From: an uncultured bacterium
GTDB taxonomy: Bacteria; Desulfobacterota_D; UBA1144; Nemesobacterales; UBA2774
NCBI GenBank assembly: GCA_963705505.1
Contig: CAVPJU010000006.1
Location: forward strand, 448,001 to 512,000
Reading direction: 5' to 3'
DNA: 64,000 nucleotides
The notes under the pieces were generated by a model that was not told where the DNA came from, ran no database searches, and saw only the letters and a list, made by a program, of their open reading frames with translations. Every line of letters starts with the position of its first letter. Within the stretch, counting starts at the first letter, position 1. Both the position numbers and the translations under genes were made by a program. Of the stretch, positions 1 through 64,000 are shown piece by piece.

Positions 1-2
1 AT

Positions 3-383
3 ATCGTAAAACCGTTCAGCCCCCGCGAGCTCGTAGCCAGGGTAAAGACGGTGTTAAGGAGAACCGGGGCCAAAGAATCGGACGATAATATAATAAAGAT
101 CGGCCCGCTGACCATAAACACCGAAAAATACGAGGTCTCGGTGGATAACGATAAAATCCTCCTCACGACGACCGAGTTCAAGATACTCGAAGTGCTCGCC
201 GACGGTAAGGGCAGGGTATTTACAAGGGATCAGCTCTTGAAAAAGAAACGGCTTTGGGGTGATGATAAACTTGTCTATGACAGAACTATCGACGTCCACA
301 TCAAGAATCTCCGGGAGAAGCTGGGAACAGCAGGGAATATGATTAAAACAGTCAGAAGCATAGGTTATAAATTAGAAGAGTAG
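3..383 (+). CDS. OmpR/PhoB-family response regulator, C-terminal part (5' end outside window)
   Basis: Frame is open from position 3: IVKPFSPRELVARVKTVLRR (end of receiver), then winged helix LTTTEFKIL...RTIDVHIKNLREKL...IKTVRSIGY; directly upstream of a PhoR-like kinase. Confidence 0.9.
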   Translation: MVKPFSPRELVARVKTVLRRTGAKESDDNIIKIGPLTINTEKYEVSVDNDKILLTTTEFKILEVLADGKGRVFTRDQLLKKKRLWGDDKLVYDRTIDVHIKNLREKLGTAGNMIKTVRSIGYKLEE

Positions 384-390
384 GTAACTG

Positions 391-2160
391 TTGAGCATAT
401 TTTGGAAGCAGTTCATTTCCAGTTTTCTGATAATATTCCTCGTATTGTTTCTGTTCACTTTCCTCGTCATAGGTGAATTAAAAGATTACGATAAATCACT
501 CACCAAAGACAGGCTTCTGACCACCGCCAACCTCGTGAGCGAGGTCCTGAAACATCCTATAGACCAAGGTAATCCGGCAGAAATACAGCAACTGGTATCG
601 GAGCTCGGTGAGAAGACAGGGGTCAGGGTCACTGTAATCGCACGCGACGGCAGAGTTCTGGGCGATTCCACCAGGAACCCCGCGGAAATGGAAAACCACT
701 CGGACAGGCCCGAGATAAGGGAAGCCATATCGAACGACATCGGCGAGAGCAGCCGATACAGCGAGACCCTTCAAAAGCAGATGTCCTATGTAGCCGTCCC
801 GTACAGGGACGGCAGCGGCCAGATAAGGGCCGTCATACGGACTTCGCTCCCCCTGAGCTCGCTTGAAAACGCGATCCACCCGATCGAAAAGAAAGTCATC
901 TACCTGGGAACGGCTCTTACAGTGCTTGCGATATTCCTCTCTCTCGCGCTCTCGAAAACGATAACCATATCGCTCAGGGGGATTATGAATATTTCCGAAG
1001 AGCTCGCAAAAGGGAACCTCAACGTGAGCATTCCCGTGGCGGGCAGGAAAAATGAACTTTCCACGATCTCGGCAGCGCTCAACCGCATGGCTCAAAAATT
1101 AAACGAGCTGTTCAAGCAGTTGTCGAGGGAAAAGAACCAGCTCGAAGCCGTGCTCAGCGCCATGAGCGAAGGCGTAATGGTCGTATCCCATGAAGGCAGG
1201 GTGATCATCATTAATAACGCCTTAAAAAAGATGTTCAACCTGAAGGAGGACCCGACACGTAAACCCTACTGGGAGATATTGAGAAACAGGGAATTGACCA
1301 AACTGGTGGAAAGCGTGCTTGAGAACTGGATGCCCGACAGCCGGGAGATATTCTATCTCTATCCGGACGAAAAGTATTATTTCGTAAACGTCATTCCGCT
1401 CGATTCCCCGGATAAAGAGCTCATAGTGGTAATGTTCGACATCACCGACTTCAAAAGGCTCGAAAAGATAAAAGCGGATTTCATAGCCAATGTTTCGCAC
1501 GAACTGAGGACACCGCTTACCGCTATCATGGGGTATACCGAGACGCTCGAGGAAGAGGCTTATGAGAGCCCGGAGGACCAGAAGCACTTTTTAAGGATAA
1601 TAAAGCGCCACACGGACAGGCTCATAAACATTGTATCGGACCTGCTCGTTTTGTCGGAGGTCGAAAGCAGGGACTCTCTTTCGAAAGAGAATTCCGCAAA
1701 CGACCTCGAGGAAATCGACATAAACGAAGTTATTAAATCCTCTCTCGAAGCGCTCCGATCGAAAGCCGCGGAAAAGGAGCTCGAGGTGTCGTTCGAGGCC
1801 GCCAAAGACGTCTATAGAGTCAAAGCGAACAGATTCCTTCTCGAGCAGATGTTCATCAATTTGATAGACAACGCCGTAAAGTACACACCGGAAAACGGGA
1901 AGATCCGCATCAGGGTCTCAAACTCGGACTCTCAGGTACTGACCGAGATAGCGGATACGGGCATAGGGATACCGAAAGAGCACCTGCCCAGGATATTCGA
2001 GCGGTTTTACAGGGTCGACAAAACACGCTCGAGAAACCTCGGGGGCACAGGACTCGGACTCAGCATAGTCAAACATGTAGTGATAATGCACGGCGGTAAA
2101 ATAGAGGTCCAGAGCGAAGAGGGGAAGGGGAGTAAATTCAGTATAACCATCCCTCAGTAG
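391..2160 (+). CDS. phoR: PhoR-like sensor histidine kinase (TM, HAMP, PAS, HisKA, HATPase)
   Basis: H-box ANVSHELRTPLT, N-box NLIDNAVKY, G-boxes DTGIGI and GGTGLGLSIV; periplasmic MENHSDRPEI motif typical of PhoR. Confidence 0.8.
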   Translation: MSIFWKQFISSFLIIFLVLFLFTFLVIGELKDYDKSLTKDRLLTTANLVSEVLKHPIDQGNPAEIQQLVSELGEKTGVRVTVIARDGRVLGDSTRNPAEMENHSDRPEIREAISNDIGESSRYSETLQKQMSYVAVPYRDGSGQIRAVIRTSLPLSSLENAIHPIEKKVIYLGTALTVLAIFLSLALSKTITISLRGIMNISEELAKGNLNVSIPVAGRKNELSTISAALNRMAQKLNELFKQLSREKNQLEAVLSAMSEGVMVVSHEGRVIIINNALKKMFNLKEDPTRKPYWEILRNRELTKLVESVLENWMPDSREIFYLYPDEKYYFVNVIPLDSPDKELIVVMFDITDFKRLEKIKADFIANVSHELRTPLTAIMGYTETLEEEAYESPEDQKHFLRIIKRHTDRLINIVSDLLVLSEVESRDSLSKENSANDLEEIDINEVIKSSLEALRSKAAEKELEVSFEAAKDVYRVKANRFLLEQMFINLIDNAVKYTPENGKIRIRVSNSDSQVLTEIADTGIGIPKEHLPRIFERFYRVDKTRSRNLGGTGLGLSIVKHVVIMHGGKIEVQSEEGKGSKFSITIPQ

Positions 2161-2314
2161 AAATAAGCCCTATGCCGGGCCGGGAAAATTCTTAATACAT
2201 CGGAAAATAGCGGAGCGGCCCCGGACTCGCAGAAAGTCAAAATCCCCTCAAATTCTCTTCATAAACGCGCCGGTTAAATCTTCCGGGGCCGGGAACGTGG
2301 TATATGTGGACAAA

Positions 2315-3400
2315 TCAGGCGTTTCTGCCTATGGGGTAAGATCCGAGCACCTTCATATAAACACAATTTTTAGCGACCCTATCCAGGAGGCTCTTAATCG
2401 CCTTATCCTCTCTGTGCCCCTTAAAATCGACAAAAAACAGATATTCCCAGGGCCTTTCCTTGGACGGCCTGGATTCGATTTTAGTGAGATTCACCCGGGC
2501 CTCGGCAAAGGGCTGAAAAAAGGATTTTTGCAGCTCGCCGGGCTTATCCTTAAGCGAGAAAACGATCGATGTCCTGTCGTCCCCCGAGGGGCCGCTCATG
2601 CGGCTGCCTATCACAAAAAATCTGGTCGTGTTCCATGAATTATCCTCGATGTTCTTCTCGAGGATCTTCAATTTATAGATCGAAGCCGAATGCTCACTCG
2701 CCACTGCCGCAATCCCTTTATTCCGGGATGCGAGCCTCGCTGCGGCGGCGGTGCTTGCGGTTTCACGGACTTTCGCGTTCGCGAGATTCTTGTTCAGCCA
2801 CTTTTTACACTGAGCAAGGGGCTGAGGGTGGGAAGCGATAACTCTGATATCCTTGAGCGATCCGGTTTTAGAGAGGAGGAAGAGATTAATTTTTTCGAAG
2901 AGCTCGGCCGAGACGGTGAGGTTCGAGCGGGAAAGCAGGTCGAGTACCACGCCGATCGAGCCTTCGATGGAGTTCTCGACCGGAACCACTCCGAAAGAGG
3001 CCCTTCCGTTCTCAACTTCCTCAAATACCTCAGCGAAGCTCCCGACAGGCAGGAGCCCCGCGGAGCCTCCGAACTCGTGAAAGGCCGCCTGGTGCGAAAA
3101 GCTTCCTTCCGGACCGAGGAACGCCACTTTGAGCGGGTGCTGAAGGGCCCGGCAACCGGAAATAATCTCACGGTAGATATTCAGCACGGAGTCGTCGGAG
3201 AGGGGGCCCGGGTTTATTTCCCTGAGCCTTTTTTCGATCTGACCCTCCCTTACCGGGTCGTATACGCCGACGTGATTTTCTTTCTTGAGCTCCCTGATTT
3301 TGAGCACAACCTCACCGCGCCTGTTCAATAAATCGAGTATCTCGCGGTCGAGTTCGTCTATTTTTTTTCTGAGATTCGTTAGGTTGTCCGAGGAGCCCAT
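2315..3400 (-). CDS. pheA: Chorismate mutase/prephenate dehydratase (P-protein)
   Basis: N-terminal LRKKIDELDREILDLLNRR chorismate mutase; GVVPVENSIEG, NTTRFFVI; ACT domain LTKIESRP. Confidence 0.95.
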   Translation of the reverse strand: MGSSDNLTNLRKKIDELDREILDLLNRRGEVVLKIRELKKENHVGVYDPVREGQIEKRLREINPGPLSDDSVLNIYREIISGCRALQHPLKVAFLGPEGSFSHQAAFHEFGGSAGLLPVGSFAEVFEEVENGRASFGVVPVENSIEGSIGVVLDLLSRSNLTVSAELFEKINLFLLSKTGSLKDIRVIASHPQPLAQCKKWLNKNLANAKVRETASTAAAARLASRNKGIAAVASEHSASIYKLKILEKNIEDNSWNTTRFFVIGSRMSGPSGDDRTSIVFSLKDKPGELQKSFFQPFAEARVNLTKIESRPSKERPWEYLFFVDFKGHREDKAIKSLLDRVAKNCVYMKVLGSYPIGRNA

Positions 3401-3522
3401 TATTTATTATTCGAAGTGATTTAAGGACAATGATAGCAACAGGGAAAATATATGTCAAATTGGCCCGGGCGGCCCCGGAACTATACGTCAAGAGCATAAA
3501 ACCGGCACACAATACAAAGCCT

Positions 3523-4044
3523 TCACAACTCCCTCTGCACCACGTCCGACTCAATCAGAGCCGCTTTCCCAATCACCGATTTTTTCACGAAAATAGGTGC
3601 ATTCATCCTCGACGCAAGCGCTATCGCATCGCTCGGGCGGGCGTCTATCTTCGATACCCTGCCGTTTACCGACATTATCACCTGAGCGTAAAAAACCTGG
3701 TCGCGAAGATCCGTTATAACGATCCTTTTTACCTCCGCATTCATCGTCCTCACGATCGCGGCAACCAGGTCGTACGTGAGCGGCCGGGGCGGTACTATTC
3801 CGGAAAGCCCTATCTCTATAGACCGTGCCTCACACAACCCGATCCATATCGGAAGAACATTCCCATTTTTTTTATCCGTAAGCAGAACGACAGGCGTTTG
3901 GGCTGCCTGGTCGAACCCGAGGCCCGTGATTACCATCTCCTGCTCAGGGTCCTCGTTCTTCTTTTCAACACCGAGCGTCACGGAAACGGCAAAAAATGCG
4001 AAAATACTCAAAGCCATCCCTATAAAATTGACCCTGCTGCCCAT
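3523..4044 (-). CDS. Bifunctional nuclease family (DUF151) protein with N-terminal hydrophobic segment
   Basis: LPIWIGLCEA, PRPLTYDL and IDARPSDAIALA motifs; start could be 4044 or 4074. Confidence 0.85.
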   Translation of the reverse strand: MGSRVNFIGMALSIFAFFAVSVTLGVEKKNEDPEQEMVITGLGFDQAAQTPVVLLTDKKNGNVLPIWIGLCEARSIEIGLSGIVPPRPLTYDLVAAIVRTMNAEVKRIVITDLRDQVFYAQVIMSVNGRVSKIDARPSDAIALASRMNAPIFVKKSVIGKAALIESDVVQREL

Positions 4045-4154
4045 AACGAATGCCTCCCGGGAGTAGAATATCACAAACCCGGGTGAATCAGTACAGGATT
4101 GCTTCAGGAGATGAGATTGAAAACGTGCAAGCGGGGAAATCGGCTTACGGGACG

Positions 4155-4424
4155 TTATTTTTCGCCGATCATATAACGGCAGCCCTCGGGGCCGATCTTC
4201 GCGGAATGAACCGTGCCCGCGGGAACGTCGAACCTCTCTCCGGGACCGTAAGTCGCCGTGTTTCCCTCCGAGGTCACGGTTATTCGACCCTCGAGTACTA
4301 TATGTGCGGTTATTCCCCTATGGGTATGCTCGGGGTAAAAAGCGTAGGGGCTGTCTCTGTGGACGAATATTCCTGAAAACCCTTCCGCGCGGAGCTCCTT
4401 CTCAAAGTCTTTTTCGCTCTTCAT
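4155..4424 (-). CDS. Small cupin-domain protein
   Basis: YPEHTH...HIVLEG...PGERFDVPAGTVH cupin motifs. Confidence 0.85.
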   Translation of the reverse strand: MKSEKDFEKELRAEGFSGIFVHRDSPYAFYPEHTHRGITAHIVLEGRITVTSEGNTATYGPGERFDVPAGTVHSAKIGPEGCRYMIGEK

Positions 4425-4475
4425 ATTTCACTGAAAGTTTCTCGGAGAATGCAGCTATAAAAGATTAGAGACGGA

Positions 4476-5372
4476 TCAAAACCTTGTTATTGATCCCTTT
4501 TCGAACCTCGGGTTCTTGACCGTGCCCAAGATTTTACCGCCCAGGCTGCCGTCCCTCTGAGTTACCAGATACGGGGCTAAAAGCCCCTTGTACTTCGCCA
4601 TCTGGTCCCCCTTTATCTGCAGCCTGTACCCCAGATCTATAACTCCACCTTTAGGAATTTCCCAGAGGAGCGGGGCATTGCCGGTTATCTCCAGGTCGAT
4701 GTCTTTCCCGGTCACATTAAATTCCTCTATGTTTGTCCTCTTTCCGTCGATATTCCCTTTGAAAACCGACTTCAAATCAGTGAAGCTCGGGAGACTGAAC
4801 CCCTTAACTTTTATGTTCTTTATATTCAGCTGATTTATCTCGAACTGGAAGTCACCCTTGGGCTCGCGTCCCATCTGAATATTAACCCTCCCGTCCACCA
4901 CGCCGCCCAGGGCGAATAACTCACCGCTCTCAGGGGACAACAGAGAGGGGATCGAATCGATCTTCAGATGCCTCACAGTCGCTTCTACGCCACTGAGGCG
5001 CGATTCCGCTTTGATTAAACTGAGGCTCCCTTCTATCTCACCGTTCAGGAGCTCGGCCTTAAACGGAAATTTCGGGTTATCCGAAAAGACTGCGAGGACA
5101 GAAGGCCTTATGCTTAAGCTATCCAGCTCGAGGTAACGGTCCTTTGACTTATACAGCTTAACGCCTTCGAGGTTTATGCTTAATAGGGGAGAAATGCTCG
5201 CCTTCTCTACATCCGCCTTAAAGGGGGTGTTGTTCTCGATCTCGGCTATTATACGTTTTTTTATCAGTTCGCCGGGGAATGTTATAAATAGAAATAGAGA
5301 GAACACTATTAAGAAAAATATAGTATATGACAACGGTTTAATGTGTTTGTATTTCGTGAACCTTTCTTTCAA
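4476..5372 (-). CDS. gspN: Type II secretion system protein GspN-like
   Basis: N-terminal TM ending in TFP, beta-rich body; follows gspL/gspM-like genes. Confidence 0.65.
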   Translation of the reverse strand: MKERFTKYKHIKPLSYTIFFLIVFSLFLFITFPGELIKKRIIAEIENNTPFKADVEKASISPLLSINLEGVKLYKSKDRYLELDSLSIRPSVLAVFSDNPKFPFKAELLNGEIEGSLSLIKAESRLSGVEATVRHLKIDSIPSLLSPESGELFALGGVVDGRVNIQMGREPKGDFQFEINQLNIKNIKVKGFSLPSFTDLKSVFKGNIDGKRTNIEEFNVTGKDIDLEITGNAPLLWEIPKGGVIDLGYRLQIKGDQMAKYKGLLAPYLVTQRDGSLGGKILGTVKNPRFEKGSITRF

Positions 5373-5373
5373 A

Positions 5374-5973
5374 TCAGCTTAACTCCCTGAACTTGAAGGT
5401 CGACACGCGGAGCTTAACAGTCATGGAATCCGACTTGTTGAACTTCGTGCTTATATTCAAGTTCGACACCTTGAGAAATGAAGACGTATTTTGAATCTTA
5501 TATAAAATGTCGACTAGGTCTTTGAGCGATAAATCCTTCAACTCGACATCGATGCTGCTCTCTTCATAAAAATCCTCGGACTCGGAGGTTTTTAAATTAA
5601 CATCCTTTATCGAAAAGTTCTTTCTGTCTATATTCTCATCCAGAAGTATACGTTCAACAACGGAAATAAGGGGCTCGTTCTCCTCCTTCATCTTACTTGA
5701 GAGCTCGGCTATTCTTTTTTTCGAATCTTCGTATTCATTCTGGAGATTCTCTATCCTGCCGAGCTCCGCCTCAAGCTGTTTCACCTGCTTCTCGAGATGC
5801 TCGGTCCCGGAAGAGAAGGAATGGAAAATCATGTATACAATCAGGAGACATAAACCCGCTCCGCCGATTTTAATGGCCCTTTTGTCCCTGTCCGATGAAG
5901 AAAGACGGGTAAACCTTTCACGCAGTTCCCTGAAAGCCTTTCTTGTATTTTCGATCGACGTATTCACGTCCAT
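5374..5973 (-). CDS. gspM: Type II secretion system protein GspM-like
   Basis: RLSSSDRDKR before a single TM, coiled coil, ferredoxin-like C-terminus (LSLKDLVDILYKI); operon position. Confidence 0.65.
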   Translation of the reverse strand: MDVNTSIENTRKAFRELRERFTRLSSSDRDKRAIKIGGAGLCLLIVYMIFHSFSSGTEHLEKQVKQLEAELGRIENLQNEYEDSKKRIAELSSKMKEENEPLISVVERILLDENIDRKNFSIKDVNLKTSESEDFYEESSIDVELKDLSLKDLVDILYKIQNTSSFLKVSNLNISTKFNKSDSMTVKLRVSTFKFRELS

Positions 5974-5974
5974 A

Positions 5975-7477
5975 TCAGACTTCCGACCTCAATACGAGGG
6001 ATAACTCGAACTTCGTCTTGCCGTCAACAGTATTACCCGTTTGGTCCCTTGTTACCGACTCGAATATTTTAGATTTGGAAAGGGCGTCTTCGATTTCCGT
6101 GACTTCCTGGTATGAATCGCAGACTCCCTGAATCTTCAGCTTTTTATCGCTCTCGAATTTTATATCGTTTACGACTAATTTCATGCTCTCAGGCAGGCTG
6201 CTGGATATATTCCTCAGGACTTCAAGAGGGGTGCTTGCGCCCTCTACGCCCTCGATCAGATTGAGTTTTTCCCTCAGTTTCGAAACCTCCGAATCCATGA
6301 ACTCGACCGGCCTAGGTATTACTTTTTCATTCGGGAAAGTATCCTTCACTACCTGCGTAATCTGCCCTTCGAGACTGTTCACTTCCTTTTTCAGCTCAAA
6401 ATACCTGGATGCGCCGTTGTAGAGGAAAAGTATAAGCAGTAATGCAAAGAGTATGGCCGGGGCCATAAAGACCTTTCTCAATTCACGGTCCGCGCCCGAG
6501 TACTTGAACTCCTCCTTCCTGTAATTGAGGTATCCGCTCTTAAACGAGCTGCCGTAGAGGGCGAGCGCATAAGACCTCGCGTACAAGAGGGAGTTATCCG
6601 CGCCGAGGTCGGGGATAAACAGTTTTTTCACTTCCCTCCCGAATTCCTGCTTAAAAATATCGGTTATGCCCGGCGTTTGAGAAATGACGCCCGAAATCAG
6701 TATCGTCTTTATCGAATCCTTTAGCTCTATCTCAAAAAAATGCAGTGTCTTTTTTATCTCGCTTATCACGGGCGAAAGACAGCTCTTTAAATGCTCGCTC
6801 CCCGCACCTGCAAGCTCCTCCTTGGAAAACCCGAAATCATCGACAGGGGCCCCGGTGTATCCGCACAGATTCTCGACGAATGACTCGACAGGTTTTTTCG
6901 ACGACCGGGCCCGTTTTATTCCGTTCTCATCGAACAGGGTAAAACTCAAATCCCCTTCCCCTATGTCGACCAGCATAAGCGGCCTTGGACCCTCAATCAC
7001 CTCATTTAAGGCTCCGAATGCCAGAGGGGTATAGGTCATTACCTTGGGATCAATGCCCGCTTTATTGAAAAAACCCAGGAGGGACCCTACGTCCTCTTTT
7101 TCGAAGACGCATACGAGCGCCTCGCTCCCGCTTTCGTTCTTGACCAGATGGTAGCCATGGATCTTCTCCCGAGGGTCGAATGTGGATATGTTCTCGAGCT
7201 CAAAGCCGTATATCTGGTCTATCTTTTTCGGATCGGAGAACGGGAACTTTATTACCCTTACGGAAATGGGGTCCTCGGGGAGGGAAACGGCGATATCGCC
7301 TTTGGGTAAAGAGTATTCCCTGAATACGTTGTTTAAGGATTCGGACGAGCCCTCAGCGAATTCAGATGACTTCGTCCTTATCGTCTGAAGCAGCTGGACA
7401 TCTCTTAAGCCTCTTTTAATTAAGGATATCCTTACGTCTTTCCTACCTAAATCGAGCCCTATGAATCTTCCGTACAT
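5975..7477 (-). CDS. gspL: GspL-like protein (PilM-type actin-like domain + TM + PilN-like domain)
   Basis: IGLDLG and MLVDIGEG actin-fold motifs, TM near aa 340, C-terminal LKIQG...EIEDALSKSKIF PilN-like region. Confidence 0.7.
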   Translation of the reverse strand: MYGRFIGLDLGRKDVRISLIKRGLRDVQLLQTIRTKSSEFAEGSSESLNNVFREYSLPKGDIAVSLPEDPISVRVIKFPFSDPKKIDQIYGFELENISTFDPREKIHGYHLVKNESGSEALVCVFEKEDVGSLLGFFNKAGIDPKVMTYTPLAFGALNEVIEGPRPLMLVDIGEGDLSFTLFDENGIKRARSSKKPVESFVENLCGYTGAPVDDFGFSKEELAGAGSEHLKSCLSPVISEIKKTLHFFEIELKDSIKTILISGVISQTPGITDIFKQEFGREVKKLFIPDLGADNSLLYARSYALALYGSSFKSGYLNYRKEEFKYSGADRELRKVFMAPAILFALLLILFLYNGASRYFELKKEVNSLEGQITQVVKDTFPNEKVIPRPVEFMDSEVSKLREKLNLIEGVEGASTPLEVLRNISSSLPESMKLVVNDIKFESDKKLKIQGVCDSYQEVTEIEDALSKSKIFESVTRDQTGNTVDGKTKFELSLVLRSEV

Positions 7478-7544
7478 TTTTAAGTAATTTACTTAATCTA
7501 ACCCTGTAAATCTAAAGTAAAGCCCCTTTAAAGTCAAATAAATC

Positions 7545-8288
7545 TTACATCCCCTTCGCTCTCGAAAGTGTGAATACGGAAACCCGGGACGCGCCCGATT
7601 TGAGGATTACACGGGCACATTCGTCACACGTAGATCCGGTAGTAAACACATCATCGACAAGTAATACGGATCTATTCTTAAACCTATCGGGAAAGGCGGC
7701 CGAAAAGGCTCCCCTAACGTTCCTTCTTCTCTCGTCCTCGTTTCTGAATTCAAACTGGGGACGCGTATCCCTTGTCTTTTTTAAAGCGAGAAAGTCGCAT
7801 TTAACACCCGCGCTGCGCGCCAAATTATACGCGAGCACCGCAGACTGATTGTACTCCCTCTGTCTCAGCTTGCTGATGTGCATCGGCACAGGCACGACCA
7901 GATCGAAGCTGCCGGGAACATTATGAAAATTTTCAATCATCAGAGCCGAGAAGACTCTCTCGAGGCCGAGCCTGCCCTCGTATTTGAATTCATGAATCAT
8001 GTCTCTTATCTTACCGTCATAAAGCAGGACTGAACGAGCCGCATCAAACCTGAACGCACCTCTTAAACACCTGCCGCAGAGATGGCCTTCTTGGACGCGG
8101 GAAGGGGCTTCTTCCCCGCTTTCATAATCTTCATCGCTGAAGAATCCGAAAGGAGTCCCGCATCTGATACATGAGGTAAATTCACTTATAAACTTAGCTT
8201 CGGAAAGACACTCAACGCATACCGATTCTTCTCCCCCTAACGGGCGGTCACACCTGGAGCAGACATTCGGAAATATCAGGTCGAGCAT
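7545..8288 (-). CDS. comF: ComF-family competence protein (double zinc ribbon + PRTase domain)
   Basis: CxxC pairs; VPVPMH...RQREYNQS; VLLVDDVFTTGST. Confidence 0.92.
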   Translation of the reverse strand: MLDLIFPNVCSRCDRPLGGEESVCVECLSEAKFISEFTSCIRCGTPFGFFSDEDYESGEEAPSRVQEGHLCGRCLRGAFRFDAARSVLLYDGKIRDMIHEFKYEGRLGLERVFSALMIENFHNVPGSFDLVVPVPMHISKLRQREYNQSAVLAYNLARSAGVKCDFLALKKTRDTRPQFEFRNEDERRRNVRGAFSAAFPDRFKNRSVLLVDDVFTTGSTCDECARVILKSGASRVSVFTLSRAKGM

Positions 8289-8352
8289 TTATGCGGGCTT
8301 AAAAATTTAATAAACAGACGGTTCTTTGGTTTCGAGGATATGTACGGGAGAG

Positions 8353-9453
8353 CTAAACCCGCATCGGCATTATCACGGACAGATAAACCTCATCCCCTTC
8401 GGGCCTCAGAACAGCGGGGCTCAACTCGTCGATGAGTCCGATCTGCACCCTTTCCTCCGCTATTACCTCCAGGACATCCATCAGGTATCTAGCATTGAAC
8501 CCGAGCTCCATAGGGTCGCCGGAATAGTCGAGCGGCACCGTTTCTTTTGCCTCGCCGATCTCCGGTGAGACGGAGATCATGGTCATCCCTCCACGGTTAA
8601 TTATAAACTTCACGCTTCTCGTTTTTTCGGAAGAAAGTATCGAAACCCTCTTAAGCGCTCTCAGAAACTCGTTCCTGTCCAGCGTAAGCTTGGCCTTCGT
8701 TACCTCGGGCGTGACCTGACGGTAATCCGGAAAATCTGCGTCGATCAGCCTGGCAATGAGTATTATGTCCTCTCCCTCGGCCATGAAAAAATTATCCCCC
8801 GCGCCTATCCTAACCTTATCCGAAAGCTTGAGGACTTTTCTCAGCTCCGCCACGCCTTTTTTCGGCACTACGAAGCCCTTACTGAACTTCACCCTGCTGT
8901 CTATGTTCTTCTCTACGAGGGAAAGGCGGTGGCCGTCTGTCGCAACGAGCCTCATACTTTTGCTGCCCGCTTCCTCAAAAAAAATACCAGCCAGATTCCT
9001 TCTCAGCTCGTCTGGAGAAACGGCAAAAATAGTCTTCGATATCATTTCCTCAAGGAGCGAGCTTTCGACGGAAAAAAGGTTATCGGAATGAAGCTCCGGG
9101 ATAATGGGAAAGTCTTCGCTCGGGAGCCCGGCTATCTTGAATACCGCCGACGAAGACCTTATTTCCACCCAGTGGTTCCCTATTTCCTCGACCTCTATTT
9201 CACCCGTCTCGAGCTCTTTGATTATCTCGTAGAGCTTCCTCGCGGGGACGGCTATGCTTCCCGCCTCCGATACCTCGGCCCCCGACCACGTGCTCATGGT
9301 CGTTTCCAGATCGGTAGCCGAAATTCCGATCTTGTTTTTATCGACGTTCAGGAGGACGTGCGAGAGAACGGGCATTGTGGCGCGTCTTTCCGAGATTCCC
9401 TGTACCAGCCCCAGCTTCAGCGAAAAGTCTTCTGCTTGAGTCTTGAACTTCAT
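8353..9453 (-). CDS. dnaN: DNA polymerase III beta sliding clamp
   Basis: ATDLE, VATDGHRL, FPDYRQV, GFNARYLMD, VIMPMR; 366 aa, downstream of dnaA. Confidence 0.98.
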   Translation of the reverse strand: MKFKTQAEDFSLKLGLVQGISERRATMPVLSHVLLNVDKNKIGISATDLETTMSTWSGAEVSEAGSIAVPARKLYEIIKELETGEIEVEEIGNHWVEIRSSSAVFKIAGLPSEDFPIIPELHSDNLFSVESSLLEEMISKTIFAVSPDELRRNLAGIFFEEAGSKSMRLVATDGHRLSLVEKNIDSRVKFSKGFVVPKKGVAELRKVLKLSDKVRIGAGDNFFMAEGEDIILIARLIDADFPDYRQVTPEVTKAKLTLDRNEFLRALKRVSILSSEKTRSVKFIINRGGMTMISVSPEIGEAKETVPLDYSGDPMELGFNARYLMDVLEVIAEERVQIGLIDELSPAVLRPEGDEVYLSVIMPMRV

Positions 9454-9693
9454 AGTATCTGCTCCTGCTTATAACATTGAATAGTATTATATATTTATAG
9501 TAGTAGTAATAGTAGGGCCTGTTAATTTGTTGAGAAGTACTCAAATACATCTAAAACAAACGGAATTTTATGTTCACAAACCTGTTGATAATCGGGACAA
9601 GTTATCCACGTCCATCCACAGGGTATCTCTTAAAATGTAAAATCCCGCCTTTTCCACAAATGTATACACAACGTTATTCACCCTCTATCCACT
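9454..9693. other. Replication origin oriC (dnaA-dnaN intergenic)
   Basis: DnaA-box-like 9-mers at 9583-9591, 9602-9610, 9612-9620, 9650-9658, 9662-9670, 9674-9682; DnaA-trio run TAGTAGTAGTAATAGTAG 9498-9515 next to GGCC; AT-rich 9475-9500. Confidence 0.88.
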
Positions 9694-11223
9694 TATGAGA
9701 CTTTCTATCTTTCTCGAAAGCGCTTTCACCGTGTTTTCGAGTGAAGGGTCTTTGCCCATGTTGTTTTCTATTTTCTTCACGGCGTGGATTACGGTCGAGT
9801 GATCCTTGCCCCCGAATTTTTCCCCGATTTCGGGATAGGAGGCTCCCGTGTATCTCCTTGCGAGATACATGGTAATCTGTCTCGGTCCCGCGATGTTCTT
9901 GTGTTTCTTGTCGGATTTCAGGTCCTGGACCCTGATGCCGTAAAAGTTTGCGACTTCCCTCTGGATACTCTCGATGCTCAGAAACTTCTTGTCCTGATGT
10001 TTAAGTATGGTTTTGAGCACTTCCTTTGCGAGGTCTAGGGTAATCTCGGTTTTGAGCAGTTTCGCGTGAGCGATGATGTTCGTCAGAGTGCCCTCGAGCT
10101 CCCTGATATTGGAAGTCGTATTCTGAGCCAGATATAAAGCGACATCGTTCGGAAGCGGCGTCCCGCCGGACTCGACTTTGTTCTTGATGATTGCGATCCT
10201 CGTCTCGGTTTCCGGAGGCTGTATATCGGTTATGAGGCCCCATTCGAACCTCGACCGGAGCCTTTCCTCGAGGTATGACATATCCTTCGGGGACTTATCG
10301 CTTGTGAGCACTATCTGCTTTTTTGATTCATAGAGGGTGTTGAACGTATGGAAGAATTCTTCCTGCGTGCTCTCCTTTCCGGCGATGAATTGTATATCGT
10401 CGATCAGGAGCACGTCGCAGCCGAACCTGTACCTGTTTCTGAACTCTTCCATCTTATTGGACTTTATGCTGTTTATCACCTGGTTCGTAAAATGCTCTGC
10501 GGAGATGCAGCAAACCCTGGCCATATTGGATGTGGATTTGATGATGTGATTACCGATGGCGTTGATGAGATGGGTTTTTCCGAGACCCACGCCTCCGTAA
10601 ATGAAGAGGGGGTTGTAGGCTTCGCCCGGTTTTCTTGCAACCGCGGTCGAAGCGGCGTGCGCAAACTGATTGCTCGGTCCGACTATGAACCTGTCGAATG
10701 TGTAATTGGGGTTTAATACTCCCGTGAAAAGCTTGCCGGGTCCCGAATTTTTCGAATCTCTGGGTTCGTCGCCGGTATTTTTTTCTTCAGGGGGGACCTT
10801 TTTGTCCTGCTCCGTGATTATGGTTACGGCTGTATTTTTTCCGTAGACTTCTTTTATCGTATCCCCGATGAATTCGAGATAGTGATTATTTATCCAGTCT
10901 CTGTCGAAGTCGCTGTTTGCCCGGAGCGTCAACGAATCTTCGGTTTCGGAAACAGGCTTAAGCGGCGCAAACCAGAAAAAAACCTGCGGGTTTGACTTCT
11001 TTTTTATTCTTTCGAGAACCCGGTCCCAGACTATAGTCTTTTGCGCCCGGTCTTCGCCGGTCTGGTGGGATTTGCTCGGTCGTAGAGACTGTCCTATAAA
11101 AAATTCGAGTCCCTTTCCGTCGTCTTTTTTTCCCGTAAAAAGTGTTCTAAGGTTATGTTTCAGGGGCGTTCTTTTAGCGGCCAATTTCCTCTGCTCCTCC
11201 AAGTCGAAAGACAACTCTTCCAC
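9685..11223 (-). CDS. dnaA: Chromosomal replication initiator DnaA (long N-terminal extension, GTG start uncertain)
   Basis: LNPNYTFDRF, YNPLFIYGGVGLGKTHL, LLIDDIQF, QEEFFHTFN, RLRSRFEWGL, GGKDHSTVIHA. Confidence 0.98.
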   Translation of the reverse strand: MEELSFDLEEQRKLAAKRTPLKHNLRTLFTGKKDDGKGLEFFIGQSLRPSKSHQTGEDRAQKTIVWDRVLERIKKKSNPQVFFWFAPLKPVSETEDSLTLRANSDFDRDWINNHYLEFIGDTIKEVYGKNTAVTIITEQDKKVPPEEKNTGDEPRDSKNSGPGKLFTGVLNPNYTFDRFIVGPSNQFAHAASTAVARKPGEAYNPLFIYGGVGLGKTHLINAIGNHIIKSTSNMARVCCISAEHFTNQVINSIKSNKMEEFRNRYRFGCDVLLIDDIQFIAGKESTQEEFFHTFNTLYESKKQIVLTSDKSPKDMSYLEERLRSRFEWGLITDIQPPETETRIAIIKNKVESGGTPLPNDVALYLAQNTTSNIRELEGTLTNIIAHAKLLKTEITLDLAKEVLKTILKHQDKKFLSIESIQREVANFYGIRVQDLKSDKKHKNIAGPRQITMYLARRYTGASYPEIGEKFGGKDHSTVIHAVKKIENNMGKDPSLENTVKALSRKIESLISG

Positions 11224-11331
11224 AATCCATCAACAACCTGTGGATAGTTATGTAATTAGTTTTAGTATGTGAAATAAGCCCCACCCAAATCCGTAGGTTA
11301 CATCCTAACAGATGGAAAAATATATTGTCAA
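11216..11331 (-). promoter_or_regulatory. Putative dnaA promoter with DnaA boxes near the start codon
   Basis: Minus-strand TTGACA (11326-11331) N18 TAGGAT (11302-11307) preceded by TG; DnaA-box-like TGTGGATAG 11239-11247 and TCTTCCACA 11216-11224. Confidence 0.55.
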
Positions 11332-11503
11332 GTATTATTTTTTTATCCTTAAATGACTGCTCGTTACGTTTTATTCTTCAAGATATGATTGCCCCGGCAT
11401 CTAATGACCGGCGGGGCTTAAACCGGACGCAACCATTCGGGGAGTATTGAGAATTTTAAGGGCCGAGGAAGGAAAATTTTTAGCCGGGATCGCAAAAGAG
11501 CCG

Positions 11504-12796
11504 TTAAACAGGGCGTTTATCGAGTGCGTCGCTCACGCCCTTTTCGACATCGACGCGGCTTAGTATGAGGGCGCCTGCTATGAAGAACGAAATGAGAGAA
11601 AAAATGCTGAGCCGGCTCGTCCCGGTCAACTGTGAAACAAGGGCGAATACGAGGGGGCCGATTATACCCGCAAACTTCGAGCTCATACCGTAGAACCCGA
11701 AGAATTCCGCTGTTTTGTCCCCGGGAATCATCGACCCGTAAAGAGAGCGGCTCAACGCCTGTGTACCCCCCTGGACAGTCCCCACGAGGAATGCGAGGAT
11801 AAAGAAATGAAGGGCTGTCTGCATGAAATACCCGGCAACCGAAATTACGGCGTAAACAAAAAGCCCCAGCATTATCGAATTCTTTGTACCTATATGGCGG
11901 GCCAGTATTCCGAAGGCAAAAGAGAAGGGGATTCCGACGAACTGGGTCATAAGCAGCGCTCCTATGAGCGCGCCCTGACTTATCCCTATCTCGGCCCCGT
12001 AGATGGTCGCCATCTTGATAATCGTCCCAATCCCGTCGTTATAAATCCAGAAGGCGGCCAGAAATAAAAAGAGCTCCTTATAGCTCCTAAGCTCTGAAAA
12101 TGTGACGGAGAGTCTTTTAAATCCGGCAGTCAGAATATTGCCGTCAGTTTTCTTTTTTTTTCCGACGGCGGGTTCCTTCACATTTAAAATGAAGGGTATA
12201 GTAAATACCGCCCACCAGACGGAGACGGTTATGAATGAGATGCGCGTGGCAAGCGCCTTATCCGACATGAGCTTGATCAGACCGATATCCAGAGCGAGCA
12301 GTATCCCTCCTCCCAGGTATCCGAGCGCGTATCCCTTGACCGAGACGCGGTCGATCTCTTCGGGACCGGCGATACTGGGGAGAATCGCGTTGTAAAAAAC
12401 CTCGGACATCGAAAACCCTATGTTCCCGAGTATGAAAAAAACGGATGCCAGGAGCCAATCCCCGGTCGTAATGTAGTAAAGAAGCGCGGTCGCAAGTATC
12501 CCCACAGCGGCGAATATGAGGAGGAGCCTCTTCTTGGTACCCGAGTAATCCGCAATCGCTCCCATCACGGGAGCCAGCAGGACGGACACGAGAAGCGCTA
12601 TAACGGTCGTATAACCCCAGTACACCGTGGCGGTGTTGCCCGGGAGGTTTGCGGCAGCCACCTGGCTGTAGTAGACGGGGAGGACGGCTGATATCACGAT
12701 AGTGGCAAACGAAGAATATGCCCAGTCGTACAGGCACCAGCCGAGAACCTCTCTATTATTTTTCTTCCCGCCGGCTCCGCCTGATCTATCGCTCAT
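11504..12796 (-). CDS. MFS transporter, UMF1/Atg22-like family
   Basis: WCLYDWAYSSF N-terminus, GAIADYSG, QALSRSLY, EFFGFY; about 12 TM segments. Confidence 0.88.
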   Translation of the reverse strand: MSDRSGGAGGKKNNREVLGWCLYDWAYSSFATIVISAVLPVYYSQVAAANLPGNTATVYWGYTTVIALLVSVLLAPVMGAIADYSGTKKRLLLIFAAVGILATALLYYITTGDWLLASVFFILGNIGFSMSEVFYNAILPSIAGPEEIDRVSVKGYALGYLGGGILLALDIGLIKLMSDKALATRISFITVSVWWAVFTIPFILNVKEPAVGKKKKTDGNILTAGFKRLSVTFSELRSYKELFLFLAAFWIYNDGIGTIIKMATIYGAEIGISQGALIGALLMTQFVGIPFSFAFGILARHIGTKNSIMLGLFVYAVISVAGYFMQTALHFFILAFLVGTVQGGTQALSRSLYGSMIPGDKTAEFFGFYGMSSKFAGIIGPLVFALVSQLTGTSRLSIFSLISFFIAGALILSRVDVEKGVSDALDKRPV

Positions 12797-12894
12797 GTGT
12801 TTTACCGAGTCGTTTCGGAAGGGCTTTATGCTTTGACTCTGTATCTGTCCAGTATTATTATTGGAAAACGTATAAAAGTGAAGAAAAGATCTAT

Positions 12895-13068
12895 ATGAAA
12901 GGTCTCGTTATCTTTCTAATCCTATGGACGCCGCTTTGTTTATTTATCATGTATCAGCTCCCCGAGGGGTTCGATGCAAAGAGCAGGCTCAACCTCGGGG
13001 TCATTGTATGGCTCATAGGCGGGCTTCTGGGATTTTATTATCTCGTGGCCAGAAAGTGGAGATATTGA
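12895..13068 (+). CDS. Small two-TM membrane protein (57 aa)
   Basis: ATG at 12895; MKGLVIFLILW...LNLGVIVWLIGGLLGFYYLVARKWRY. Confidence 0.55.
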   Translation: MKGLVIFLILWTPLCLFIMYQLPEGFDAKSRLNLGVIVWLIGGLLGFYYLVARKWRY

Positions 13069-13196
13069 TGATTTTTTTCCCTTCAATGCTCACAGTTTGA
13101 TATTCCGTTAATCACTTCAGATTATTGGAACTGACGGGGGAAATAACGGAACAGCGAATACGCACAATATGAACGGTTTAAGGGTTCGGGTGTAGA

Positions 13197-13228
13197 TGGT
13201 AATTATTCCCAAATGATAATTACTTGAA
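13197..13228 (+). promoter_or_regulatory. Fur-box-like sites upstream of ferritin
   Basis: TGGTAAT-T-ATTCCCA (13197-13211) and TGATAAT-T-ACTTGAA (13214-13228) resemble the 7-1-7 TGATAATnATTATCA consensus. Confidence 0.45.
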
Positions 13229-13327
13229 ATTAGTCCCGATTTATGAGATAATTTTAATGTTAATTTGGCTACAGAATTAAGTTTTTTGTGCATTTAAGGC
13301 ACTATACCAGATCCGAGCAAGGAGGCT

Positions 13328-13819
13328 ATGATGCTTAGCAAAGAAATTCAGGACGCCTTGAATAATCAGATAAAGAACGAGTATTTCGCGTCTTATACGT
13401 ATCTATCAATGGCTGCGCACTGCGAATCTATAAATTTGAGGGGTTTTGCAAAGTGGCTCAGGAAACAGAGTCAGGAAGAGCTCGGGCACGCGATGAAACT
13501 CTTCGATTATGTCATCGACAGGGACGCCCATGTGATCCTTCAAGCCATCGAAAAACCGCAATCAAAATTTAAGTCGCTTTCCGATATGTTCCAGCAGGTG
13601 CTTGACCACGAGAGGGAAGTAACCGGGATGATAAACAAGCTCTATGAAAAGGCGATAAATGAAAATGACCATGCGACTACCGTCGAGCTTCATTGGTTTA
13701 TTCGCGAGCAGGTGGAAGAGGAAAAGAACGCGACTGAGATTCTGGATAAACTGAAACTGGCGGGGGATAACAGCTCTGCCCTTCTCCTTTTGGACGGTCA
13801 GCTGGGACAAAGAGCTTAG
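13328..13819 (+). CDS. ftnA: Non-heme ferritin
   Basis: LNNQIKNE, YLSMA, EELGHAMKLFDY, WFIREQVEEE ferroxidase motifs; GGAGG RBS. Confidence 0.93.
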   Translation: MMLSKEIQDALNNQIKNEYFASYTYLSMAAHCESINLRGFAKWLRKQSQEELGHAMKLFDYVIDRDAHVILQAIEKPQSKFKSLSDMFQQVLDHEREVTGMINKLYEKAINENDHATTVELHWFIREQVEEEKNATEILDKLKLAGDNSSALLLLDGQLGQRA

Positions 13820-13909
13820 TTCGCACTTTATTCATTCTGCACCTAAATGAAGGAAGAGGGTTTCCGCATGACCACCGCATGAGCAGTCCTGCGCGACCCG
13901 GAAAACACA

Positions 13910-14521
13910 GTGCCTCTAAAATTCGAGTTCTGGTATGATTTCGCAAGTACTTATTCCTACATCTCCGCATTCAGAATCGAAGCCCCGGCTTTAGACGCTG
14001 GCATAGAGGTTGAATGGAAGCCTTTTCTCCTCGGACCGATTTTCAAGAGCCAGGGATGGGACACTTCTCCCTTTAATATCTACGCGGCCAAGGGCAGGTA
14101 CATGTGGCGGGACGTCGAGCGCCTGTGCGATAAGTACCGCATCCCTTTCAATAAGCCCTCTCAATTTCCGAGAAACAGTGTTTTAGCTTCGAGAATCGCC
14201 TTGTTCGGAGAGCACCAGGACTGGGGCAGGGAGTTTTCGAAACTGGTCTATCGTTTTAATTTTGCGGAGGATAAAGATATTTCGGATGAAGGAGTGATTT
14301 CCACCATTCTGGATTCGATCGGACAGGACCCGGCGCGAATAATTGCAGGTTCGGCTTCGGGGGAGAATAAGAATAAGCTGCGTAAACAGACGGAGGAGGC
14401 GGTTGGCAAGGGAATCTTCGGAGCCCCTGCGTTTATGATTGGAGACGAGCTCTTCTGGGGGAACGACAGGCTCGAAGACGCTCTTGATTGGTTTAAGCGC
14501 TGCCGGGAGCGTAAGGAGTGA
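13910..14521 (+). CDS. 2-hydroxychromene-2-carboxylate isomerase / DsbA-family (kappa GST-like) protein
   Basis: FWYDFASTYSY, WKPFLLGPIF, GIFGAPAF...ELFWGNDRL. Confidence 0.88.
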   Translation: MPLKFEFWYDFASTYSYISAFRIEAPALDAGIEVEWKPFLLGPIFKSQGWDTSPFNIYAAKGRYMWRDVERLCDKYRIPFNKPSQFPRNSVLASRIALFGEHQDWGREFSKLVYRFNFAEDKDISDEGVISTILDSIGQDPARIIAGSASGENKNKLRKQTEEAVGKGIFGAPAFMIGDELFWGNDRLEDALDWFKRCRERKE

Positions 14522-14661
14522 TCCGGATGTCGGTTCGGGGAATTTCATTCTTCAAAACCGGGCGGGGAAAATATCGTTAACCCGCCCGGATAATCGTACT
14601 CAAATTCGTCCATCAATAATTTATACTATCAGGAATAAAATTTTGAAAAGGACAGCTCGCA

Positions 14662-15570
14662 TTGACCCGCCGCGCCGTACGGAATCTGTCGAAGTTAATA
14701 CTGATCTGCATCGTCCAGTCGATCCTGCTATTCCAGATATGCGCAAGCGAGGACGCATACGCCTGTAATAAGCACTTTATATGGAAGGTAAGCTCGGGCT
14801 CCAATACCCTGTATATAATGGGCTCGCTGCACCTGCTGACAAAGGACAGTTATCCGCTGAATGAAGCGTATATGAATGCGTTCGATCGCTCGGACGTGAT
14901 AGTGTTTGAAGTCGATCCCGGGACGCTCGAGAAGCCCGAGACGATGAGAATGATGCTTTCGAAGGCTACGCTAAAGGGGGATAAGACGCTCGATCGTGTT
15001 TTGTCCGGCAAGACGTATAAGCTGACCGGGGACAAACTGAAGGAGCTCGGAGCCGATATACAGGTGTACAACAAGTCCGAGCCCTGGTTTGTCGCGATTT
15101 CGCTCGGAGTATTGAAGCTCAAGAGCCTCGGGCTCGAGGGGGATGAGGGGGTCGACAAATATTTTTATGATAGGGCTCTACAGTCCGGGAAAAAAGTGAA
15201 GGGTCTCGAGACGGCCGAGTTCCAGGTCGACCTGCTGGCAAAAGCCGGAGGCGCGAACCAGGAGGAGCTGCTGCTTCAGACGTTAAAGGACCTCGACGTC
15301 ATGGAACATGAGTTCAATGAGATCGTTGATTCCTGGGACAGCGGGGACACGGAAAGGCTCGAGGCCGCGATGCTCGAGAGCTACAACGACTATCCCCTGA
15401 TCTATGAAGAGCTTATCGGTCAAAGGAATAAGACCTGGCTTTCGGAAATCGAAAGATATCTCGGGCTCAACGAAAACTATCTCGTAGTAGTCGGCTCAGG
15501 GCACCTCGTCGGGAAAGAGGGACTCATAAACCTTCTCAGGCAGAGGGGTTATAAGGTCGAACAGATGTAG
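14662..15570 (+). CDS. TraB/GumN-family protein
   Basis: IWKVS...LYIMGSLH, GVD, GLETAEFQ, RNKTW, VVVGSGHL; signal peptide. Confidence 0.88.
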   Translation: MTRRAVRNLSKLILICIVQSILLFQICASEDAYACNKHFIWKVSSGSNTLYIMGSLHLLTKDSYPLNEAYMNAFDRSDVIVFEVDPGTLEKPETMRMMLSKATLKGDKTLDRVLSGKTYKLTGDKLKELGADIQVYNKSEPWFVAISLGVLKLKSLGLEGDEGVDKYFYDRALQSGKKVKGLETAEFQVDLLAKAGGANQEELLLQTLKDLDVMEHEFNEIVDSWDSGDTERLEAAMLESYNDYPLIYEELIGQRNKTWLSEIERYLGLNENYLVVVGSGHLVGKEGLINLLRQRGYKVEQM

Positions 15571-15713
15571 GAGAGAGCACAGGAGCCGACTTTTGAAGCT
15601 CGTCCCATTAAAGAGAAGGGACGCAGCAGGCGTGCATATATTATTCTAATTCGAGGGTTCGTCCGTATAATATTCATATGCATATGCATGAATAAGCCGA
15701 GGAGGTAATTCCG

Positions 15714-16181
15714 ATGACCGTAAAAGAGCTTGTCCTGAATGCCATAACCCCGTCACCGCTATTTCTCATAGAATTGCCCAATACCAAGTGCAGGATTATT
15801 AAAAATAATGATTCCAGGGTCTATTGCGGTGTATATCCGCTAATCGGCGGTTTGTTCAGAAAGGATATTGAGGAAACAAAAAAATTCGGCAGAGCTATGT
15901 GCGATGAAGTCGCTCAAAAAATGGATAACCATGGATTTTTTACTACGGACGAAACGCCTGAATACGGAATTTCTTACGGAATATCCGAGGAAGAATATCA
16001 AAAAATATTCGAGCAGACCGGCGCTTCGCCGGATCGTCACCTTGTCGTCATGTTCGCATACCCGGAAAGAGAAGCGCTTGAGACTCAGACTTGCTTCGAG
16101 GAGCTCCTGAGAAAAACTTATTTGAAATACAGGATGGAAGACGCGGGCGCTGCTTCCCGCTTTGAGTTCCTTTACGAATAG
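15714..16181 (+). CDS. Hypothetical protein resembling the GAD insertion domain of GatE
   Basis: GGAGG RBS; TKCRII...GLFRKDI...KFGRAMCD...GFFTTDETPEYGIS.EEE resembles the archaeal GatE insertion-domain pattern recalled from memory. Confidence 0.6.
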   Translation: MTVKELVLNAITPSPLFLIELPNTKCRIIKNNDSRVYCGVYPLIGGLFRKDIEETKKFGRAMCDEVAQKMDNHGFFTTDETPEYGISYGISEEEYQKIFEQTGASPDRHLVVMFAYPEREALETQTCFEELLRKTYLKYRMEDAGAASRFEFLYE

Positions 16182-16194
16182 AATTGACAAAGGT

Positions 16195-17074
16195 TTAGAT
16201 CGACGAAAAGAATTTTAAGAGCTCGTCGGATACGTCTTCCGGTTTTTCCTCGGGAAGGAAATGGCCGCAGTCGAGCGCACGTCCTTGGACGTTCACAGCT
16301 TTTTCTTTCCACGTATCGATTACATCGTAAGTCCTGTGTATGAACCCCTTGCCTCCCCACAGCACTAAAAGCGGGCAAGCGATCTTTTTATCGAAGTCTT
16401 CCTCATCGTGTACGAGGTCTATTGTCGCCGCCGCCCTGTAATCCTCGCAGCTCGCGTGAATAGCGGCGGGGTCGCTGAAGCACCTCACGTATTCACTCAC
16501 GGCATTTTCATCGAACCGGGCGCCGGGCGCGCTCCAGCGTCTGAGCTTTTCTTTGAGATAATATTCCGGATCGCACCCGATCATTTTTTCAGGGAGGTTG
16601 TCGGGCTGGATTAAGAAGAACCAGTGGTAGTAGCCTGTCGCGAACGCCTTGTCCGCGCCCTTGAACATCGTATGCGTGGGAGCGATGTCCATGACGCAAG
16701 CGGCTTCTATGCGGTCCGGATAGTCAAGAGCCATCCTGTGCGTTACCCTTCCTCCCCTGTCGTGCCCTGCCGCGAAGAAGCTCTTATATCCGAGGGATTC
16801 CATTACCTCGACGCAGTCCCTTGGCCATAGCGCGCTTGGAATACGTGTGGTGGTCGGGAGAGGATTCGGGCTTCGAGCTGTCCCCGTAGCCTCTTAAGTC
16901 CATGCATACGACGTGGAAGTTTTCCGCGAGCCCGGGCGCGGTCCTGTGCCACATCACGTGCGTCTGAGGGTATCCGTGGAGCAGCAGGAGGGGCCTGCCC
17001 TTTCCCCCGTGGACGAGATTGATTACTGCGCCCGAGGTTTCGATTTTAGTCTTTTGGAATTTGTCGTCGAACAT
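16195..17074 (-). pseudogene. Fluoroacetate/haloacetate dehalogenase-like alpha/beta hydrolase with a one-base frameshift
   Basis: [10 protein letters not shown] and DLRGYGDS in 16784-17074; GHDRGGRV, YYHWFF, CEDYRA, CGHFLPEE in 16195-16803; removing one base of the run at 16818-16820 joins them ([14 protein letters not shown]). Confidence 0.85.
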
Positions 17075-17126
17075 GACGGTCGATCACCGACTGGGAAATT
17101 GCAATTACCTCTATTCAATTTTGACG

Positions 17127-18008
17127 CTATATATTGTTTCTGTCGAGCGACCTGTACTGTATCGCTTCGGATATGTGGTGAGCGAGGACGGTTTCGGAGC
17201 CTTCGAGGTCGGCGATAGTGCGGGAGACTTTCAATATTCTGTCATAGGCCCTTGCGCTCAAGCCGAGTTTATCAATCGCGGTCTCGAGCAGCTTTATCCC
17301 TTTCTCATCCGGTCTCGATGCTTTCCTGACCATTGACGGAGACATCTGGGAATTCGAGTGAATTTTGCTCCTCTTGAACCTCGCCTTCTGTATCTCCCTC
17401 GCGCGGTTGACGCGGCTCTTGATCGGGGACGAGCTTTCCCCTCCCGCTTCGTCGGCGAGCTCCTTATACCTCACGGGCGGGACTTCTATGTGTATATCTA
17501 TCCTGTCGAGGAGCGGTCCGGAGACCTTCGCCCTGTATTTCTGTATCTGTATGGGCGAGCAGGTGCACTCTTTTTGCAGATCGCCGTGATACCCGCATGG
17601 GCATGGGTTCATCGCCGCGACCAGCATGAAGTTGGCGGGGTATGTGATCGAAGTGGACGCCCTCGATATCGTCACCATGCCGTCCTCGAGAGGCTGGCGC
17701 ATTACTTCGAGGACATTCTTCCTGAATTCCGGGAGCTCGTCGAGAAAAAGGACGCCGTTATGCGCGAGGCTCACCTCGCCCGGCTTAGGGATCGCGCCCC
17801 CGCCTATGAGCCCGGCGTCGCTTATCGTGTGGTGAGGGGAGCGGAAGGGCCTCGTCGCGTATAGCGATGAATGGTTGGGGAGAAGGCCCGACACGGAGTA
17901 TATCTTCGTCGTCTCCAGCGCTTCCTCGAAGCTCATATCGGGGAGTATGGTGGGGAGTCTCCGGGCGAGCATCGTTTTCCCCGTGCCGGGGGAGCCAATC
18001 ATGAGCAC
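17127..18008 (-). pseudogene. comM: ComM/YifB Mg-chelatase-like ATPase, C-terminal fragment
   Basis: Begins [83 protein letters not shown]. Confidence 0.95.
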
Positions 18009-18052
18009 ACATGATCTCTTAAACTCCAGATAATCAAGAAATGGTTCATCTG

Positions 18053-20008
18053 TCAGATTGGGAGACCGTTCTCGTCCAGCCCAGCGAGAGCTCTAGTGGC
18101 TTCTAGGTATAGCTGTAAACGGCGGGAGTTTTCCGCTACCGAAAAATGCTTTTTTAGATTGATGCGTTCACTCAAAGAAGGAAGCGCGAATAATCGGGTT
18201 TGGAGCGAGTACTCGAGTGCTGACTCAATAGCAGGAAACAACCCGTTATCACTGATTAATTGAATGACTGTTCGCGCCGTATTGGCAGCTTCCACAGCTT
18301 TGGCCGGAGGTGATGCGTTCGATGGAAACCAACTAGGTACACCGCCTGCATTTTTCCATCGGTTTTGAATACCGACGGTGCGCCAAATCAGCTCTCCGGT
18401 AGGGAAGCGCGTATCTGCAATATGCGGAGGGTTGTAGTAAACCGCCGGTTGTTTCCAAAAGTCGAGTGCAGATTGTATCGTGGTTGTGAGTGAATCCGCG
18501 TGAGCTTGTGTCCAGCCGGCCGTGTTCAACAGGGATGGAAGCCAACTGGAAGCAGGTACGGCGTTCTTCCATTCCTTTTTTGACTCCTTCGTACTGTCGG
18601 ACTCCCATTGGGTGCTGAGCGAACGCATGTCCTTTAACAGCCGGATCAGGATGCCCATGAATAGAACGTCGCCGAGGTGGTAGCGAAGATAGGCCGTGTA
18701 GGGGCCGAATCTCGGCATCTGCACGGCGCGTGACCTGTCACGCCAGGCGAGAAGTGTGGCGGGGTTGGTTCGAGACTGATACCACCGGGCTGCAACGGTT
18801 AAGGTTATGAATGTGGAGTTTCCGTAATCATCGCCCAGTAAAGCCAGCTTGCGCGCGGTTGCTGAGTCAGGTATCCCACGAGGTTTATGCATTTGCAACA
18901 GCTGGTTTATCTGTGTGTAGGCAGCCTCAAGACTCGCCGAAACGGCCGGTAGGTCCGCCTGAGTTTCGATTGAACTCATCCATAGGGTTTCTACTAGCCG
19001 GTCGAAGGAGGGTTTGTATGAGGTCGAAAGCCTATTACGACGAGTTAGGTCCACGACTGGTGATATGTTGGAAGCGGCGTGAGTTTCTGCCAAAGCACGT
19101 AGCTCGTCTCCCAAAGGAAGAGGCCACGACGTAATCGCATCCAATCCACCCAGCCAATTCAAATTCTCCTCCGTCAAAGTGAGCCGGTAACTTTCGTCTT
19201 TGTGATCCATGGCGACGTCTGCTTGCCTGATCATGATCCACCCTGGCCTGCTGAGAGCATCGTTGGTCAGCGTAGTGTCGGTTGTGCGAAATACATTGGG
19301 CTCACGGCATGTGCCTTCCATCGTAAGAGTCAGAGGCCCATTAGGGAAACTACGCTCAGGAGGTGTGCAGCAGAAATTGCCTTCCAGTCGGTACAGAGCC
19401 ATCATTTCAGTAAAGGGGATCGATCGGTTACCTGAGGCCACGAGTGGCGAAACTAGAACACTCATACGGGATGTATAATCGAACCGCAGCAGTAGTTCGT
19501 GGACTTGACGTGCGGCCTGCACACCTAACGCTTGCAGCTCACGTGACAGTGAGCCGGTCTGTCCAAGGAGTGTTTGCCGCATTATAGAGAGAAGCTCCGT
19601 ACCACTAAAAGAGGATAACTGCGCAACGAATGCAGCGATCTCGTCAAGCGCCACCATGCAACGATAGTCGTGCAAAAAGACATCATCCAAGATTTCGGAC
19701 TGGTGGAGTGCAATCCGCGAATCGATTGTGGCGAGGAGTGAATTATTCGATGCCGCAAGTGCAAAAGCGATGCCGGGAGGCGGTGCTGATTCTAGTCGGG
19801 ACAGATCGGAGATCCATGCTGAAAGCACTCCGGTCCAATAGCTTCGAGCTGCCTGCAGTCTGGAGGGATTGTCAACGATTTTCAGCGCTTCGTTGGGGTT
19901 CATGGTCGGTCCACCATCCCAAAGGGTACCGATACCAGCCATTAAACGATATCCGAGCTCTATGATTAGCTCGGCAAAACTGAGATCTAATTTGTGCTGG
20001 TCAGGCAT
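18053..20008 (-). CDS. Hypothetical protein (~651 aa), island cargo gene 2
   Basis: Long ORF; ATG at 20008 has AGGTG upstream and overlaps the stop of the upstream gene by 8 nt (ORF track starts at 20017). Confidence 0.85.
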
Positions 20009-23000
20009 GTTTAACACCTGCCCTTTGCAATACTTTGGACTGCGGTTTTATCTTTTGGGACCTCACTTTGCTCACCAACCGCTCTCTCGATTCTTTCCGA
20101 CGTATCTTGTGTTCGAACAGATGCTGCCCTGAGGGCTTTCGCGGTGACTTTCGCTTCTGAGGTTTACCGGGCATTAGTACAATCACTCTCGTCGGAGGTT
20201 TCGGAGCCGCAGATGCGGGGACAGCGACGAAAGTCGCGGTCTGTTCGATGCGGCTATCGCTCTCTGCGATCACAATCAGTATTGTATGGAGACCTTCGTA
20301 TAAAGATCCCAGTTTCAGCACGGTTCGCAATCGTAATGTTATGTCAGATTGCTGCTTGAGCTTGGGCATCCGACCTGCCGGGATTTTCGAATCGAGGGCC
20401 CACGTAGCGGCGGTCTTCTTCTTTTGCGACCTGTTCTTGCTCATCCGGATCGCTTGGTCGAAGTGTTGACCCCACACGCCTATATTGTCTCTCAGATTGA
20501 CGATTGGAAGTCGCAGGCCATCGAGTGCGGTTTCAACTTCAAAACGGTCGAGCTCTAGCTCGACGCCGTCGAGCCAAACGAAGACTCGCTGTTGTTCGTT
20601 CTCGCCAAGCCCAAGGAAGGACTGAGGTACACCTTCCAGTTCGATCTGGACGGTGACGTCGCGATCATAAGCGCTGGCATGCTTCGGTTCAACGATGTTA
20701 ATCGATCTCGGGCCAGGTAGCGTTTCAGCTAATTGAGTATTTACGTGCGTCTGTTCCTGCTTCACATCGCTCTGCGTGTGTTCTGCCTCTGCCAGCTCTT
20801 GCTCAAGACCGAATGCATGGGCGAGCGCCTCGGCTAAGTCGTTCGCGGCGCTCTCAAACAGTTGCAGCCCACTAATCAAGCTTCGCAGGGTCGGCTCAAT
20901 CCAGCTGAGGTTCAAGTGAACGGAACCAAGATTGATGTCCACTTCAAACCTTCGCGTGCGCAAGTGCGCTCCCGACCAGTCTATCTCCACAACCTGCATG
21001 TTCCAAGCGACCTCAAAGCCGATGGGAATTGTTGGAGAGTGTCCAAGGCGGTCCAGAACACGATCGACAAACCAATCCACTAAAATCCCCGAAATCTCGC
21101 TAGCCAGATTCGCTCCTGGCTCCACATCTCGGAAGCGATCCATTAGATCGTCCACCTCATTGCTGACAGCCTCGATCGCTTCCCAGATTGCGTCCGCAAA
21201 GGAATTGTCTAGAAGATCGTTGATGGTGTTTCGTAATTGATTTCGTGCAGACTGCTTAGCTGATCTGGGAAGAGACTTGTACACAATGTTGTCGGTCAAA
21301 ATCGGTTTGATGAATTTATACACTTCATCAACCAATGCGGAACGGATAGCGTTTCTGCCGGCGCCCGTGGAGAGCATCGAGATGAGCGAACGTAGCTCAG
21401 CGAAAGCAGCGGTAAATGCAGCACCGACCTGAGCGATTAATTGTGATATCTGCTGTGCGAGATCTGCAAGCAGTGCGAGGATATCCAGCGCTAGTTGATT
21501 CAGCTGATTCAACCATTGCTGAACCTGTTCCTGGATAGCTTTGATAACTTCCAACAGATCCTCGAGCAGCTTCTGACCAAGCCGCAAAAGCAGCTTGGTC
21601 ACGAAGAGTTGGAAGCGCTGCCCGGCTATGCCGGCTAACTCATGGGAGAGTGCATCCAGAGTAAGGGGGTCAGGTACAAAGGTGTTATCAGCCAGTTGCT
21701 GAACGAAAGAGCCCTGGTTATCCAGAGGCAATGGCTCTAAGAGCTGGAACATAGCTTCGCGGATGTGTACGCGGGTTTCCGGTGGCAGTGGCCCGAAAAC
21801 TTCCCCCCCAATCCGAAGAACTTCTTGGCATAATTCTTCAATGTCCTCCGCGTTCGAGTTGCCTACCAGTGGCGTCAAGGTATCAACTAGTCCGACTTCA
21901 TCAACATGATCGGCGAGATCGAACATCAGGTCTTGCATTTCTCTCTGTGCAGTAGTCATGAGAATGTCAGTCGTGACGGCGAGACTGCGCCCAAGCAGCA
22001 TGATTAACACACTCGACAGCGCTTCGGTAAAAACACTCTTGTCGATAGGATCGGTATCCCAGGTGAGGATACGGTCGAATACCAGATCCGTGGATAGCGA
22101 CATGGAAGGCATCAGCACTTCGTCAAAATACAGGCGGAGGTCGGGATTTTCGCTCGACACATTTTGCACAATGGGCTCTAGCTGCTGTCGGACACCATCT
22201 TCAAGGAAGCTTGAAAGTCCTCCGGCGAGCGAGCTCAGACTCGCTTGAACATCGGGTCTTCCCTGGGCGTTATTTTTGAATGGCCCAAGCTGTGTCAAGA
22301 GAATCTCAGCAACCTGGGATAGTCCTGCAGCTACTTTGTCCTGGAAAATTTCCAAAAAGACCTTTACGTCCGGCGCGAGAGCGATGGCAAGCTGGACGCC
22401 CTCAGTCAACAGATACTGGATGAGCTCGTTCAGTTGTAATGCACTGGTAGTATTGTTGCCGCGAATTTCACGACGAATGTCACTTCCCGGGTCGGACACC
22501 ACCGATCCAGTGAAACTTTGTTGAGCGCTTGCCGGATTAAGACCCACTAGTGAGAAGGAGGCCCGTGCTTGGGGCTGGTCGAGTCGATCTGAGCAAACGC
22601 GCATCAATTCCATAGCAGCCCACAGGATCGCCACAGGTTTTCGAGGCAGTGTCGCATTAGGACTAACCGCGTCGAGCGCGGCAACGGCGAGCGGTACGAG
22701 CTCGGACCAGTAGCTGAGGCTTGTGGTCGCGAAGGGGTCATCTGGACACTGCGTCATCTTCAAGCCGAGTGCGCTAATTGCAGAATTGGCTGTATCCCAA
22801 CTGTTGCCGCTGAGCGTGGCAAGCTCGGATTCGAGGGTTTGTTGCAAATTGAGGAGACCAGCGGTTGCGATGCGCTGCAACAGGTAGCGCTGGCTTTCTT
22901 CCAAGATGACTTGGCAGCAGCGAAGAGCCAAACGCTTGGCACCGTCGGATGTGACTGGTACAGGCTCAGTTCCATTACCAAGCAGGATTCCGATCTCGTA

Positions 23001-23759
23001 AGCGGTACGGAAGGCAATCTTTGCCGGGGCTGAGAAAGCTCTAACAATGGACGCTTCGTTGATGGCCGTGGGTGGTAGCTGGCCTATAATCTGCGAAACG
23101 ACTTCATCGACGACCACGTCCACTGAGCGGCTCACCAGGCGGTCGAAGTTCGTGATGCCAGCATTGACGAAAAATCGAAATCCCGCGCCTGCTTTGAGGC
23201 CAGCTCCCATCTCAAAGAGGAAATTGAAACCGGGCTTTTCGTTCTGTGTAGGACCTTGCAGAGCACGTCCTGTTACTACAAGGTTCACATAGGCCATGGC
23301 GGAAGCGGCCGCCTTCGCATATAGGCCTCCGCCGAATGTTACTTCATCGAGAAAAATCACGAAGAGTTTCAGCGGTAAACCTTTCACCTTTAGGTCGTTC
23401 TGAACCAGGCTTAGTAGATCTCCTGCGCTTAAGCCAAGCCTTAGAGAAACGCCAGCCGCGGCCTCAGCTGATAGCTTGAGACGCACAGCGAGGCCGATCT
23501 CATCGAATAGGTTAAGCGGCACCTGCACTTGGCCTGTGATACGCACTTCGGCCATGGCTTGGCCGGTCAGCTCGGCGGCGATATATTTTTGGAAATTTGC
23601 ATCAAGGTTAATATATGCGCCTAAGCCAAGGTCGAAGGCAATTCCGTGCCTGACCTCAGCCTTGAGTGTGGCAAGAACGTTCCCCTGTATCCCCGCACTT
23701 CCCCAAGGACTGGAAGCACCGGCGGCTGCAGTGACAATTGGCTGGTCCAAATTCGGCAT
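20001..23759 (-). CDS. Hypothetical protein (1252 aa), island cargo gene 1
   Basis: Uninterrupted 3.76 kb ORF; Gly/Ala-rich alternating beta-strand N-terminus, long helical/coiled-coil middle, beta-rich region near the C-terminus, basic tail. Confidence 0.9.
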   Translation of the reverse strand: MPNLDQPIVTAAAGASSPWGSAGIQGNVLATLKAEVRHGIAFDLGLGAYINLDANFQKYIAAELTGQAMAEVRITGQVQVPLNLFDEIGLAVRLKLSAEAAAGVSLRLGLSAGDLLSLVQNDLKVKGLPLKLFVIFLDEVTFGGGLYAKAAASAMAYVNLVVTGRALQGPTQNEKPGFNFLFEMGAGLKAGAGFRFFVNAGITNFDRLVSRSVDVVVDEVVSQIIGQLPPTAINEASIVRAFSAPAKIAFRTAYEIGILLGNGTEPVPVTSDGAKRLALRCCQVILEESQRYLLQRIATAGLLNLQQTLESELATLSGNSWDTANSAISALGLKMTQCPDDPFATTSLSYWSELVPLAVAALDAVSPNATLPRKPVAILWAAMELMRVCSDRLDQPQARASFSLVGLNPASAQQSFTGSVVSDPGSDIRREIRGNNTTSALQLNELIQYLLTEGVQLAIALAPDVKVFLEIFQDKVAAGLSQVAEILLTQLGPFKNNAQGRPDVQASLSSLAGGLSSFLEDGVRQQLEPIVQNVSSENPDLRLYFDEVLMPSMSLSTDLVFDRILTWDTDPIDKSVFTEALSSVLIMLLGRSLAVTTDILMTTAQREMQDLMFDLADHVDEVGLVDTLTPLVGNSNAEDIEELCQEVLRIGGEVFGPLPPETRVHIREAMFQLLEPLPLDNQGSFVQQLADNTFVPDPLTLDALSHELAGIAGQRFQLFVTKLLLRLGQKLLEDLLEVIKAIQEQVQQWLNQLNQLALDILALLADLAQQISQLIAQVGAAFTAAFAELRSLISMLSTGAGRNAIRSALVDEVYKFIKPILTDNIVYKSLPRSAKQSARNQLRNTINDLLDNSFADAIWEAIEAVSNEVDDLMDRFRDVEPGANLASEISGILVDWFVDRVLDRLGHSPTIPIGFEVAWNMQVVEIDWSGAHLRTRRFEVDINLGSVHLNLSWIEPTLRSLISGLQLFESAANDLAEALAHAFGLEQELAEAEHTQSDVKQEQTHVNTQLAETLPGPRSINIVEPKHASAYDRDVTVQIELEGVPQSFLGLGENEQQRVFVWLDGVELELDRFEVETALDGLRLPIVNLRDNIGVWGQHFDQAIRMSKNRSQKKKTAATWALDSKIPAGRMPKLKQQSDITLRLRTVLKLGSLYEGLHTILIVIAESDSRIEQTATFVAVPASAAPKPPTRVIVLMPGKPQKRKSPRKPSGQHLFEHKIRRKESRERLVSKVRSQKIKPQSKVLQRAGVKHA

Positions 23760-24109
23760 TAGGCAAGCATCCTTACAATAGAAGGCTAACTAATAATAAG
23801 AACGCAATTAATGCAAAATTACATTCGAAATGAAGGGTTTTACAATATAATTCGCTATTAATCCTGATACTACAACAATTATAATTTCTCGTCAACAAGG
23901 TATATAGAAACAGAATAGAGGCAAAGCAAAAACTATTAGATCAGTTTGTTGTGATCATGTTCAATAATTATATTAGCTTCCCGAATGACGATATTGAAGT
24001 AAGATTTCAGATAAAATCGTAATATAACTTTGTTCACAAAACAATTAAGTATCAACAAGAATGTTTCTTTATAGAACAGAAAAAGGGAAACACAATTGTG
24101 GATTTCTGG

Positions 24110-24781
24110 CTATAACGTAAGCACGTTGTGCACGTTGTGCCCGCCGCTCGCCGCGACTTCGAGAGCCCTCTTTACGTGCTCCTGCCCTTTCACCTCGTGG
24201 AAATCGACGTCGTAGGTCTTTGCCTTTGTGAATATCGATCCTATATCTATCCTCGTCGGAGGGATTTCCTTTTTGCCTGCGAGAAACTCGATTAATTCCT
24301 GGAGGGATTCTATCGCGAATACGTCAACACCCTCGACGACCGCGGCTTCTTCCGCGTTTTCTTTAGGGAGAAATATTCCCTTGAGCCCCGAGTCCCTCAC
24401 GCAAATAGAAGAGGGCAATGCGCCCTTAATCGGCTTTACCCTGCCGTCGAGTGAGAGCTCGCCGAGGATTACATACCTGCTCAGGAGCTCGTGGTCTATC
24501 AGTCCTATCGCGGAGAGGATTCCAAGCGAGATGGGGAGGTCGAAGGCCGAGCCCTCTTTCCTTATGTCGGCGGGGGCCAGGTTGACCGTGATCCTTCTGG
24601 AAGGGAATTCGTAGCCGCAGTTCTTTATAGCCGCCCTCACTCTCTCCTTGCTTTCCCTGACCGCGCCTTCGGGGAGGCCTACTGTGTTGAACTGCGGGAG
24701 CCCGAACGCGAGGTCCACCTCGACATCCACCAGGTAGGCGTCGACTCCGAGTACTGCGCTGCTCAGGACTTTTGACATCAT
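24110..24781 (-). pseudogene. comM: ComM/YifB, N-terminal fragment (Lon-like ChlI domain)
   Basis: VGLPEGAVRESKERVRAA, ITVNLAPADIRKEGSAFDLPI, GELSLDG, VKGQEHVKRALEVAASGGHNV, then junction-derived HNVLTL-stop. Confidence 0.95.
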
Positions 24782-24973
24782 GTTAGCGGGGCCTATTGCA
24801 ACCTTAAATGCCTTTTTTATATCGGGTTATGAAATAAAAATCAATCTAAGAACTAAAATAGTATTTTACCCTGACCTGCTCGAACATCTTTTGTCTTGAG
24901 GACAATCCTCCGGGTATGCAGGGATCCTAGTAAAAAACGTTCGGCAACGAGGGCATTAATCTCACTTTTACAA

Positions 24974-25030
24974 TTGACAACCCGGGCATTCTTATTAATA
25001 TTTATAGCAGTCTAAGTAAGTACTTACTTA
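24974..25030 (+). promoter_or_regulatory. Sigma-70 promoter and perfect 18-bp palindromic operator upstream of the RND operon
   Basis: TTGACA 24974-24979, N16, TAATAT 24996-25001; TAAGTAAGTACTTACTTA 25013-25030. Confidence 0.65.
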
Positions 25031-25218
25031 CACTTTCTTCAAAGCTTTTCACCGGACGGGCAGTAGAATGAAGAACCTGATATATGCTGGTAATTTATAA
25101 TTACGGCTGACAAATGATCAGACCCGCAGGCTTTCGGGTGCGGGTCTTGAGGTATTGTGAAAGTGGATGAAATTCGCTCCGGGCTTTTTCGAATAGTGAG
25201 GACGGGAGGAAAAATTTT

Positions 25219-26412
25219 ATGACTCGTCTATGGTCGCAATACCTTATCACGATTGCGGCATCTTTGATGCTTATCACGGCTTGTTCCGGGGATAGTAATA
25301 AGCAGGCTGAAAAAGCGGCACAGAAAGCTCAGGGAGCGGCTGTTCCCGTGAGGGTGGCCAGCGTAAAGCAAAAGGACGTGCCTGTTCAGCTTCACGCAGT
25401 GGGCAACGTCGAAGAGTATTCAAAGGTGGACGTAAAGCCCCAGGTGGACGGAGAGCTCGCGCGGATCTACTTCAACGAAGGTGATAACGTAAAGAAGGGC
25501 GAGCTGCTTTTTCTCCTGGACACACGCCCGTTCGAATACGCGCTCCGGGTATCCGAAGCCAACATGGCGAGGGATACTGCTCAGATGAAAAAGGCGAAAG
25601 AGGACGCCAGGCGGTACGAGGACCTGGTCAAGAGGGGGGTCGTCTCAGAGCAGCAGTATGAGCAGTACAGCGCGGATTATCAGGCCCTCGAAGCGACCGT
25701 CAAGGCCGACGAGGCCGCGGTCGAAAAAGCCGGGCTCGATCTCGAGTACTGCTCCATAAGCTCTCCGATTGACGGGCGCATAGGCGAGATACTGGTCCAT
25801 GTCGGAAACACCGTTGAGAAGAGGTCTACACTTCTTGCCGTTATTAATCAGACGAAGCCCGTATATGTAAATTTTTCACTGCCCGAGCAGTACTTATCCG
25901 ACGTCAGAAATTATTTGGCTTCCGAAGGTAGTCTCAAAGTATACGCCGACATTCCCAAAGGAAAATCCGGGCCTCCCGAAGGTTCCTTGAAAGAAGAGCC
26001 GGCATCGGAAACGACCGTGTCCGAGACAGTTACGGGGGAGCTCAGCTTTATTAATAACGAGGTGAACGAGTCTACGGGCACGATTATGCTGAAGGGGGTC
26101 TTTCAGAATGACGACGAGGCTCTCTGGCCGGGCAAATTCGTAAATGTGTCGCTTACACTCACTATGCAGCAGGATGCTATCCTGATACCGGCAAAGGCCG
26201 TTCAGACGAGCAGGGACGGGACATACGTTTTCGTGGTCACACCCGATTCCACGGTGGAGTCCCGGCCTGTTGTGGAAGGGGTCAAAGCCGGTCAGGACGT
26301 CGTGATACTTAAGGGGCTTAAGCCCGGAGAGCGTGTAGTTACGGAGGGACACCTTCGTCTCGCTCCCGGCGTAAAGGTGACTATAAAGGACGGCAACGAA
26401 AATGAGGTTTGA
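25219..26412 (+). CDS. RND efflux periplasmic adaptor (MdtA-like lipoprotein)
   Basis: Lipobox ITAC; VKPQVDGEL, SISSPIDGRIG, LWPGKFV, GLKPGERVVTEG. Confidence 0.92.
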   Translation: MTRLWSQYLITIAASLMLITACSGDSNKQAEKAAQKAQGAAVPVRVASVKQKDVPVQLHAVGNVEEYSKVDVKPQVDGELARIYFNEGDNVKKGELLFLLDTRPFEYALRVSEANMARDTAQMKKAKEDARRYEDLVKRGVVSEQQYEQYSADYQALEATVKADEAAVEKAGLDLEYCSISSPIDGRIGEILVHVGNTVEKRSTLLAVINQTKPVYVNFSLPEQYLSDVRNYLASEGSLKVYADIPKGKSGPPEGSLKEEPASETTVSETVTGELSFINNEVNESTGTIMLKGVFQNDDEALWPGKFVNVSLTLTMQQDAILIPAKAVQTSRDGTYVFVVTPDSTVESRPVVEGVKAGQDVVILKGLKPGERVVTEGHLRLAPGVKVTIKDGNENEV

Positions 26413-26484
26413 GGAATCCTGGTGTGAGAACAGGCGTAGAAGATATATATCCGGTCTCAGCGCTCAGACGGGGGAAAGCGCGAG

Positions 26485-29400
26485 TTGAATATATCCGGGA
26501 TTTTCATACGCAGGCCCATTATGACGACGCTCATAATGTTGGGCATTCTGCTTTTCGGTATCGTGGGTTACAGGTCTTTACCAGTGAGCGACCTTCCGAA
26601 CGTCGATTTTCCTACGCTCCTGGTATCGGCCAGCCTTCCCGGAGCGAGCCCCGAAACGATGGCGTCATCAGTCGCCACACCGCTCGAGCGTCAGTTCTCC
26701 ACGATCGAAGGCCTGAGCTCCATGAGCTCGGTAAACGCGCTGGGATCGACTCAAATCACTCTTCAGTTCGACCTCAGCAGGCAGCTTGACTCAGCCGCCC
26801 AGGACGTTCAGACGGCGATTTCCCGCGCCACGCCGCTGCTCCCTCCGGACATGCCCCAGCCGCCCACTTACAGGAAGGTGAATCCCGCAGACCAGCCCAT
26901 CCTGTATTATGCGGTGATCTCGGAAACCCTCCCGCTCTGGGAGCTTAACGAGTACGCGGATACCATCATGGCGCAGCGTATTTCCATGGTCAGCGGCGTT
27001 GCACAGGTACAGATCTTCGGCGCTCAGAAATACGCAGTGAGGATACAGCTCGACCCCGACGCGCTCAGCAGCAAAGGCATCGGCATAAATGAAGTCCAGG
27101 ACGCCGTGAGTAACGCGAACGTCAATATGCCGACCGGGACTCTATACGGTCACGACAAGGCCTTTACCGTGCTCGCGACGGGACAGCTTTATAATGCGGA
27201 GCCGTACCGCGATATCATCGTCGCTTACCGTGACGGATCTCCCGTGCGCCTCGGTCAGCTGGGAAGGGTGATCGACGGGGTCGAAGAGGATAAGAACGCC
27301 GCCTGGTTCGTAACGCCCCAGGGCTCGATTAGGGCGATAGTGCTCGCCGTTCAGCGTCAGCCCGGGACGAATTCGACCGCTGTCGCGGACGCGGTCAAAG
27401 AGGTCATACCGAAACTCGAGTCTTATCTTCCGCCCTCGGTTCATCTGCAGCTTCTGTATGACCGTTCCGCTTCTATAAGGGAATCGATGTCCGAGGTCAG
27501 GTTCACGATGATGCTGACGCTGGGTCTCGTTGTAATGGTCATATTCCTGTTCCTGAGAAATATTTCCGCCACGGTTATTCCGAGCCTTGCGCTCCCTCTC
27601 TCTATCGTGGGGACCTTCGTCGTCATGTATATGCTCGGTTTCAGCATGAATAACCTTTCCATGATGGCGCTCATCCTGGCTACCGGTTTTGTTGTCGACG
27701 ACGCCATAGTGATGCTCGAGAACATCGTGCGGCACCTGGAGATGGGAAAGACCCCCCTTCAGGCGGCTCTGGACGGCTCCAGGGAAATCAGCTTTACGCT
27801 CGTTTCCATGACGCTCTCGCTCGCCGCGGTGTTTATTCCGGTGCTCCTTATGGGAGGGGTCATAGGCAGACTGTTCAACGAGTTCGCGGTATCGATCACT
27901 GCCTCAATACTCATCTCCGGTTTCGTATCGCTCACTCTTACGCCCATGCTCTGCAGCCGGTTCCTCCGCAGCGAGAAGGAGAAAAAACACGGCCGATTGT
28001 ATAATGTGACCGAGAAATATTTTGACACCATGTTCAGGGCGTACGAATGGAGCCTGAGGCGCGTGCTCGATCACCGCAGGGCATTTTTGATTTTAAACGG
28101 AATAATACTTATCATCACCGCCTTCCTTTTTGTGAAGATACCGAAGGGGTTTCTCCCTAACGAAGACCAGGGCACGATATTCACGATTACCGAAGCCCCA
28201 CAGGGGACGTCGTTTGATAAAATGATCGAATATCAGAAGGCCGTGGCCGATGTGGTGCGTACGAGCCCTTACATCGACGCGTTTTTTTCGGCCATAGGCT
28301 CGGGAGGGTCCGGAACGTCGGGACTCAATCAGGGACGCATGTTCTTCCACCTTATTCCCCGCTCGGAGCGCCCGTCTTCGTTTGAGATCATCGAGGAGCT
28401 TCGACCGAAGCTCGCAGAGGTGCCGGGGGTCACCGCGTTTATGCAGGACCTGCCGGAGATACGGCTCGGGGGACAGCTGACAAAAAGCGCTTATCAATTC
28501 ACGATTCAGAGCCCTGATCTCGACGAGCTTTACAAATATGCTCCCATACTCGAGGAAAAAATGCGGACGATGCCCGAGCTTCAGGACGTGACGAGCGACC
28601 TCGAGATAAAGAATCCGCAGGTGAACGTCGATATCGACCGCGATAAAGCCGCCGTTCTGGGCGTATCGGCGGGGCAGATAGAGAACGCGCTCTACAACGC
28701 CTACGGCGACAGGTGGGTTTCGACAATATACGCGCCTACGAATCAGTATAAGGTGATAATGGAGCTTGAGCCCCAGTATCAGATGGATACGGACGCCCTG
28801 TCGAAGCTCTATATCAATTCGTCGGACAAGCGTTTGATCCCGCTCGATACGGTCGCGACTTTTAAAGAGGACCTCGGCCCCAAGACCATAAACCATCTGG
28901 GGCAGTTCCCTGCCGTAACGATTTCATTCAATCTTAAACCCGGGGTTGCTCTCGGGGACGCCGTAAGCAGCATTAACAAGGTTGCAAGCGATACACTGCC
29001 CCCGAATATGAGCACCACGTTCCAGGGAGTTGCGCAGGAGTTCCAGAAATCGCTCGGAGGGCTCGGGCTCCTCCTGCTTTTCTCGATCCTGGTCATATAT
29101 ATGATTTTGGGCATTCTCTACGAGAGCTTCATTCATCCAATAACGATCCTCTCCGGGCTCCCGTCTGCGGGCTTCGGGGCACTTTTGATCCTTATGATTT
29201 TCGGGATGGAATTGAACGTGTACGGATTCGTAGGGCTGATAATGCTCATAGGCATAGTCAAGAAAAATGCGATCATGCAGATCGACTTCGCATTGGATGC
29301 CCAGAGGAATGAGGGGAAGAGCCCGGTCGATGCGATATACCAGGGCTGTCTCATCCGTTTCCGTCCGATCATGATGACTACGATGGCCGCGATGCTGGGC

Positions 29401-29616
29401 GCGCTGCCCCTCGCACTCGGCCACGGCGCGGGAGCCGAGTCCCGCCGTCCGCTGGGCATGACCGTAGTGGGGGGACTGATTTTCTCGCAGCTCATCACCC
29501 TTTACCTCACACCTGTCTTCTACATCTATATGGACAAGTTCCAGAGCTTCGTTCCTAAATTTTCCCTCGGCCGCCTGAGAGGAAAGCGGTCGGGAGAAAC
29601 CTACGCTTCGCGCTGA
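26485..29616 (+). CDS. RND efflux permease (MdtB/MdtC-like)
   Basis: FIRRPIMTTL, GFVVDDAIVMLENI, GIVKKNAIM, RFRPIMMTT; 1043 aa. Confidence 0.95.
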   Translation: MNISGIFIRRPIMTTLIMLGILLFGIVGYRSLPVSDLPNVDFPTLLVSASLPGASPETMASSVATPLERQFSTIEGLSSMSSVNALGSTQITLQFDLSRQLDSAAQDVQTAISRATPLLPPDMPQPPTYRKVNPADQPILYYAVISETLPLWELNEYADTIMAQRISMVSGVAQVQIFGAQKYAVRIQLDPDALSSKGIGINEVQDAVSNANVNMPTGTLYGHDKAFTVLATGQLYNAEPYRDIIVAYRDGSPVRLGQLGRVIDGVEEDKNAAWFVTPQGSIRAIVLAVQRQPGTNSTAVADAVKEVIPKLESYLPPSVHLQLLYDRSASIRESMSEVRFTMMLTLGLVVMVIFLFLRNISATVIPSLALPLSIVGTFVVMYMLGFSMNNLSMMALILATGFVVDDAIVMLENIVRHLEMGKTPLQAALDGSREISFTLVSMTLSLAAVFIPVLLMGGVIGRLFNEFAVSITASILISGFVSLTLTPMLCSRFLRSEKEKKHGRLYNVTEKYFDTMFRAYEWSLRRVLDHRRAFLILNGIILIITAFLFVKIPKGFLPNEDQGTIFTITEAPQGTSFDKMIEYQKAVADVVRTSPYIDAFFSAIGSGGSGTSGLNQGRMFFHLIPRSERPSSFEIIEELRPKLAEVPGVTAFMQDLPEIRLGGQLTKSAYQFTIQSPDLDELYKYAPILEEKMRTMPELQDVTSDLEIKNPQVNVDIDRDKAAVLGVSAGQIENALYNAYGDRWVSTIYAPTNQYKVIMELEPQYQMDTDALSKLYINSSDKRLIPLDTVATFKEDLGPKTINHLGQFPAVTISFNLKPGVALGDAVSSINKVASDTLPPNMSTTFQGVAQEFQKSLGGLGLLLLFSILVIYMILGILYESFIHPITILSGLPSAGFGALLILMIFGMELNVYGFVGLIMLIGIVKKNAIMQIDFALDAQRNEGKSPVDAIYQGCLIRFRPIMMTTMAAMLGALPLALGHGAGAESRRPLGMTVVGGLIFSQLITLYLTPVFYIYMDKFQSFVPKFSLGRLRGKRSGETYASR

Positions 29617-29733
29617 GCGATGTCATTCAGGGATTCATCGGGTCTATCCTTATTTGAATGAAGACGAATAAGAGCGGGAGTGTTTTGAGACCGTGTAATT
29701 CCGATTCGGCAAAAGCGCGCCCGGGATTTTATG

Positions 29734-29762
29734 TTGACATATAATAGTGAATATCCTAAACT
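29734..29762 (+). promoter_or_regulatory. Sigma-70 promoter upstream of thiL
   Basis: TTGACA-N17-TAAACT. Confidence 0.5.
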
Positions 29763-29930
29763 TACACTAAAACATAAAAACCGAGGATTGAAGCAATAAC
29801 TCGTTATGACAGAAGCCGACCCTCATTTGTGTCACCGTATATCTATCTTTTTTAAATTCCCAGCCTTTAAAACAGATTTTTTTATCAGGAACATTCGACT
29901 AAATAAGTCAGCTTCCGGGATTTAATCAGC

Positions 29931-30914
29931 ATGATAAATGAACTGAGCGCTCTTCGTCTCATCGAAGAGCAGTTTCATGGCGCAGCGAAATGCGTTGAGG
30001 TAGGAATTGGCGACGACGCAGCGGCTTTAAAGGTCGCACCGGGGAAGCTCCTGCTTGCGACGACGGATTGTCAGGTCGAGGACGTCCATTTTCAAAAGTC
30101 CCGTATTTCTCCGAAAGAGCTTGCGAGGAAGTCAGTCGCCGTATCCGTAAGCGATATCGGGGCTATGGGCGGCGTGCCGAAATTCATCCTCGCGTCTCTG
30201 GGGTTTTCCGGGAACGAGGACGAAGGCTATCTAATGGAATTGATTAACGGGTTCAGGTCCTCTGAAGAAGAGTTCGGAGTGAAGCTTGTGGGGGGGAATC
30301 TGAGCGCGTCCGATAAACTCTTTCTGGACGTCACGGCGCTCGGCGAGGTAGAGCCTGAGAAACTGCTCAGGAGGAGCGGGGCTCAGCCGGGGGACATTAT
30401 ATACGTGAGCGGCACGCTCGGGGACTCCGCGCTCGGACTGAGACTGCTCATGGACGAAAAGAGGTCCGGGGAAGACGCTTATTTGATCGACAGGCACATA
30501 CGTCCGCGTCCGCAGCTCTCTTTAGGAAGAAAACTCGCCGAGAGCGGGCTCGTCACTTCTATGATAGACGTGAGCGACGGTCTGCTTCTTGACCTCGAGC
30601 GGATAACTTTACAGCAGGGCGTGGGAGGAAGGGTTCTATTAAACCAAATTCCTCTCTCTCCCGAGTATTGTGAATATATTATGGATTACACCGGAGATTT
30701 TTTTGAATTGGCTTTGAGCGGCGGAGAGGATTACGAGCTCCTTTTTACCTCAGCCCCTGCAAAGAAAGCGGAGGTTCGGGAACTCTCCGGCGGTCTCAAG
30801 ATAAACATAACGGAAATCGGAGAGGTCGTGCCCGGGGAGACGCTCACGGTCCTCGATTCAAGCGGAAAGGAAATAAGTTTAACCAGGAAGGGTTTTATTC
30901 ACTTCGGCAATTAA
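29931..30914 (+). CDS. thiL: Thiamine-monophosphate kinase
   Basis: GIGDDAA, VSDIGAMGG, MIDVSDGL, ALSGGEDYELLFT. Confidence 0.95.
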   Translation: MINELSALRLIEEQFHGAAKCVEVGIGDDAAALKVAPGKLLLATTDCQVEDVHFQKSRISPKELARKSVAVSVSDIGAMGGVPKFILASLGFSGNEDEGYLMELINGFRSSEEEFGVKLVGGNLSASDKLFLDVTALGEVEPEKLLRRSGAQPGDIIYVSGTLGDSALGLRLLMDEKRSGEDAYLIDRHIRPRPQLSLGRKLAESGLVTSMIDVSDGLLLDLERITLQQGVGGRVLLNQIPLSPEYCEYIMDYTGDFFELALSGGEDYELLFTSAPAKKAEVRELSGGLKINITEIGEVVPGETLTVLDSSGKEISLTRKGFIHFGN

Positions 30915-32258
30915 ATGGACGACGCAGCTTTAACTTATAACCTTTTATTAATCGTGCTGCTTCTTCTTCTGGCGGGCTTTTTCAGCGCGTCCGAGGGAGC
31001 GCTTTTTTCATTGGTCAGGCATCAGCGCGAGAGGCTCAAGAAGGAAGGGCGAAAGAGCGCGAGACTCATTGAGAAGCTCCTTCACGAACCGTATAAACTT
31101 ATTATAACGATTCTTTTTGCCGACGAAGTAGTCAATGTCGCCTATACGCTTGTAATAGGACTGACGGTCAATAAGCTGCTCGGGGGTTTTTCCGAGCAGT
31201 CGATAACCCTGATTTCGATAGCGATCGCGTCCCCGAGCCTGCTCCTTCTCGGGGAGATAGGCCCCAAGACCCTCGGTGTTAAGTATCCGCGAATAATTGC
31301 GGGGATAGTCTCTTATCCTCTCCATATATTCCACATTGTGATAACGCCGGTCAGATGGGTGCTCGTCATTCTGTCGATCGGGTTCACACGGCTTCTGGGC
31401 GGAAAGATCGAATACGAGCATAGCAAGGAGTTTACGCCCGAGGAGGTCAAGGTTCTGGTGGGGCTAGGGAGCGAGGAAGGCGTAATAACCGACATAGAGA
31501 AAAAGCTTGTAAGCAACCTCTTCAGGCTGGAAGAGGTGCCGGCGTACAAAATCATGACTCCCTCCATCGACTGCTTTTTACTGCCTGTAAATATTTCGCG
31601 CAAGGACGCTATTTATGAAATAAAGAAAAGGGGATTTTCGAGGACGCCGGTTTATGAAGGCGATAAGGACAATATTGTGGGCGTCCTTTATGCAAAAGAC
31701 CTCCTGTCATGCGACCTGTCGGATGATGTGACATTGAGGAGCATCCTGAAGCCTCCGTATTTTATTCCGAGGACGAAGATGGCGTTCGATCTCCTCAAAG
31801 AGCTTCAGCATGAGCGGAAACACATAGCGATCGTCGTGGACGAGTACGGCCGTTTCGACGGCATAGTGACGATGGAGGACATACTCGAAGAGCTTTTCGG
31901 TGAGATCGAAGATGAAAGAAGGGTGGTAAAAAAGCCTCAAGTCAGGTGGGAGGGCGAGTCTCTGGTAATTCCGGGCGGTATGAAGATAGAAGAATTTAAT
32001 GATACTTTTCTTTTTACCGTTCTCAGGTTCGGCGGTCTCGAAAACCTGGGGGAGGACCTCGAACAGTCGATACTCCCTGCGCAGGAGGACCATGAGACGG
32101 TCGCGGGATTTATTTTCGATATATTCGGCAAGTTCCCTAACGAGGGGGACAGCGTTTCATACGGCAGCCTCGTTTTCCTCGTTAACCGGATCTCAGGTAA
32201 AAGGATAACGGAAATAAAGGTTCAAAGAATGAGGGAGGAGGTGGCCGTTGTCGCTTGA
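30915..32258 (+). CDS. CNNM/CBS/CorC-domain (hemolysin-family) membrane protein
   Basis: FFSASEGALFSL, GEIGPK, FSRTPVY, VVDEYG, EDILEELFGEIEDE. Confidence 0.9.
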   Translation: MDDAALTYNLLLIVLLLLLAGFFSASEGALFSLVRHQRERLKKEGRKSARLIEKLLHEPYKLIITILFADEVVNVAYTLVIGLTVNKLLGGFSEQSITLISIAIASPSLLLLGEIGPKTLGVKYPRIIAGIVSYPLHIFHIVITPVRWVLVILSIGFTRLLGGKIEYEHSKEFTPEEVKVLVGLGSEEGVITDIEKKLVSNLFRLEEVPAYKIMTPSIDCFLLPVNISRKDAIYEIKKRGFSRTPVYEGDKDNIVGVLYAKDLLSCDLSDDVTLRSILKPPYFIPRTKMAFDLLKELQHERKHIAIVVDEYGRFDGIVTMEDILEELFGEIEDERRVVKKPQVRWEGESLVIPGGMKIEEFNDTFLFTVLRFGGLENLGEDLEQSILPAQEDHETVAGFIFDIFGKFPNEGDSVSYGSLVFLVNRISGKRITEIKVQRMREEVAVVA

Positions 32259-33480
32259 GCTCGTAATCGCGATAATAATTCTGTCACTCCTCATTCAGGG
32301 ATTTTTTGCCGGCGCTGAAATCGCGCTCATTTCCTGCGACAAGGTAAAAATTAAAGTGCTCGCCGATCAGGGTTCTAAAAGCGCGAAGCTCGTAATGGGC
32401 GCGTTTTCCGAGATAGAGCGTTTTATAAGCACGACTCTTGTAGCGATAAACCTGTCGCTGATAACGAGCACGGTGATAATGACCTTTTACATTCATCATA
32501 AATTTGGGGGCGGTAAGGAATACTATACCGTCCTTATCCTCTCGCCTCTTATAGTCATATTCGGACAGGTGGTACCCAAGGCCGTATTCCAGAAAAAAAG
32601 GGATACTATCGTTCTCTGGTCGATATATCCGCTGTGGCTGGCATCGAAGGTTTTCTATCCTATACTGATTGTAGTTAATGTATTCACCAAGAAAATATTG
32701 ACCCTTATAGGCAGCACGGAAAACACTTTCATCACCAGAGAAGAGCTGATAGACGTGATAGAAGGGGACACGACGGTACCGAAGGTCGATTATAAGGAAA
32801 AGATTATAAGGAGGATATTCAGGTTCTCGGAGACTACTGCAGGCGAGATTATGATCCCGCTCATCCACGTGAGCGCACTCAGCGATGAGGCGAAAGTAGG
32901 CGATGCGGTACGAATGATAAAAGAAACCGGGTACTCGAGGATCCCGATCTACAGCCATCGTGTGGACAATATCACGGGCATGCTGCACTCTTTTTACCTC
33001 CTCGGAGCCGACCCCAATGAAAAGGTGAAGAACTTCGCCCGCACGCCTTTCTACGTGCCCGAATCGAAGCTCGTGGACGAGCTCCTCAATGAAATGAAAG
33101 AGGGGAGAGCCGGCATGGCCGTCGTCGTGGATGAGTACGGGGGCGCTGTCGGCGTTATCGCGCTCGAGGATATACTCGAAGAAGTGGTCGGCGAGATCGA
33201 GGACGAGTACGATAAGGGCATAAAGCTCTGGAGGAAGGTATCGGAAGGGGAGTACCTCATAAATCCGAAAATAGAGATAGACGTGATAAACGATGATCTC
33301 GGTCTCGGCATCCCGGAGAGCGACGATTACGATACCCTTGGCGGTTTCCTTCTTTCGGAGTCGGGCTCAATACCTAAAACGGGCGATAAAATCATACTTA
33401 AGAACTTCTTATTTACTATCACCAAAGCCACGACACGCTCTATCGATGAAGTAAAGCTCTCCATTAAGAAGAAAAAGTAA
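32248..33480 (+). CDS. Second CNNM/CBS/CorC-domain membrane protein
   Basis: FFAGAEIAL, GQVVPK, YSRIPIY, VVDEYGG, EDILEEVVGEIEDEYD. Confidence 0.9.
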   Translation: MSLELVIAIIILSLLIQGFFAGAEIALISCDKVKIKVLADQGSKSAKLVMGAFSEIERFISTTLVAINLSLITSTVIMTFYIHHKFGGGKEYYTVLILSPLIVIFGQVVPKAVFQKKRDTIVLWSIYPLWLASKVFYPILIVVNVFTKKILTLIGSTENTFITREELIDVIEGDTTVPKVDYKEKIIRRIFRFSETTAGEIMIPLIHVSALSDEAKVGDAVRMIKETGYSRIPIYSHRVDNITGMLHSFYLLGADPNEKVKNFARTPFYVPESKLVDELLNEMKEGRAGMAVVVDEYGGAVGVIALEDILEEVVGEIEDEYDKGIKLWRKVSEGEYLINPKIEIDVINDDLGLGIPESDDYDTLGGFLLSESGSIPKTGDKIILKNFLFTITKATTRSIDEVKLSIKKKK

Positions 33481-33498
33481 CTATACACATCCGCGGCG

Positions 33499-33930
33499 TC
33501 ATAGTTCTTTCATATGAGAAAGCAGTCCGGTTTCTTTCTCCCTCATAACCTCTTTTTCTTTCTTCTTCTTGTGATCGTATCCGAGTAAATGCAGTATGCC
33601 GTGAACGAGGAGCTTCTTTATCTCCTCATGGACCGTGTTGCCGTAATTGCCGCTGTGACGTTTTGCGGTATCGAGGGATATGACAATATCGCCCAGGAGT
33701 GAGTGATCGGGCCCTCCGCCCTGGGGGAATGAGAGCACGTCCGTAGCCCGGTCTATATTCCTCCAGACACGGTTGAGCTCTCTCATACTGCGGTCATCGA
33801 TGAATGATATGGAGAGCTCGCTTTCGGAGGGTAGGTCTAGATTTTTAAGGACGGTCCCCGCGATTTTCCTGAGGCGGGTTTTGTAACCGCCCCCGAGCTC
33901 GCCGGTTTCGTCCGAAATCGCGATTTTCAT
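33499..33930 (-). CDS. ybeY: rRNA maturation RNase YbeY
   Basis: TDVLSFP, LGDIVIS, HGILHLLGYDH; start 33930 or 33948 (the longer ORF-track version overlaps hisB). Confidence 0.93.
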   Translation of the reverse strand: MKIAISDETGELGGGYKTRLRKIAGTVLKNLDLPSESELSISFIDDRSMRELNRVWRNIDRATDVLSFPQGGGPDHSLLGDIVISLDTAKRHSGNYGNTVHEEIKKLLVHGILHLLGYDHKKKKEKEVMREKETGLLSHMKEL

Positions 33931-34041
33931 TATCGATATTTTACTCATCCCTGCGGGCTTGTGAAAGCGGGAAGGGGCTTGCTCATCGGAAATAGTCAAC
34001 TTGGAGAGTCCCTTAAATTCTGATATGATTCTTAACCATCT

Positions 34042-34632
34042 ATGAAGCAGAGAAAAGCGAAAGTGGAGAGGGCTACATCGGAAGTAAAGGTAAAGGTGGA
34101 CATAAACCTCGACGGAAAGGGTGTGTTTGAAATAGACACCGGTATCCCGTTTTTTAACCACATGCTCTCCCAGCTCGCAAAACACGGCTATTTCGACCTT
34201 AAGATAAGCGCCCTCGGCGACCTCGACGTGGATTTCCACCACACGGTGGAGGACGTCGGACTTGCGCTCGGGGACGCTTTTCTCAAAGCGCTAGGCGATA
34301 AGAAATCTATCAGAAGGTTCGGAGAGGCTTTCGTCCCGTTCGATGAGACTCTCGCCTTCGCATCGGTCGATCTGAGCGGGAGACCATACCTTGTCTATAA
34401 GGTGAAGGTCCCCAAAAGCAAGGTCGGGGAATTCGACCTCGAGCTCGGAGAGGAATTCTTCAAGTCCTTTTCGAACACCCTCATGTGCAACCTCCATATT
34501 GAGCTCAAATACGGCGACAACCTGCACCACATGATAGAGGCGATATTCAAGGCCGTCGGCCGGGCCCTCGACATCGCCACGAGGATCGACCCCAGATCGG
34601 GCGATATCCCTTCCACGAAAGGAAAACTCTGA
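34042..34632 (+). CDS. hisB: Imidazoleglycerol-phosphate dehydratase
   Basis: TGIPFFNHML, DFHHTVED, NLHHMIEAIFKA, PSTKG. Confidence 0.97.
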   Translation: MKQRKAKVERATSEVKVKVDINLDGKGVFEIDTGIPFFNHMLSQLAKHGYFDLKISALGDLDVDFHHTVEDVGLALGDAFLKALGDKKSIRRFGEAFVPFDETLAFASVDLSGRPYLVYKVKVPKSKVGEFDLELGEEFFKSFSNTLMCNLHIELKYGDNLHHMIEAIFKAVGRALDIATRIDPRSGDIPSTKGKL

Positions 34633-34635
34633 CCC

Positions 34636-35280
34636 ATGATCGCAATCGTCGATTACGGAATGGGGAATTTGAGGAGTGTGAGCAAGGCGTTTCAGAGCCA
34701 GGGTGTACAAGCTGTAGTCACGAAGGAACCAAAAGAAATTTCCCGAGCAAGCGGGCTCGTCCTTCCGGGAGTAGGCGCATTCGGCGATTGTGTTAGGAAC
34801 CTCGGCGAATACGGGTTAACGGCTCCGATAAGGGAATTCATAGATTCCGGAAGGCCGTTTCTGGGTATATGCCTCGGTTTACAGGTGATTTTTGAGGAGA
34901 GCGAGGAGTCTCCGGGCGCCGAAGGGTTAGGGATACTGAAAGGAAAGGTCGTAAGGTTCCCCGAATTTAAAGAGGAAAGATTAAAAGTCCCGCACATGGG
35001 CTGGAACCGGATCGATATCAGAAAGAAAGCTCCCGTGCTTGAAGGGATCCCCGACGGCAGCTGGTTCTACTTCGTACACTCTTATTACCCGGTGCCCGAA
35101 GACCGGAGCGTAATTGCGATAACGTCTGAGTACGGGATAGAATTCACCGCGGCTGTCGAGAGGGGTAATATCTTCGCATGCCAGTTCCACCCGGAGAAAA
35201 GCAGCACGCACGGCTTGAGGCTGCTCAGGAATTTCGGCGTTCTCTGCGGGGAGAAAATAAGGACCGCAACGCTCAGTTAA
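34636..35280 (+). CDS. hisH: Imidazole glycerol phosphate synthase, glutaminase subunit
   Basis: DYGMGNLRSV, LPGVGAF, GICLGLQ, VPHMGWN, YFVHSY, QFHPEKS. Confidence 0.97.
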   Translation: MIAIVDYGMGNLRSVSKAFQSQGVQAVVTKEPKEISRASGLVLPGVGAFGDCVRNLGEYGLTAPIREFIDSGRPFLGICLGLQVIFEESEESPGAEGLGILKGKVVRFPEFKEERLKVPHMGWNRIDIRKKAPVLEGIPDGSWFYFVHSYYPVPEDRSVIAITSEYGIEFTAAVERGNIFACQFHPEKSSTHGLRLLRNFGVLCGEKIRTATLS

Positions 35281-37381
35281 CAGGATATTTCGTCTCCGTG
35301 CTCCGGGGGGCGGTCGTATCCCTGGGCGCCGCCGAGGCGCTATTCCCGTAAATTGCCTTGTACGCACCGTAGCTTCTTAATATTCTCCTGATGTAATTTC
35401 TTGTTTCCTTGAAAGGGATCTCTTCTATGAACTCGTCCTTGTCTAGCCCGTAAAATTCGGTTTTCCAATCGGCGGCTCTGTTCGGCCCCGCATTGTAACT
35501 CGCAAGCGCAAGCTCGACGTCTCCGTTAAATTCGTCGAGGACCTGCTTTAAATAATAGATCCCCATCTCTATATTTATTCTCGGTATCGTCAGCATTTCC
35601 GTCGTGAACCCGTTTATGCCTATTTGACCGGCCACTGTTCTCGCTGTCGGAGGGATAAGCTGCATGAGGCCGACGGCGTCTGCGGGAGAAACGACGTCCT
35701 TCTGAAATCTGCTCTCTTCCCTTATTATGGAGTAAATCAGGAACTCGTCCACGCCGTACTTTTTAGCGTAGGAGGCTACTATGTCCTTATAACCGCGCGG
35801 GAACGAGAGGGTGTTTGCCTGAGGCAGCCCTATGTCCTGCGCCACCTTTATCGAATTGTAGTAGTCGTCCACCTTCGAATAAAGCAGACTGACCGTGACA
35901 AATTCTTCCTGCGTGTTCGCGAGCGATTCCATCTTTTCGATCTCGAGCCTCGCGTCCTCGGGCAAACCGAGACGAATCAGGATCTCGGCCTTTTCCTTTC
36001 TCGCGGCCGCTGCGGGGTTGAGCGCGTCGGTCTCCGGGCTGATGTTCGAGTATGCGGGGGTGTAGCCCGTTTTCCTCTGCGCGAGGTATGAGTGGTACGT
36101 GGGGGTCGTCATGCCGGCAAGCTCCCTGTACTCCGCCATCGCTTCGTCTGTCCTCCCCTGCTTTTCGAGAGTCCTTGCCTTCCAGTACCTCGCATTGGCG
36201 GCGTTAAAAGCGGATGAGGAGTTAGTGAATGCGGAAAAGGTCGCCAGCGCCTCTCTGAACATACCCTTTCTGTAATAAATCCAGCCGAGGTTCCACGCGC
36301 CGTCCTCGGCGAACTCGTTTTTAGGGTATGTCCTTATGAGGACATCGTATGTCTTTATCGCGTTTTGATAATCGTCGTTTATCTGATAAAGCCTTCCCGA
36401 GTTATAGAGCCCTTCGGGAGCGAGCTCGCTCGAGGGGTATAGAACGTGTATCCGGGTATAGAGGCCCGAGGCTTCCGAGTCGAGGCCCTGCTTTGATTTC
36501 AGCTTTCCCCTCCAGAACAGGGACTCCGGGGAATTGATGCCGCTCAATACGGTTTCGGCCTCGTTTAATCTGCCCGCATTGACCATGGCTATTCCCTTTC
36601 TGGTTCTGTCTTCGGTGCTAAGGGAGGAAACCATTTCATAGTTTTGCGCCGCCGAAGACCATCTCGAGAGGTTAAAGAGCGTGTTGGCTCTCTCCAGGTA
36701 ATCGGATTCCGTCGGGACGAACGGGACGCCCTGAGCTGTGCTGATTTCGAGCGCCTCTTTCTGGGCGCTGTATGAGGATTTCGTTTCGGGGAATTCGACC
36801 CACACCTGTTTATATGTGTTCACCGCGTCCGCATATTTCCCCTGCTTCTCTAGGGCCTGACCGAGGCTCTCCAGATATGATGCCTTTAAATCCCTGTCGC
36901 TTTCCTCGGCATAAAGGGACCTGAATACCCTCTCGGCGTTGGTGTAGTCCCCCGTTTGTGTGTAGATGTTGCCGAGCCTGGAGAGAGTTTTTTTCTTGAC
37001 CCCGCTTTCCGGATATGCGGTGAGCACCCTGTTGAATTGTATCGATGCGTTTGCTAGATCGCCCAGGTTTTCATATCCGGCTCCCTGGTAATAGATCACA
37101 TAGTCTGCTATGAGGGGGAGCTCGTTCTCGACGCCGGTGAGCCTAGTGACGCCTTCCTGAAACTGCCCCAGCTGTATGAAGCAGTAGCCCTTTTTGAACC
37201 TGTCCTCCGGATCGGTTTTTGCCGGGAGGTAAATTTCCGACTGGCAGTTTATCTGGGCCCGGGCTTGTGAATAGAGCGAAAGGACAATAATCAATGCGAT
37301 AAGACATTCAATCGCCGCGTATAATATTCTCGAAGTATTCTCAGATTTACGGGGCCGGTTGTTCGTTGCCGTCTTGAGCAT
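35273..37381 (-). CDS. slt: TPR-containing soluble lytic transglycosylase (Slt-like)
   Basis: TPR repeats; IIREESRF, AVGLMQL, ALASYNAG, IPFKETRNY. Confidence 0.9.
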   Translation of the reverse strand: MLKTATNNRPRKSENTSRILYAAIECLIALIIVLSLYSQARAQINCQSEIYLPAKTDPEDRFKKGYCFIQLGQFQEGVTRLTGVENELPLIADYVIYYQGAGYENLGDLANASIQFNRVLTAYPESGVKKKTLSRLGNIYTQTGDYTNAERVFRSLYAEESDRDLKASYLESLGQALEKQGKYADAVNTYKQVWVEFPETKSSYSAQKEALEISTAQGVPFVPTESDYLERANTLFNLSRWSSAAQNYEMVSSLSTEDRTRKGIAMVNAGRLNEAETVLSGINSPESLFWRGKLKSKQGLDSEASGLYTRIHVLYPSSELAPEGLYNSGRLYQINDDYQNAIKTYDVLIRTYPKNEFAEDGAWNLGWIYYRKGMFREALATFSAFTNSSSAFNAANARYWKARTLEKQGRTDEAMAEYRELAGMTTPTYHSYLAQRKTGYTPAYSNISPETDALNPAAAARKEKAEILIRLGLPEDARLEIEKMESLANTQEEFVTVSLLYSKVDDYYNSIKVAQDIGLPQANTLSFPRGYKDIVASYAKKYGVDEFLIYSIIREESRFQKDVVSPADAVGLMQLIPPTARTVAGQIGINGFTTEMLTIPRINIEMGIYYLKQVLDEFNGDVELALASYNAGPNRAADWKTEFYGLDKDEFIEEIPFKETRNYIRRILRSYGAYKAIYGNSASAAPRDTTAPRSTETKYPVN

Positions 37382-37383
37382 TT

Positions 37384-38196
37384 CTACCTCCCTCTTCTTT
37401 GCGGATCGAGGTAATCCCTCATCCCCTCTCCGAATAGGTTAAATGAAAATGCCGTAATGAAAATAGCGAGGCTCGGGAATACTATCAGATGGGGGAAGGT
37501 CCTGATCCCCTGCCAGCCCGTGCTCGCGAGCGTCCCCCAACTGGACTCGGGAGGGGCTATGCCGAGTCCCAGGAAACTCAGGGTGGATTCGGCGAGTATC
37601 GCATAGGGCACAGAGAAGGTGAGGGTAATTATCAGAGGGCTCAGTATGTTGGGGATTATGTGTATGCCCAATATGCGGGAAGGGGATGCGCCGAGACTCC
37701 TCGCCGACTGAACGAACTCGGCCCCTTTTAGCTGGAGCACACTGCCCCTCACTATCCTCGCCACACGCATCCAAGCAGTCAGGCCGAGCGCCAGCACGAT
37801 TCCCAAAACGCCCCTTCCTATAACGAGGGTTATCAGGACTATGAGCAGGAGATCGGGGAGAGAATAGAATATATCGACGAGTCTCATCATCACCTCGTCT
37901 GTCTTTCCCCCTCTGTACCCGGATACCGCCCCGTACATCGTCCCTATTATAAGCGCTATGAGCGCTGTACCGAGGGCGACCGTGATCGAGACCCTCGAGC
38001 CGTATATCACCCTGCTCAGGAGGTCCCTTCCCTCCTGGTCGGTACCCATAATGTGATTTATCCCGGGCTTTGCAAGGGCGTTCTTAAAGTCGGTGTCGTT
38101 ATATTCATAGGGAGTAACATAAGGCGCTGCGAGGGCGGTTCCTATTATCACGGTGATAATCAGGGAGGTTACGATAAGTTGGACCTTCAGAAGCAA
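37384..38196 (-). CDS. Peptide/nickel ABC transporter permease (OppC/DppC-like)
   Basis: MGTDQEGRDLLSR, EFVQSARSLGAS (EAA loop), ESTLSFLGLG, GEGMRDYLDP. Confidence 0.92.
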   Translation of the reverse strand: MLLKVQLIVTSLIITVIIGTALAAPYVTPYEYNDTDFKNALAKPGINHIMGTDQEGRDLLSRVIYGSRVSITVALGTALIALIIGTMYGAVSGYRGGKTDEVMMRLVDIFYSLPDLLLIVLITLVIGRGVLGIVLALGLTAWMRVARIVRGSVLQLKGAEFVQSARSLGASPSRILGIHIIPNILSPLIITLTFSVPYAILAESTLSFLGLGIAPPESSWGTLASTGWQGIRTFPHLIVFPSLAIFITAFSFNLFGEGMRDYLDPQRRGR

Positions 38197-38309
38197 TGGC
38201 CGCCTGCCTTAATGAGCGGGATTTGGCAAAATTTAAAATCTAACGTCCTGTCATCTAAATAACGAACTGAGTGCTGCTCTTATAGCGGTGGACGCATCAA
38301 AAATGCTGC

Positions 38310-38693
38310 TTACTGTTTGAATTCTGCTTTGCCCATATCGTCCTTATAATACGATGCCCTGACTACGGTTTTTATGCCTCCGCGCACGTTGAAGTCCCCG
38401 GAGACCTCGGCTCTTAACGGTTTGCACGCCTCGACTATATCGTCGAGAATCTTATTCGTGACGTGCTCGTGAAAAGTGCCTACATTGCGGTAGGAAAACA
38501 TATAGAGCTTTAGCGATTTAAGCTCTATGCATAATTTGTCGGGTACGTATTTGATATTGATCGTGCCAAAATCCGGCTGGCCGGTCTTGGGGCAAACACA
38601 CGTAAACTCGGGACAGGTGATGTCAATTTCGTATTCCCTTCCCGGGTATTGATTTTTGAATGTTTCAAGCATTGATGAAGGAGTTTTTCCCAT
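38310..38693 (-). CDS. queF: NADPH-dependent preQ0 reductase
   Basis: PEFTCVCPKTGQPDF, ELKSLKLY, FHE, RGGI. Confidence 0.96.
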   Translation of the reverse strand: MGKTPSSMLETFKNQYPGREYEIDITCPEFTCVCPKTGQPDFGTINIKYVPDKLCIELKSLKLYMFSYRNVGTFHEHVTNKILDDIVEACKPLRAEVSGDFNVRGGIKTVVRASYYKDDMGKAEFKQ

Positions 38694-38703
38694 CTGATAT
38701 TAT

Positions 38704-38883
38704 TTAAGAGTGTACCTCGATTTCTATTTCGTATTCGCCTTTGGATTTTTTTATCCTGTTGTCCTTATATCCCTGCTTAACAAAAATCATCCCTTTTTTA
38801 TAGGCATCTTTTAAAGCCTTTTCCACGCTCTTTCTGAGATCTGCTTTATTTTTTGCTCTTACGGTCATAGTTTTAGCCGGCAT
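38704..38883 (-). CDS. Small basic hypothetical protein (59 aa), absent from the ORF track
   Basis: AAAGGAG RBS; MPAKTMTVRAKNKADLRKSVEKALKDAYKKGMIFVKQGYKDNRIKKSKGEYEIEIEVHS; ends 10 nt before queF. Confidence 0.75.
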   Translation of the reverse strand: MPAKTMTVRAKNKADLRKSVEKALKDAYKKGMIFVKQGYKDNRIKKSKGEYEIEIEVHS

Positions 38884-38994
38884 TCGTTAATTCTCCTTTC
38901 CTTAGTATTTCTACAGTTCTATTTTATCAAATAGGCGCCCGCTATCAAGGTACTTGACTGAAAAGGTATAATTATAAATACTTTAACACCCTAC

Positions 38995-39068
38995 TGGGGC
39001 ATAGTATAACGGTAGTACAGTGGACTCTGGATCCATAAGTCTAGGTTCGAATCCTAGTGCCCCAGCCA
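38995..39068 (+). tRNA. tRNA-Gln (anticodon CTG)
   Basis: TGGGGCA/TGCCCCA acceptor stem, GTGGA-CTCTGGA-TCCAT anticodon arm, CTAGG-TTCGAAT-CCTAG T arm, CCA end. Confidence 0.97.
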
Positions 39069-39219
39069 AATCACCGATCATTTCGATTCACGTTAATACA
39101 AATTAGATTATTTCCACTCAGTAGGTGAGAAGGTTCTGCGTTAATTCCGATATAAGATAATTCGGACTCGCCACTAAAACAATTCGTGTAATGGGTATAG
39201 CGGGTGAGGTTTGAAATGT

Positions 39220-39261
39220 AAAAAAAACCGGCGGGCGGCAGGTGCCGCCCTTCGGCTTTTT
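39220..39261. terminator. Rho-independent terminator, possibly bidirectional
   Basis: A8 run, GC-rich stem GGGCGGCA/TGCCGCCC, T run on the other side; lies between convergent tRNA-Gln and OmpA genes. Confidence 0.7.
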
Positions 39262-39336
39262 AATATTCGGAGATAAGGAGGACGTGCCTTCTTCCCGATC
39301 CCCCTCAGGGGAATGTCTTACACGTCTGCCGTAACA

Positions 39337-39885
39337 TCACCGAACTGAAGCGAGCTTCTCCCTTTCGGCGATCGTGTCTAAAGCCGTGAAGTGTACCCTG
39401 CTGTCGAGCCTGACGGTGTCTTTGCTATTGACGAGCTGCATATCGTAAATGTTGCATTTGTTCGCAGTCAAAACCCTTTCAGCGGATACACCCTGGCCGA
39501 TGATATATTCCTTAACGGAATCCGCTCTCCTGGCTCCGAGTGTGCTCGACGACTTTTCGCGTGAGTCGCAATACGACTCTATCACGACATACGTGTCGGG
39601 TTCGTTTTTTAGAACTTCGGCGTTTTCATCGAGGACCGGCTTTGCGTCTTCCCTTATTACATAACTGTTCGCGTCAAAGAAGATGTCTTTAAGTTCGGGA
39701 CTGTAGGGATCGTGAGCCGCAGAACCCAAGAAAGCGCTGTAATCGGATGTTTCTCCTGTGGGTTCGACCCCGCCCGAATCCGCCGGTAAAAACACTGACG
39801 CGGCTGAGCAAATCATGAACATACCCAGTGTGCCGGGCACTAAATGCCTGGAGAATTTGCTTAAATAATTAGTTGCCTTACCCAT
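39337..39885 (-). CDS. OmpA/Pal-like peptidoglycan-binding domain protein
   Basis: DIFFDANSY, IESYCDSR, LGARRADSVKEY; GGAGG RBS. Confidence 0.85.
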   Translation of the reverse strand: MGKATNYLSKFSRHLVPGTLGMFMICSAASVFLPADSGGVEPTGETSDYSAFLGSAAHDPYSPELKDIFFDANSYVIREDAKPVLDENAEVLKNEPDTYVVIESYCDSREKSSSTLGARRADSVKEYIIGQGVSAERVLTANKCNIYDMQLVNSKDTVRLDSRVHFTALDTIAEREKLASVR

Positions 39886-39939
39886 ATTGATTTACCTCCC
39901 GCTTTTGCGCGATTTTCTTATCACTTACCTGATATTAAG

Positions 39940-39955
39940 TGCATTCAGCGTGCCA
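39940..39955 (-). promoter_or_regulatory. Sigma-54 (-24/-12) promoter of the OmpA-like gene
   Basis: Minus strand TGGCACGCTGAATGCA, GG-N10-GC spacing. Confidence 0.75.
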
Positions 39956-40035
39956 TCGGGCGCATTTAAAATAATAAGTGATGTAGGATAGTTACAACAC
40001 CGGATAAGTATTAATCGGGAGGTCCGGGGCTTTTT

Positions 40036-40075
40036 TGTATGGACGGAAACAAACGGAATTGTACGAAAAACTACA
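40036..40075. promoter_or_regulatory. Tandem TGT-N10-ACA enhancer-like sites
   Basis: TGTATGGACGGAAACA 40036-40051 and TGTACGAAAAACTACA 40060-40075, 24 bp apart, ~80 bp upstream of the sigma-54 promoter. Confidence 0.6.
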
Positions 40076-40093
40076 AATAAAGGGATATCTATC

Positions 40094-40648
40094 TTAATGT
40101 ATTTTTTCTAATTCCTGCCTTGCGATAACGGCTTCTCTCGAATCGGGGAATCTGTCTATCAGGGTTTTGAAAAAGAATTTGGCTCCGTCCTTTCTTCCGA
40201 TTTTAACGAGCGAAAGGCCCTGTTTCAGATAAGCGTCTGCAACTTTACTGTCGTTGGGGTAAGTGTCTATAAATACCTGATAAGCCAGGATCGCATTCAA
40301 ATACTCTCCCTGGCTGTAAAGGTCATCGGCTCGCTGGTATAGATCACCCGTAGTCGTCTCTTTTACCCCTTCCTTTTCTTTCGAGGGTTTCGGTACGATC
40401 TGTTTCCTCACGAAATCGTCCATTTTCATGTACATTTCGGAGTAGTTCTGCTCGAGGCTCCTTATTCTGGCCTCCTGTATTTCGAGCCTTCTCTGAACGT
40501 CGTTTAAATCGCTCGACATTTTCTCGACTTTATTTTCAAGATTTTCCTGCCGCTGATTTAATTCCTGAATGGAGCCGGGGCCGGCAATGCACCCTGCGAG
40601 CAGGCATGAGAGGGCCAATATGAAATAAATTACTATACGCATGAACAT
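40094..40648 (-). CDS. CpoB/YbgF-like coiled-coil + TPR lipoprotein
   Basis: Lipobox LAGC, coiled coil, FIDTYPNDSKVADAYLKQG...LIDRFPDS. Confidence 0.8.
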   Translation of the reverse strand: MFMRIVIYFILALSCLLAGCIAGPGSIQELNQRQENLENKVEKMSSDLNDVQRRLEIQEARIRSLEQNYSEMYMKMDDFVRKQIVPKPSKEKEGVKETTTGDLYQRADDLYSQGEYLNAILAYQVFIDTYPNDSKVADAYLKQGLSLVKIGRKDGAKFFFKTLIDRFPDSREAVIARQELEKIH

Positions 40649-40800
40649 CCCCGGGTTGAGTGCAGGAGTCTGGCTTATTTAAAAATAGCAAACTCCGAGT
40701 TAAGAATTATTTGGTATTAAATCCGAGTTGTCAAAGCCTTCCGGCTGGTTATTGATGTGTAACAGTTTTTGCCCGGAAAGCAGGATGGAAAATCGAGTAT

Positions 40801-40837
40801 AAAAAAAGCGGCAGGAACGGGGGGACCGTCCCTGCCG
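40801..40837 (-). terminator. Rho-independent terminator of the LysM gene
   Basis: CGGCAGG...CCTGCCG stem followed by T7 on the minus strand. Confidence 0.7.
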
Positions 40838-40914
40838 GATCATCTGCCTTAAAGCAGATTAGCCTATTGCTTTTCCAATAAATGTATTGGTATGGGGAGT
40901 CATTTCGACTCTAC

Positions 40915-41565
40915 TTAGGCACCTTTGTCTACTTTCTCCAGTGAAATCACCGTTCCGTTCTCGACTTCCGCTATCACGAAGTCGCCGACAGCTATGCCCT
41001 TGAGTACCTCTTCATCCTGAAGCTTTAAGGAGTGTGTCTGTCCGTTTTCCTCTTTCAGCATCAGGCTGTCATTCTTTGCTCCTATTTGAGTGATCTCGCC
41101 TTTTATATTCTGCTCTTCCGCGGCTTTGTCGCTTTCACTCATGGCATCGCCGCTTTGACTCCGCTCAGACGAGCTCGCTTCACTCTGCTGGGCTGAGTGC
41201 TCTGCCTGCTGGGAAGTCGCTTCATTCTTTGCGGTAGAACCGGTTCCGTCCTGACTTGCAGGGATCGTCAGTTTCTGGCCCGCGAAGATCCGGTCGGGGT
41301 TTTGGATATTGTTAGCCCGTGCTATTTCCTGCCATTTATCGGAGGAGCCGAGCTCTGCTTCAGCAATACTTGCGAGCGTATCCCCGGACTTAACCGTATA
41401 CTCCTGTCCCCCGCCGCTGGGATTCGCGGCAGGATTCTGACGCGAGCTCTCGCTTTCCTGCATACTGTCTTGAGGATTTCCGTATTGATCGGCCGCATAA
41501 GCCGCACTTACTCCGCTGAGAGCAAGTCCTGTTACTAAAAGTGATGATAGAAATAAATGTCTCAT
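40915..41565 (-). CDS. Secreted LysM-domain protein
   Basis: Signal peptide; YTVKSGDTLASIA...IARANNIQNPDRIFAGQKLTIP; C-terminal OB-like region. Confidence 0.9.
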   Translation of the reverse strand: MRHLFLSSLLVTGLALSGVSAAYAADQYGNPQDSMQESESSRQNPAANPSGGGQEYTVKSGDTLASIAEAELGSSDKWQEIARANNIQNPDRIFAGQKLTIPASQDGTGSTAKNEATSQQAEHSAQQSEASSSERSQSGDAMSESDKAAEEQNIKGEITQIGAKNDSLMLKEENGQTHSLKLQDEEVLKGIAVGDFVIAEVENGTVISLEKVDKGA

Positions 41566-41608
41566 TGCTTAATACCTCCCTGGTATTAGGATTTTAATGA
41601 CTGTTAAC

Positions 41609-41624
41609 CGCAAGCTCCGTGCCA
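41609..41624 (-). promoter_or_regulatory. Sigma-54 promoter of the LysM gene
   Basis: Minus strand TGGCACGGAGCTTGCG, near-perfect consensus. Confidence 0.85.
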
Positions 41625-41643
41625 ACCGTGATAAATCTAAAAT

Positions 41644-41875
41644 ATTGCCAATGATGAACACCGCTTACTTTCACTCCGGATTGGAATGAAAAAAAGGAAA
41701 TCGTGAATTTAGTTGAATATGAGACAAACCGAGTTGTTTTAAACCGGACACTATCGGTTTTATTCCAGATATTGAGAGATCATTAATTTGGCTTTTTGAA
41801 AACATTGAATTTTCAGAAGGAAAAGCGGGCAGAAATATCTTTTACTTCAATTTCGATACGTGTTCGGAGATAAAT
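41644..41875 (+). repeat. ~230 bp diverged direct repeat, copy 1
   Basis: Shared blocks ATTGCCAATGATGA, AATATGAGACA, CTTTTTGAAAACATT, AATTTTCAGAA, ATTTCGATACG, GGAGATAAAT recur at a constant ~1736 bp offset. Confidence 0.85.
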
Positions 41876-41930
41876 GAACTTAAGCCGCTCTCTTTGCCCA
41901 AATAATAAATAATTCATATCCTGAAAACGG

Positions 41931-41972
41931 GAGCGGGTTGTAAATACGAATTCTCGTATTTACAACCCGCTC
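41931..41972. terminator. Perfect 19-bp stem hairpin
   Basis: GAGCGGGTTGTAAATACGA-ATTC-TCGTATTTACAACCCGCTC, downstream of the 42023 gene. Confidence 0.6.
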
Positions 41973-42022
41973 GACATTCAATCAGACTTATGGATTAAAG
42001 CATTATGCGTACATGAAGAAAG

Positions 42023-43380
42023 TTAAGGTGTTACAAAGATCTTACCCTTCTTCGGCTGCAAAGTGATGCTGCTCACGATACTTCCCGTTTCAACATCCCT
42101 GTAATTGCCTCCGAGTGAAATCGTGACAGTTTTCGTATCGCTGGGATTGACCACCACTTTGCCGAATTCCCACTCCCTCTGATACGCGCTATTCAAGTAA
42201 GCAAATATTTTAAGGGGCTTGCCCAGGTTTATGTTTTTTACCTTCTGAAGCAGGTCGTCCGGAAGGAAATTTTGCGCATAGGCCATGCCTCTTCCGTTTT
42301 CTCTGACAAGAAGAAGCGTGGAAAGAGCGTACCAGAAATCACCGAATCCGGTTTGAACAACCGGTTCCGCCCTTCTATTTTGGATCATGTCCTGAGCGGC
42401 CATCACTCTTCTCAACCAAATAGTTTCAGATTCAGGTTTTCCTTCCGGGTTGCTCGTCCATGTCTCAAAATAGGCATAATCCAGATACTGCATGAGTTGG
42501 GGATATATGTCTCTGTTAAAATATTCAGAATCGACATCGCTCCATATATTGGCAAAGTATTTTAGACCGCCTGCCTCGTTATCCGCCCTCTCTCTCAGCC
42601 TTATAGTGGCGTCCAAAACATCCTGCTCCCTTTCCTCACGAGTAAAAGGTTTTTTGGTAGCGGGGTTTACCGGCATCGCGCTCCATGCCCAGGGTGCGAA
42701 AACCAGGTAATTATCCAGGAACCTCATGTTCCATGCCCTATCGGTATACGTTCCCTGCCACCTTCCCCCTGCTATAGACGACGGGACTTTAATGAAATAG
42801 TTAAAATAAAAGTCGACAAAGTTCGGATTCCCGTGATCTAGAGCCTGCTCGGCCGGAATCCAGGGATGAATTACCACTGCTCCATTGATATCTTTAAGTA
42901 TCCATTCGGGGTTATTTTTCATTATATAGTCAGTTATATATGTCTCCACCCAGATTCCATGCAGTCTTTATTATTTGTGGAGTTTGTAAATCCCCAATTG
43001 TCGTAAGGACCGCAAAATTTAACGTGCGAACTATTCCTTATATAAGGGCACCAGGTTTGGGACGGTGTAGCACCCCACCAGGTCAGAACTATCTTGCAAT
43101 TGTTCTTTATCTTATCCGCCGTTTTGAATTGATCCGCATTAGCGTTGGTCCGATTCGGCAACGAATAAGTGGAACAGGCCAGTTCTACGCTCGGAGAATC
43201 GGCACCCGATACGGGAGGAGGAGTTGGGGTTGGGGCAGGCGAACCAACGGGTGGGGGTGTGGGCGTCGGCGCGGGGGTTTGCGTAGGTCTCGGAGTCGGA
43301 ACGGGGTCGGTGTCGGTGCGGGTGTCGGCGTAGGTACGGGGGTCGGGACTGGCTGCGGCGATAAAGTTATGCCGTTATTG
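42023..43380 (-). pseudogene. 5'-truncated, doubly frameshifted gene: Pro/Thr linker + putative glycoside-hydrolase-like domain
   Basis: Three ORF pieces (43185-43487, 42934-43161, 42023-42949) join by adding one base near 43303-43306 and one near 42945-42951; NPEWILKDING, YQREWEFGKVVVNPS C-terminus; no signal peptide or credible start. Confidence 0.65.
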
Positions 43381-43610
43381 ATTGCCAATGATGATGCCGA
43401 TTGCTCTGATATCAGACCGGAATGTAAAAAAGAAAATCCTGAGATTAGTTTAATATGAGACAGTAGGAGTTGTTTGAAACCAGACAATGCCGGCTTTTTT
43501 CAGATATTCAGAGATTGTTAATTTCACTTTTTGAAAACATTTAATTTTCAGAAAGAAAAACGGGTAGAATTATCCTTTGGTTCTATTTCGATACGGGTTG
43601 GGAGATAAAT
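43381..43610 (+). repeat. ~230 bp diverged direct repeat, copy 2 (upstream of the kinase gene)
   Basis: Matches 41644-41875 block by block. Confidence 0.85.
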
Positions 43611-43613
43611 TAA

Positions 43614-44882
43614 TTGAAGCTCAGTAAGCAGATCAGACTCGGGTTCGGCCTCATGCTGGTTCTCATGGTAATTATCGGGGGCCTTTTCGTATTCAACGTG
43701 TACAGATTGAACGAAGCGGCTTCAAATCTTGAAGGACGCTATTCCACGTTGTACAAATTGTTCTCGAATCCCGACAGTCAAATAAAATCAGACCCCGGAT
43801 TCGGGAAGGAGATCGTGGACAGGGCGGTAACACTGGTGGATCAACAGCTTAAATATAATTATACATACGTGCTGATAATAGTAGGCGTCTCACTCGTTTT
43901 CGGCGGGATAATAGCGATTCTCTTCCCGGCCAAGATCACAAAACCGATAGAGCGTCTGATAACGGTAACAAAAACGGTCAAGAAGGGGGATTACTCTTAC
44001 AGGATCAAGAGCGTAGGGGAAGCGGACGAGATCTCCGTATTAGCCGGCTCGTTTAACGAAATGCTGCAGAATATCGAAATCACTCACAAGAGCAACCTGG
44101 AACTTATAGAGCAGACAAAAAGATTCAATGAAACTTTGACTGAGAGGGTGGAAGAGGCGACCCGTGCGATAAGGGACCAGCAGAACGAGCTTATCAAAAC
44201 CGAGAGGCTGGCTACGATAGGGGAGTTTGCGGCGCGGATAGCGCACGAGATTAAAAACCCGCTGTCGGGTATAACCGTAGCGCTCGAAATGATGAACAGC
44301 AAATCGGAGGACCAGGGCCAGCAGCAGTCTATCTCGGAAGTCTTAAATGAAGTCAGGAGGCTCGACCGTATTTTAAAAGAGCTCCTCCAGCTTTCGATTC
44401 CCAAGGAAATGGACTTCAGGAGAGCGGACCCCAACGATGTGGTGGAAAGGTCGGTCATATTGGTAAATCCGAGAGCGGATGAAAAGGGAGTGACGATCGA
44501 AACGAAACTCAACTGCGATGAGGAATACAACCTCGATTATGAACAGTGTCAGCAGGTCGTCATTAATCTATTGATAAACGGCATCGATGCGGTTAAGCCC
44601 GGGGAGGGGAAGGTAACCGTCGAGACCGGGAGCGTCCAGGGAGAGCTTCGTATAAGCGTTACCGATACCGGTCATGGTATATCGCGGGATGAGATGGACA
44701 AGGTATTCGAACCCTTTTATACGAGCAAGAAGCAGGGGACCGGGCTCGGGCTTGCTATATCCAAAAGAATCATCGAAGCGCACAAAGGTGAAATTACGGT
44801 TTCTAGCGAAGAGGGGAAAGGGTCGACTTTTACAGTCATTATACCCCGGAGTGCTGAAGGGAGAGCCAAAATAACCGTCTAG
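43614..44882 (+). CDS. HAMP-domain sensor histidine kinase (NtrB/AtoS type)
   Basis: ERLATIGEFAARIAHEIKNPL, NLLINGIDA, DTGHGI, FEPFYTSK, GTGLGLAI. Confidence 0.93.
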   Translation: MKLSKQIRLGFGLMLVLMVIIGGLFVFNVYRLNEAASNLEGRYSTLYKLFSNPDSQIKSDPGFGKEIVDRAVTLVDQQLKYNYTYVLIIVGVSLVFGGIIAILFPAKITKPIERLITVTKTVKKGDYSYRIKSVGEADEISVLAGSFNEMLQNIEITHKSNLELIEQTKRFNETLTERVEEATRAIRDQQNELIKTERLATIGEFAARIAHEIKNPLSGITVALEMMNSKSEDQGQQQSISEVLNEVRRLDRILKELLQLSIPKEMDFRRADPNDVVERSVILVNPRADEKGVTIETKLNCDEEYNLDYEQCQQVVINLLINGIDAVKPGEGKVTVETGSVQGELRISVTDTGHGISRDEMDKVFEPFYTSKKQGTGLGLAISKRIIEAHKGEITVSSEEGKGSTFTVIIPRSAEGRAKITV

Positions 44883-44944
44883 CGCTTCGAATAAAGTAAG
44901 TTTAAGATATAAAACCCGATATTGTTTTTTAAGAGGAATAAAGA

Positions 44945-46321
44945 GTGAGCCAACTGATACTGATAATCGACGATGAGGAGTTCCTTTGTAAAAAATTGAG
45001 TGAAAGTCTCGAGGATGAGGGATTCCTTGTGAGCACGGCGAATAACGGAGAGACAGGGCTGCTTTTGGCCAGGAGGGATAGTCCGGATCTCATTCTGCTC
45101 GACCTCAAGCTACCGGATATGGACGGGATCGAGGCACTGGGCCAGATAGATAATATGGACCCTCGCCCTGTAACAATACTTATGAGCGGGCACGGCAATG
45201 TGGACATGGCGGTCTCTGCGATCAAGAAGGGCGCTTACGATTTTGTAGAGAAGCCTTTTTCACTAGACAAATTAAAAATAATCGTCAAGAACGCCCTCGA
45301 TAACGTCAGACTCAAGAGAAGCCTCGATACGAGGTTAAGGAGCGAGCAGAAGCAATACGGGTTTCATTCGTTAATCGGAAAGAGCGATGCGATAAGGAAT
45401 ATTATAGAATTATTCGAGAAGCTGATTACGACGGACCCTAAAACCATTCTGATAGGCGGGGAAAGCGGGACAGGTAAGGGCCTTGCGGCGAAGGTGCTTC
45501 ACCATAACGGCGTAAGAGCGCAAAAGCCGATAATAGAGCTCAACTGTGCGGCGATACCGGAGACGCTCCTTGAAAGCGAGTTATTCGGACACGAGGCGGG
45601 CTCCTTCACGGACGCGAAGAAGATGAAGACGGGCATATTCGAGGACGCGAACGGCGGCACTATTTTTCTCGATGAGATAGGGGATATGAGCCTCTCTCTT
45701 CAGGCGAAACTGGTCAAGGTGGTTGAGGAGAGGACCTTCAGGAGAATCGGCGGTAAGAGGGATATCAAGGTTGACGTAAGAGTGATAGCTGCAACGAACC
45801 AGGACCTCAAAGAGCTCGTGGATAAGAATTTATTCAGGGAAGACCTTTATCACAGGCTGAATGTTATAAATTTCGCGATGCCGAGTTTGAGAGAGCGAAA
45901 GGAGGACATACCGCTTCTTACCGAACATTTCGTCAACTACTTCAATATGGACCTTAATAAAAACATAAAGCATATCCCTGAGGAGATCGAAAAGGCATTT
46001 ATGAGCTACCAGTGGCCGGGCAACGTGCGGGAGCTGAGGAGCGCTATAGAGAGGGCAGTTTTACTGAGCGAGGGAGACACTCTCAATCCGAAGTATGTAC
46101 AGATAGACGAGCAGAGCAAGGGGGTCAAAATTCAGGGTGACGAGCATAAGATGTTTTTCGAGCTCGACCTCGATAAGCTCACCCTCGAGGCCGTGGAGGA
46201 AATGGTTATTAAAAAAGCGCTTGAGCTCAACAACTGGAACCAGACCAAGGCCGCTGAGATGCTGGGGGTTACGAGGCAGGTGCTGCGGAACAGGATGATT
46301 AAGATGGACCTTCTGAATTAA
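44945..46321 (+). CDS. Sigma-54-dependent response regulator (NtrC/AtoC family)
   Basis: Receiver domain; GESGTGKG; ESELFGHEAGSFTDA (GAFTGA variant); FLDEIGDM; WPGNVREL; Fis-type HTH. Confidence 0.95.
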   Translation: MSQLILIIDDEEFLCKKLSESLEDEGFLVSTANNGETGLLLARRDSPDLILLDLKLPDMDGIEALGQIDNMDPRPVTILMSGHGNVDMAVSAIKKGAYDFVEKPFSLDKLKIIVKNALDNVRLKRSLDTRLRSEQKQYGFHSLIGKSDAIRNIIELFEKLITTDPKTILIGGESGTGKGLAAKVLHHNGVRAQKPIIELNCAAIPETLLESELFGHEAGSFTDAKKMKTGIFEDANGGTIFLDEIGDMSLSLQAKLVKVVEERTFRRIGGKRDIKVDVRVIAATNQDLKELVDKNLFREDLYHRLNVINFAMPSLRERKEDIPLLTEHFVNYFNMDLNKNIKHIPEEIEKAFMSYQWPGNVRELRSAIERAVLLSEGDTLNPKYVQIDEQSKGVKIQGDEHKMFFELDLDKLTLEAVEEMVIKKALELNNWNQTKAAEMLGVTRQVLRNRMIKMDLLN

Positions 46322-46550
46322 TATATATATTTTACCTATGGGCAGTTCTTACGGATTTGAGGCGGAACATTTAACAATCCGAACTACAACAATTTCATAC
46401 TCGCATTTAATTTAATATTTCCTGAATAAAAATAAGATAGATTGTTTCCGCCTGATTCGATCGGCTTTGAGCTTTCGGAGAAAAAATTGTAATATGTCGT
46501 TTTATAGTTCCGGTTTGTAACGAACCGAGCCTGACTCAAGGAGTGACTAA

Positions 46551-46820
46551 ATGGGATTCATGGAGATTATATCATGGATTATATTCGGTCTTGCCGCAGG
46601 AGCGGTGGCAAAGCTGCTGATGCCCGGAAAGGACCCAGGAGGTTTCGTCGGGACTGTCATCATCGGAATAGTCGGAGCGCTGGTTGGCGGATATGGGGCG
46701 AAAATACTTTCCATAGGACAGGGGGTTAAGCCGGGATTCGATATTAAAAGCTTTACGTTTGCGGTTATAGGCTCGATATTGCTGCTGATTGTATATCGTT
46801 TTGTTAAAGGTAAAGGGTGA
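46551..46820 (+). CDS. GlsB/YeaQ/YmgE-family stress membrane protein
   Basis: WIIFGLAAGAVAKLLMPGKDPGG...GIVGALVGG. Confidence 0.9.
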   Translation: MGFMEIISWIIFGLAAGAVAKLLMPGKDPGGFVGTVIIGIVGALVGGYGAKILSIGQGVKPGFDIKSFTFAVIGSILLLIVYRFVKGKG

Positions 46821-46879
46821 CGAATCATGTTCCCTGATCTCCTTTAATTGGTGAATATTCGTATGCCTCTCTGATTACA

Positions 46880-47638
46880 ATGCCAAGATTAGAAAAAGTC
46901 GTCCGGTTCCTGGACGATTATCTCAAAACAGACGACGTGAAGGATTCCTCCTGGAACGGACTCCAGTTCGAGGGGAGGAGTGCGGTAAAGAAGATTGCCT
47001 TCGCCGTGGACGCGGGCGTCGAGAGTTTCAAAGAGGCGGTAAAACAAAATGCTGATTTACTCGTCGTGCATCACGGTCATTTCTGGGATTTCCGTAACCC
47101 CTCGATAGCCGGCTGGGCGAAGGAAAGGGTCAAAATTCTCTACGAGAATGATATTTCCTTATACTGTAGCCACAACCCCCTCGACAGGCACAGGGAGGTC
47201 GGACATAACGCAGAGCTTCTGAGGCTGCTCGGCGCAAAGATAACGGACGAGTTCTTTCTCTATCACGGCAGAAATATAGGCTGGATAGGGGAGTGCAGGA
47301 AGGGGCTTCCGCTCAAAGGAATCGAGGAGAAGCTCAACCGGGAGCTGAGTACGGTATGCAGGGTGCTCCCCTTCGGGAGGGAAAAGGTGAGGACAATCGC
47401 CGTCTGCAGCGGCGGGGGGAGCTACAGCGGGTTTTACAATGCCCTCGACGCGGGGGTCGATTTATACATCACGGGGGACTCAGTCGAGATATACCACACG
47501 GCTAAGGATGCCGGGATAAACGTAATATTCGCCGGACACCACGCGACTGAAACACTAGGGTTAAAAGCTCTGTCCCGGGTTCTAGGTAAAGAGTTTGATA
47601 TAGAGACCGTTTTTATCGACCTGCCGACGGGATTGTGA
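46880..47638 (+). CDS. Nif3-like dinuclear metal centre protein (YbgI family)
   Basis: NGLQFEG, VHHG, SHNPLD.H, AGHHATE. Confidence 0.92.
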   Translation: MPRLEKVVRFLDDYLKTDDVKDSSWNGLQFEGRSAVKKIAFAVDAGVESFKEAVKQNADLLVVHHGHFWDFRNPSIAGWAKERVKILYENDISLYCSHNPLDRHREVGHNAELLRLLGAKITDEFFLYHGRNIGWIGECRKGLPLKGIEEKLNRELSTVCRVLPFGREKVRTIAVCSGGGSYSGFYNALDAGVDLYITGDSVEIYHTAKDAGINVIFAGHHATETLGLKALSRVLGKEFDIETVFIDLPTGL

Positions 47639-47685
47639 AAGATTGCCCGCTCGGATTTCACCCGGTTCCCGTCCCCCCGGTTCAA

Positions 47686-47714
47686 TTGACAAAACATGCT
47701 CTAAGTCTTAGAAT
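47686..47714 (+). promoter_or_regulatory. Sigma-70 promoter of leuA
   Basis: TTGACA-N17-TAGAAT. Confidence 0.7.
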
Positions 47715-47740
47715 AATTTAGATTTGAGGAGGCGTAAGAG

Positions 47741-49288
47741 ATGGGCAGCGAGAATATGGTAAAGATATTCGATACGACTTTAAGGGACGGAGAGCAGGCC
47801 CCGGGCTGCGGTATGACCGCGGAAGAGAAGTTGAGGGTAGCTCACCAGCTCGAGAAGCTCGGCGTCGATGTCATCGAAGCCGGGTTCCCCATTTCTTCGG
47901 AAGGGGATTTCCAGTCCGTAAAAATCATAGCCGAAAAGATACGCGGGTGTGAGATAGCGGGTCTCTGCAGGGCTAATTTCAACGACATAGACAGGGGCTG
48001 GGAGGCGGTCAAGGATGCCGAGTACCCGAGGATTCATACTTTTATCGCAACCTCCGACATACATCTCAAACATAAGCTCAGAAAATCGAGGGACGAGGTG
48101 TTAGAGATCATCAGCACCGCGGTCAAGCATGCGAGACACTATACCGAAAACGTCGAGTTCTCGTGCGAAGACGCGACGAGGACGGATATCGATTATCTCT
48201 GCAGGGCGGTGGACGTCGCTGTAAGGTCGGGCGCAAAGATAATAAACATCCCGGACACCGTCGGATACACGGTCCCCGAAGAGTTTTCGTTCATAATCAG
48301 GACGCTCAAGGAAAAGGTCCCCGGCTTGGACGGCGTTATTCTAAGCGTCCACTGCCATAACGACCTCGGGCTCGCCGTGGCGAATTCCATAGCGGCCATC
48401 AGGGAAGGAGCAAGACAGGTCGAGTGCACGATCAACGGGCTCGGAGAGAGGGCGGGGAACGCCTCGCTCGAAGAGATCGTAATGGGGCTCAAGGTCAGGA
48501 ATGACCGTAATCCCTACCTGACGAGAATAAACACGGACCAGTTATACCCGACGAGCAGGCTTGTCTCACAGGTCACGGGTGTGAATGTGCAGCCCAATAA
48601 GGCGATCGTCGGGGCAAACGCTTTCGCCCACGAAGCGGGGATTCATCAGGACGGCGTGCTCAAGGAAAGGATCACGTATGAAATCATGGATCCGGCGGAA
48701 GTCGGCATTCCTTCAAACAAGCTTATCCTGGGAAAGCACTCCGGCAGGCACGCTTTTAAAGACCGCCTCGAGGAGTACGGATATTTCCTGGACGACAAGG
48801 TGTTCGAGAGCGCCTTCAAGAAGTTCAAGGACCTAGCGGACAAGAAAAAATACGTATTCGACGAGGACATCGAAGCCCTTATAAGCGAAGAGTTCGTCCG
48901 ATCGTCCGATTTTTACAAACTGATATCCGCAAATTATTCGGGCGGGTCTGATATGCAGCCCGTTGCCACCGTGAAGCTGCTCATAGACGGGAAGGAAGTT
49001 ACCATCTCCGAAAGCGGGGACGGCCCGGTGGATGCGGCGTATCAGGCGGTATCCAAAGCCACCGGACTCAATCCAACCCTGGAGAACTACGTAGTCGCCT
49101 CTATAACCGAGGGGATCGACGCACAGGGAGAGGTCACGGTCAGGGTTGAAGACGAAGGGGTCATCACCCAGGGCCAGGGATCGAACACCGATATTGTGGT
49201 TGCGAGCGTAAAGGCATACGTCAACGCCCTCAACAAGCTCCGCTGGCGTAAAGAGCATCCGAAAAGGGTTACGTCCCAGGGGATGTAA
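47741..49288 (+). CDS. leuA: 2-isopropylmalate synthase
   Basis: DTTLRDGEQ, HCHNDLGLA, NGLGERAGN, HEAGIHQDG, LGKHSGRHA, regulatory GDGPVDA. Confidence 0.96.
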   Translation: MGSENMVKIFDTTLRDGEQAPGCGMTAEEKLRVAHQLEKLGVDVIEAGFPISSEGDFQSVKIIAEKIRGCEIAGLCRANFNDIDRGWEAVKDAEYPRIHTFIATSDIHLKHKLRKSRDEVLEIISTAVKHARHYTENVEFSCEDATRTDIDYLCRAVDVAVRSGAKIINIPDTVGYTVPEEFSFIIRTLKEKVPGLDGVILSVHCHNDLGLAVANSIAAIREGARQVECTINGLGERAGNASLEEIVMGLKVRNDRNPYLTRINTDQLYPTSRLVSQVTGVNVQPNKAIVGANAFAHEAGIHQDGVLKERITYEIMDPAEVGIPSNKLILGKHSGRHAFKDRLEEYGYFLDDKVFESAFKKFKDLADKKKYVFDEDIEALISEEFVRSSDFYKLISANYSGGSDMQPVATVKLLIDGKEVTISESGDGPVDAAYQAVSKATGLNPTLENYVVASITEGIDAQGEVTVRVEDEGVITQGQGSNTDIVVASVKAYVNALNKLRWRKEHPKRVTSQGM

Positions 49289-49360
49289 GGCCTCCTAAAC
49301 TCTCATAGTCTGAGTTCCCGCAACTAAATCGACGGACATGCTATATACTTACTTGGAGTT

Positions 49361-50827
49361 ATGGCGTTCCCCACTAAAGCTATCGAAAATTTTATAAAAG
49401 CGGGATACCCGATCCTTTACCTCGTGTCTTGGGAGGAGGAGCGTGTCGAGAATACGCTCAAGTCGATCGGCAAAAATATCTACGGAGATTCGGGTAAATT
49501 CCAGGTGTGGACGTGCGCCGAAGGTTTTAGAGAAGGCTCTGAAAACCTCGTAAAAGCCCTCGACAGAGTAATGGTAGAACAGGTTAAGGGATTTTACATA
49601 TTTAAGGATGTGAATTATTTTCTGGACGACCCCAGGCTTGTAAGAAAACTGAAAGACGCCTATCAGAAGCTTAGAAAATCATCAAATACAATATTCATAC
49701 TCTCCAGTTCGCTCTCGATTCCGACCGAGCTGGAGAAGGAAGTGACGGTTATCGATATAGATCTCCCCGACAGGGCGGAGACCGGGAAGATATTCGATTT
49801 CATCATCAAGTCGTATACACAGGAGAGCGTGCAGAATTCGATGAAGTCTAATTTCAAAGAAGCGGCTATCAACGCCCTTCAGGGGCTGGGCGCGCTCGAG
49901 ATGGAGCTTGCGTTGAGGAGGACTCTCGTGGGCAGGGACGAGCTGGGGGAGGACGCAGTAGACGCGCTACTCGAAGAGAAGGCGCAGCTCGTGAGGAAAT
50001 CCGGGTCTCTGGATTTCGTAAGGAGCCGGGTCGACATAGATAAAGTCGGCGGGCTCGAAAATATAAAGGAATGGCTCAACGTGAGGCGGCTTGCCTTTTC
50101 GAGCGAGGCGAAGGAATTCGGACTCGATACGCCCAAGGGCATCCTGCTTATGGGTATAAGCGGGTGCGGGAAGAGCCTCTGCGCGAAGGCGATAGCGACG
50201 GCGTGGAGCCTGCCGCTCCTGAGGCTCGATCTCAACCAGGTCTATAGTAATACGTTAGGGAGCCCCGAGGAGGCGTTCCGCAAGGCGATAAAGACAGTAG
50301 AAGCGAGCGCCCCGTGCGTTCTCTGGATAGACGAGATCGAGGCCGGGATAACGAGGAGCGGGGAGAAGTCCGCGGACAGTCCCACTTCGAGGATATTCGG
50401 GTACTTCCTCACATGGATGCAGGAAAAGGCCTATCCCGTTTTCGTTACGGCGACGGCGAACCAGATAGATTTGCTTCCTCCCGAGATATTGAGAAAGGGA
50501 CGGTTTGACGAAATTTTCTTTATCACGCTCCCTAACCAGAAGGAGAGGAAGGAGATTTTCAGAATCCACCTTCAGAACCGCGGGAAGAACCCTGAGAGCT
50601 TCGATCTCGATTCGCTCGCCAAGAATACGGAGGGGCTGAGCGGAGCCGAGATTGAGCAGGCGGTGATATCTGCGCTCTTCGAGTCGTATGCCAAGGGGAA
50701 GGAGCTTGACGACAGAGAGCTTATAATCGCGTCTTCGTCGATAGTCCCCCTCTCGACTACGATGAGGGAGGAGATTTCGAAGCTCGAGCGCTGGGCTTCG
50801 AACAGGGCGGTGAAGGCTTCGCGGTGA
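49361..50827 (+). CDS. Ycf46-like AAA+ ATPase
   Basis: VGGLENIKEWL, GISGCGKS, LWIDEIE, LPPEILRKGRFDEIFF. Confidence 0.88.
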   Translation: MAFPTKAIENFIKAGYPILYLVSWEEERVENTLKSIGKNIYGDSGKFQVWTCAEGFREGSENLVKALDRVMVEQVKGFYIFKDVNYFLDDPRLVRKLKDAYQKLRKSSNTIFILSSSLSIPTELEKEVTVIDIDLPDRAETGKIFDFIIKSYTQESVQNSMKSNFKEAAINALQGLGALEMELALRRTLVGRDELGEDAVDALLEEKAQLVRKSGSLDFVRSRVDIDKVGGLENIKEWLNVRRLAFSSEAKEFGLDTPKGILLMGISGCGKSLCAKAIATAWSLPLLRLDLNQVYSNTLGSPEEAFRKAIKTVEASAPCVLWIDEIEAGITRSGEKSADSPTSRIFGYFLTWMQEKAYPVFVTATANQIDLLPPEILRKGRFDEIFFITLPNQKERKEIFRIHLQNRGKNPESFDLDSLAKNTEGLSGAEIEQAVISALFESYAKGKELDDRELIIASSSIVPLSTTMREEISKLERWASNRAVKASR

Positions 50828-50890
50828 TTTTTCCGATGTTTCTTTCCAGTTGCAAAAAATTCATATAAAATCCATAGCAATCACAGACGT

Positions 50891-50967
50891 GGGGATGTAG
50901 CTCAGCTTGGGAGAGCGCCGCGTTCGCAACGCGGAGGTCGGGGGTTCGATTCCCGTCATCTCCACCA
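50891..50967 (+). tRNA. tRNA-Ala (anticodon CGC)
   Basis: GGGGATG/CATCTCC acceptor stem with G3:U70, CCGCG-TTCGCAA-CGCGG anticodon arm, TTCGATT loop, CCA end. Confidence 0.95.
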
Positions 50968-51049
50968 GTAAATTCAGCCAGTTAGAGCCAAACGTCCTTT
51001 CAAACATTCAGCTGCTTCAGAGGATTAGATGAGTGAGATATTTCTTAAT

Positions 51050-51217
51050 TCAGAAAGACTGCCCGATCTTGTAGCCTAACCAGATGCCGGCGATTCCGCC
51101 GATAAAAGAAAAAACGATAGCGGACATTGAAAATATCCCGGCTCCCCATAATTCAGGAACAAGGCCTCCTACGGTCGAACCGACGAATAACCCCATCCAG
51201 ATAAGTGATCGAGTCAT
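51050..51217 (-). CDS. Small Gly-rich two-TM protein (55 aa), absent from the ORF track
   Basis: MTRSLIWMGLFVGSTVGGLVPELWGAGIFSMSAIVFSFIGGIAGIWLGYKIGQSF. Confidence 0.65.
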   Translation of the reverse strand: MTRSLIWMGLFVGSTVGGLVPELWGAGIFSMSAIVFSFIGGIAGIWLGYKIGQSF

Positions 51218-51413
51218 TATGTGATTAAGAATACTGCAAATCTGGTATATAGGCCTAATTAGTCCAACCCTCTTAAACTATGGTCCATCCCGGATCGGGA
51301 TTCGATTTTCCCGAACCTAGCCGCCGCAAAGGGGATAATTAATTGACTCGATATTTGATATATATTATTATTTCTACGGCATTCCATGATCAGCATAATG
51401 AGTAGTCAGGAGG

Positions 51414-52142
51414 ATGGCTATGAATAGCACTTTTAAACCCATGAGACTGATTCTGTATTTATACATCCTGATTGTGATATTGCCGGTAGTGTCATTCGGA
51501 GCTAGTCCTGCTACGGAAACCTTTGATAACGGTAACTTGGACGGGTGGGTGCCTAATACAATACACACAGTTGTTACGGGTGAGATAGCAGGGGGAAACC
51601 CGGGCGGGTTTTTGAGCAGTCTGGCGGATAGTAATGTTTTTGGAGGTGTTGTGGGAGCTGATAATGTGTTCCAACCCTGGGTTGGCGATTATGCGGCTGC
51701 CGGGATAAATTTCATTGCTGTCGATTTGAAATTTTTTCAAACAATACAGGATCCCAGAGTCCGTTTTCGGAGGTCCATCTCTGAAAATGGGTGGAATTTC
51801 GTCCTGACCCCGACGGGCAGTCAGAGCAACGATTGGGAACACTTCGAAATTAATTTCGACCCGACATGGACTGATAAGGAAGCCACCGACAACGGATGGC
51901 AGCAGGAGCCATCCACCGGAAGCTTCAGCGAAGTTATGTCAAGCGTCATAGACTTCGAGATAAGAGCTGACGGCGCGCCCGAAGACGTTCAAGCGCTTGG
52001 CGTAGATAACATTCAAATCGATAACGGCTCCCGGTTACCTCGTCCTATACCCACCCTTTCGGAATCAGGAATACTCCTGATGACGGCGCTTCTCGCTCTA
52101 GCCGCCGTAATATTTATGAAACGGCGTTCAATGGCAGTCTGA
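51414..52142 (+). CDS. Secreted protein with IPTL-CTERM sorting signal
   Basis: Signal peptide; C-terminal PIPTLSESG + TM + KRR. Confidence 0.85.
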   Translation: MAMNSTFKPMRLILYLYILIVILPVVSFGASPATETFDNGNLDGWVPNTIHTVVTGEIAGGNPGGFLSSLADSNVFGGVVGADNVFQPWVGDYAAAGINFIAVDLKFFQTIQDPRVRFRRSISENGWNFVLTPTGSQSNDWEHFEINFDPTWTDKEATDNGWQQEPSTGSFSEVMSSVIDFEIRADGAPEDVQALGVDNIQIDNGSRLPRPIPTLSESGILLMTALLALAAVIFMKRRSMAV

Positions 52143-52361
52143 TTTTTGTACACAGATCTGCCCCACGTGAGTTGTACCACGGCAAGTGAGAGCTCCCGCT
52201 TCATTTATCATTCTCAAGCTTCTTTTAACGGGCAAATGGCTGACTCGATACTCCGGTATCTTTCCACAACCCTGATCCTGAAATATTGTTTCTTAATCCG
52301 ATGTGTTATTATCTAAATTTGGTGTTTGACTTGAGAAATATCTCAGAAGGGGGGACACGAA

Positions 52362-52766
52362 ATGAGGGGTAAATACGTAGCAGGCGCAACAGTTATTTTT
52401 CTTCTATTAGCGGCTCTGAGTTCCCAGGCGGCCTCGAACTTAAACTTATCCAAAAGCAACATAAACAGGCTCATATACCCGGCGGATACCGTGAGCTCGG
52501 CGCAGGCGGCGGCTATACTCGCAGACCTCGATGCCGCTACGCAGCAGAGCCAGGGACGGATTAATCTCGAAGGGGCGGTGAATGAGGCTTTGACGAAGCA
52601 GGGGCTAGAGACAAAGATTAAAAAGATAATCATTAAGCCTGCGAGCGCTGCCGGTCAGCTGACCACGATCATAATACTCTCAAACCCCGCAGACGAGGCG
52701 CAGGCGATTGCCGTTTCAGACGAAGGCGTGCCGGCGAACAAGCCGAAGAAGGGGTCGACGAAGTAG
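52362..52766 (+). CDS. Hypothetical secreted protein
   Basis: AAGGGGG RBS, signal peptide ending SQA; no family recognised. Confidence 0.7.
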   Translation: MRGKYVAGATVIFLLLAALSSQAASNLNLSKSNINRLIYPADTVSSAQAAAILADLDAATQQSQGRINLEGAVNEALTKQGLETKIKKIIIKPASAAGQLTTIIILSNPADEAQAIAVSDEGVPANKPKKGSTK

Positions 52767-52839
52767 AACCGGGGCTCACGTTCGGATTAAATCACCGGAG
52801 AAAAGGTTCTTCACTGATGAAGAGCGGGAAGCCTTCACT

Positions 52840-54399
52840 TCACGCGGTCTGGACTTTTTTCTCCCTCTTTTCCATCTCGGACTTGAGATAGGCGTACGGG
52901 TCGTGGTATATAGCGCCTTCCGGCAGGTATTCCCACAGCGGGCCGAGGTCTTTTTTAATCATGTCTATATAGAACTGAGGTATCTCGGTAGTCTCTCCCT
53001 CGAAAAACGCCCTGAACCTCACGTCTTCGTCGAGGAACTTCCTTATCTTACGGTAGTACCGGAGCCTCCCGAAGCCTTCTGTAGATACTGCCCGCATAAG
53101 GTTCATCCACCTGGGTATCCTCGAGGTCGTCGCCTGGAAGCGGTTATAGATCGAGCGCCAGGAGTACGAATATTCCGCGAGACTGATGAGGAGGTCGTAG
53201 AATTCGGGCCACGAATAGTTCTTGGGCTTCACGTTCGAGGCGTGACTGTTGTTGAGAAAATGGAACGGGAACGGAAGGACCCGGTTCTCGCTCTGATATT
53301 CGAGGTTCAAGGGGGCGGCCCGTCCGAACGCGGTTATAAGCGGATACGCCGGAAATGCGGCGGGCGCGAGATCGACAAATTTTTTCGTAAGCTCGAACGA
53401 TTCGGCGCCTTGATCGCTGTCGAGTCCGACTACGAAGTTTGTTTGTATGTATGGAATATGGCTTAATATCATATTTACATGCTCGGAGACGACCTTTACT
53501 TTCTCCATCCCCTGCTTGGCTCCGGTCTTCGACTTGTTCCCCATGTCGAACCAGGATTCGATACCGGGCAGCAGAGCTTTGAACCCGTTCTTTTGGAGGC
53601 GTTTCAAGTGCGGCTCCGAAAGCAGAGAGAGACTGCTTTCCGCAATGAAGTCTATACTGTTTATAGGCACCGCGTCTTCTATGGCGTCCATGTAATCGTC
53701 GAACCTGACTCCGAAATTGGGGTCATACCAGCTCACGAGGGGACGTTTTATTTTCGTCAGAACAAACCTGAGATCGTCTTTTATCACTTCAAAATCGAGC
53801 GGCTGATAGGGCTGGCTCGCATCTATGCAGAAGCTGCACGTGTACGGGCAGCCGAGGCTGCCTATCATGGGTACGACTCTGAAAAGGAAGGTCGTTTTCT
53901 CAAGCGCTTTCGATATATACTTCCAGCGCTCCCTGACTCCGGGTAGGTGTTTCGGTGAGCTCTTCGCGGATAGGTACATGCCGATAGGCCTGTATTGCGA
54001 ACAGTCCTGAAGCACGTCCCGGCACAGCTCCTCGTCCGTGAGACCGAGTACGTAGTCAAAGTATTTAACTGCGTCTTCCGGATAGCAGCGGGCGTGTGGG
54101 CCTCCGAGGACGGTGATGACCCCTTCACGCCTGTATTTGCCGCTGAGGGCGTAAGCCTGAATCGCTGACTGCGTGAAAGCGCTTATGAAAACCATGTCCA
54201 CGTCTTGAGGCACATCCCTGGAGAGGTCTTCGAGACCGGTAAATATAAAGTATGTGACTTCATGCCCCGAATCTTCACACCACTTGGCGATAACCTGGGG
54301 CATTATACCCATGAAGTTAGCGTGCATTATACGTGCAAAGATTGAATGGTTAGGGGATTTTGTTATAAAATCGACTACTCCGATTTTGAGTTTTCGCAT
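52840..54399 (-). CDS. B12-binding domain radical SAM protein
   Basis: LGGPHA in the B12-binding domain; GCPYTCSFC CxxxCxxC motif. Confidence 0.88.
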   Translation of the reverse strand: MRKLKIGVVDFITKSPNHSIFARIMHANFMGIMPQVIAKWCEDSGHEVTYFIFTGLEDLSRDVPQDVDMVFISAFTQSAIQAYALSGKYRREGVITVLGGPHARCYPEDAVKYFDYVLGLTDEELCRDVLQDCSQYRPIGMYLSAKSSPKHLPGVRERWKYISKALEKTTFLFRVVPMIGSLGCPYTCSFCIDASQPYQPLDFEVIKDDLRFVLTKIKRPLVSWYDPNFGVRFDDYMDAIEDAVPINSIDFIAESSLSLLSEPHLKRLQKNGFKALLPGIESWFDMGNKSKTGAKQGMEKVKVVSEHVNMILSHIPYIQTNFVVGLDSDQGAESFELTKKFVDLAPAAFPAYPLITAFGRAAPLNLEYQSENRVLPFPFHFLNNSHASNVKPKNYSWPEFYDLLISLAEYSYSWRSIYNRFQATTSRIPRWMNLMRAVSTEGFGRLRYYRKIRKFLDEDVRFRAFFEGETTEIPQFYIDMIKKDLGPLWEYLPEGAIYHDPYAYLKSEMEKREKKVQTA

Positions 54400-54775
54400 G
54401 TAGCTCCGGATTAAACGTTCTTAGTAGGTCCCATCTGGTTTTAATCAGGAATGGAATAAATTCAGAAAGGTCTACTCGATTTTTTTTGTAACAGACCTTA
54501 TGTAAAGAGCCAGATTAATTATCGAAACTTCTATATCACCCACAAAAATTACAAACACAATACCCTAAATACCCTTATAAATCAAACTGTATCGGACAAT
54601 GTCGCTCAGCCCGCGGGGTTTCGGCCTCTCCAACAAACATTGAAGACTGAAAAATCAGGTTTATTACATTTTTGTAATGTTTTAATATGTCTGAAGAGAA
54701 TCTTTTACCGGCGTAGAGTTAATTATGACATTCACCGGCGGATTATCCCGGATAGAAGGAGGAGTGGGTACTAAA

Positions 54776-55267
54776 ATGGTTCGAAATAACATGGTTCGGC
54801 TGATTGTTCTGTGTGTGTTGCCGGGTCTTATTCCCTGGGCGTCTTATGCCGCTGATTCCGTCACTGATTCATCTGAATATGCGAGGAAGGAAGTCCGCGC
54901 GGCTCTCGATAAATGGACCAGGGACTTCAACGATAAAAATACGGACGAGGTATGCGGACTGTTCGCGCCTGATTTGATCGCGAATTACGGGGACTACCCG
55001 GAGAAAAGCTACGACTCCATATGCGCGCAGCTTAAATCGTCTCTCGCTAACCCCAAGATGACGTTCCGTTATTCGCTTGAAATAAAGGAGATTATAGTCT
55101 CGGGGGATCTCGCGGTCGTGAGACTGATCTGGACACTTACAGTCACCGATGCCGATAATAAGGCGGTGGAGACGACGAAGGACAGGGGGATCGACGTATT
55201 CAGGCGGCAGGCGGACGGGAGCTGGAAGATATCGCGGTATATTGCATATCCGATGAAAGAGAGCTAA
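54776..55267 (+). CDS. Secreted SnoaL/NTF2-like (YybH/DUF4440) protein
   Basis: EIIVSGDLAVVRL...GIDVFRRQADGSWKI; GGAGGAG RBS. Confidence 0.82.
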   Translation: MVRNNMVRLIVLCVLPGLIPWASYAADSVTDSSEYARKEVRAALDKWTRDFNDKNTDEVCGLFAPDLIANYGDYPEKSYDSICAQLKSSLANPKMTFRYSLEIKEIIVSGDLAVVRLIWTLTVTDADNKAVETTKDRGIDVFRRQADGSWKISRYIAYPMKES

Positions 55268-55693
55268 CTCCGCTTTCAGGTATACAGTTGTAAGAGCTGC
55301 ATCTATTATAAAACTCCCCGCAGCGGACGGGCCGCCGCGGGGTTTGCCAGTCAATTAATTCTTATCGTCTGAAGTCCATTCGTTTACTACCACCTACCGG
55401 GGATATTCGAAGCTCCCCTGCGTCCATACAGCCCAGTCGGGCGCCGAAGACGTAGCTATCCTTAATCTTGGGGTTTATAGCCGGGAATTCCGTGGTTCAG
55501 TCGAGGGAAGGGATAAATCTCAAGCAAGCATTGACCACCCTCCAATCCTCCTTTATTCAATCGAAGAAAGGTCAATCCGCTACACCACCTATTCTTATCG
55601 ATTTTCACGCATATGTCAAGACACTTTATCTTGCCGCTCATGCGCCCCTGAGATGGCGAAGGGGTCAGAGCGTTTTATGAGGCGGGGTTTGAA

Positions 55694-56299
55694 TTATCGA
55701 GACGCTTTTTCGCAGATATAGATGAATGCTGGCGGGATGTTGCTCCATACCGTCCTGCTCGTTTTGACTTTGTCGAACTTGGCGTAGAGCTTCTTTTTAA
55801 ATCTCCATGCCGAGGGGGCGACGATCCCCAGTACGTAAGCATAAGTCAGAAATATACCCCCCGGTTTTAACACGTCGTAGATCGAATCGAGTATGAGCTG
55901 CTGAGTCTCTCCCTTGAAGGTCGACCAGGGCAGGCTGCTTATGATCCTGTCGCAGCCGCTTTCTCCGTGGAGCTCCAGGTGTTTCATGACGTTTTCCGCG
56001 GAAGACTGGTAAACCAGCGCATCGGGACACCTTCTTTTCGTAGCTTCGACGAAGGCCGGGTTTATCTCCAGCGCAAAAAATGTGGTATTGTCGGCTTTTT
56101 TCGCCATTATTCTCTCGGTTATTACGCCTGTCCCCGAGCCAAGCTCGATGACGGTCGAAACGTTCGGGAGGTCGGCCGTGTCAGTCATAAGATCGCATAG
56201 CTTGTCGCTCGAAGGAAGAATTGCTCCCGTCCGCGTAGGGTGGATAATGAATTGGGTAAAGAATTTAAGATTATATTCCAGCTCCGTTTCGGCGCTCAT
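55694..56299 (-). CDS. Class I SAM methyltransferase (phospholipid N-methyltransferase-like)
   Basis: TGAILPSS, VIELGSGTG, IISSLPW, NIPPAF; start 56299-56329 uncertain. Confidence 0.82.
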   Translation of the reverse strand: MSAETELEYNLKFFTQFIIHPTRTGAILPSSDKLCDLMTDTADLPNVSTVIELGSGTGVITERIMAKKADNTTFFALEINPAFVEATKRRCPDALVYQSSAENVMKHLELHGESGCDRIISSLPWSTFKGETQQLILDSIYDVLKPGGIFLTYAYVLGIVAPSAWRFKKKLYAKFDKVKTSRTVWSNIPPAFIYICEKASR

Positions 56300-56468
56300 G
56301 TTATCTCTTCTCATTGTATAGGGTCCCATACCGCTGCAAAATCGTAATAAGGGTGACTATTAACGTTATGCAACTGTTCTTTTTATAAGCCATTTTTATA
56401 CATCGTTTAATAGAAAAAGTCAATTTTTACTGTGAATTGGTGTTATTTTTGAAGGAGCCGAACCTCTT

Positions 56469-56497
56469 TTGACAAATTGTTGTTGTATAATTACAAT
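56469..56497 (+). promoter_or_regulatory. Sigma-70 promoter of the mlaF-like gene
   Basis: TTGACA-N17-TACAAT. Confidence 0.65.
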
Positions 56498-56569
56498 CCC
56501 AGCATGATTCTCTTAGAATATAATTACCATTTGTGATTAATCAACATATTTTAAAACGGCGGATATTGG

Positions 56570-57325
56570 ATGCAGGATGAAATAATTATTGATCTAAAGG
56601 ATGTTTATAAGGCTTTCGGCCCCAAGGAAGTCCATATGGGGCTCACGCTGTCCATAAAGAAGGGAGAGAATATCACGGTGCTCGGCGGGAGCGGCTCGGG
56701 GAAGAGCGTTTTGCTCAAGGAAATCACGGGGCTGCTGAAGCCCGACTCGGGCGATGTCATTGTGGAAGGTGAAAGCATAATACCGCTCGAAGAGAGCGAG
56801 CTCGTTCACGTGAGGAAGAAGATGGGGATGCTTTTTCAGGGGGCCGCGCTTTTCGATTCCATGACGGTCGAAGAGAATATTGCTTATCCGCTGAGAGAAA
56901 ATACAAAGCTGCCTGAGAACGAGATCAAAGAGGTGGTCGCCAAAAACCTCGAGCTCGTCGGGCTGCCCGGTATCGAGGATAAAATGCCTGCCGACCTGAG
57001 CGGCGGTATGAAAAAGAGGGTCGGACTCGCGAGGGCGATGGCGATAAACCCTCAGATTCTTCTCTATGACGAGCCGACTACGGGACTCGACCCGCCCAAT
57101 ATAAGCAGGATTAACCAGCTGATCAGGGATATGCAGGCACAGTTCGGTATAACGGCGGTGATTATCACGCACGACGTCAAGAGTGCGTTCCAAATATCGG
57201 ACAGGATAGCGTTTCTTCATCACGGGAAGATAATATTTACCGGGACTGTGGAAGAAGCGGAGAAAACCGATATAGAAATCCTGAGCGACTTTATTAACGG
57301 AAGGATGAGCGGGGCGGACGAATAG
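56570..57325 (+). CDS. mlaF: ABC ATPase, MlaF/Mkl family
   Basis: GGSGSGKS, LFQGAALFDSMTV, LSGGMKKRVGLARA, YDEPTTGLDP. Confidence 0.85.
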   Translation: MQDEIIIDLKDVYKAFGPKEVHMGLTLSIKKGENITVLGGSGSGKSVLLKEITGLLKPDSGDVIVEGESIIPLEESELVHVRKKMGMLFQGAALFDSMTVEENIAYPLRENTKLPENEIKEVVAKNLELVGLPGIEDKMPADLSGGMKKRVGLARAMAINPQILLYDEPTTGLDPPNISRINQLIRDMQAQFGITAVIITHDVKSAFQISDRIAFLHHGKIIFTGTVEEAEKTDIEILSDFINGRMSGADE

Positions 57326-57357
57326 TTAAAAGCCTCGAAGACGGAGGCGGGTTCTGG

Positions 57358-57834
57358 CTAGTAATCGCTTTCCGCTGCATCGATCCCCTCGACTCCGATA
57401 ATCTTCCAGCCGCCGAGCCCTGACTTCTTGAGTGTGACCGTGATGTTGTCGGGCGCATCCTCATCCCCTATGAGTTTATAAGGAATACCCGATTTGAGTC
57501 CCGTCACGACGACGTCAAGATTGGCCGCAGCCTCTTTTTCCCCGTACTCGTTTTCGCTGAAAGCGACCGAAAGGTCCGAGTAAGAGGCTTCTATGCTGTC
57601 GTACTTTTCAAATGCGCTCCCGATGATGTTTTTAACGACCGGGTAGCCTGCACCGTATTCGTCCTTATACTGAATAGAGAAGTGCTCGGAGATAGCGTCC
57701 GGGTCCTTTTTCCCCGCGGCTTCTATAACTTCATTGAATACCGATTCTATCTCCCGTGTATCGTCCCCGCGCGGAAAGAAAAAATAGATCAGGATCGCAG
57801 CCAGTATGACAAGAGGGATTATATATCTCGACAC
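57358..57834 (-). CDS. Membrane-anchored hypothetical protein (NTF2-like)
   Basis: N-terminal TM; FSIQYKDEYG and GWKI patterns. Confidence 0.65.
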   Translation of the reverse strand: MSRYIIPLVILAAILIYFFFPRGDDTREIESVFNEVIEAAGKKDPDAISEHFSIQYKDEYGAGYPVVKNIIGSAFEKYDSIEASYSDLSVAFSENEYGEKEAAANLDVVVTGLKSGIPYKLIGDEDAPDNITVTLKKSGLGGWKIIGVEGIDAAESDY

Positions 57835-57843
57835 ACCGAAAGT

Positions 57844-60243
57844 TTACTGCAAGTTCACGGTCTCTTCACCGGTATAGGTTTTAACGCTTAAATCCAGACC
57901 GTCCGTACGGACCGTTACCGCTCCGTCTTTAGCGGTTTCAAAGAAGGTCATATTTGTTTTTAATATCTCAAGGGCGGGATCAATTTGTCGTGAGGAGGGG
58001 CCGAGTTCGTCAGTTACCAATACCTGAGGGGAGACTACGCGAAGGAATCCGGGAAAAGCGGCGTCCTTTTCGATATCCGTCATACTGAGGACATTACTCT
58101 TCAGTATTTCTCCATAAGCCCCGGTGAGCGCCGATTGCACCCCGGAGTCGTCGAGGTCTTCTCCCGTGAGAAAACTTTCGTCCTTATAACTAATCTTAAT
58201 GGCGAGCGGACGGGGCAGGGACGAATCCTTTATCACGAAATTCCCGCCCGGTTTCAATATTTCGAGCCTGCAGTCATCCTCCAATGAAACATCCACGATA
58301 TTCGTCAGGTCCTTCCATGCTATGCCGTCGTTCTTTATTATCTCCCAAAGCGCGCCCTCGAGCTTATCGCCGTTTGTGTAGATCGTTTTGACGTCGAAAT
58401 TCTCCAGCAGATATTTGGCTCCGCTCATGTGGTCTTTATCGGTCGAGGATAAAATCAGATAGTCGATTTTGCTTATTCCCGAATGGAGTAAAAATCTGCC
58501 GACTACGTTTCTTTCTATGTAGCCGTTCCTGTCGAGGTTCGAAAAGCCGCCGTCGATGAGAATGTTTTTGCCACTCGGCAGCTCGAAGAAAACTATGTTC
58601 CTGTTGTCTCCCGCGTCGAGGAAACTGACTATAAGCTCATGCCCGCCTGACTTTCTTATCACCGGGTACGCCGCGCTCGCTATAAATGCCAGTGCGAGCA
58701 GAGGGAGGAGGAACTTGAGCCTGCTGATCCTGCCCGTGAGTAAGACCGCTATGCCTAATGCTCCGAATAACGCCAGGCTCAGAACGCTCAGAGGGGGGAT
58801 TGTCAGCGACGAATAGGGAATTCGGAGTAACTTCTCTATTCCGAAAACCATCATGCGGATTAAAAATATATTGACCGAGATAACCGGCGACGCGATGTGC
58901 TCCGAGATCAGGAACGCAAGGAAAGAGAGGAGCCCCAGGGGGACGATCAGCAGCTCGACTAACGGCACGAATATCATGTTTGCGGGAATCGATACGACGG
59001 GCAGTATCCCGAATGAATTCAGTAATAAGGGCAGGGTTGAGAACGTGGCGGCGCAAGTGGTTTTTATCAGAGTCGCCGCCTTATCCCTGAGCGTGCCGAG
59101 CTTAAATGGAAAGAAAATATTGGCGAGCAGTATGCCGAGAACCGCCGCGAACGAAAGCTGGAACGAGAGCTCGAATAACGACCACGGGTGCCATAAGAGA
59201 ATTATGAACGCCGCGACGCCCAGGGTATTTATCTTGTTCTCATTCCTGCCGGCTATTATGGCCAGGAAGAAAACGGATATCATAATAAAAGCCCTGACCG
59301 CGGGCGTGCTGAAGCCCGCGACAACGGTATAGAAGAAAAGGGGAAGTATCGAGAGGGCAGCCGCAATTCTTACGACCTTGAAGCGGAGCATAAGGTACTC
59401 CGAGCGCTTGAGCAACCACTTGATGAGCAGAAAGAAAACCACGGCTACCGCACCCACGTGGAGCCCCGATACAGATAGGACGTGGGCTACGCCGGCCTTC
59501 GAGAATTCGGTCCTCACGTCCGGAGGTATGCCCCCTTCATCACCTATAGTAAGGGCGTTCAGTATCTCGTTTTCCGGCATGCGGAAATTCGTCCGCACAT
59601 AGTTTCCGTATCCGAGCCTCAGCCTGTCAAGCGCGTAGAATACAGGATTATATGAATCGTCCCGTCCGAACGAGATTATTTGTTTCTCTCCCTCTACGAA
59701 TCCTGCCGCGTAGATGCCCTGTCTCCCGTAATACTTTTTGACGTCAAAACCGCCCGGATTTCTGAAATTGCTTATCGGTCTCAGCTTTATGCCGATAAGG
59801 CGTATCCTGTCGCCGTAGGAGAGCGCCTGAGTATCGTCGGCTGTAGAAACCATGACTTTCCCTGAGACGGCGTTGAAAACACCGTCTTCAATTGCATACT
59901 CTGTTTTTAGAAAGAGTCTCGTCCCGTACCCGGTTTTTTCGGTGGACCTGTAAACCGTGCCTTCGAGGTCGATTTTTCTTCCGGCGAATGCCGATATATC
60001 CGTACCGGAAGATAAAAAAGGGCCGGCGCTGAAAAGAAGACCTATCGGAATGAATAAAAGGAATCTGAGGCGGGGAAAAAAGAGAGAGATTATTCCGGCG
60101 ACCGGGCTCGCGATTACGATTACCATCCACACGTTTTCTATGTATTCGTTTAGAAGGATTCCCACGGTTAAACCGAGGAGAGGGGGGAGTATTTTATACC
60201 TTGCCGGTAATTCCCGTAAGAAGCTCGTGAGCCGCGGTGTCAT
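57844..60243 (-). CDS. comEC: DNA uptake channel ComEC/Rec2
   Basis: RNPGGFD, GVAHVLSVSGLHVG, SFQLSFAAV, C-terminal metallo-beta-lactamase-like domain ending TAKDGAV. Confidence 0.93.
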   Translation of the reverse strand: MTPRLTSFLRELPARYKILPPLLGLTVGILLNEYIENVWMVIVIASPVAGIISLFFPRLRFLLFIPIGLLFSAGPFLSSGTDISAFAGRKIDLEGTVYRSTEKTGYGTRLFLKTEYAIEDGVFNAVSGKVMVSTADDTQALSYGDRIRLIGIKLRPISNFRNPGGFDVKKYYGRQGIYAAGFVEGEKQIISFGRDDSYNPVFYALDRLRLGYGNYVRTNFRMPENEILNALTIGDEGGIPPDVRTEFSKAGVAHVLSVSGLHVGAVAVVFFLLIKWLLKRSEYLMLRFKVVRIAAALSILPLFFYTVVAGFSTPAVRAFIMISVFFLAIIAGRNENKINTLGVAAFIILLWHPWSLFELSFQLSFAAVLGILLANIFFPFKLGTLRDKAATLIKTTCAATFSTLPLLLNSFGILPVVSIPANMIFVPLVELLIVPLGLLSFLAFLISEHIASPVISVNIFLIRMMVFGIEKLLRIPYSSLTIPPLSVLSLALFGALGIAVLLTGRISRLKFLLPLLALAFIASAAYPVIRKSGGHELIVSFLDAGDNRNIVFFELPSGKNILIDGGFSNLDRNGYIERNVVGRFLLHSGISKIDYLILSSTDKDHMSGAKYLLENFDVKTIYTNGDKLEGALWEIIKNDGIAWKDLTNIVDVSLEDDCRLEILKPGGNFVIKDSSLPRPLAIKISYKDESFLTGEDLDDSGVQSALTGAYGEILKSNVLSMTDIEKDAAFPGFLRVVSPQVLVTDELGPSSRQIDPALEILKTNMTFFETAKDGAVTVRTDGLDLSVKTYTGEETVNLQ

Positions 60244-60457
60244 TTCGTTTAGCAGAGTCCGGATACCGACTTTATTTGAATATTAATTATATGATGAAGA
60301 CGGGTATGTTCTCAAATGATTTTTGATTTAAATCGCTAATGAATTCTTTTCGCCGGAAGCCGTGATTTAGAGCGTAAATGCAGGGCTCTGAAAAAACGGC
60401 TGACTTAGAGATTCGGCTCTGAGTGCGCGGCGCGTGTTAAACAGAGCGTATGGGCGA

Positions 60458-60940
60458 TTAAGCCCGGGAGGATTTAACTAAAGCGACCGCGTAAGCCGCT
60501 ATGCCTTCACCCCTGCCCGTAAAGCCCATGCTGTCGGTGGTGGTTGCCTTGATGCCGAGCTCTTTTTCCGGGAGGCCCGTCGCTTGGGAGAGCTTCTTCT
60601 TTATTGCCGGGACGTGCGGAACGATCCTCGGCTTCTCGCATACGATAACGCTGTCGATGTTTTGAATTCCGTATCCTCTCTCCTTCAGGAGCTTGAGAAT
60701 ATCGCTCAAAAACACCAGGCTCGAAATGCCTTTATATTTTGGATCGGTGTCGGGGAAATGAGTGCCTATATCCCCCTCGCCCATCGCACCTAAAAGGGCG
60801 TCGCAGATCGCGTGAGTCAGCACGTCGGCGTCGGAGTGTCCCGTCAACCCGAGGTCAAACGGTATCTCGACACCGCCCAGTATCAGCTTCTTATCCGCCG
60901 TGAATTTGTGGGCGTCAAACCCGAACCCTACTCTGAACAT
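60458..60940 (-). CDS. ispF: 2-C-methyl-D-erythritol 2,4-cyclodiphosphate synthase
   Basis: RVGFGFDAH, GHSDADVLTHA, GDIGTHFPD, KATT, GRGEGIAA. Confidence 0.97.
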   Translation of the reverse strand: MFRVGFGFDAHKFTADKKLILGGVEIPFDLGLTGHSDADVLTHAICDALLGAMGEGDIGTHFPDTDPKYKGISSLVFLSDILKLLKERGYGIQNIDSVIVCEKPRIVPHVPAIKKKLSQATGLPEKELGIKATTTDSMGFTGRGEGIAAYAVALVKSSRA

Positions 60941-61014
60941 AATTTCGACCCGCAAGGGGATTAATCATAAATCAGTATAAATTTTTTGGAAGAGCATATT
61001 CGTTTTTATCCTGT

Positions 61015-61719
61015 TCACCGGACGCCCTCTTTTAAAATGAGCTCTCCCAGCCTGAGGTCCTCGGGTGTCGTTATCTTGATGTTGTAGGGGGAGCCTTTCA
61101 CGAGCTTTACCTTTACTCCCGTACGCTCGACGAGGAGGGACTCGTCCGTGCCTATAAACCCGTCCTCTGATGCCTTCAAGAACGCATCCCTCAATACTTC
61201 ATAGCTGAAGGCCTGGGGAGTTTGAGCAAACCAGAGGGAGTCCCGCGGAACGGTATTTTCTATGAACTGAGCAGGGGATGATTTCTTGATCGTGTCGTTT
61301 GACGGGAGAGCCGCAATCGCGCCCCCGCACGCTGAGGCCTCTTTAATGACTTCTTCAAGCAGTCCGAGCGATATAAACGGACGCACACCATCGTGAACGA
61401 CGACTATATCGGGCTTTTCGGACAGGGAGCTGAATCCGGCCCGGACCGAGTCCTGCCTTTCCGCGCCCCCCGGTATTACTTTCGTTGCCTTGGGTATGCC
61501 GAGCTTTTCCACTATATCGCTTTTTGCGTAATCCACCCAGCTACCGGGCACGACGACTATTATCTCGCCTATGAGGTCCGACTTCGAGACCGCCTCGACG
61601 GAGTGTGCTAGTACGGGTTTTCCCAGAAGGGGCAGGAACTGCTTCGGAATTCCCTCCGCCCCGAACCTTTTTCCCAAACCGGCTGCCGCAATGACCGCCG
61701 ATGCGCGAATTTCAGCCAT
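61015..61719 (-). CDS. ispD: 2-C-methyl-D-erythritol 4-phosphate cytidylyltransferase
   Basis: AAAGLGKRF, PKQF, GGAERQDSV, VHDGVRP, QTPQAF, NIKITTPEDL. Confidence 0.97.
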   Translation of the reverse strand: MAEIRASAVIAAAGLGKRFGAEGIPKQFLPLLGKPVLAHSVEAVSKSDLIGEIIVVVPGSWVDYAKSDIVEKLGIPKATKVIPGGAERQDSVRAGFSSLSEKPDIVVVHDGVRPFISLGLLEEVIKEASACGGAIAALPSNDTIKKSSPAQFIENTVPRDSLWFAQTPQAFSYEVLRDAFLKASEDGFIGTDESLLVERTGVKVKLVKGSPYNIKITTPEDLRLGELILKEGVR

Positions 61720-62725
61720 GAAGATCAGAAACCAGGCGTTTGCCGTCTTCGTCCTTGACCCTCGAGAATATCATTCTTCCCGTAGGGGTCTGGAGCACGC
61801 TCGTAACGGATACTTCGATCTCGTCTCCCAGATGCCTCTTGGCTTCATCGACGACCACCATCGTGCCGTCTTCTAAATACCCTACGCCCTGATTTTCTTC
61901 CTTCCCTTCCTTTACGACGTGGATCCACATGGTTTCGCCTGGAAGGACTACGGGTTTTAAGGCATTTGAAAGCTGGTTCAGGTTCATGACCTTCACGTTC
62001 TGGAGTCCGGCAACTTTATTGAGGTTAAAATCATTCGTGATAATAATTCCCTTGAGCCTCCTTGCGAGCTCTACGAGCTTCAGGTCAGCCTCTTTTATGT
62101 TGGGGAAATCATGGTTGGTGATTTTAACCGAGACGTTCGGTATGTCCTTCTGCATTCTTTTGAGGACGTCGAGCCCCCTCCGTCCCCGGACACGCTTGAT
62201 CGGTTCGGATGAATCGGCTATATGCTGAAGCTCCTTGATAATGAATTTGGGGATAATCATCGTCCCGGTGATAAAACCCGCCTCCGCGACGTCGGCTATC
62301 CTGCCGTCGATTATAACACTCGTATCGAGGATCTTCGTATCGCTCGCGGGTCTCGTTTGAACCCTTCTTACGGATTGCTCGGTTTCCCTTCCCTTCCTGT
62401 ATCCGATTGTGATTCCTATATGGAAAAGCATTAGGAAGAACGCCGCGGATATGTATGGTACTACTCCCGGAGGAAGCGCAAAGCCGGAAATTACATCCCT
62501 TACCGCAAAAAAGGAAAAAGAGGCGGCGGCGGCACCTATGGCAATACCGAGAAAGGATTTCGCGCTATAGTTTTTAATGTACCCTTCGAGTAAATGTACG
62601 ATACCTATAGTCAAAGCCCCTAAAAGGACACCTGCTGCGGACGATATAACTAAGTCATAATGCGAAAAGGCAATAAAGAAACCCGTTACAGCGCCGAGTA
62701 TAAAAAATAGAATCTTTAGTTTCAT
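61712..62725 (-). CDS. Membrane PIN/TRAM domain protein (YacL family)
   Basis: ILDTSVIIDGRI, RGRRGLD, TNDFNLNKVA, GVGYLEDGTMVVV; ATG 62725 with GAGGGAG RBS. Confidence 0.92.
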   Translation of the reverse strand: MKLKILFFILGAVTGFFIAFSHYDLVISSAAGVLLGALTIGIVHLLEGYIKNYSAKSFLGIAIGAAAASFSFFAVRDVISGFALPPGVVPYISAAFFLMLFHIGITIGYRKGRETEQSVRRVQTRPASDTKILDTSVIIDGRIADVAEAGFITGTMIIPKFIIKELQHIADSSEPIKRVRGRRGLDVLKRMQKDIPNVSVKITNHDFPNIKEADLKLVELARRLKGIIITNDFNLNKVAGLQNVKVMNLNQLSNALKPVVLPGETMWIHVVKEGKEENQGVGYLEDGTMVVVDEAKRHLGDEIEVSVTSVLQTPTGRMIFSRVKDEDGKRLVSDLHG

Positions 62726-62934
62726 TTCTCCCTCACCACAATCCCTACCCCCTTGCATGGATTCAGTCAAGACTAAGTATAAGTAATCGTTTAAGTTTTT
62801 ACAAGCTCGTGAAATATCGCTTCGATTAAGGCATGAAAAACTATGTATTTCCGTCTTAAATCCGGGCTCGGCTTCGATTACTTTCTTCGGAATCAGCAAG
62901 ATCGGCAGAGATTGTTATTTTTATTATTAAATTA

Positions 62935-63477
62935 TCAGGACTTACCGCTATTAACGGTGTCGATCACTTTAACAACTTCATCAACAACTCTTAAGTACTT
63001 GCTCCTTCCTGTGCCGGGGGATTTCGCCCTGCCGTCTATACCCACATCGGCAAGGATTTCCCCGGTAGTTTTATCGACCAATGTAACCCTGACCTGAACG
63101 GACATCTTCCCCTTGTCGTCGATACCCTGAAATATATATTCACAGTATTTACAGCCGCGTTTATAGCCGCTGACCATTCCATCGACGACCAGGACCCTTT
63201 CATTTGCCGGGCCCTCAAACTTGTCCGAACGGCTTATAACCTTGAACTTATTCTGCGTTCTCAGCGTCTCTGCCACCATATCGGCAATTTCCGTCCCGGA
63301 ATCGTAAGGCACCCATTCCAGGTCTGTTTTTCTAAAGTCCGGTATCAGGATAACTTCGTAATTCGAATACGCGGCCTCAGGCGCTTTGAAAACATTTACA
63401 TTGGTCGGGCCATTTGTACACCCGAATAATAAGAGGAAATTTAGGATTACGCATATATGTAAATATTTTGCTACCAT
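62935..63477 (-). CDS. Hypothetical lipoprotein (DUF4410-like)
   Basis: Lipobox LFGC; VRVTLVDKTTGEIL motif. Confidence 0.65.
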   Translation of the reverse strand: MVAKYLHICVILNFLLLFGCTNGPTNVNVFKAPEAAYSNYEVILIPDFRKTDLEWVPYDSGTEIADMVAETLRTQNKFKVISRSDKFEGPANERVLVVDGMVSGYKRGCKYCEYIFQGIDDKGKMSVQVRVTLVDKTTGEILADVGIDGRAKSPGTGRSKYLRVVDEVVKVIDTVNSGKS

Positions 63478-63669
63478 TACGTTCCTCCGATTTTCGTGGG
63501 TTATATTGTATACGATATTGCGATTTGTTAAAGTGCCGGTTTTTGTGACTGCTAAATCCGCTCTTCCCGGTTCAGACGTAGTTCCTTAATAGAATCCCCG
63601 ACATAAAATCGGATGCGCAATCAACATGCCGGTCGAGGGCTTCTATCTCAATAGCGCGGAGGGGTTATA

Positions 63670-64000
63670 ATGCAGAAAGCGGTTACTTTCGAGGCGGTGC
63701 TTGAAGGGCTCGATTATGATGAGCCGGATTCGGCGGAAGAAGCGGTTCGGGTCGATGACCCGGAGCACAATTACTTCGACAGCGATAGCGAGCCGGAAAG
63801 GGTGTCGCCCGGGGGCGGCTCCGGACAGGGGCCCCGTGACCTCAACCAGGAGCTGAGGCTCGTGAATGCGTACTTCAAGGAAGTCGGGACAGAGGCTTTA
63901 TTGACGCATAAAGAGGAAATTCAGATAGCCGCCAAAATGAAGGAATGCGGGGCGCAATCGCTTCGTATAAAGAAAGCAATTAGCCGGATACTCGGGAGAA
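63670..64000 (+). CDS. Sigma-70 family (RpoD/RpoS-like) sigma factor, N-terminal part (runs off window)
   Basis: GGAGGGG RBS; acidic N-terminus, then region 1.2 RLVNAYFKEVGTEALLTHKEEIQIA. Confidence 0.8.
   Translation, partial: MQKAVTFEAVLEGLDYDEPDSAEEAVRVDDPEHNYFDSDSEPERVSPGGGSGQGPRDLNQELRLVNAYFKEVGTEALLTHKEEIQIAAKMKECGAQSLRIKKAISRILGR

Follow-up and report, generated by a model that had tools for sequence, protein, structure and literature searches.

A 6.1-kb island inside comM of an uncultured bacterium, probably left by a large serine recombinase that it no longer encodes

The stretch of DNA analysed here (64,000 nucleotides; hereafter the window) contains a comM/YifB gene that is interrupted right after its GGHNV codons, just before the Walker A motif, with no residue lost (Table 1). 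Between them, the two pieces cover the TIGR00368 model from end to end, so no part of comM is missing, and the C-terminal piece alone exceeds the cut-off of this model, which is set at 362 bits. The ChlI/Lon-like N domain, the AAA+ Mg_chelatase domain and Mg_chelatase_C are all present and meet without a gap at the break, and there is no internal stop in either piece. Window positions 17140-18008 and 24127-24862 align adjacently on one unbroken comM in G004 and G005, two genomes of the same genus, and the upstream neighbour of the gene is syntenic in both. The C-terminal half is 96–98% identical to the same-genus orthologues. The genome of the window contains no second comM copy, and the insert is likewise single-copy. 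The dN/dS values of the two halves (0.03–0.08) equal those of intact orthologue pairs, at dS values of 0.5–1.5. An earlier note on this DNA had described a comM split just before Walker A by an island of ~6.1 kb, halves devoid of stops and frameshifts, and an insert made up of two large ORFs and an AT-rich spacer of ~350 bp without recombinase or transposase, and our analysis bears out all these points. The comparison of comM loci in related genomes that it had proposed showed the gene intact in G004 and G005 between the same neighbours, and occupied by an island with a large serine recombinase (LSR) gene in G010.

Table 1. Coordinates of the comM halves, the junctions and the insert (window positions)
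Feature	Position	Strand	Remarks
comM/YifB N-half, native part (codons 1-217, ending GGHNV)	24131..24781	-	Pfam ChlI 7.3e-47; TIGR00368 1-214 (241 bits); collinear with the intact G004 and G005 genes
N-half ORF, 223 aa, ending ALEVAASGGHNVHNVLTL and stop	24110-24781	-	Past the native part, foreign codons HNVLTL; stop at 24110
Tandem duplication CACAACGTG, second copy of 9 bp	24122..24130	-	First copy 24131-24139; within the left junction's comM-derived (B) arm
Left junction (attL-like), CT dinucleotide	24120..24121	-	Common to the intact site and the G010 island junction
N-side insert end, LSR attP-type half-site (P' arm), TACGTTATAGCCAGAAATCCAC...	24090..24119	-	Similarity to G010 arms
AT-rich non-coding leader, 36-40% GC	23760..24089	-	Upstream of ORF-A; whole spacer ~350 bp, 23760-24110
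ORF-A, 1252 aa	20001-23759	-	No family above cut-off
ORF-B, 654 aa (651 aa from ATG 20008)	18053-20017	-	Predicted all-alpha; no family; overlaps ORF-A by 17 nt
C-side insert end, non-coding	18006..18052	-	Last 30 nt (18035-18006) where the P arm is expected
Right junction (attR-like), CT dinucleotide	18004..18005	-	Preceding GTG also matches intact comM
C-half ORF, 293 aa, GTG start	17127-18008	-	Native Met codon at 18002-18000
comM/YifB C-half, Walker A onward	17127..18003	-	Pfam Mg_chelatase 4.6e-86 and Mg_chelatase_C; TIGR00368 214-499 (396 bits)

Measured between the two CT dinucleotides (24121-24120 and 18005-18004), the insert is 6116 bp long, and the extra DNA totals 6125 bp once the tandem copy at the left junction is added. 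This 9-bp duplication was not seen in any of the eight intact comM sequences compared. Both junctions of the window's comM and both of the G010 island have a CT followed by CATGAT, as do eight intact comM genes, so that a 2-nt crossover core is common to the junctions and the empty site, at a comM position used by LSR elements. The two junctions share five nucleotides, GTGCT. No terminal inverted repeats were found between the insert ends, and no terminator-like site at the C-side end. A sigma-70-like site, TTGACG-17-TAGTAT, lies at 23895-23867 upstream of ORF-A (a consensus match only), and Rfam gave no match in 16500-25500 (E up to 1 for the leader).

The overlap between ORF-A and ORF-B suggests that they form an operon. 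In ORF-A, an N-terminal region that is conserved and rich in Ala and Gly is followed by a helical bundle (~200-395), a coiled-coil-like stretch (~730-830) and a basic tail, and a Kyte-Doolittle scan revealed no strong hydrophobic segment in it (maximum 1.62). Searches with Pfam, NCBIfam, PADLOC and PHROGs produced only sub-threshold coiled-coil-type matches for ORF-A and nothing for ORF-B. A profile search against PDB sequences returned nothing beyond coiled-coil noise for ORF-A, its best match being a designed helical bundle at E 3.9e-4, and no match for ORF-B; the ESM Atlas held no usable match for either. The AF2 model of ORF-A residues 1-430 had a mean pLDDT of 59 and was confident at 200-395 only, where it formed a helical bundle, and that of ORF-B was unusable (mean pLDDT 38). 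Foldseek detected nothing in the PDB at E<=0.001, and VIA wide reached a best Z of 7.9, with generic helical bundles only.

Relatives of the two proteins are few and scattered. For ORF-A there are 19, itself included, 29–65% identical and from several phyla, and for ORF-B 60 representatives were found at E<=0.001 among 1.84 billion. The closest relatives are labelled Vineibacter terrae, an alphaproteobacterium (65% identical for ORF-A and 55% for ORF-B); the cargo is foreign to its host. Other close relatives of the cargo are encoded on a 50-kb and an 8.8-kb contig, and a variant about 92% identical occurs in one public run. ORF-A was present in one of the 41 genomes searched (the window's own) and ORF-B in none of five whole genomes, and no Vineibacter relative of the cargo was found among 401 alphaproteobacterial genomes. 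Two metagenome scans (ORF-B alignment; one related protein) and two viral-contig scans yielded no match. A genome-contig scan gave six loci, all with distant ORF-A relatives, at which ORF-B was absent by tblastn; an ORF-B profile built from 34 family members matched none of 422 ORFs, with a positive control at 1.8e-178. The surroundings of these six loci resemble normal chromosomal regions, and a scan of 37 ORFs next to them revealed no recombinase or transposase domain; ORF-A is therefore not behaving as a mobility gene. As the cargo genes are large, rare, patchy across phyla and located on a mobile island, we would hazard a weak guess that they encode a conflict or defence-type module. Past travel of this cargo with an LSR would be a supposition, since its closest relatives are known as proteins and not from their loci.

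The position of the insert is shared with elements that do carry a recombinase. In the related genome G010, a 25.5-kb island is located at the identical CT dinucleotide, between comM positions 1-216 and 211-499, and its LSR gene adjoins the comM C-half and ends inside the ATGA of comM; the product (541 aa) has Resolvase, Recombinase and Zn_ribbon_recom domains. Contig G007:C8 contains a different, unrelated element end at this same position, and in the family genomes G024, G014 and G003 comM is interrupted at a second position (~227-240), with an LSR of 563–569 aa beside each C-half. Among 120 listed comM relatives, 16 are C-halves of 291–294 aa and five of 268–269 aa, as classified by length. 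Five of the 120 genomes searched from the phylum encode homologues of the G010 LSR, and none of 12 other loci lay beside comM. In this Dadabacteria-like group, comM is a busy docking site with at least two positions and several unrelated elements. One survey of predicted site-specific LSRs gives Mg-chelatase/ComM homologues as their commonest target, with 12.4% of them (PMC10083194), and the earlier note was correct in naming comM as a recurrent LSR target. The C-half of G013 was considered as a same-site comparator and rejected: its Walker A region has diverged and it seems to represent another insertion position. Contig G100:C85 ends exactly at the insertion site and therefore provides no junction for comparison.

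The arms next to the crossover were compared over 30 nt, in register, with those of one comparator element (the G010 island), using 20,000 shuffles. The P' arm of the window was identical to the P' arm of G010 at 18 of 30 positions (p about 1e-4) and to its P arm at 14 of 30 (p 0.019). The two arms of G010 matched each other at 23/30, and 0 of the 20,000 shuffles did as well. On the C side of the window's insert, the arm agreed with the reverse-complemented P' of the same insert at 10/30 (p 0.28) and with the G010 P arm at 8/30 (p 0.64). Joining the insert ends thus does not produce inverted-repeat arms around the core, and P' alone is recognisable: attL keeps a homologous half-site yet holds the 9-bp duplication, and the arm at attR is unrecognisable. 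The P' half-site pattern is unique in the window's genome at 0 mismatches.

Neither ORF-A nor ORF-B matched a recombinase or transposase family in Pfam, NCBIfam or PADLOC, and tblastn with the G010 LSR detected no LSR remnant in the insert (best E 0.69); the combination of Resolvase, Recombinase and zinc ribbon that characterises an LSR is not encoded by the element. The earlier note had also recommended searching the rest of the genome for serine recombinases, and this search came out empty: the window's assembly gave 0 matches to the G010 LSR, PF00239 and PF07508, in a setting where, as controls, PF00239 matched 13 of 14 genomes and PF07508 6 of 14. As the assembly is 93.6% complete and probably a metagenome bin, an LSR gene carried by a plasmid or phage outside the bin would escape detection. 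Tyrosine recombinases were also considered as the cause, with eight matches in the genome, the nearest ~340 kb away on the contig, and were judged irrelevant to a 2-nt serine-type crossover.

The most likely explanation, to which we assign a probability of roughly 0.6, is that the insert is an island delivered by an LSR, minus its integrase and one recognisable arm. A remnant without its integrase was among the readings put forward in the earlier note, and the CT site used by the G010 island, the likeness between the P' arms and the lack of an LSR remnant in the insert all support it. According to this explanation, an LSR would have placed an integrative island into the attB of comM, just before the Walker A codons, and the LSR gene and a recognisable second half-site would have been lost after integration. 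The loss could have taken place through internal rearrangement, or through homologous recombination between two different islands at one site, which would produce a mosaic whose left end came from one island and whose right end came from the other. Simple deletion is unlikely, because a random deletion that took out the LSR gene would seldom have its endpoint as close as 2 nt to the crossover. Another scar would be the 9-bp duplication at the left junction. With the LSR and the second half-site lost and this scar in place, the island would be unable to excise on its own and comM would stay interrupted, its halves looking intact because the event was recent on the scale of species divergence. 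ORF-A and ORF-B would constitute one operon with a promoter in the AT-rich leader, and spread of the island within the species could still occur by homologous recombination through the comM flanks. Some observations count against this explanation. The right junction is precise down to the CT, yet the adjoining arm is unrecognisable. The open halves and their dN/dS values would equally fit continued use of the gene, either by excision or as a split protein; from sequence comparison, recent insertion would account for the open halves just as well.

An unlikely alternative is that the element is non-autonomous and still mobile, with usable attL and attR sites, and is excised, moved or exchanged in trans by the LSR of another comM-targeting island, a phage or a plasmid, in which case excision could restore comM. 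Both junctions are precise at the CT, the halves are intact with statistics resembling purifying selection, several different elements (G010, G007:C8) occupy one position, and split comM is frequent, with 21 of the 120 listed clusters by length, which implies that donor LSRs circulate among the relatives. The incompleteness of the assembly also leaves room for such a donor. Against this stand the failure to find a serine recombinase in the assembly, the arms, which are not inverted copies of each other whereas those of the autonomous G010 element are, the 9-bp duplication, which alters the spacing of attL, and the lack of a further copy of the half-site in the genome. An empty-site allele from a ~96% identical strain speaks weakly for mobility; pieces identical to the island occur in the same run. 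The contig with this allele, 193 nt long with 25 nt on its short side, is the only one that skips the insert. At 6 of 167 flank positions its sequence departs from that of the window, which places it in a related strain and means that it is not an excision product of the window's strain. Excision switches that restore split genes, such as skin/sigK and the comK prophages, operate with an element that bears its recombinase. Neither a cognate recombinase nor an excised form was detected in the assembly and the public-run contigs compared, and the excision-controlled switch that the earlier note had entertained finds no support. Its proposal of a non-autonomous element served by a recombinase encoded elsewhere is weakened by the missing LSR, the unmatched arms and the 9-bp duplication, although an unbinned plasmid or phage could supply the LSR.

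A bolder version, to which we give rather little credence, would make the 6.1-kb unit an integrase-less "hitchhiker" cassette with hybrid, non-palindromic arms, moved or exchanged by the LSRs of co-circulating comM islands; comM could be reversibly restored, and the two rare giant proteins would act as a new module for conflict or defence and thereby repay the cost of keeping the cassette. Were it true, autonomous and parasitic elements would share one attB in a little-studied phylum.

It is quite improbable that the DNA arrived without a serine recombinase, either as a transposon with a 5-bp GTGCT target duplication (of the Tn7-type, AbaR-like) or through some unrecognised mobility function of ORF-A or ORF-B. 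The presence of GTGCT at both junctions, the 9-bp duplication and the lack of a known function for either protein could be quoted in its favour. However, terminal inverted repeats, a transposase and Tns families are all absent, the 9-bp copies are in tandem on one side instead of flanking the insert, the left end is homologous to an LSR half-site in register from the CT, and the neighbourhoods of the distant ORF-A relatives are free of recombinase and transposase domains, as described above. Finally, misplacement of a 6.1-kb segment inside comM by the assembler is scarcely credible: the contigs compared from four public runs leave both junctions uncovered and the assembly is probably a metagenome bin, but the segment sits at the exact crossover dinucleotide of another genome's LSR island and begins with a homologous half-site, which would not be expected of a chimeric join, the longest contig listed for the cluster that contains ORF-B measures 821,072 bp, and the joins contain no repeat able to mislead an assembler.

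Compared with known systems, the element of the window is probably a further case of the LSR islands found at comM. It resembles the comM-targeting LSR islands (PMC10083194, as far as that survey describes them, and G010) in its target, its position before Walker A and the clean split, and shares with the G010 island the CT and one half-site as well; it differs from them, G010 with its 25.5 kb included, in lacking an LSR, in its unrecognisable second arm, in the 9-bp duplication, in its size of 6.1 kb and in its two cargo genes. Pseudo-SCC elements are SCC elements in rlmH/orfX without the ccr serine recombinase genes, and a report on ccr-less pseudo-SCCmec, which sits precisely at attB and has lost its serine recombinases, interprets them as having lost mobility after integration (PMC6450365). 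Delivery by an LSR (probable in the window), location right at attB and disappearance of the recombinase genes would be common to both, and the window's assembly gave no serine recombinase match elsewhere. The host phylum, the target gene and the recombinase clade are different, and pseudo-SCC elements usually have recognisable direct repeats at both ends, whereas a single end of the window's insert can be recognised. CIMEs are described as decayed ICEs or IMEs that lack integration and transfer genes and keep attL and attR (PMC5704250). These are likewise integrase-less islands between two site-specific junctions that stem from the decay of an autonomous element; as defined there they have usable att sites and belong to the tyrosine-integrase ICEs of streptococci, whereas the usability of the window's sites is doubtful. 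As in both classes, integration genes are missing from the element, whose location coincides precisely with an attachment site used by a known integrase family. Should it still be mobilised in trans, it would extend the CIME and pseudo-SCC idea to comM-targeting LSRs.

The AbaR islands of Acinetobacter baumannii, which are Tn7-like, likewise interrupt comM; as described, these transposons carry Tns genes and have inverted ends (PMC11441513), none of which is seen in the insert. Tns genes, inverted terminal repeats and a genuine 5-bp duplication were not found here, although GTGCT could mimic the last of these. ComM is reported to be the branch-migration helicase of transformation (PMC6158740), and its interruption may affect natural transformation in these bacteria; by analogy with AbaR, an island that interrupts comM may lower natural transformation and thereby aid its own retention. 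Pipelines that detect islands through their integrase, such as the PF07508 search described in the LSR survey (PMC10083194), miss remnants of this kind because the recombinase is gone. The element would exemplify an LSR island decaying in place, with a clean cut, one arm surviving and the recombinase gone, and its cargo pair represents two rare, unannotated protein families common to distant phyla.

The interruption of comM claimed in the earlier note was confirmed. A search with the family model TIGR00368 assigned positions 1-214 to the N-terminal piece and 214-499 to the C-terminal piece, each with the Pfam domains expected of its half, and in G004 and G005, two genomes of the same genus, the two flanks lie adjacent within one intact comM, whose upstream neighbour, an efflux pump gene, is syntenic. 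The split gene is thus a real feature. No second comM was found in the whole assembly, in which the insert is single-copy.

In the sense direction of comM, the left junction reads GGGCACAACGTG-CACAACGTG-CT-TACGTTATAGCCAGAAATCCAC... and the right junction ...GGAGTTTAAGAGATCATGTGTG-CT-CATGATTGG, with 6116 bp between the two CT dinucleotides. The comM-derived arm holds a 9-bp tandem copy of CACAACGTG; together with the CT-to-CT distance, these 9 bp give 6125 bp, the length whose removal would restore the gene. Within the insert, ~350 bp of non-coding DNA (36-40% GC, with a sigma-70-like site) are followed by ORF-A (1252 aa) and ORF-B (654 aa), which overlap by 17 nt; another 47 nt, also non-coding, separate ORF-B from the right junction. 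The insert ends share no terminal inverted repeats, and the insert has no Rfam match.

Coordinates of the split comM, its junctions and the downstream gene in the window
Feature	Position	Strand	Remark
comM/YifB, N-terminal part, 217 residues	24110-24781	-	ends ...ALEVAASGGHNV, then six foreign codons and a stop
Left CT dinucleotide	24121-24120		read on comM sense strand
Right CT dinucleotide	18005-18004		read on comM sense strand
comM/YifB, remaining part	17127-18008	-	reading frame
Hydrolase ORF	16784-17074	-	Abhydrolase_1 positions 2-57
Hydrolase ORF	16195-16803	-	Abhydrolase_1 positions 63-245

The comparison with related comM loci that the earlier note had proposed agreed with an insertion at this point. 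Among 40 relatives searched with TIGR00368, 22 have an uninterrupted full-length comM (one match each), and GGHN(V/L)LMIGSPG runs across the site in eight intact relatives. In G010, from another genus of the same family, the comM pieces meet at positions 211-216 and are 25.5 kb apart, with a 541-aa large serine recombinase (LSR; Resolvase, Recombinase and zinc-ribbon domains) adjoining the C-half. The junctions of this island, ...CATAACCTG-CT-TACGATGTGGTCTTAAAACCAC... and ...GGTATTAAGAACACATCATA-CT-CATGATAGG, have their CT at a position identical to that in the window. Its LSR ORF crosses the right junction and stops at a TGA within comM's ATGA (G010:C9, L021 12811-12817), so that the stop codon overlaps the native Met codon of the C-half; in the excised circle, the frame would run on into the other arm.

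A second LSR insertion position lies ~13-26 codons downstream (G024:C4, G014:C1 and G003:C5; L024, L027 and L025). There, the comM pieces overlap at positions 227-240 and are 15-32 kb apart, with LSRs of 563-569 aa beside the C-half; the overlap of ~13 residues indicates that these elements carry a short target mimic. In G003 (same genus), the C-half and the 569-aa LSR (L025 1045-3541) are ~30 kb from the N-half, positions 1-240 (L026 14081-14950), and the strands of the two halves are opposite, so that all or part of the island seems inverted relative to a simple insertion. G007 has an intact comM plus a separate C-half on a 5.9-kb contig, and the end of an unrelated element occupies the same comM position (G007:C8, L022), where the insertion adjoining the C-half contains integrase-core (rve) fragments. 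One contig of G100 terminates exactly at the site. In G013:C19 (L023 ~1750-1900), the C-half starts at a new ATG, and the Walker A region that it carries (MIQSHLITGCQGTGKAML...) is a diverged copy; this looks like replacement sequence brought by an element. It has no LSR beside it, its neighbours being FAD-binding, GNAT and selenium-binding-protein genes. Of the 120 best matches to comM from a large protein collection, 16 are C-halves of 291-294 aa and another five measure 268-269 aa, the ChlI N-terminal domain being absent from all of these. By the source names of close matches, the host falls within 'Candidatus Dadabacteria'.

The insert ends were compared with LSR attachment arms as 30-nt arms anchored at CT, using 20,000 shuffles. 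The G010 P arm matched the reverse complement of its P' arm at 23/30 positions, with no shuffle as good, as would be expected of an attP. The P' (N-side) arm of the window matched G010 P' at 18/30 (p 1e-4) and G010 P at 14/30 (p 0.019). Its P (C-side) arm, set against the reverse complement of the P' arm of the window, matched at 10/30 (p 0.28); it matched G010 P at 8/30 (p 0.64) and the G007 end at 10/30 (p 0.34). The window thus retains one recognisable half-site, on the N-side, and none on the C-side. The half-site pattern has no further copy in the genome at 0 mismatches; at 2 mismatches there were five matches, versus four for the reversed control.

As first claimed, no recombinase is detectable in the insert: ORF-A and ORF-B matched no recombinase or transposase family, and tblastn with the G010 LSR gave a best E of 0.69. 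A serine recombinase encoded elsewhere, as the earlier note had envisaged, was not found either, the window's own assembly (2.88 Mb, 10 contigs, 93.6% complete) containing no match to the G010 LSR, PF00239 or PF07508; as positive controls, the two Pfam models matched 13/14 and 6/14 known genomes, respectively. Eight tyrosine recombinase matches are all far from the island. G052, of the same order, has nine G010-type LSR matches (51-65% identical; L036, L040-L047), none beside comM and several with internal stops or on small contigs.

The simplest account is LSR integration followed by loss of the LSR gene and one arm. An LSR would have placed an island at the attB of comM, its gene and the recognisable second arm would later have been lost, and a 9-bp slip would have marked the left junction. 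Random deletion is unlikely as the route of loss, since the right junction has kept its precision down to the CT. An attractive route would be a mosaic: two different islands at this site, with the LSR on the right in one, like G010, and on the left in the other, would have undergone homologous recombination. Unless the junctions as they now stand are recognised by some foreign LSR, the island would be unable to move and comM would remain split permanently. Of predicted site-specific LSRs, 12.4% are reported to target Mg-chelatase/ComM homologues (PMC10083194). Recombinase-less descendants are described for LSR-type elements as pseudo-SCC elements (PMC6450365) and for tyrosine-integrase elements as CIMEs (PMC5704250). 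The window's insert would join this known kind, as a recombinase-less island at an LSR target site.

ComM is described as the branch-migration helicase of transformation (PMC6158740), which islands in comM reportedly can manipulate (PMC11441513). The excision-controlled switch that had been left open gained no support, as no excised form of the window's strain was seen in the public runs compared. Parts of the stretch occur in six public runs, and the contigs of four were compared, none covering either junction. Three runs of one study contained short stretches of ORF-A and ORF-B at full identity, and a run of another contained pieces ~90-93% identical across 19551-23420. The sole skipping contig, of 193 nt in run X1, passes from 18004 to 24130; one of its flanks is just 25 nt long, and the other differs from the window at 6 of 167 nt. 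It thus points to a strain ~96% identical with an empty site rather than to excision from the window's strain. The split halves gave dN/dS of 0.03-0.08 against G004, G005 and G020, in the same range as intact-to-intact pairs (0.03-0.10; dS 0.5-1.5), so that either the split is too recent to have left a trace, or the halves have kept a use; dN/dS does not separate the two.

ORF-A has 19 relatives including itself (29-65% identity), with source labels that include Vineibacter terrae, Nitrospirae and Bryobacteraceae, and is absent from all 40 related genomes searched. Distant ORF-A relatives were examined at six loci: ORF-B had no relative there, and none of 37 neighbouring ORFs scanned had a recombinase or transposase domain; we therefore rejected ORF-A as mobility machinery and regard it as cargo. 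ORF-B has five relatives by word index and 60 representatives by full HMMER search among 1.84 billion. Structure and fold searches returned only a generic helical bundle for the cargo, and its size, rarity, patchy spread and island carriage prompt no more than a guess at a role in conflict or defence.

Just downstream of comM, an alpha/beta-hydrolase gene (16195-17074, minus strand) lies in two overlapping frames; it is a pseudogene with a frameshift, unless the sequence contains an error near 16784-16803. Only 66 bp (17074-17140) separate it from comM; in G007:C8, from the same genus, this space is taken by a 293-aa ion-channel gene (Ion_trans_2).

What the first reader, a model, noticed from the sequence alone, without database searches (positions are those of the whole stretch)
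18053..23759. Two-gene cargo (1252 aa + ~651 aa) of unknown family: candidate undescribed system
Seen: the two ORFs are co-oriented, overlap by 8 nt (ATGCCTGA, suggesting translational coupling), are intact and fill nearly the whole island. I find no signal peptide, P-loop, nuclease, TIR/SIR2, RT or methylase motif. Established: cargo in integration hotspots such as comM is enriched for anti-phage and conflict systems. Inference: a self-contained two-component module retained after loss of mobility genes, possibly a defence system or an envelope-targeting toxin pair (large putative membrane-active protein plus putative muralytic protein).
Basis: partly seen in the sequence, partly recalled or inferred. 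Interest (0 to 1): 0.85.

Follow-up and report, generated by a model that had tools for sequence, protein, structure and literature searches.

The report
Giant scaffold protein with docked lysozyme-like partner
A 6-kb piece of foreign DNA that splits the comM gene carries two coupled genes of families nobody has described: a very large protein and a partner with a lysozyme-like core that appears to plug into it by a short helix, probably a new kind of modular conflict system.

Summary
Two intact, co-oriented ORFs (1252 aa and 651 aa from its ATG) overlap by ATGCCTGA. They fill 93% of a 6.1-kb insert that splits comM.

Neither protein matches Pfam, NCBIfam, PADLOC, PHROGs or any PDB sequence.

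- **ORF-A:** it belongs to a rare family scattered over several phyla, including Bacillus megaplasmids. Its model shows an N-terminal sheet of long strands, about 700 helical residues, and an Ig-like domain with a basic tail.
- **Docking:** a complex model places B's N-terminal helix in a groove of A (ipSAE 0.71, best control 0.00).
- **Pairing:** the A-B pair recurs in three further lineages. In six more distant A loci another, unrelated, translationally coupled gene takes B's place. The two Bacillus copies examined have no partner.
- **Origin:** a related genus carries a serine-recombinase island at the same comM point.

Function is not shown. My best guess is a modular scaffold-plus-effector conflict system. 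Support for anti-phage defence in particular is weak.

The parts
24110..24781 (-). 5' fragment of comM (ChlI N-domain, start of the AAA module), running a few codons into the insert
   Evidence: Pfam ChlI 7.3e-47. Homology to intact comM ends at about 24127.
24119..24139 (-). Left junction (attL-like). It has a 9-nt tandem duplication of comM sequence. The motif ..GTGCT is followed by island DNA that begins TACG.
   Evidence: Sequences read. In the first 24 island bases, 15 match the island at the same comM point in genome G010.
23760..24118 (-). AT-rich non-coding leader of the insert, with a sigma-70-like site at 23895..23867
   Evidence: GC 0.45-0.48. Promoter-like match TTGACG-17-TAGTAT, 9 of 12; this is a consensus match only.
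20001..23759 (-). ORF-A, 1252 aa, the conserved large component of an undescribed family
   Evidence: hhalign to the Bacillus plasmid proteins gives E 2.8e-50 and 4.1e-41.
23145..23759 (-). ORF-A residues 1-205: Gly/Ala-rich domain of eight long beta strands, the most conserved part of the family. Its fold is unassigned.
   Evidence: Invariant columns. DSSP of the model. Not reached by any fold search.
22725..23147 (-). ORF-A residues 205-345: first helical bundle, the predicted docking groove for the partner's N-terminal helix (contacts 222-240, 295-313, 325-343)
   Evidence: Complex model. P339 is invariant and P342/F343 nearly so.
20214..20714 (-). ORF-A residues 1016-1182: Ig/fn3-like beta sandwich interrupted by a disordered basic loop (1080-1138)
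20004..20213 (-). ORF-A residues 1183-1252: Lys/Arg-rich tail. It was not in the model, and its basic character is kept in homologues.
   Evidence: Sequence. Alignment.
18053..20008 (-). ORF-B, 651 aa from the ATG: alpha-helical protein with a lysozyme/GH23-like core, in an unnamed family
19931..19999 (-). ORF-B residues 4-26: amphipathic N-terminal helix, the predicted docking element
   Evidence: Helix 11-23 has low pLDDT when B is modelled alone. It forms the interface in the complex model.
19382..19384 (-). Codon of Glu209 of ORF-B, the candidate catalytic residue
   Evidence: Invariant in 49 of 49 aligned family members. It lies at the C-terminal end of helix 199-208. The only hhalign alignment places it on the catalytic Glu of SLT domains, but with E 0.17, which is not significant.
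18001..18020 (-). Right junction (attR-like): island DNA ends ...ATCATGT and comM resumes at GTGCTCATG
17127..18008 (-). 3' fragment of comM (AAA+ Mg_chelatase and C-terminal domains)
   Evidence: Pfam 4.6e-86 and 1e-32. 87% nucleotide identity to intact comM.

Best explanation
**What it is.** The insert is a horizontally acquired, now immobile island. It was probably placed in comM by a large serine recombinase that is no longer in it. It carries one self-contained two-protein module.

**How it is built.** ORF-A is the constant component: a large cytoplasmic scaffold or sensor of an undescribed family. ORF-B is an exchangeable enzymatic component. B docks by its N-terminal amphipathic helix into a groove of A's first helical bundle. 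B's catalytic core has a lysozyme/lytic-transglycosylase-like fold with Glu209 as the likely acid.

**How it most likely works (inferred).** The module is a conflict system. A holds B inactive or away from its substrate until a trigger. B then attacks peptidoglycan or a peptidoglycan precursor and kills or lyses the cell. That cell could be the producer, as in abortive infection, or a target.

**Shown here**
- The anatomy of the insert and its two genes.
- The families and their spread.
- Partner exchange among ORF-A relatives.
- Fold likeness of ORF-B.
- A modelled A-B interface that passes its controls.

**Inferred**
- Physical binding of A and B.
- Catalysis by B.
- The trigger.
- The biological role.
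For: **Coupling**
- The two ORFs overlap by 8 nt.

**Pair recurrence**
- Vineibacter terrae has the pair under adjacent locus tags (FHP25_29970 and FHP25_29975) on one 74,624-nt contig.
- P0007 is a 2094-aa read-through ORF. It holds an A part at 40% identity and a B part at 28% identity, E 5e-37.

**Docking**
- Complex model of A 1-960 with B 1-38: score 0.71, best of 3 controls 0.00.
- That mark was reached by 116 of 157 solved complexes and 2 of 215 mismatched pairs.
- The runs agree in at least 91% of contacts, and the partner's pLDDT is at least 59.
- The interface includes the family-wide P339-x-x-P-F element.

**Exchangeable partner**
- In 6 of 6 distant A loci with readable downstream DNA (L001, L002, L004, L005, L016, L018), a different ORF of 247-391 aa follows A. 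In the five junctions I could read (L002, L004, L005, L016, L018) it overlaps A's stop or starts within 5 nt of it. In L001 the partner's start was not fixed.
- None of these is a B relative by tblastn or by a B-family HMM.
- Only L001 and L004 resemble each other.
- By my reading, all begin with a short hydrophobic helix followed by Gly/Pro.

**ORF-B fold**
- The model has pLDDT 88.9 and pTM 0.91.
- Glu209 is invariant in 49 of 49 members, within an SLT-like motif.

**Foreign origin**
- ORF-A was found in 0 of 30 related genomes.
- The closest relative, at 65% identity, is in an alphaproteobacterium.
- The same comM point in genome G010 holds a 25.5-kb island. Its large serine recombinase gene abuts comM.

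**Conflict flavour**
- Islands in comM of relatives carry an Eco57I-type methylase and a Schlafen/AlbA_2 protein.
- The B. thuringiensis plasmid copy lies 3-5 kb from MNT/HEPN and Hachiman genes.
- The family is patchy and rare.
Against: **No functional data.** Nothing here measures activity, binding or phenotype.

**Weak support for defence**
- Neither protein hits PADLOC.
- I scanned 54 neighbour ORFs of 7 distant loci. Only one gave a strong hit: a generic Ser/Thr kinase matching PD-T4-6.
- The other neighbours are ordinary genes such as histidine kinases, PhoX, an M20 peptidase, MFS and ClpX-like proteins.

**ORF-B's glycosidase assignment is not secure**
- B has no export signal, although peptidoglycan is periplasmic.
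- Pfam SLT does not match.
- hhalign against SLT domains gives Prob 0.35%, E 0.17.

**The docking reading has gaps**
- The modelled contact residues are no more conserved than the rest of the helical region: 0.438 against 0.484, permutation p 0.87.
- Most distant B-family members lack the N-terminal helix.
- The genomic context of those members is unknown. No contig length is shared between 24 clusters looked up and the A list.
- The two Bacillus plasmid A proteins examined have no co-directional partner, so A can stand alone.
- The B alignment used for the complex had only 3 rows.
Confidence: 0.42

Rival explanations
1. This is an antibacterial or anti-eukaryote toxin complex. ORF-A would be a carrier with a receptor-binding Ig-like domain and a translocation part, delivering non-covalently bound interchangeable enzymes to the envelope of other cells after release or secretion. 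The enzymes would include the lysozyme-like B and possibly, in other loci, proteases.
For: - The downstream enzymes vary while sharing an N-terminal adaptor helix.
- ORF-A has an Ig-like domain.
- The Bacillus thuringiensis/cereus megaplasmids are, from my recollection, rich in toxins.
Against: - No immunity gene follows the partner in any of the 7 loci read. The modules are strictly two genes.
- Neither protein has a signal peptide.
- This 93.6%-complete genome has no TssC and no contractile sheath.
- ORF-A carries no known secretion-associated domain.
Confidence: 0.2
2. This is an accessory cell-envelope or structural module without a conflict role. ORF-A would be a cytoskeleton-like or surface-associated scaffold that positions a specialised cell-wall-remodelling enzyme.
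For: - Neighbourhoods of distant homologues are mostly ordinary genes.
- Specialised lytic transglycosylases commonly serve envelope machines (established knowledge).
- ORF-A is rich in coiled coils.
- The Bacillus copies sit near a gene for an exosporium leader peptide-containing protein and a CsxC gene. One of them carries a (PGV)n collagen-like stretch.
Against: - The distribution is extremely patchy. It was found in 0 of 30 relatives.
- It is carried on an island and on plasmids.
- The partner is replaced by unrelated families.
- There are no export signals.
Confidence: 0.15
3. This is a decaying remnant: two surviving genes of a once larger island, phage or operon, with no present function of their own.
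For: - The island has lost its recombinase, whereas the 25.5-kb island at the same site in G010 keeps one.
- Degraded copies exist elsewhere. The clusters list an A split into 549 + 734 aa and a 391-aa B, all with a 36,268-nt contig length, which I take to be one contig.
- P0007 is a frameshift-like fused ORF.
Against: - Both ORFs are intact and coupled.
- The same two-gene unit, with nothing else conserved around it, recurs in at least 10 unrelated contexts.
- The family is conserved over long distances, with 49 or more invariant columns in A.
- Neither protein has a relative in viral or phage collections.
Confidence: 0.05

Closest known systems
Family-1 (GH23) lytic transglycosylases / goose-type lysozyme superfamily (Slt70, MltC/E/F, T6SS effector Tse3)
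   Different: - No Pfam SLT match, and profile-profile comparison is not significant.
- The core is split by large inserts within a 651-aa protein.
- Several invariant Arg residues are not typical of SLT.
- There is no signal peptide or lipobox.
- It is docked to a 1252-aa partner.
Modular defence systems with swappable effectors (for example Lamassu: an SMC-like coiled-coil protein plus LmuA with varied effector domains). Recalled from memory, not tested here.
   Same: There is a large constant protein with long coiled coils, paired with a variable enzymatic component. The distribution is patchy and mobile.
   Different: - ORF-A has no ATPase head or any NTPase motif.
- No PADLOC model matches.
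- The effector is a separate protein joined by a docking helix, not a fused domain.
- There is no defence-island enrichment.
Cargo-targeting peptides of encapsulins and bacterial microcompartments. Recalled from memory; analogy only.
   Same: Unrelated enzymes share a short terminal amphipathic helix that binds one conserved host protein.
   Different: ORF-A has no HK97 or BMC shell fold. No evidence of a compartment was found.
Polymorphic toxin-immunity cassettes
   Same: An interchangeable enzymatic part sits downstream of a conserved part.
   Different: There is no immunity gene and no secretion-system linkage. The variable part is a separate ORF.
Large-serine-recombinase integrative islands in comM
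   Same: The insertion point is the same as a recombinase-bearing 25.5-kb island in a related genus, and the island-side attL is similar.
   Different: This insert has no recombinase or any other mobility gene.

Membership tests
GH23 / SLT lytic transglycosylase (for ORF-B) | Match to the SLT domain profile (PF01464) | tested here: not met
   No Pfam family at E<=1 for ORF-B. 0 of 49 family members hit any Pfam family at E<=0.01. hhalign against 5 SLT domains of this genome gives Prob 0.35%, E 0.17.
GH23 / SLT lytic transglycosylase (for ORF-B) | Lysozyme-like alpha-helical catalytic fold | tested here: met
GH23 / SLT lytic transglycosylase (for ORF-B) | Catalytic Glu at the end of a helix (the E-S motif) | tested here: inconclusive
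   Glu209 is invariant in 49 of 49 members and lies at the end of helix 199-208. The only hhalign alignment places it on the SLT Glu, but that alignment is not significant. Superposition at residue level was not available.
GH23 / SLT lytic transglycosylase (for ORF-B) | Access to peptidoglycan (signal peptide, lipobox or a dedicated export route) | tested here: not met
   The N-terminus is acidic or amphipathic, with a maximum 19-residue hydropathy of 1.17-1.31. No signal-peptide predictor was available.
GH23 / SLT lytic transglycosylase (for ORF-B) | Muralytic activity | not testable with these tools
   Needs a biochemical assay.
Known anti-phage defence systems (PADLOC-DB v2.0.0) | Match of either protein to a defence-system model | tested here: not met
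   The only hit is ZorA at E 0.072, over a coiled-coil stretch.
Known anti-phage defence systems (PADLOC-DB v2.0.0) | Recurrent location in defence islands | tested here: inconclusive
   In 7 distant loci, 1 has a strong PADLOC neighbour, a generic kinase. The Bt plasmid copy lies near Hachiman and MNT/HEPN genes. comM islands of relatives carry R-M-like and Schlafen-like genes. The sample is too small and mixed to decide.
Polymorphic toxin-immunity system | Cognate immunity gene directly after the toxin | tested here: not met
   No conserved third ORF in the window or in L001, L002, L004, L005, L016 or L018.
Polymorphic toxin-immunity system | Link to a secretion apparatus (T6SS or contractile injection) | tested here: not met
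   PF05943 (TssC) and PF04984 (sheath) were not found in this 93.6%-complete genome. Other secretion routes were not tested.
Holin-endolysin lysis cassette | Small membrane protein with transmembrane helices next to the muralytic enzyme | tested here: not met
   There is no transmembrane-grade segment in ORF-A apart from one borderline internal stretch (1.62). The insert holds no other ORF.
Large-serine-recombinase integrative island | Recombinase gene within the element | tested here: not met
   The insert holds only ORF-A and ORF-B.
Large-serine-recombinase integrative island | Same attB and related element ends as a recombinase-bearing island | tested here: inconclusive
   The comM break point is the same as in G010, whose recombinase gene abuts comM. 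On the island side, 15 of the first 24 bases match at attL, and attR is weaker.

The most novel reading that the evidence does not exclude
ORF-A founds a new class of modular cellular weapon. It would be a giant cytoplasmic sensor-scaffold present from Proteobacteria to Bacillus plasmids. It would hold interchangeable enzymes by a universal N-terminal docking helix and release them on a trigger such as phage infection. In this island the payload is a cytoplasmic lysozyme-fold enzyme. That would make cell-wall or wall-precursor destruction from the inside the killing step of an abortive-infection system.
Probability: 0.25. Interest if true: 0.85.

Novelty: categorically new. Interest (0 to 1): 0.62.

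Why it matters
Both proteins lie outside every curated family and solved structure searched here. Yet they form a conserved, horizontally mobile unit with a clear and testable architecture: a constant giant protein, plus a docking helix, plus a swappable enzyme.

If the docking and the lysozyme-like activity are confirmed, this gives three things:
- a new protein-protein targeting device;
- a new branch of the lysozyme superfamily that works from the cytoplasm;
- probably a new conflict system.

It also shows that comM in this lineage is a serine-recombinase landing site where such cargo collects.

Tried and rejected
**Searches that found nothing useful**
- ESM Atlas gave no usable hit for A or B.
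- Earlier-findings look-ups by place and by sequence returned nothing.
- For the ORF-A model, Foldseek PDB, BFVD viral, VIA wide and VIA second look gave only Ig/fn3 and coiled-coil matches. The N-terminal beta domain was never reached. With both fold jobs spent, it could not be folded alone.
- PDB sequence profiles gave only coiled-coil noise for A and nothing for B.
- B relatives were not found in metagenome contigs. Neither protein was found in viral contigs or the phage collection. B was not found on plasmids.
- The third word-index search, run with the B alignment, returned only the 5 proteins already known.
- Five literature searches (and one 'find' in PMC10121019) turned up no description of this module. 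I saw only listings and abstracts. PMC10121019 does not contain 'comM' or 'yifB'.

**Comparisons of the alternative partners**
- hhalign comparisons were all not significant: the B family against L005d, and the L001d/L004d pair against the B family and against L005d.
- PDB sequence searches of L018d, L016d and L005d found nothing.
- My impression that L002d/L018d carry a His...Cys pair and L016d a papain-like Cys is untested.

**Context matching**
- Matching contig lengths between 24 B-family clusters and the ORF-A list gave no shared contig beyond the close clade.

**Readings considered and dropped**
- Tn7-like insertion. GTGCT is shared at both junctions, and comM is a known Tn7-type target in Acinetobacter (recalled). 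I dropped this because there are no tns genes and no terminal inverted repeats.
- Holin role for ORF-A. It has no transmembrane helices.

**Sequencing runs**
- No RNA holder is listed.
- One 193-nt metagenome contig joins 18004 to 24130, which would be an empty comM site. Only 25 nt lie on its shorter side, below the tool's 31-nt rule, so I do not count it.

**Interface conservation**
- Conservation of the modelled contact residues is not above background.
Full report
**1. Observation**

The window holds two co-oriented minus-strand ORFs. ORF-A runs 20001..23759 and is 1252 aa. ORF-B runs 18053..20017 and is 654 aa from a GTG, or 651 aa from the ATG at 20008. The junction reads ATGCCTGA, so B's ATG overlaps A's stop by 8 nt.

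Pfam on the flanking ORFs shows a split comM. The ChlI N-domain ORF is at 24110..24781, and the Mg_chelatase AAA plus C-terminal domains are at 17127..18008. An intact comM from a same-genus genome (L009) aligns to window 25624-24127 and 18008-17136. The insert is therefore about 18009..24119-24126, roughly 6.1 kb, and the two ORFs fill 93% of it.

The remaining DNA is a 44-nt tail and an AT-rich leader of about 360 nt. The leader contains one sigma-70-like site, which is a consensus match only.

**2. The island and its site**

ORF-A was found in 0 of 30 related genomes: 9 of the same genus, 9 others of the same family, and 12 of the same order.

The comM C-part was found in 24 of those 30. 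In many it lies within an unbroken frame of 510-535 aa. In several the frame is only about 280-306 aa, which indicates a broken comM.

Two relatives were examined in detail:
- **G010:** comM is broken at the same codon as here. Its 25.5-kb insert carries a large serine recombinase gene (Resolvase + Recombinase + Zn_ribbon_recom) abutting the comM C-part. It also holds a Schlafen/AlbA_2-HATPase_c_4 protein and an ImuB-type polymerase.
- **G003:** the insert again starts with a large serine recombinase. It also holds an Eco57I-type methylase and a tyrosine integrase.

The junctions compare as follows:
- Left junctions read ...AACGTGCT|TACGTTATAGCC here and ...AACCTGCT|TACGATGTGGTC in G010. In the first 24 island bases, 15 are identical.
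- The right ends are less alike.
- The window's left junction also has a 9-nt tandem duplication of comM sequence.
- The insert has no terminal inverted repeats.

I infer that the insert is a recombinase-less relative or remnant of a serine-recombinase island family that targets this comM site. This is inference; no recombination was shown.

**3. ORF-A**

No curated family matches ORF-A:
- Pfam, NCBIfam, PADLOC and PHROGs gave only sub-threshold coiled-coil noise.
- A PDB sequence profile likewise gave only coiled-coil noise.

The word-index search found 18 relatives at 29-65% identity. They include Vineibacter terrae (65%), a Nitrospirae MAG and a Bryobacteraceae MAG.

DNA scans added more loci:
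- 6 genome loci from Bryobacteraceae, Alcaligenaceae, Verrucomicrobia, Rhodospirillales and Bacteroidaceae MAGs.
- 3 metagenome loci.

tblastn against plasmids found 11 Bacillus cereus/thuringiensis megaplasmids. Two of these proteins, 1042 and 1110 aa, are clear family members by hhalign:
- Prob 100%, E 2.8e-50 over 968 columns.
- Prob 100%, E 4.1e-41 over 823 columns.

The AlphaFold model covers residues 1-1190, was built from 21 sequences, and has pLDDT 74.9 and pTM 0.58. It shows these parts in order:
- eight long beta strands in residues 7-202, Gly/Ala-rich and the best-conserved part of the family;
- about 700 helical residues, including a 100-residue helix at 698-797;
- a long beta hairpin at 910-948;
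- a 48-residue helix;
- one Ig/fn3-like sandwich at 1016-1182, split by a disordered basic loop.

The Lys/Arg-rich tail (1183-1252) was not modelled.

Fold searches recognised only two features:
- generic coiled coils.

No search reached the N-domain. ORF-A has no transmembrane-grade segment apart from one borderline internal stretch, and no signal-like N-terminus.

**4. ORF-B**

The word-index search found only 4 relatives. An exhaustive HMMER profile search of 1.84 billion cluster representatives found more:

| E-value limit | Proteins |
|---|---|
| <=0.001 | 63 |
| <=1e-10 | 58 |
| <=1e-30 | 36 |

Most are 550-675 aa long. Of the 49 that I aligned, none hits Pfam. The profile hits no PDB sequence.

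The model is confident, with pLDDT 88.9 and pTM 0.91. It is almost all helical. Foldseek found nothing.

|---|---|---|---|
| MltF 5aa1 | 8.5 | 4.1 | 183 |
| Slt70 1qsa | 7.7 | | 193 |
| MltC | 7.6 | | |
| MltE | 7.2 | | 176 (chain length 183) |
| two Slt entries | 7.1, 6.7 | | |
| g-type lysozyme | 6.0 | | |
| MltD | 6.0 | | |
| a chitinase catalytic domain from Ralstonia (3w6b) | 5.8 | | |
| Tse3 | 5.8 | | |
| Cj0843c | 5.6 | | |

Below these come phage endolysins and T7 gp16. The aligned residues span 106..641, so the core is interrupted by inserts.

Sequence features agree with this fold but do not prove it:
- Glu209 is invariant in 49 of 49 members. It ends helix 199-208 and sits in a motif (L-A-L-x-R-Q-E-G ... 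P-P-x-x-S) that recalls the SLT E-S...P.A.S motif.
- The single hhalign alignment to five SLT domains of this genome puts Glu209 on their catalytic Glu. However, Prob is 0.35% and E is 0.17, so it is not significant.
- A second element, Y-L-R-Y-H-x-G-D, occupies the place of the SLT A-Y-N-x-G motif by my reading. This is supported only by a non-significant alignment to the L005 partner, which reads Y-N-S-G.

I conclude that the lysozyme-like fold is likely. GH23 family membership is not established, and the substrate is open. Several invariant arginines and the cytoplasmic location leave room for a wall precursor rather than the sacculus. That last point is speculation.

**5. The pair**

A and B are adjacent in several lineages:
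- **Vineibacter terrae:** locus tags FHP25_29970 and FHP25_29975, with consecutive accessions, on one 74,624-nt contig.
- **Two other lineages:** On the 36,268-nt contig ORF-A is split into 549 + 734 aa and ORF-B is only 391 aa.
- **P0007:** this 2094-aa ORF carries an A part at 40% identity. It then has a stretch that looks out of frame, followed by a B part at 28% identity, E 5e-37. I read this as a frameshift read-through, which still shows adjacency.

In the six distant A loci whose downstream DNA is readable (L001, L002, L004, L005, L016, L018), a different ORF of 247-391 aa follows A. In five of them (L002, L004, L005, L016, L018) the junction sequence shows an ATGA or GTGA overlap or a gap of 2-5 nt. 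In L001 I did not fix the partner's start. For these partners:
- None is B-like by tblastn.
- None is B-like by a B-family HMM run over all six-frame ORFs of the loci.
- None hits Pfam.
- Only the L001 and L004 partners resemble each other, at 27% identity, E about 1e-16.

L003, L006 and L017 end at a contig edge and say nothing.

The two Bacillus plasmid loci examined, out of 11 hits, have no co-directional downstream gene at all.

So ORF-A is the constant part and the partner is exchangeable or dispensable.

**6. Docking**

B's residues 11-23 form a helix that has low confidence when B is modelled alone. By my reading, each alternative partner also starts with a short hydrophobic helix followed by Gly/Pro.

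A complex model of A 1-960 with B 1-38 passed its controls:
- Score 0.71 (runs 0.71, 0.60, 0.71), and best of 3 controls 0.00.
- The mark was reached by 116 of 157 solved complexes and 2 of 215 mismatched pairs. The tool warns that these counts hold only roughly, because my own alignments were used.
- The runs agree in at least 91% of contacts.
- The partner's pLDDT is at least 59.

The interface joins B residues 4-26 to A residues 222-240, 295-313, 325-343 and 462/464.

Evidence against over-reading this result:
- The contact residues are not more conserved than the surrounding helical region: 0.438 against 0.484, permutation p 0.87. The hydrophobic core positions and P339/P342/F343 are nevertheless kept family-wide.
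- Most distant B-family members start directly at the conserved R-L-P-x-G-A-T segment, without the helix. A few keep it: P0027, P0081, P0033 and P0086.
- The genomic context of those distant members could not be retrieved.

**7. What it does**

This is not shown.

Points for a conflict role:
- It is carried on an island and on plasmids, and its distribution is very patchy.
- The enzyme component is swappable.
- Relatives' comM islands carry restriction-modification-like and Schlafen-like genes.
- The Bt plasmid copy lies 3-5 kb from MNT/HEPN and Hachiman genes.

Points against defence specifically:
- There is no PADLOC match.
I left out the 7 A homologues and 8 overlapping or short ORFs, and substituted one strand choice. 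Only a generic Ser/Thr kinase gave a strong hit.

Points against a secreted toxin:
- There is no immunity gene and no signal peptide.
- Neither TssC nor a contractile sheath was found in this 93.6%-complete genome.

My ranking:

| Reading | Confidence |
|---|---|
| Modular scaffold-effector conflict system, with abortive infection the more likely flavour | about 0.42 |
| Delivered toxin complex | 0.2 |
| Non-conflict envelope or structural role | 0.15 |
| Functionless remnant | 0.05 |

**8. Other data**

No RNA run holds the stretch, so expression is untested.

I laid contigs of four metagenome runs from two studies (freshwater sediment and peat) on the stretch. The island pieces listed have 0 differences in 16 of 17 records; one (X1, record 6) has 3. 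The listed flank pieces have 2-14 differences. This hints that the island is more uniform than its surroundings, but depth is low and these are contigs only.

**9. Novelty**

The following give no name to either protein or to the pair:
- Pfam, NCBIfam, PADLOC and PHROGs;
- PDB sequences;
- the ESM Atlas;
- this scan's earlier notes;
- five literature look-ups.

The nearest known things are the GH23 fold for ORF-B's core, and, by analogy only, modular defence systems and cargo-targeting peptides. I rate the module as categorically new in kind, with its function still to be shown.

Noticed in passing
window 16195-17074 (-): An alpha/beta-hydrolase gene next to comM is split into two overlapping ORFs (16784..17074 and 16195..16803). 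Each matches a different part of Abhydrolase_1. It is probably a frameshift or pseudogene.
   Followed up: no
window 24122-24139: A 9-nt tandem duplication (CACAACGTG twice) of comM sequence sits exactly at the left island junction. It is absent from the intact comM of a relative.
   Followed up: partly
L026 (G010:C9) and L027 (G003:C5): comM in related genera and species holds 25-30-kb islands. Each has a large serine recombinase at the comM junction. Cargo includes an Eco57I-type methylase, a Schlafen/AlbA_2-HATPase_c_4 protein and an ImuB-like polymerase. Together these mark a lineage-wide hotspot.
   Followed up: partly
L031:8842-12174 (B. thuringiensis plasmid) and L030:8932-12060 (B. cereus plasmid): These are stand-alone ORF-A family members on Bacillus megaplasmids. 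The Bt copy carries a (PGV)n collagen-like insert. It lies near a gene for an exosporium leader peptide-containing protein, MNT/HEPN and Hachiman genes. The B. cereus copy follows a CAAX/Abi-type protease gene.
   Followed up: partly
P0007; the cluster members listed with 36,268-nt contig length (P0092, P0093, P0024): Damaged copies of the module exist elsewhere. One is a 2094-aa read-through ORF that joins the A and B parts across an out-of-frame-looking stretch. Another has ORF-A split into 549 + 734 aa alongside a 391-aa ORF-B.
   Followed up: partly
window 16500-25500, runs X1-X4: The listed metagenome contig pieces of the island are identical to the window in 16 of 17 records (one has 3 differences). 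The listed pieces of the flanking comM region differ at 2-14 positions. One short contig appears to join comM across the island, but with only 25 nt on one side.
   Followed up: partly
L001:10137-12674: In a Bryobacteraceae MAG, the gene after the two-gene module encodes an 845-aa Ser/Thr kinase with PD40 repeats. It matches PADLOC PD-T4-6 models at E 3.9e-91, probably through its generic kinase domain.
   Followed up: no
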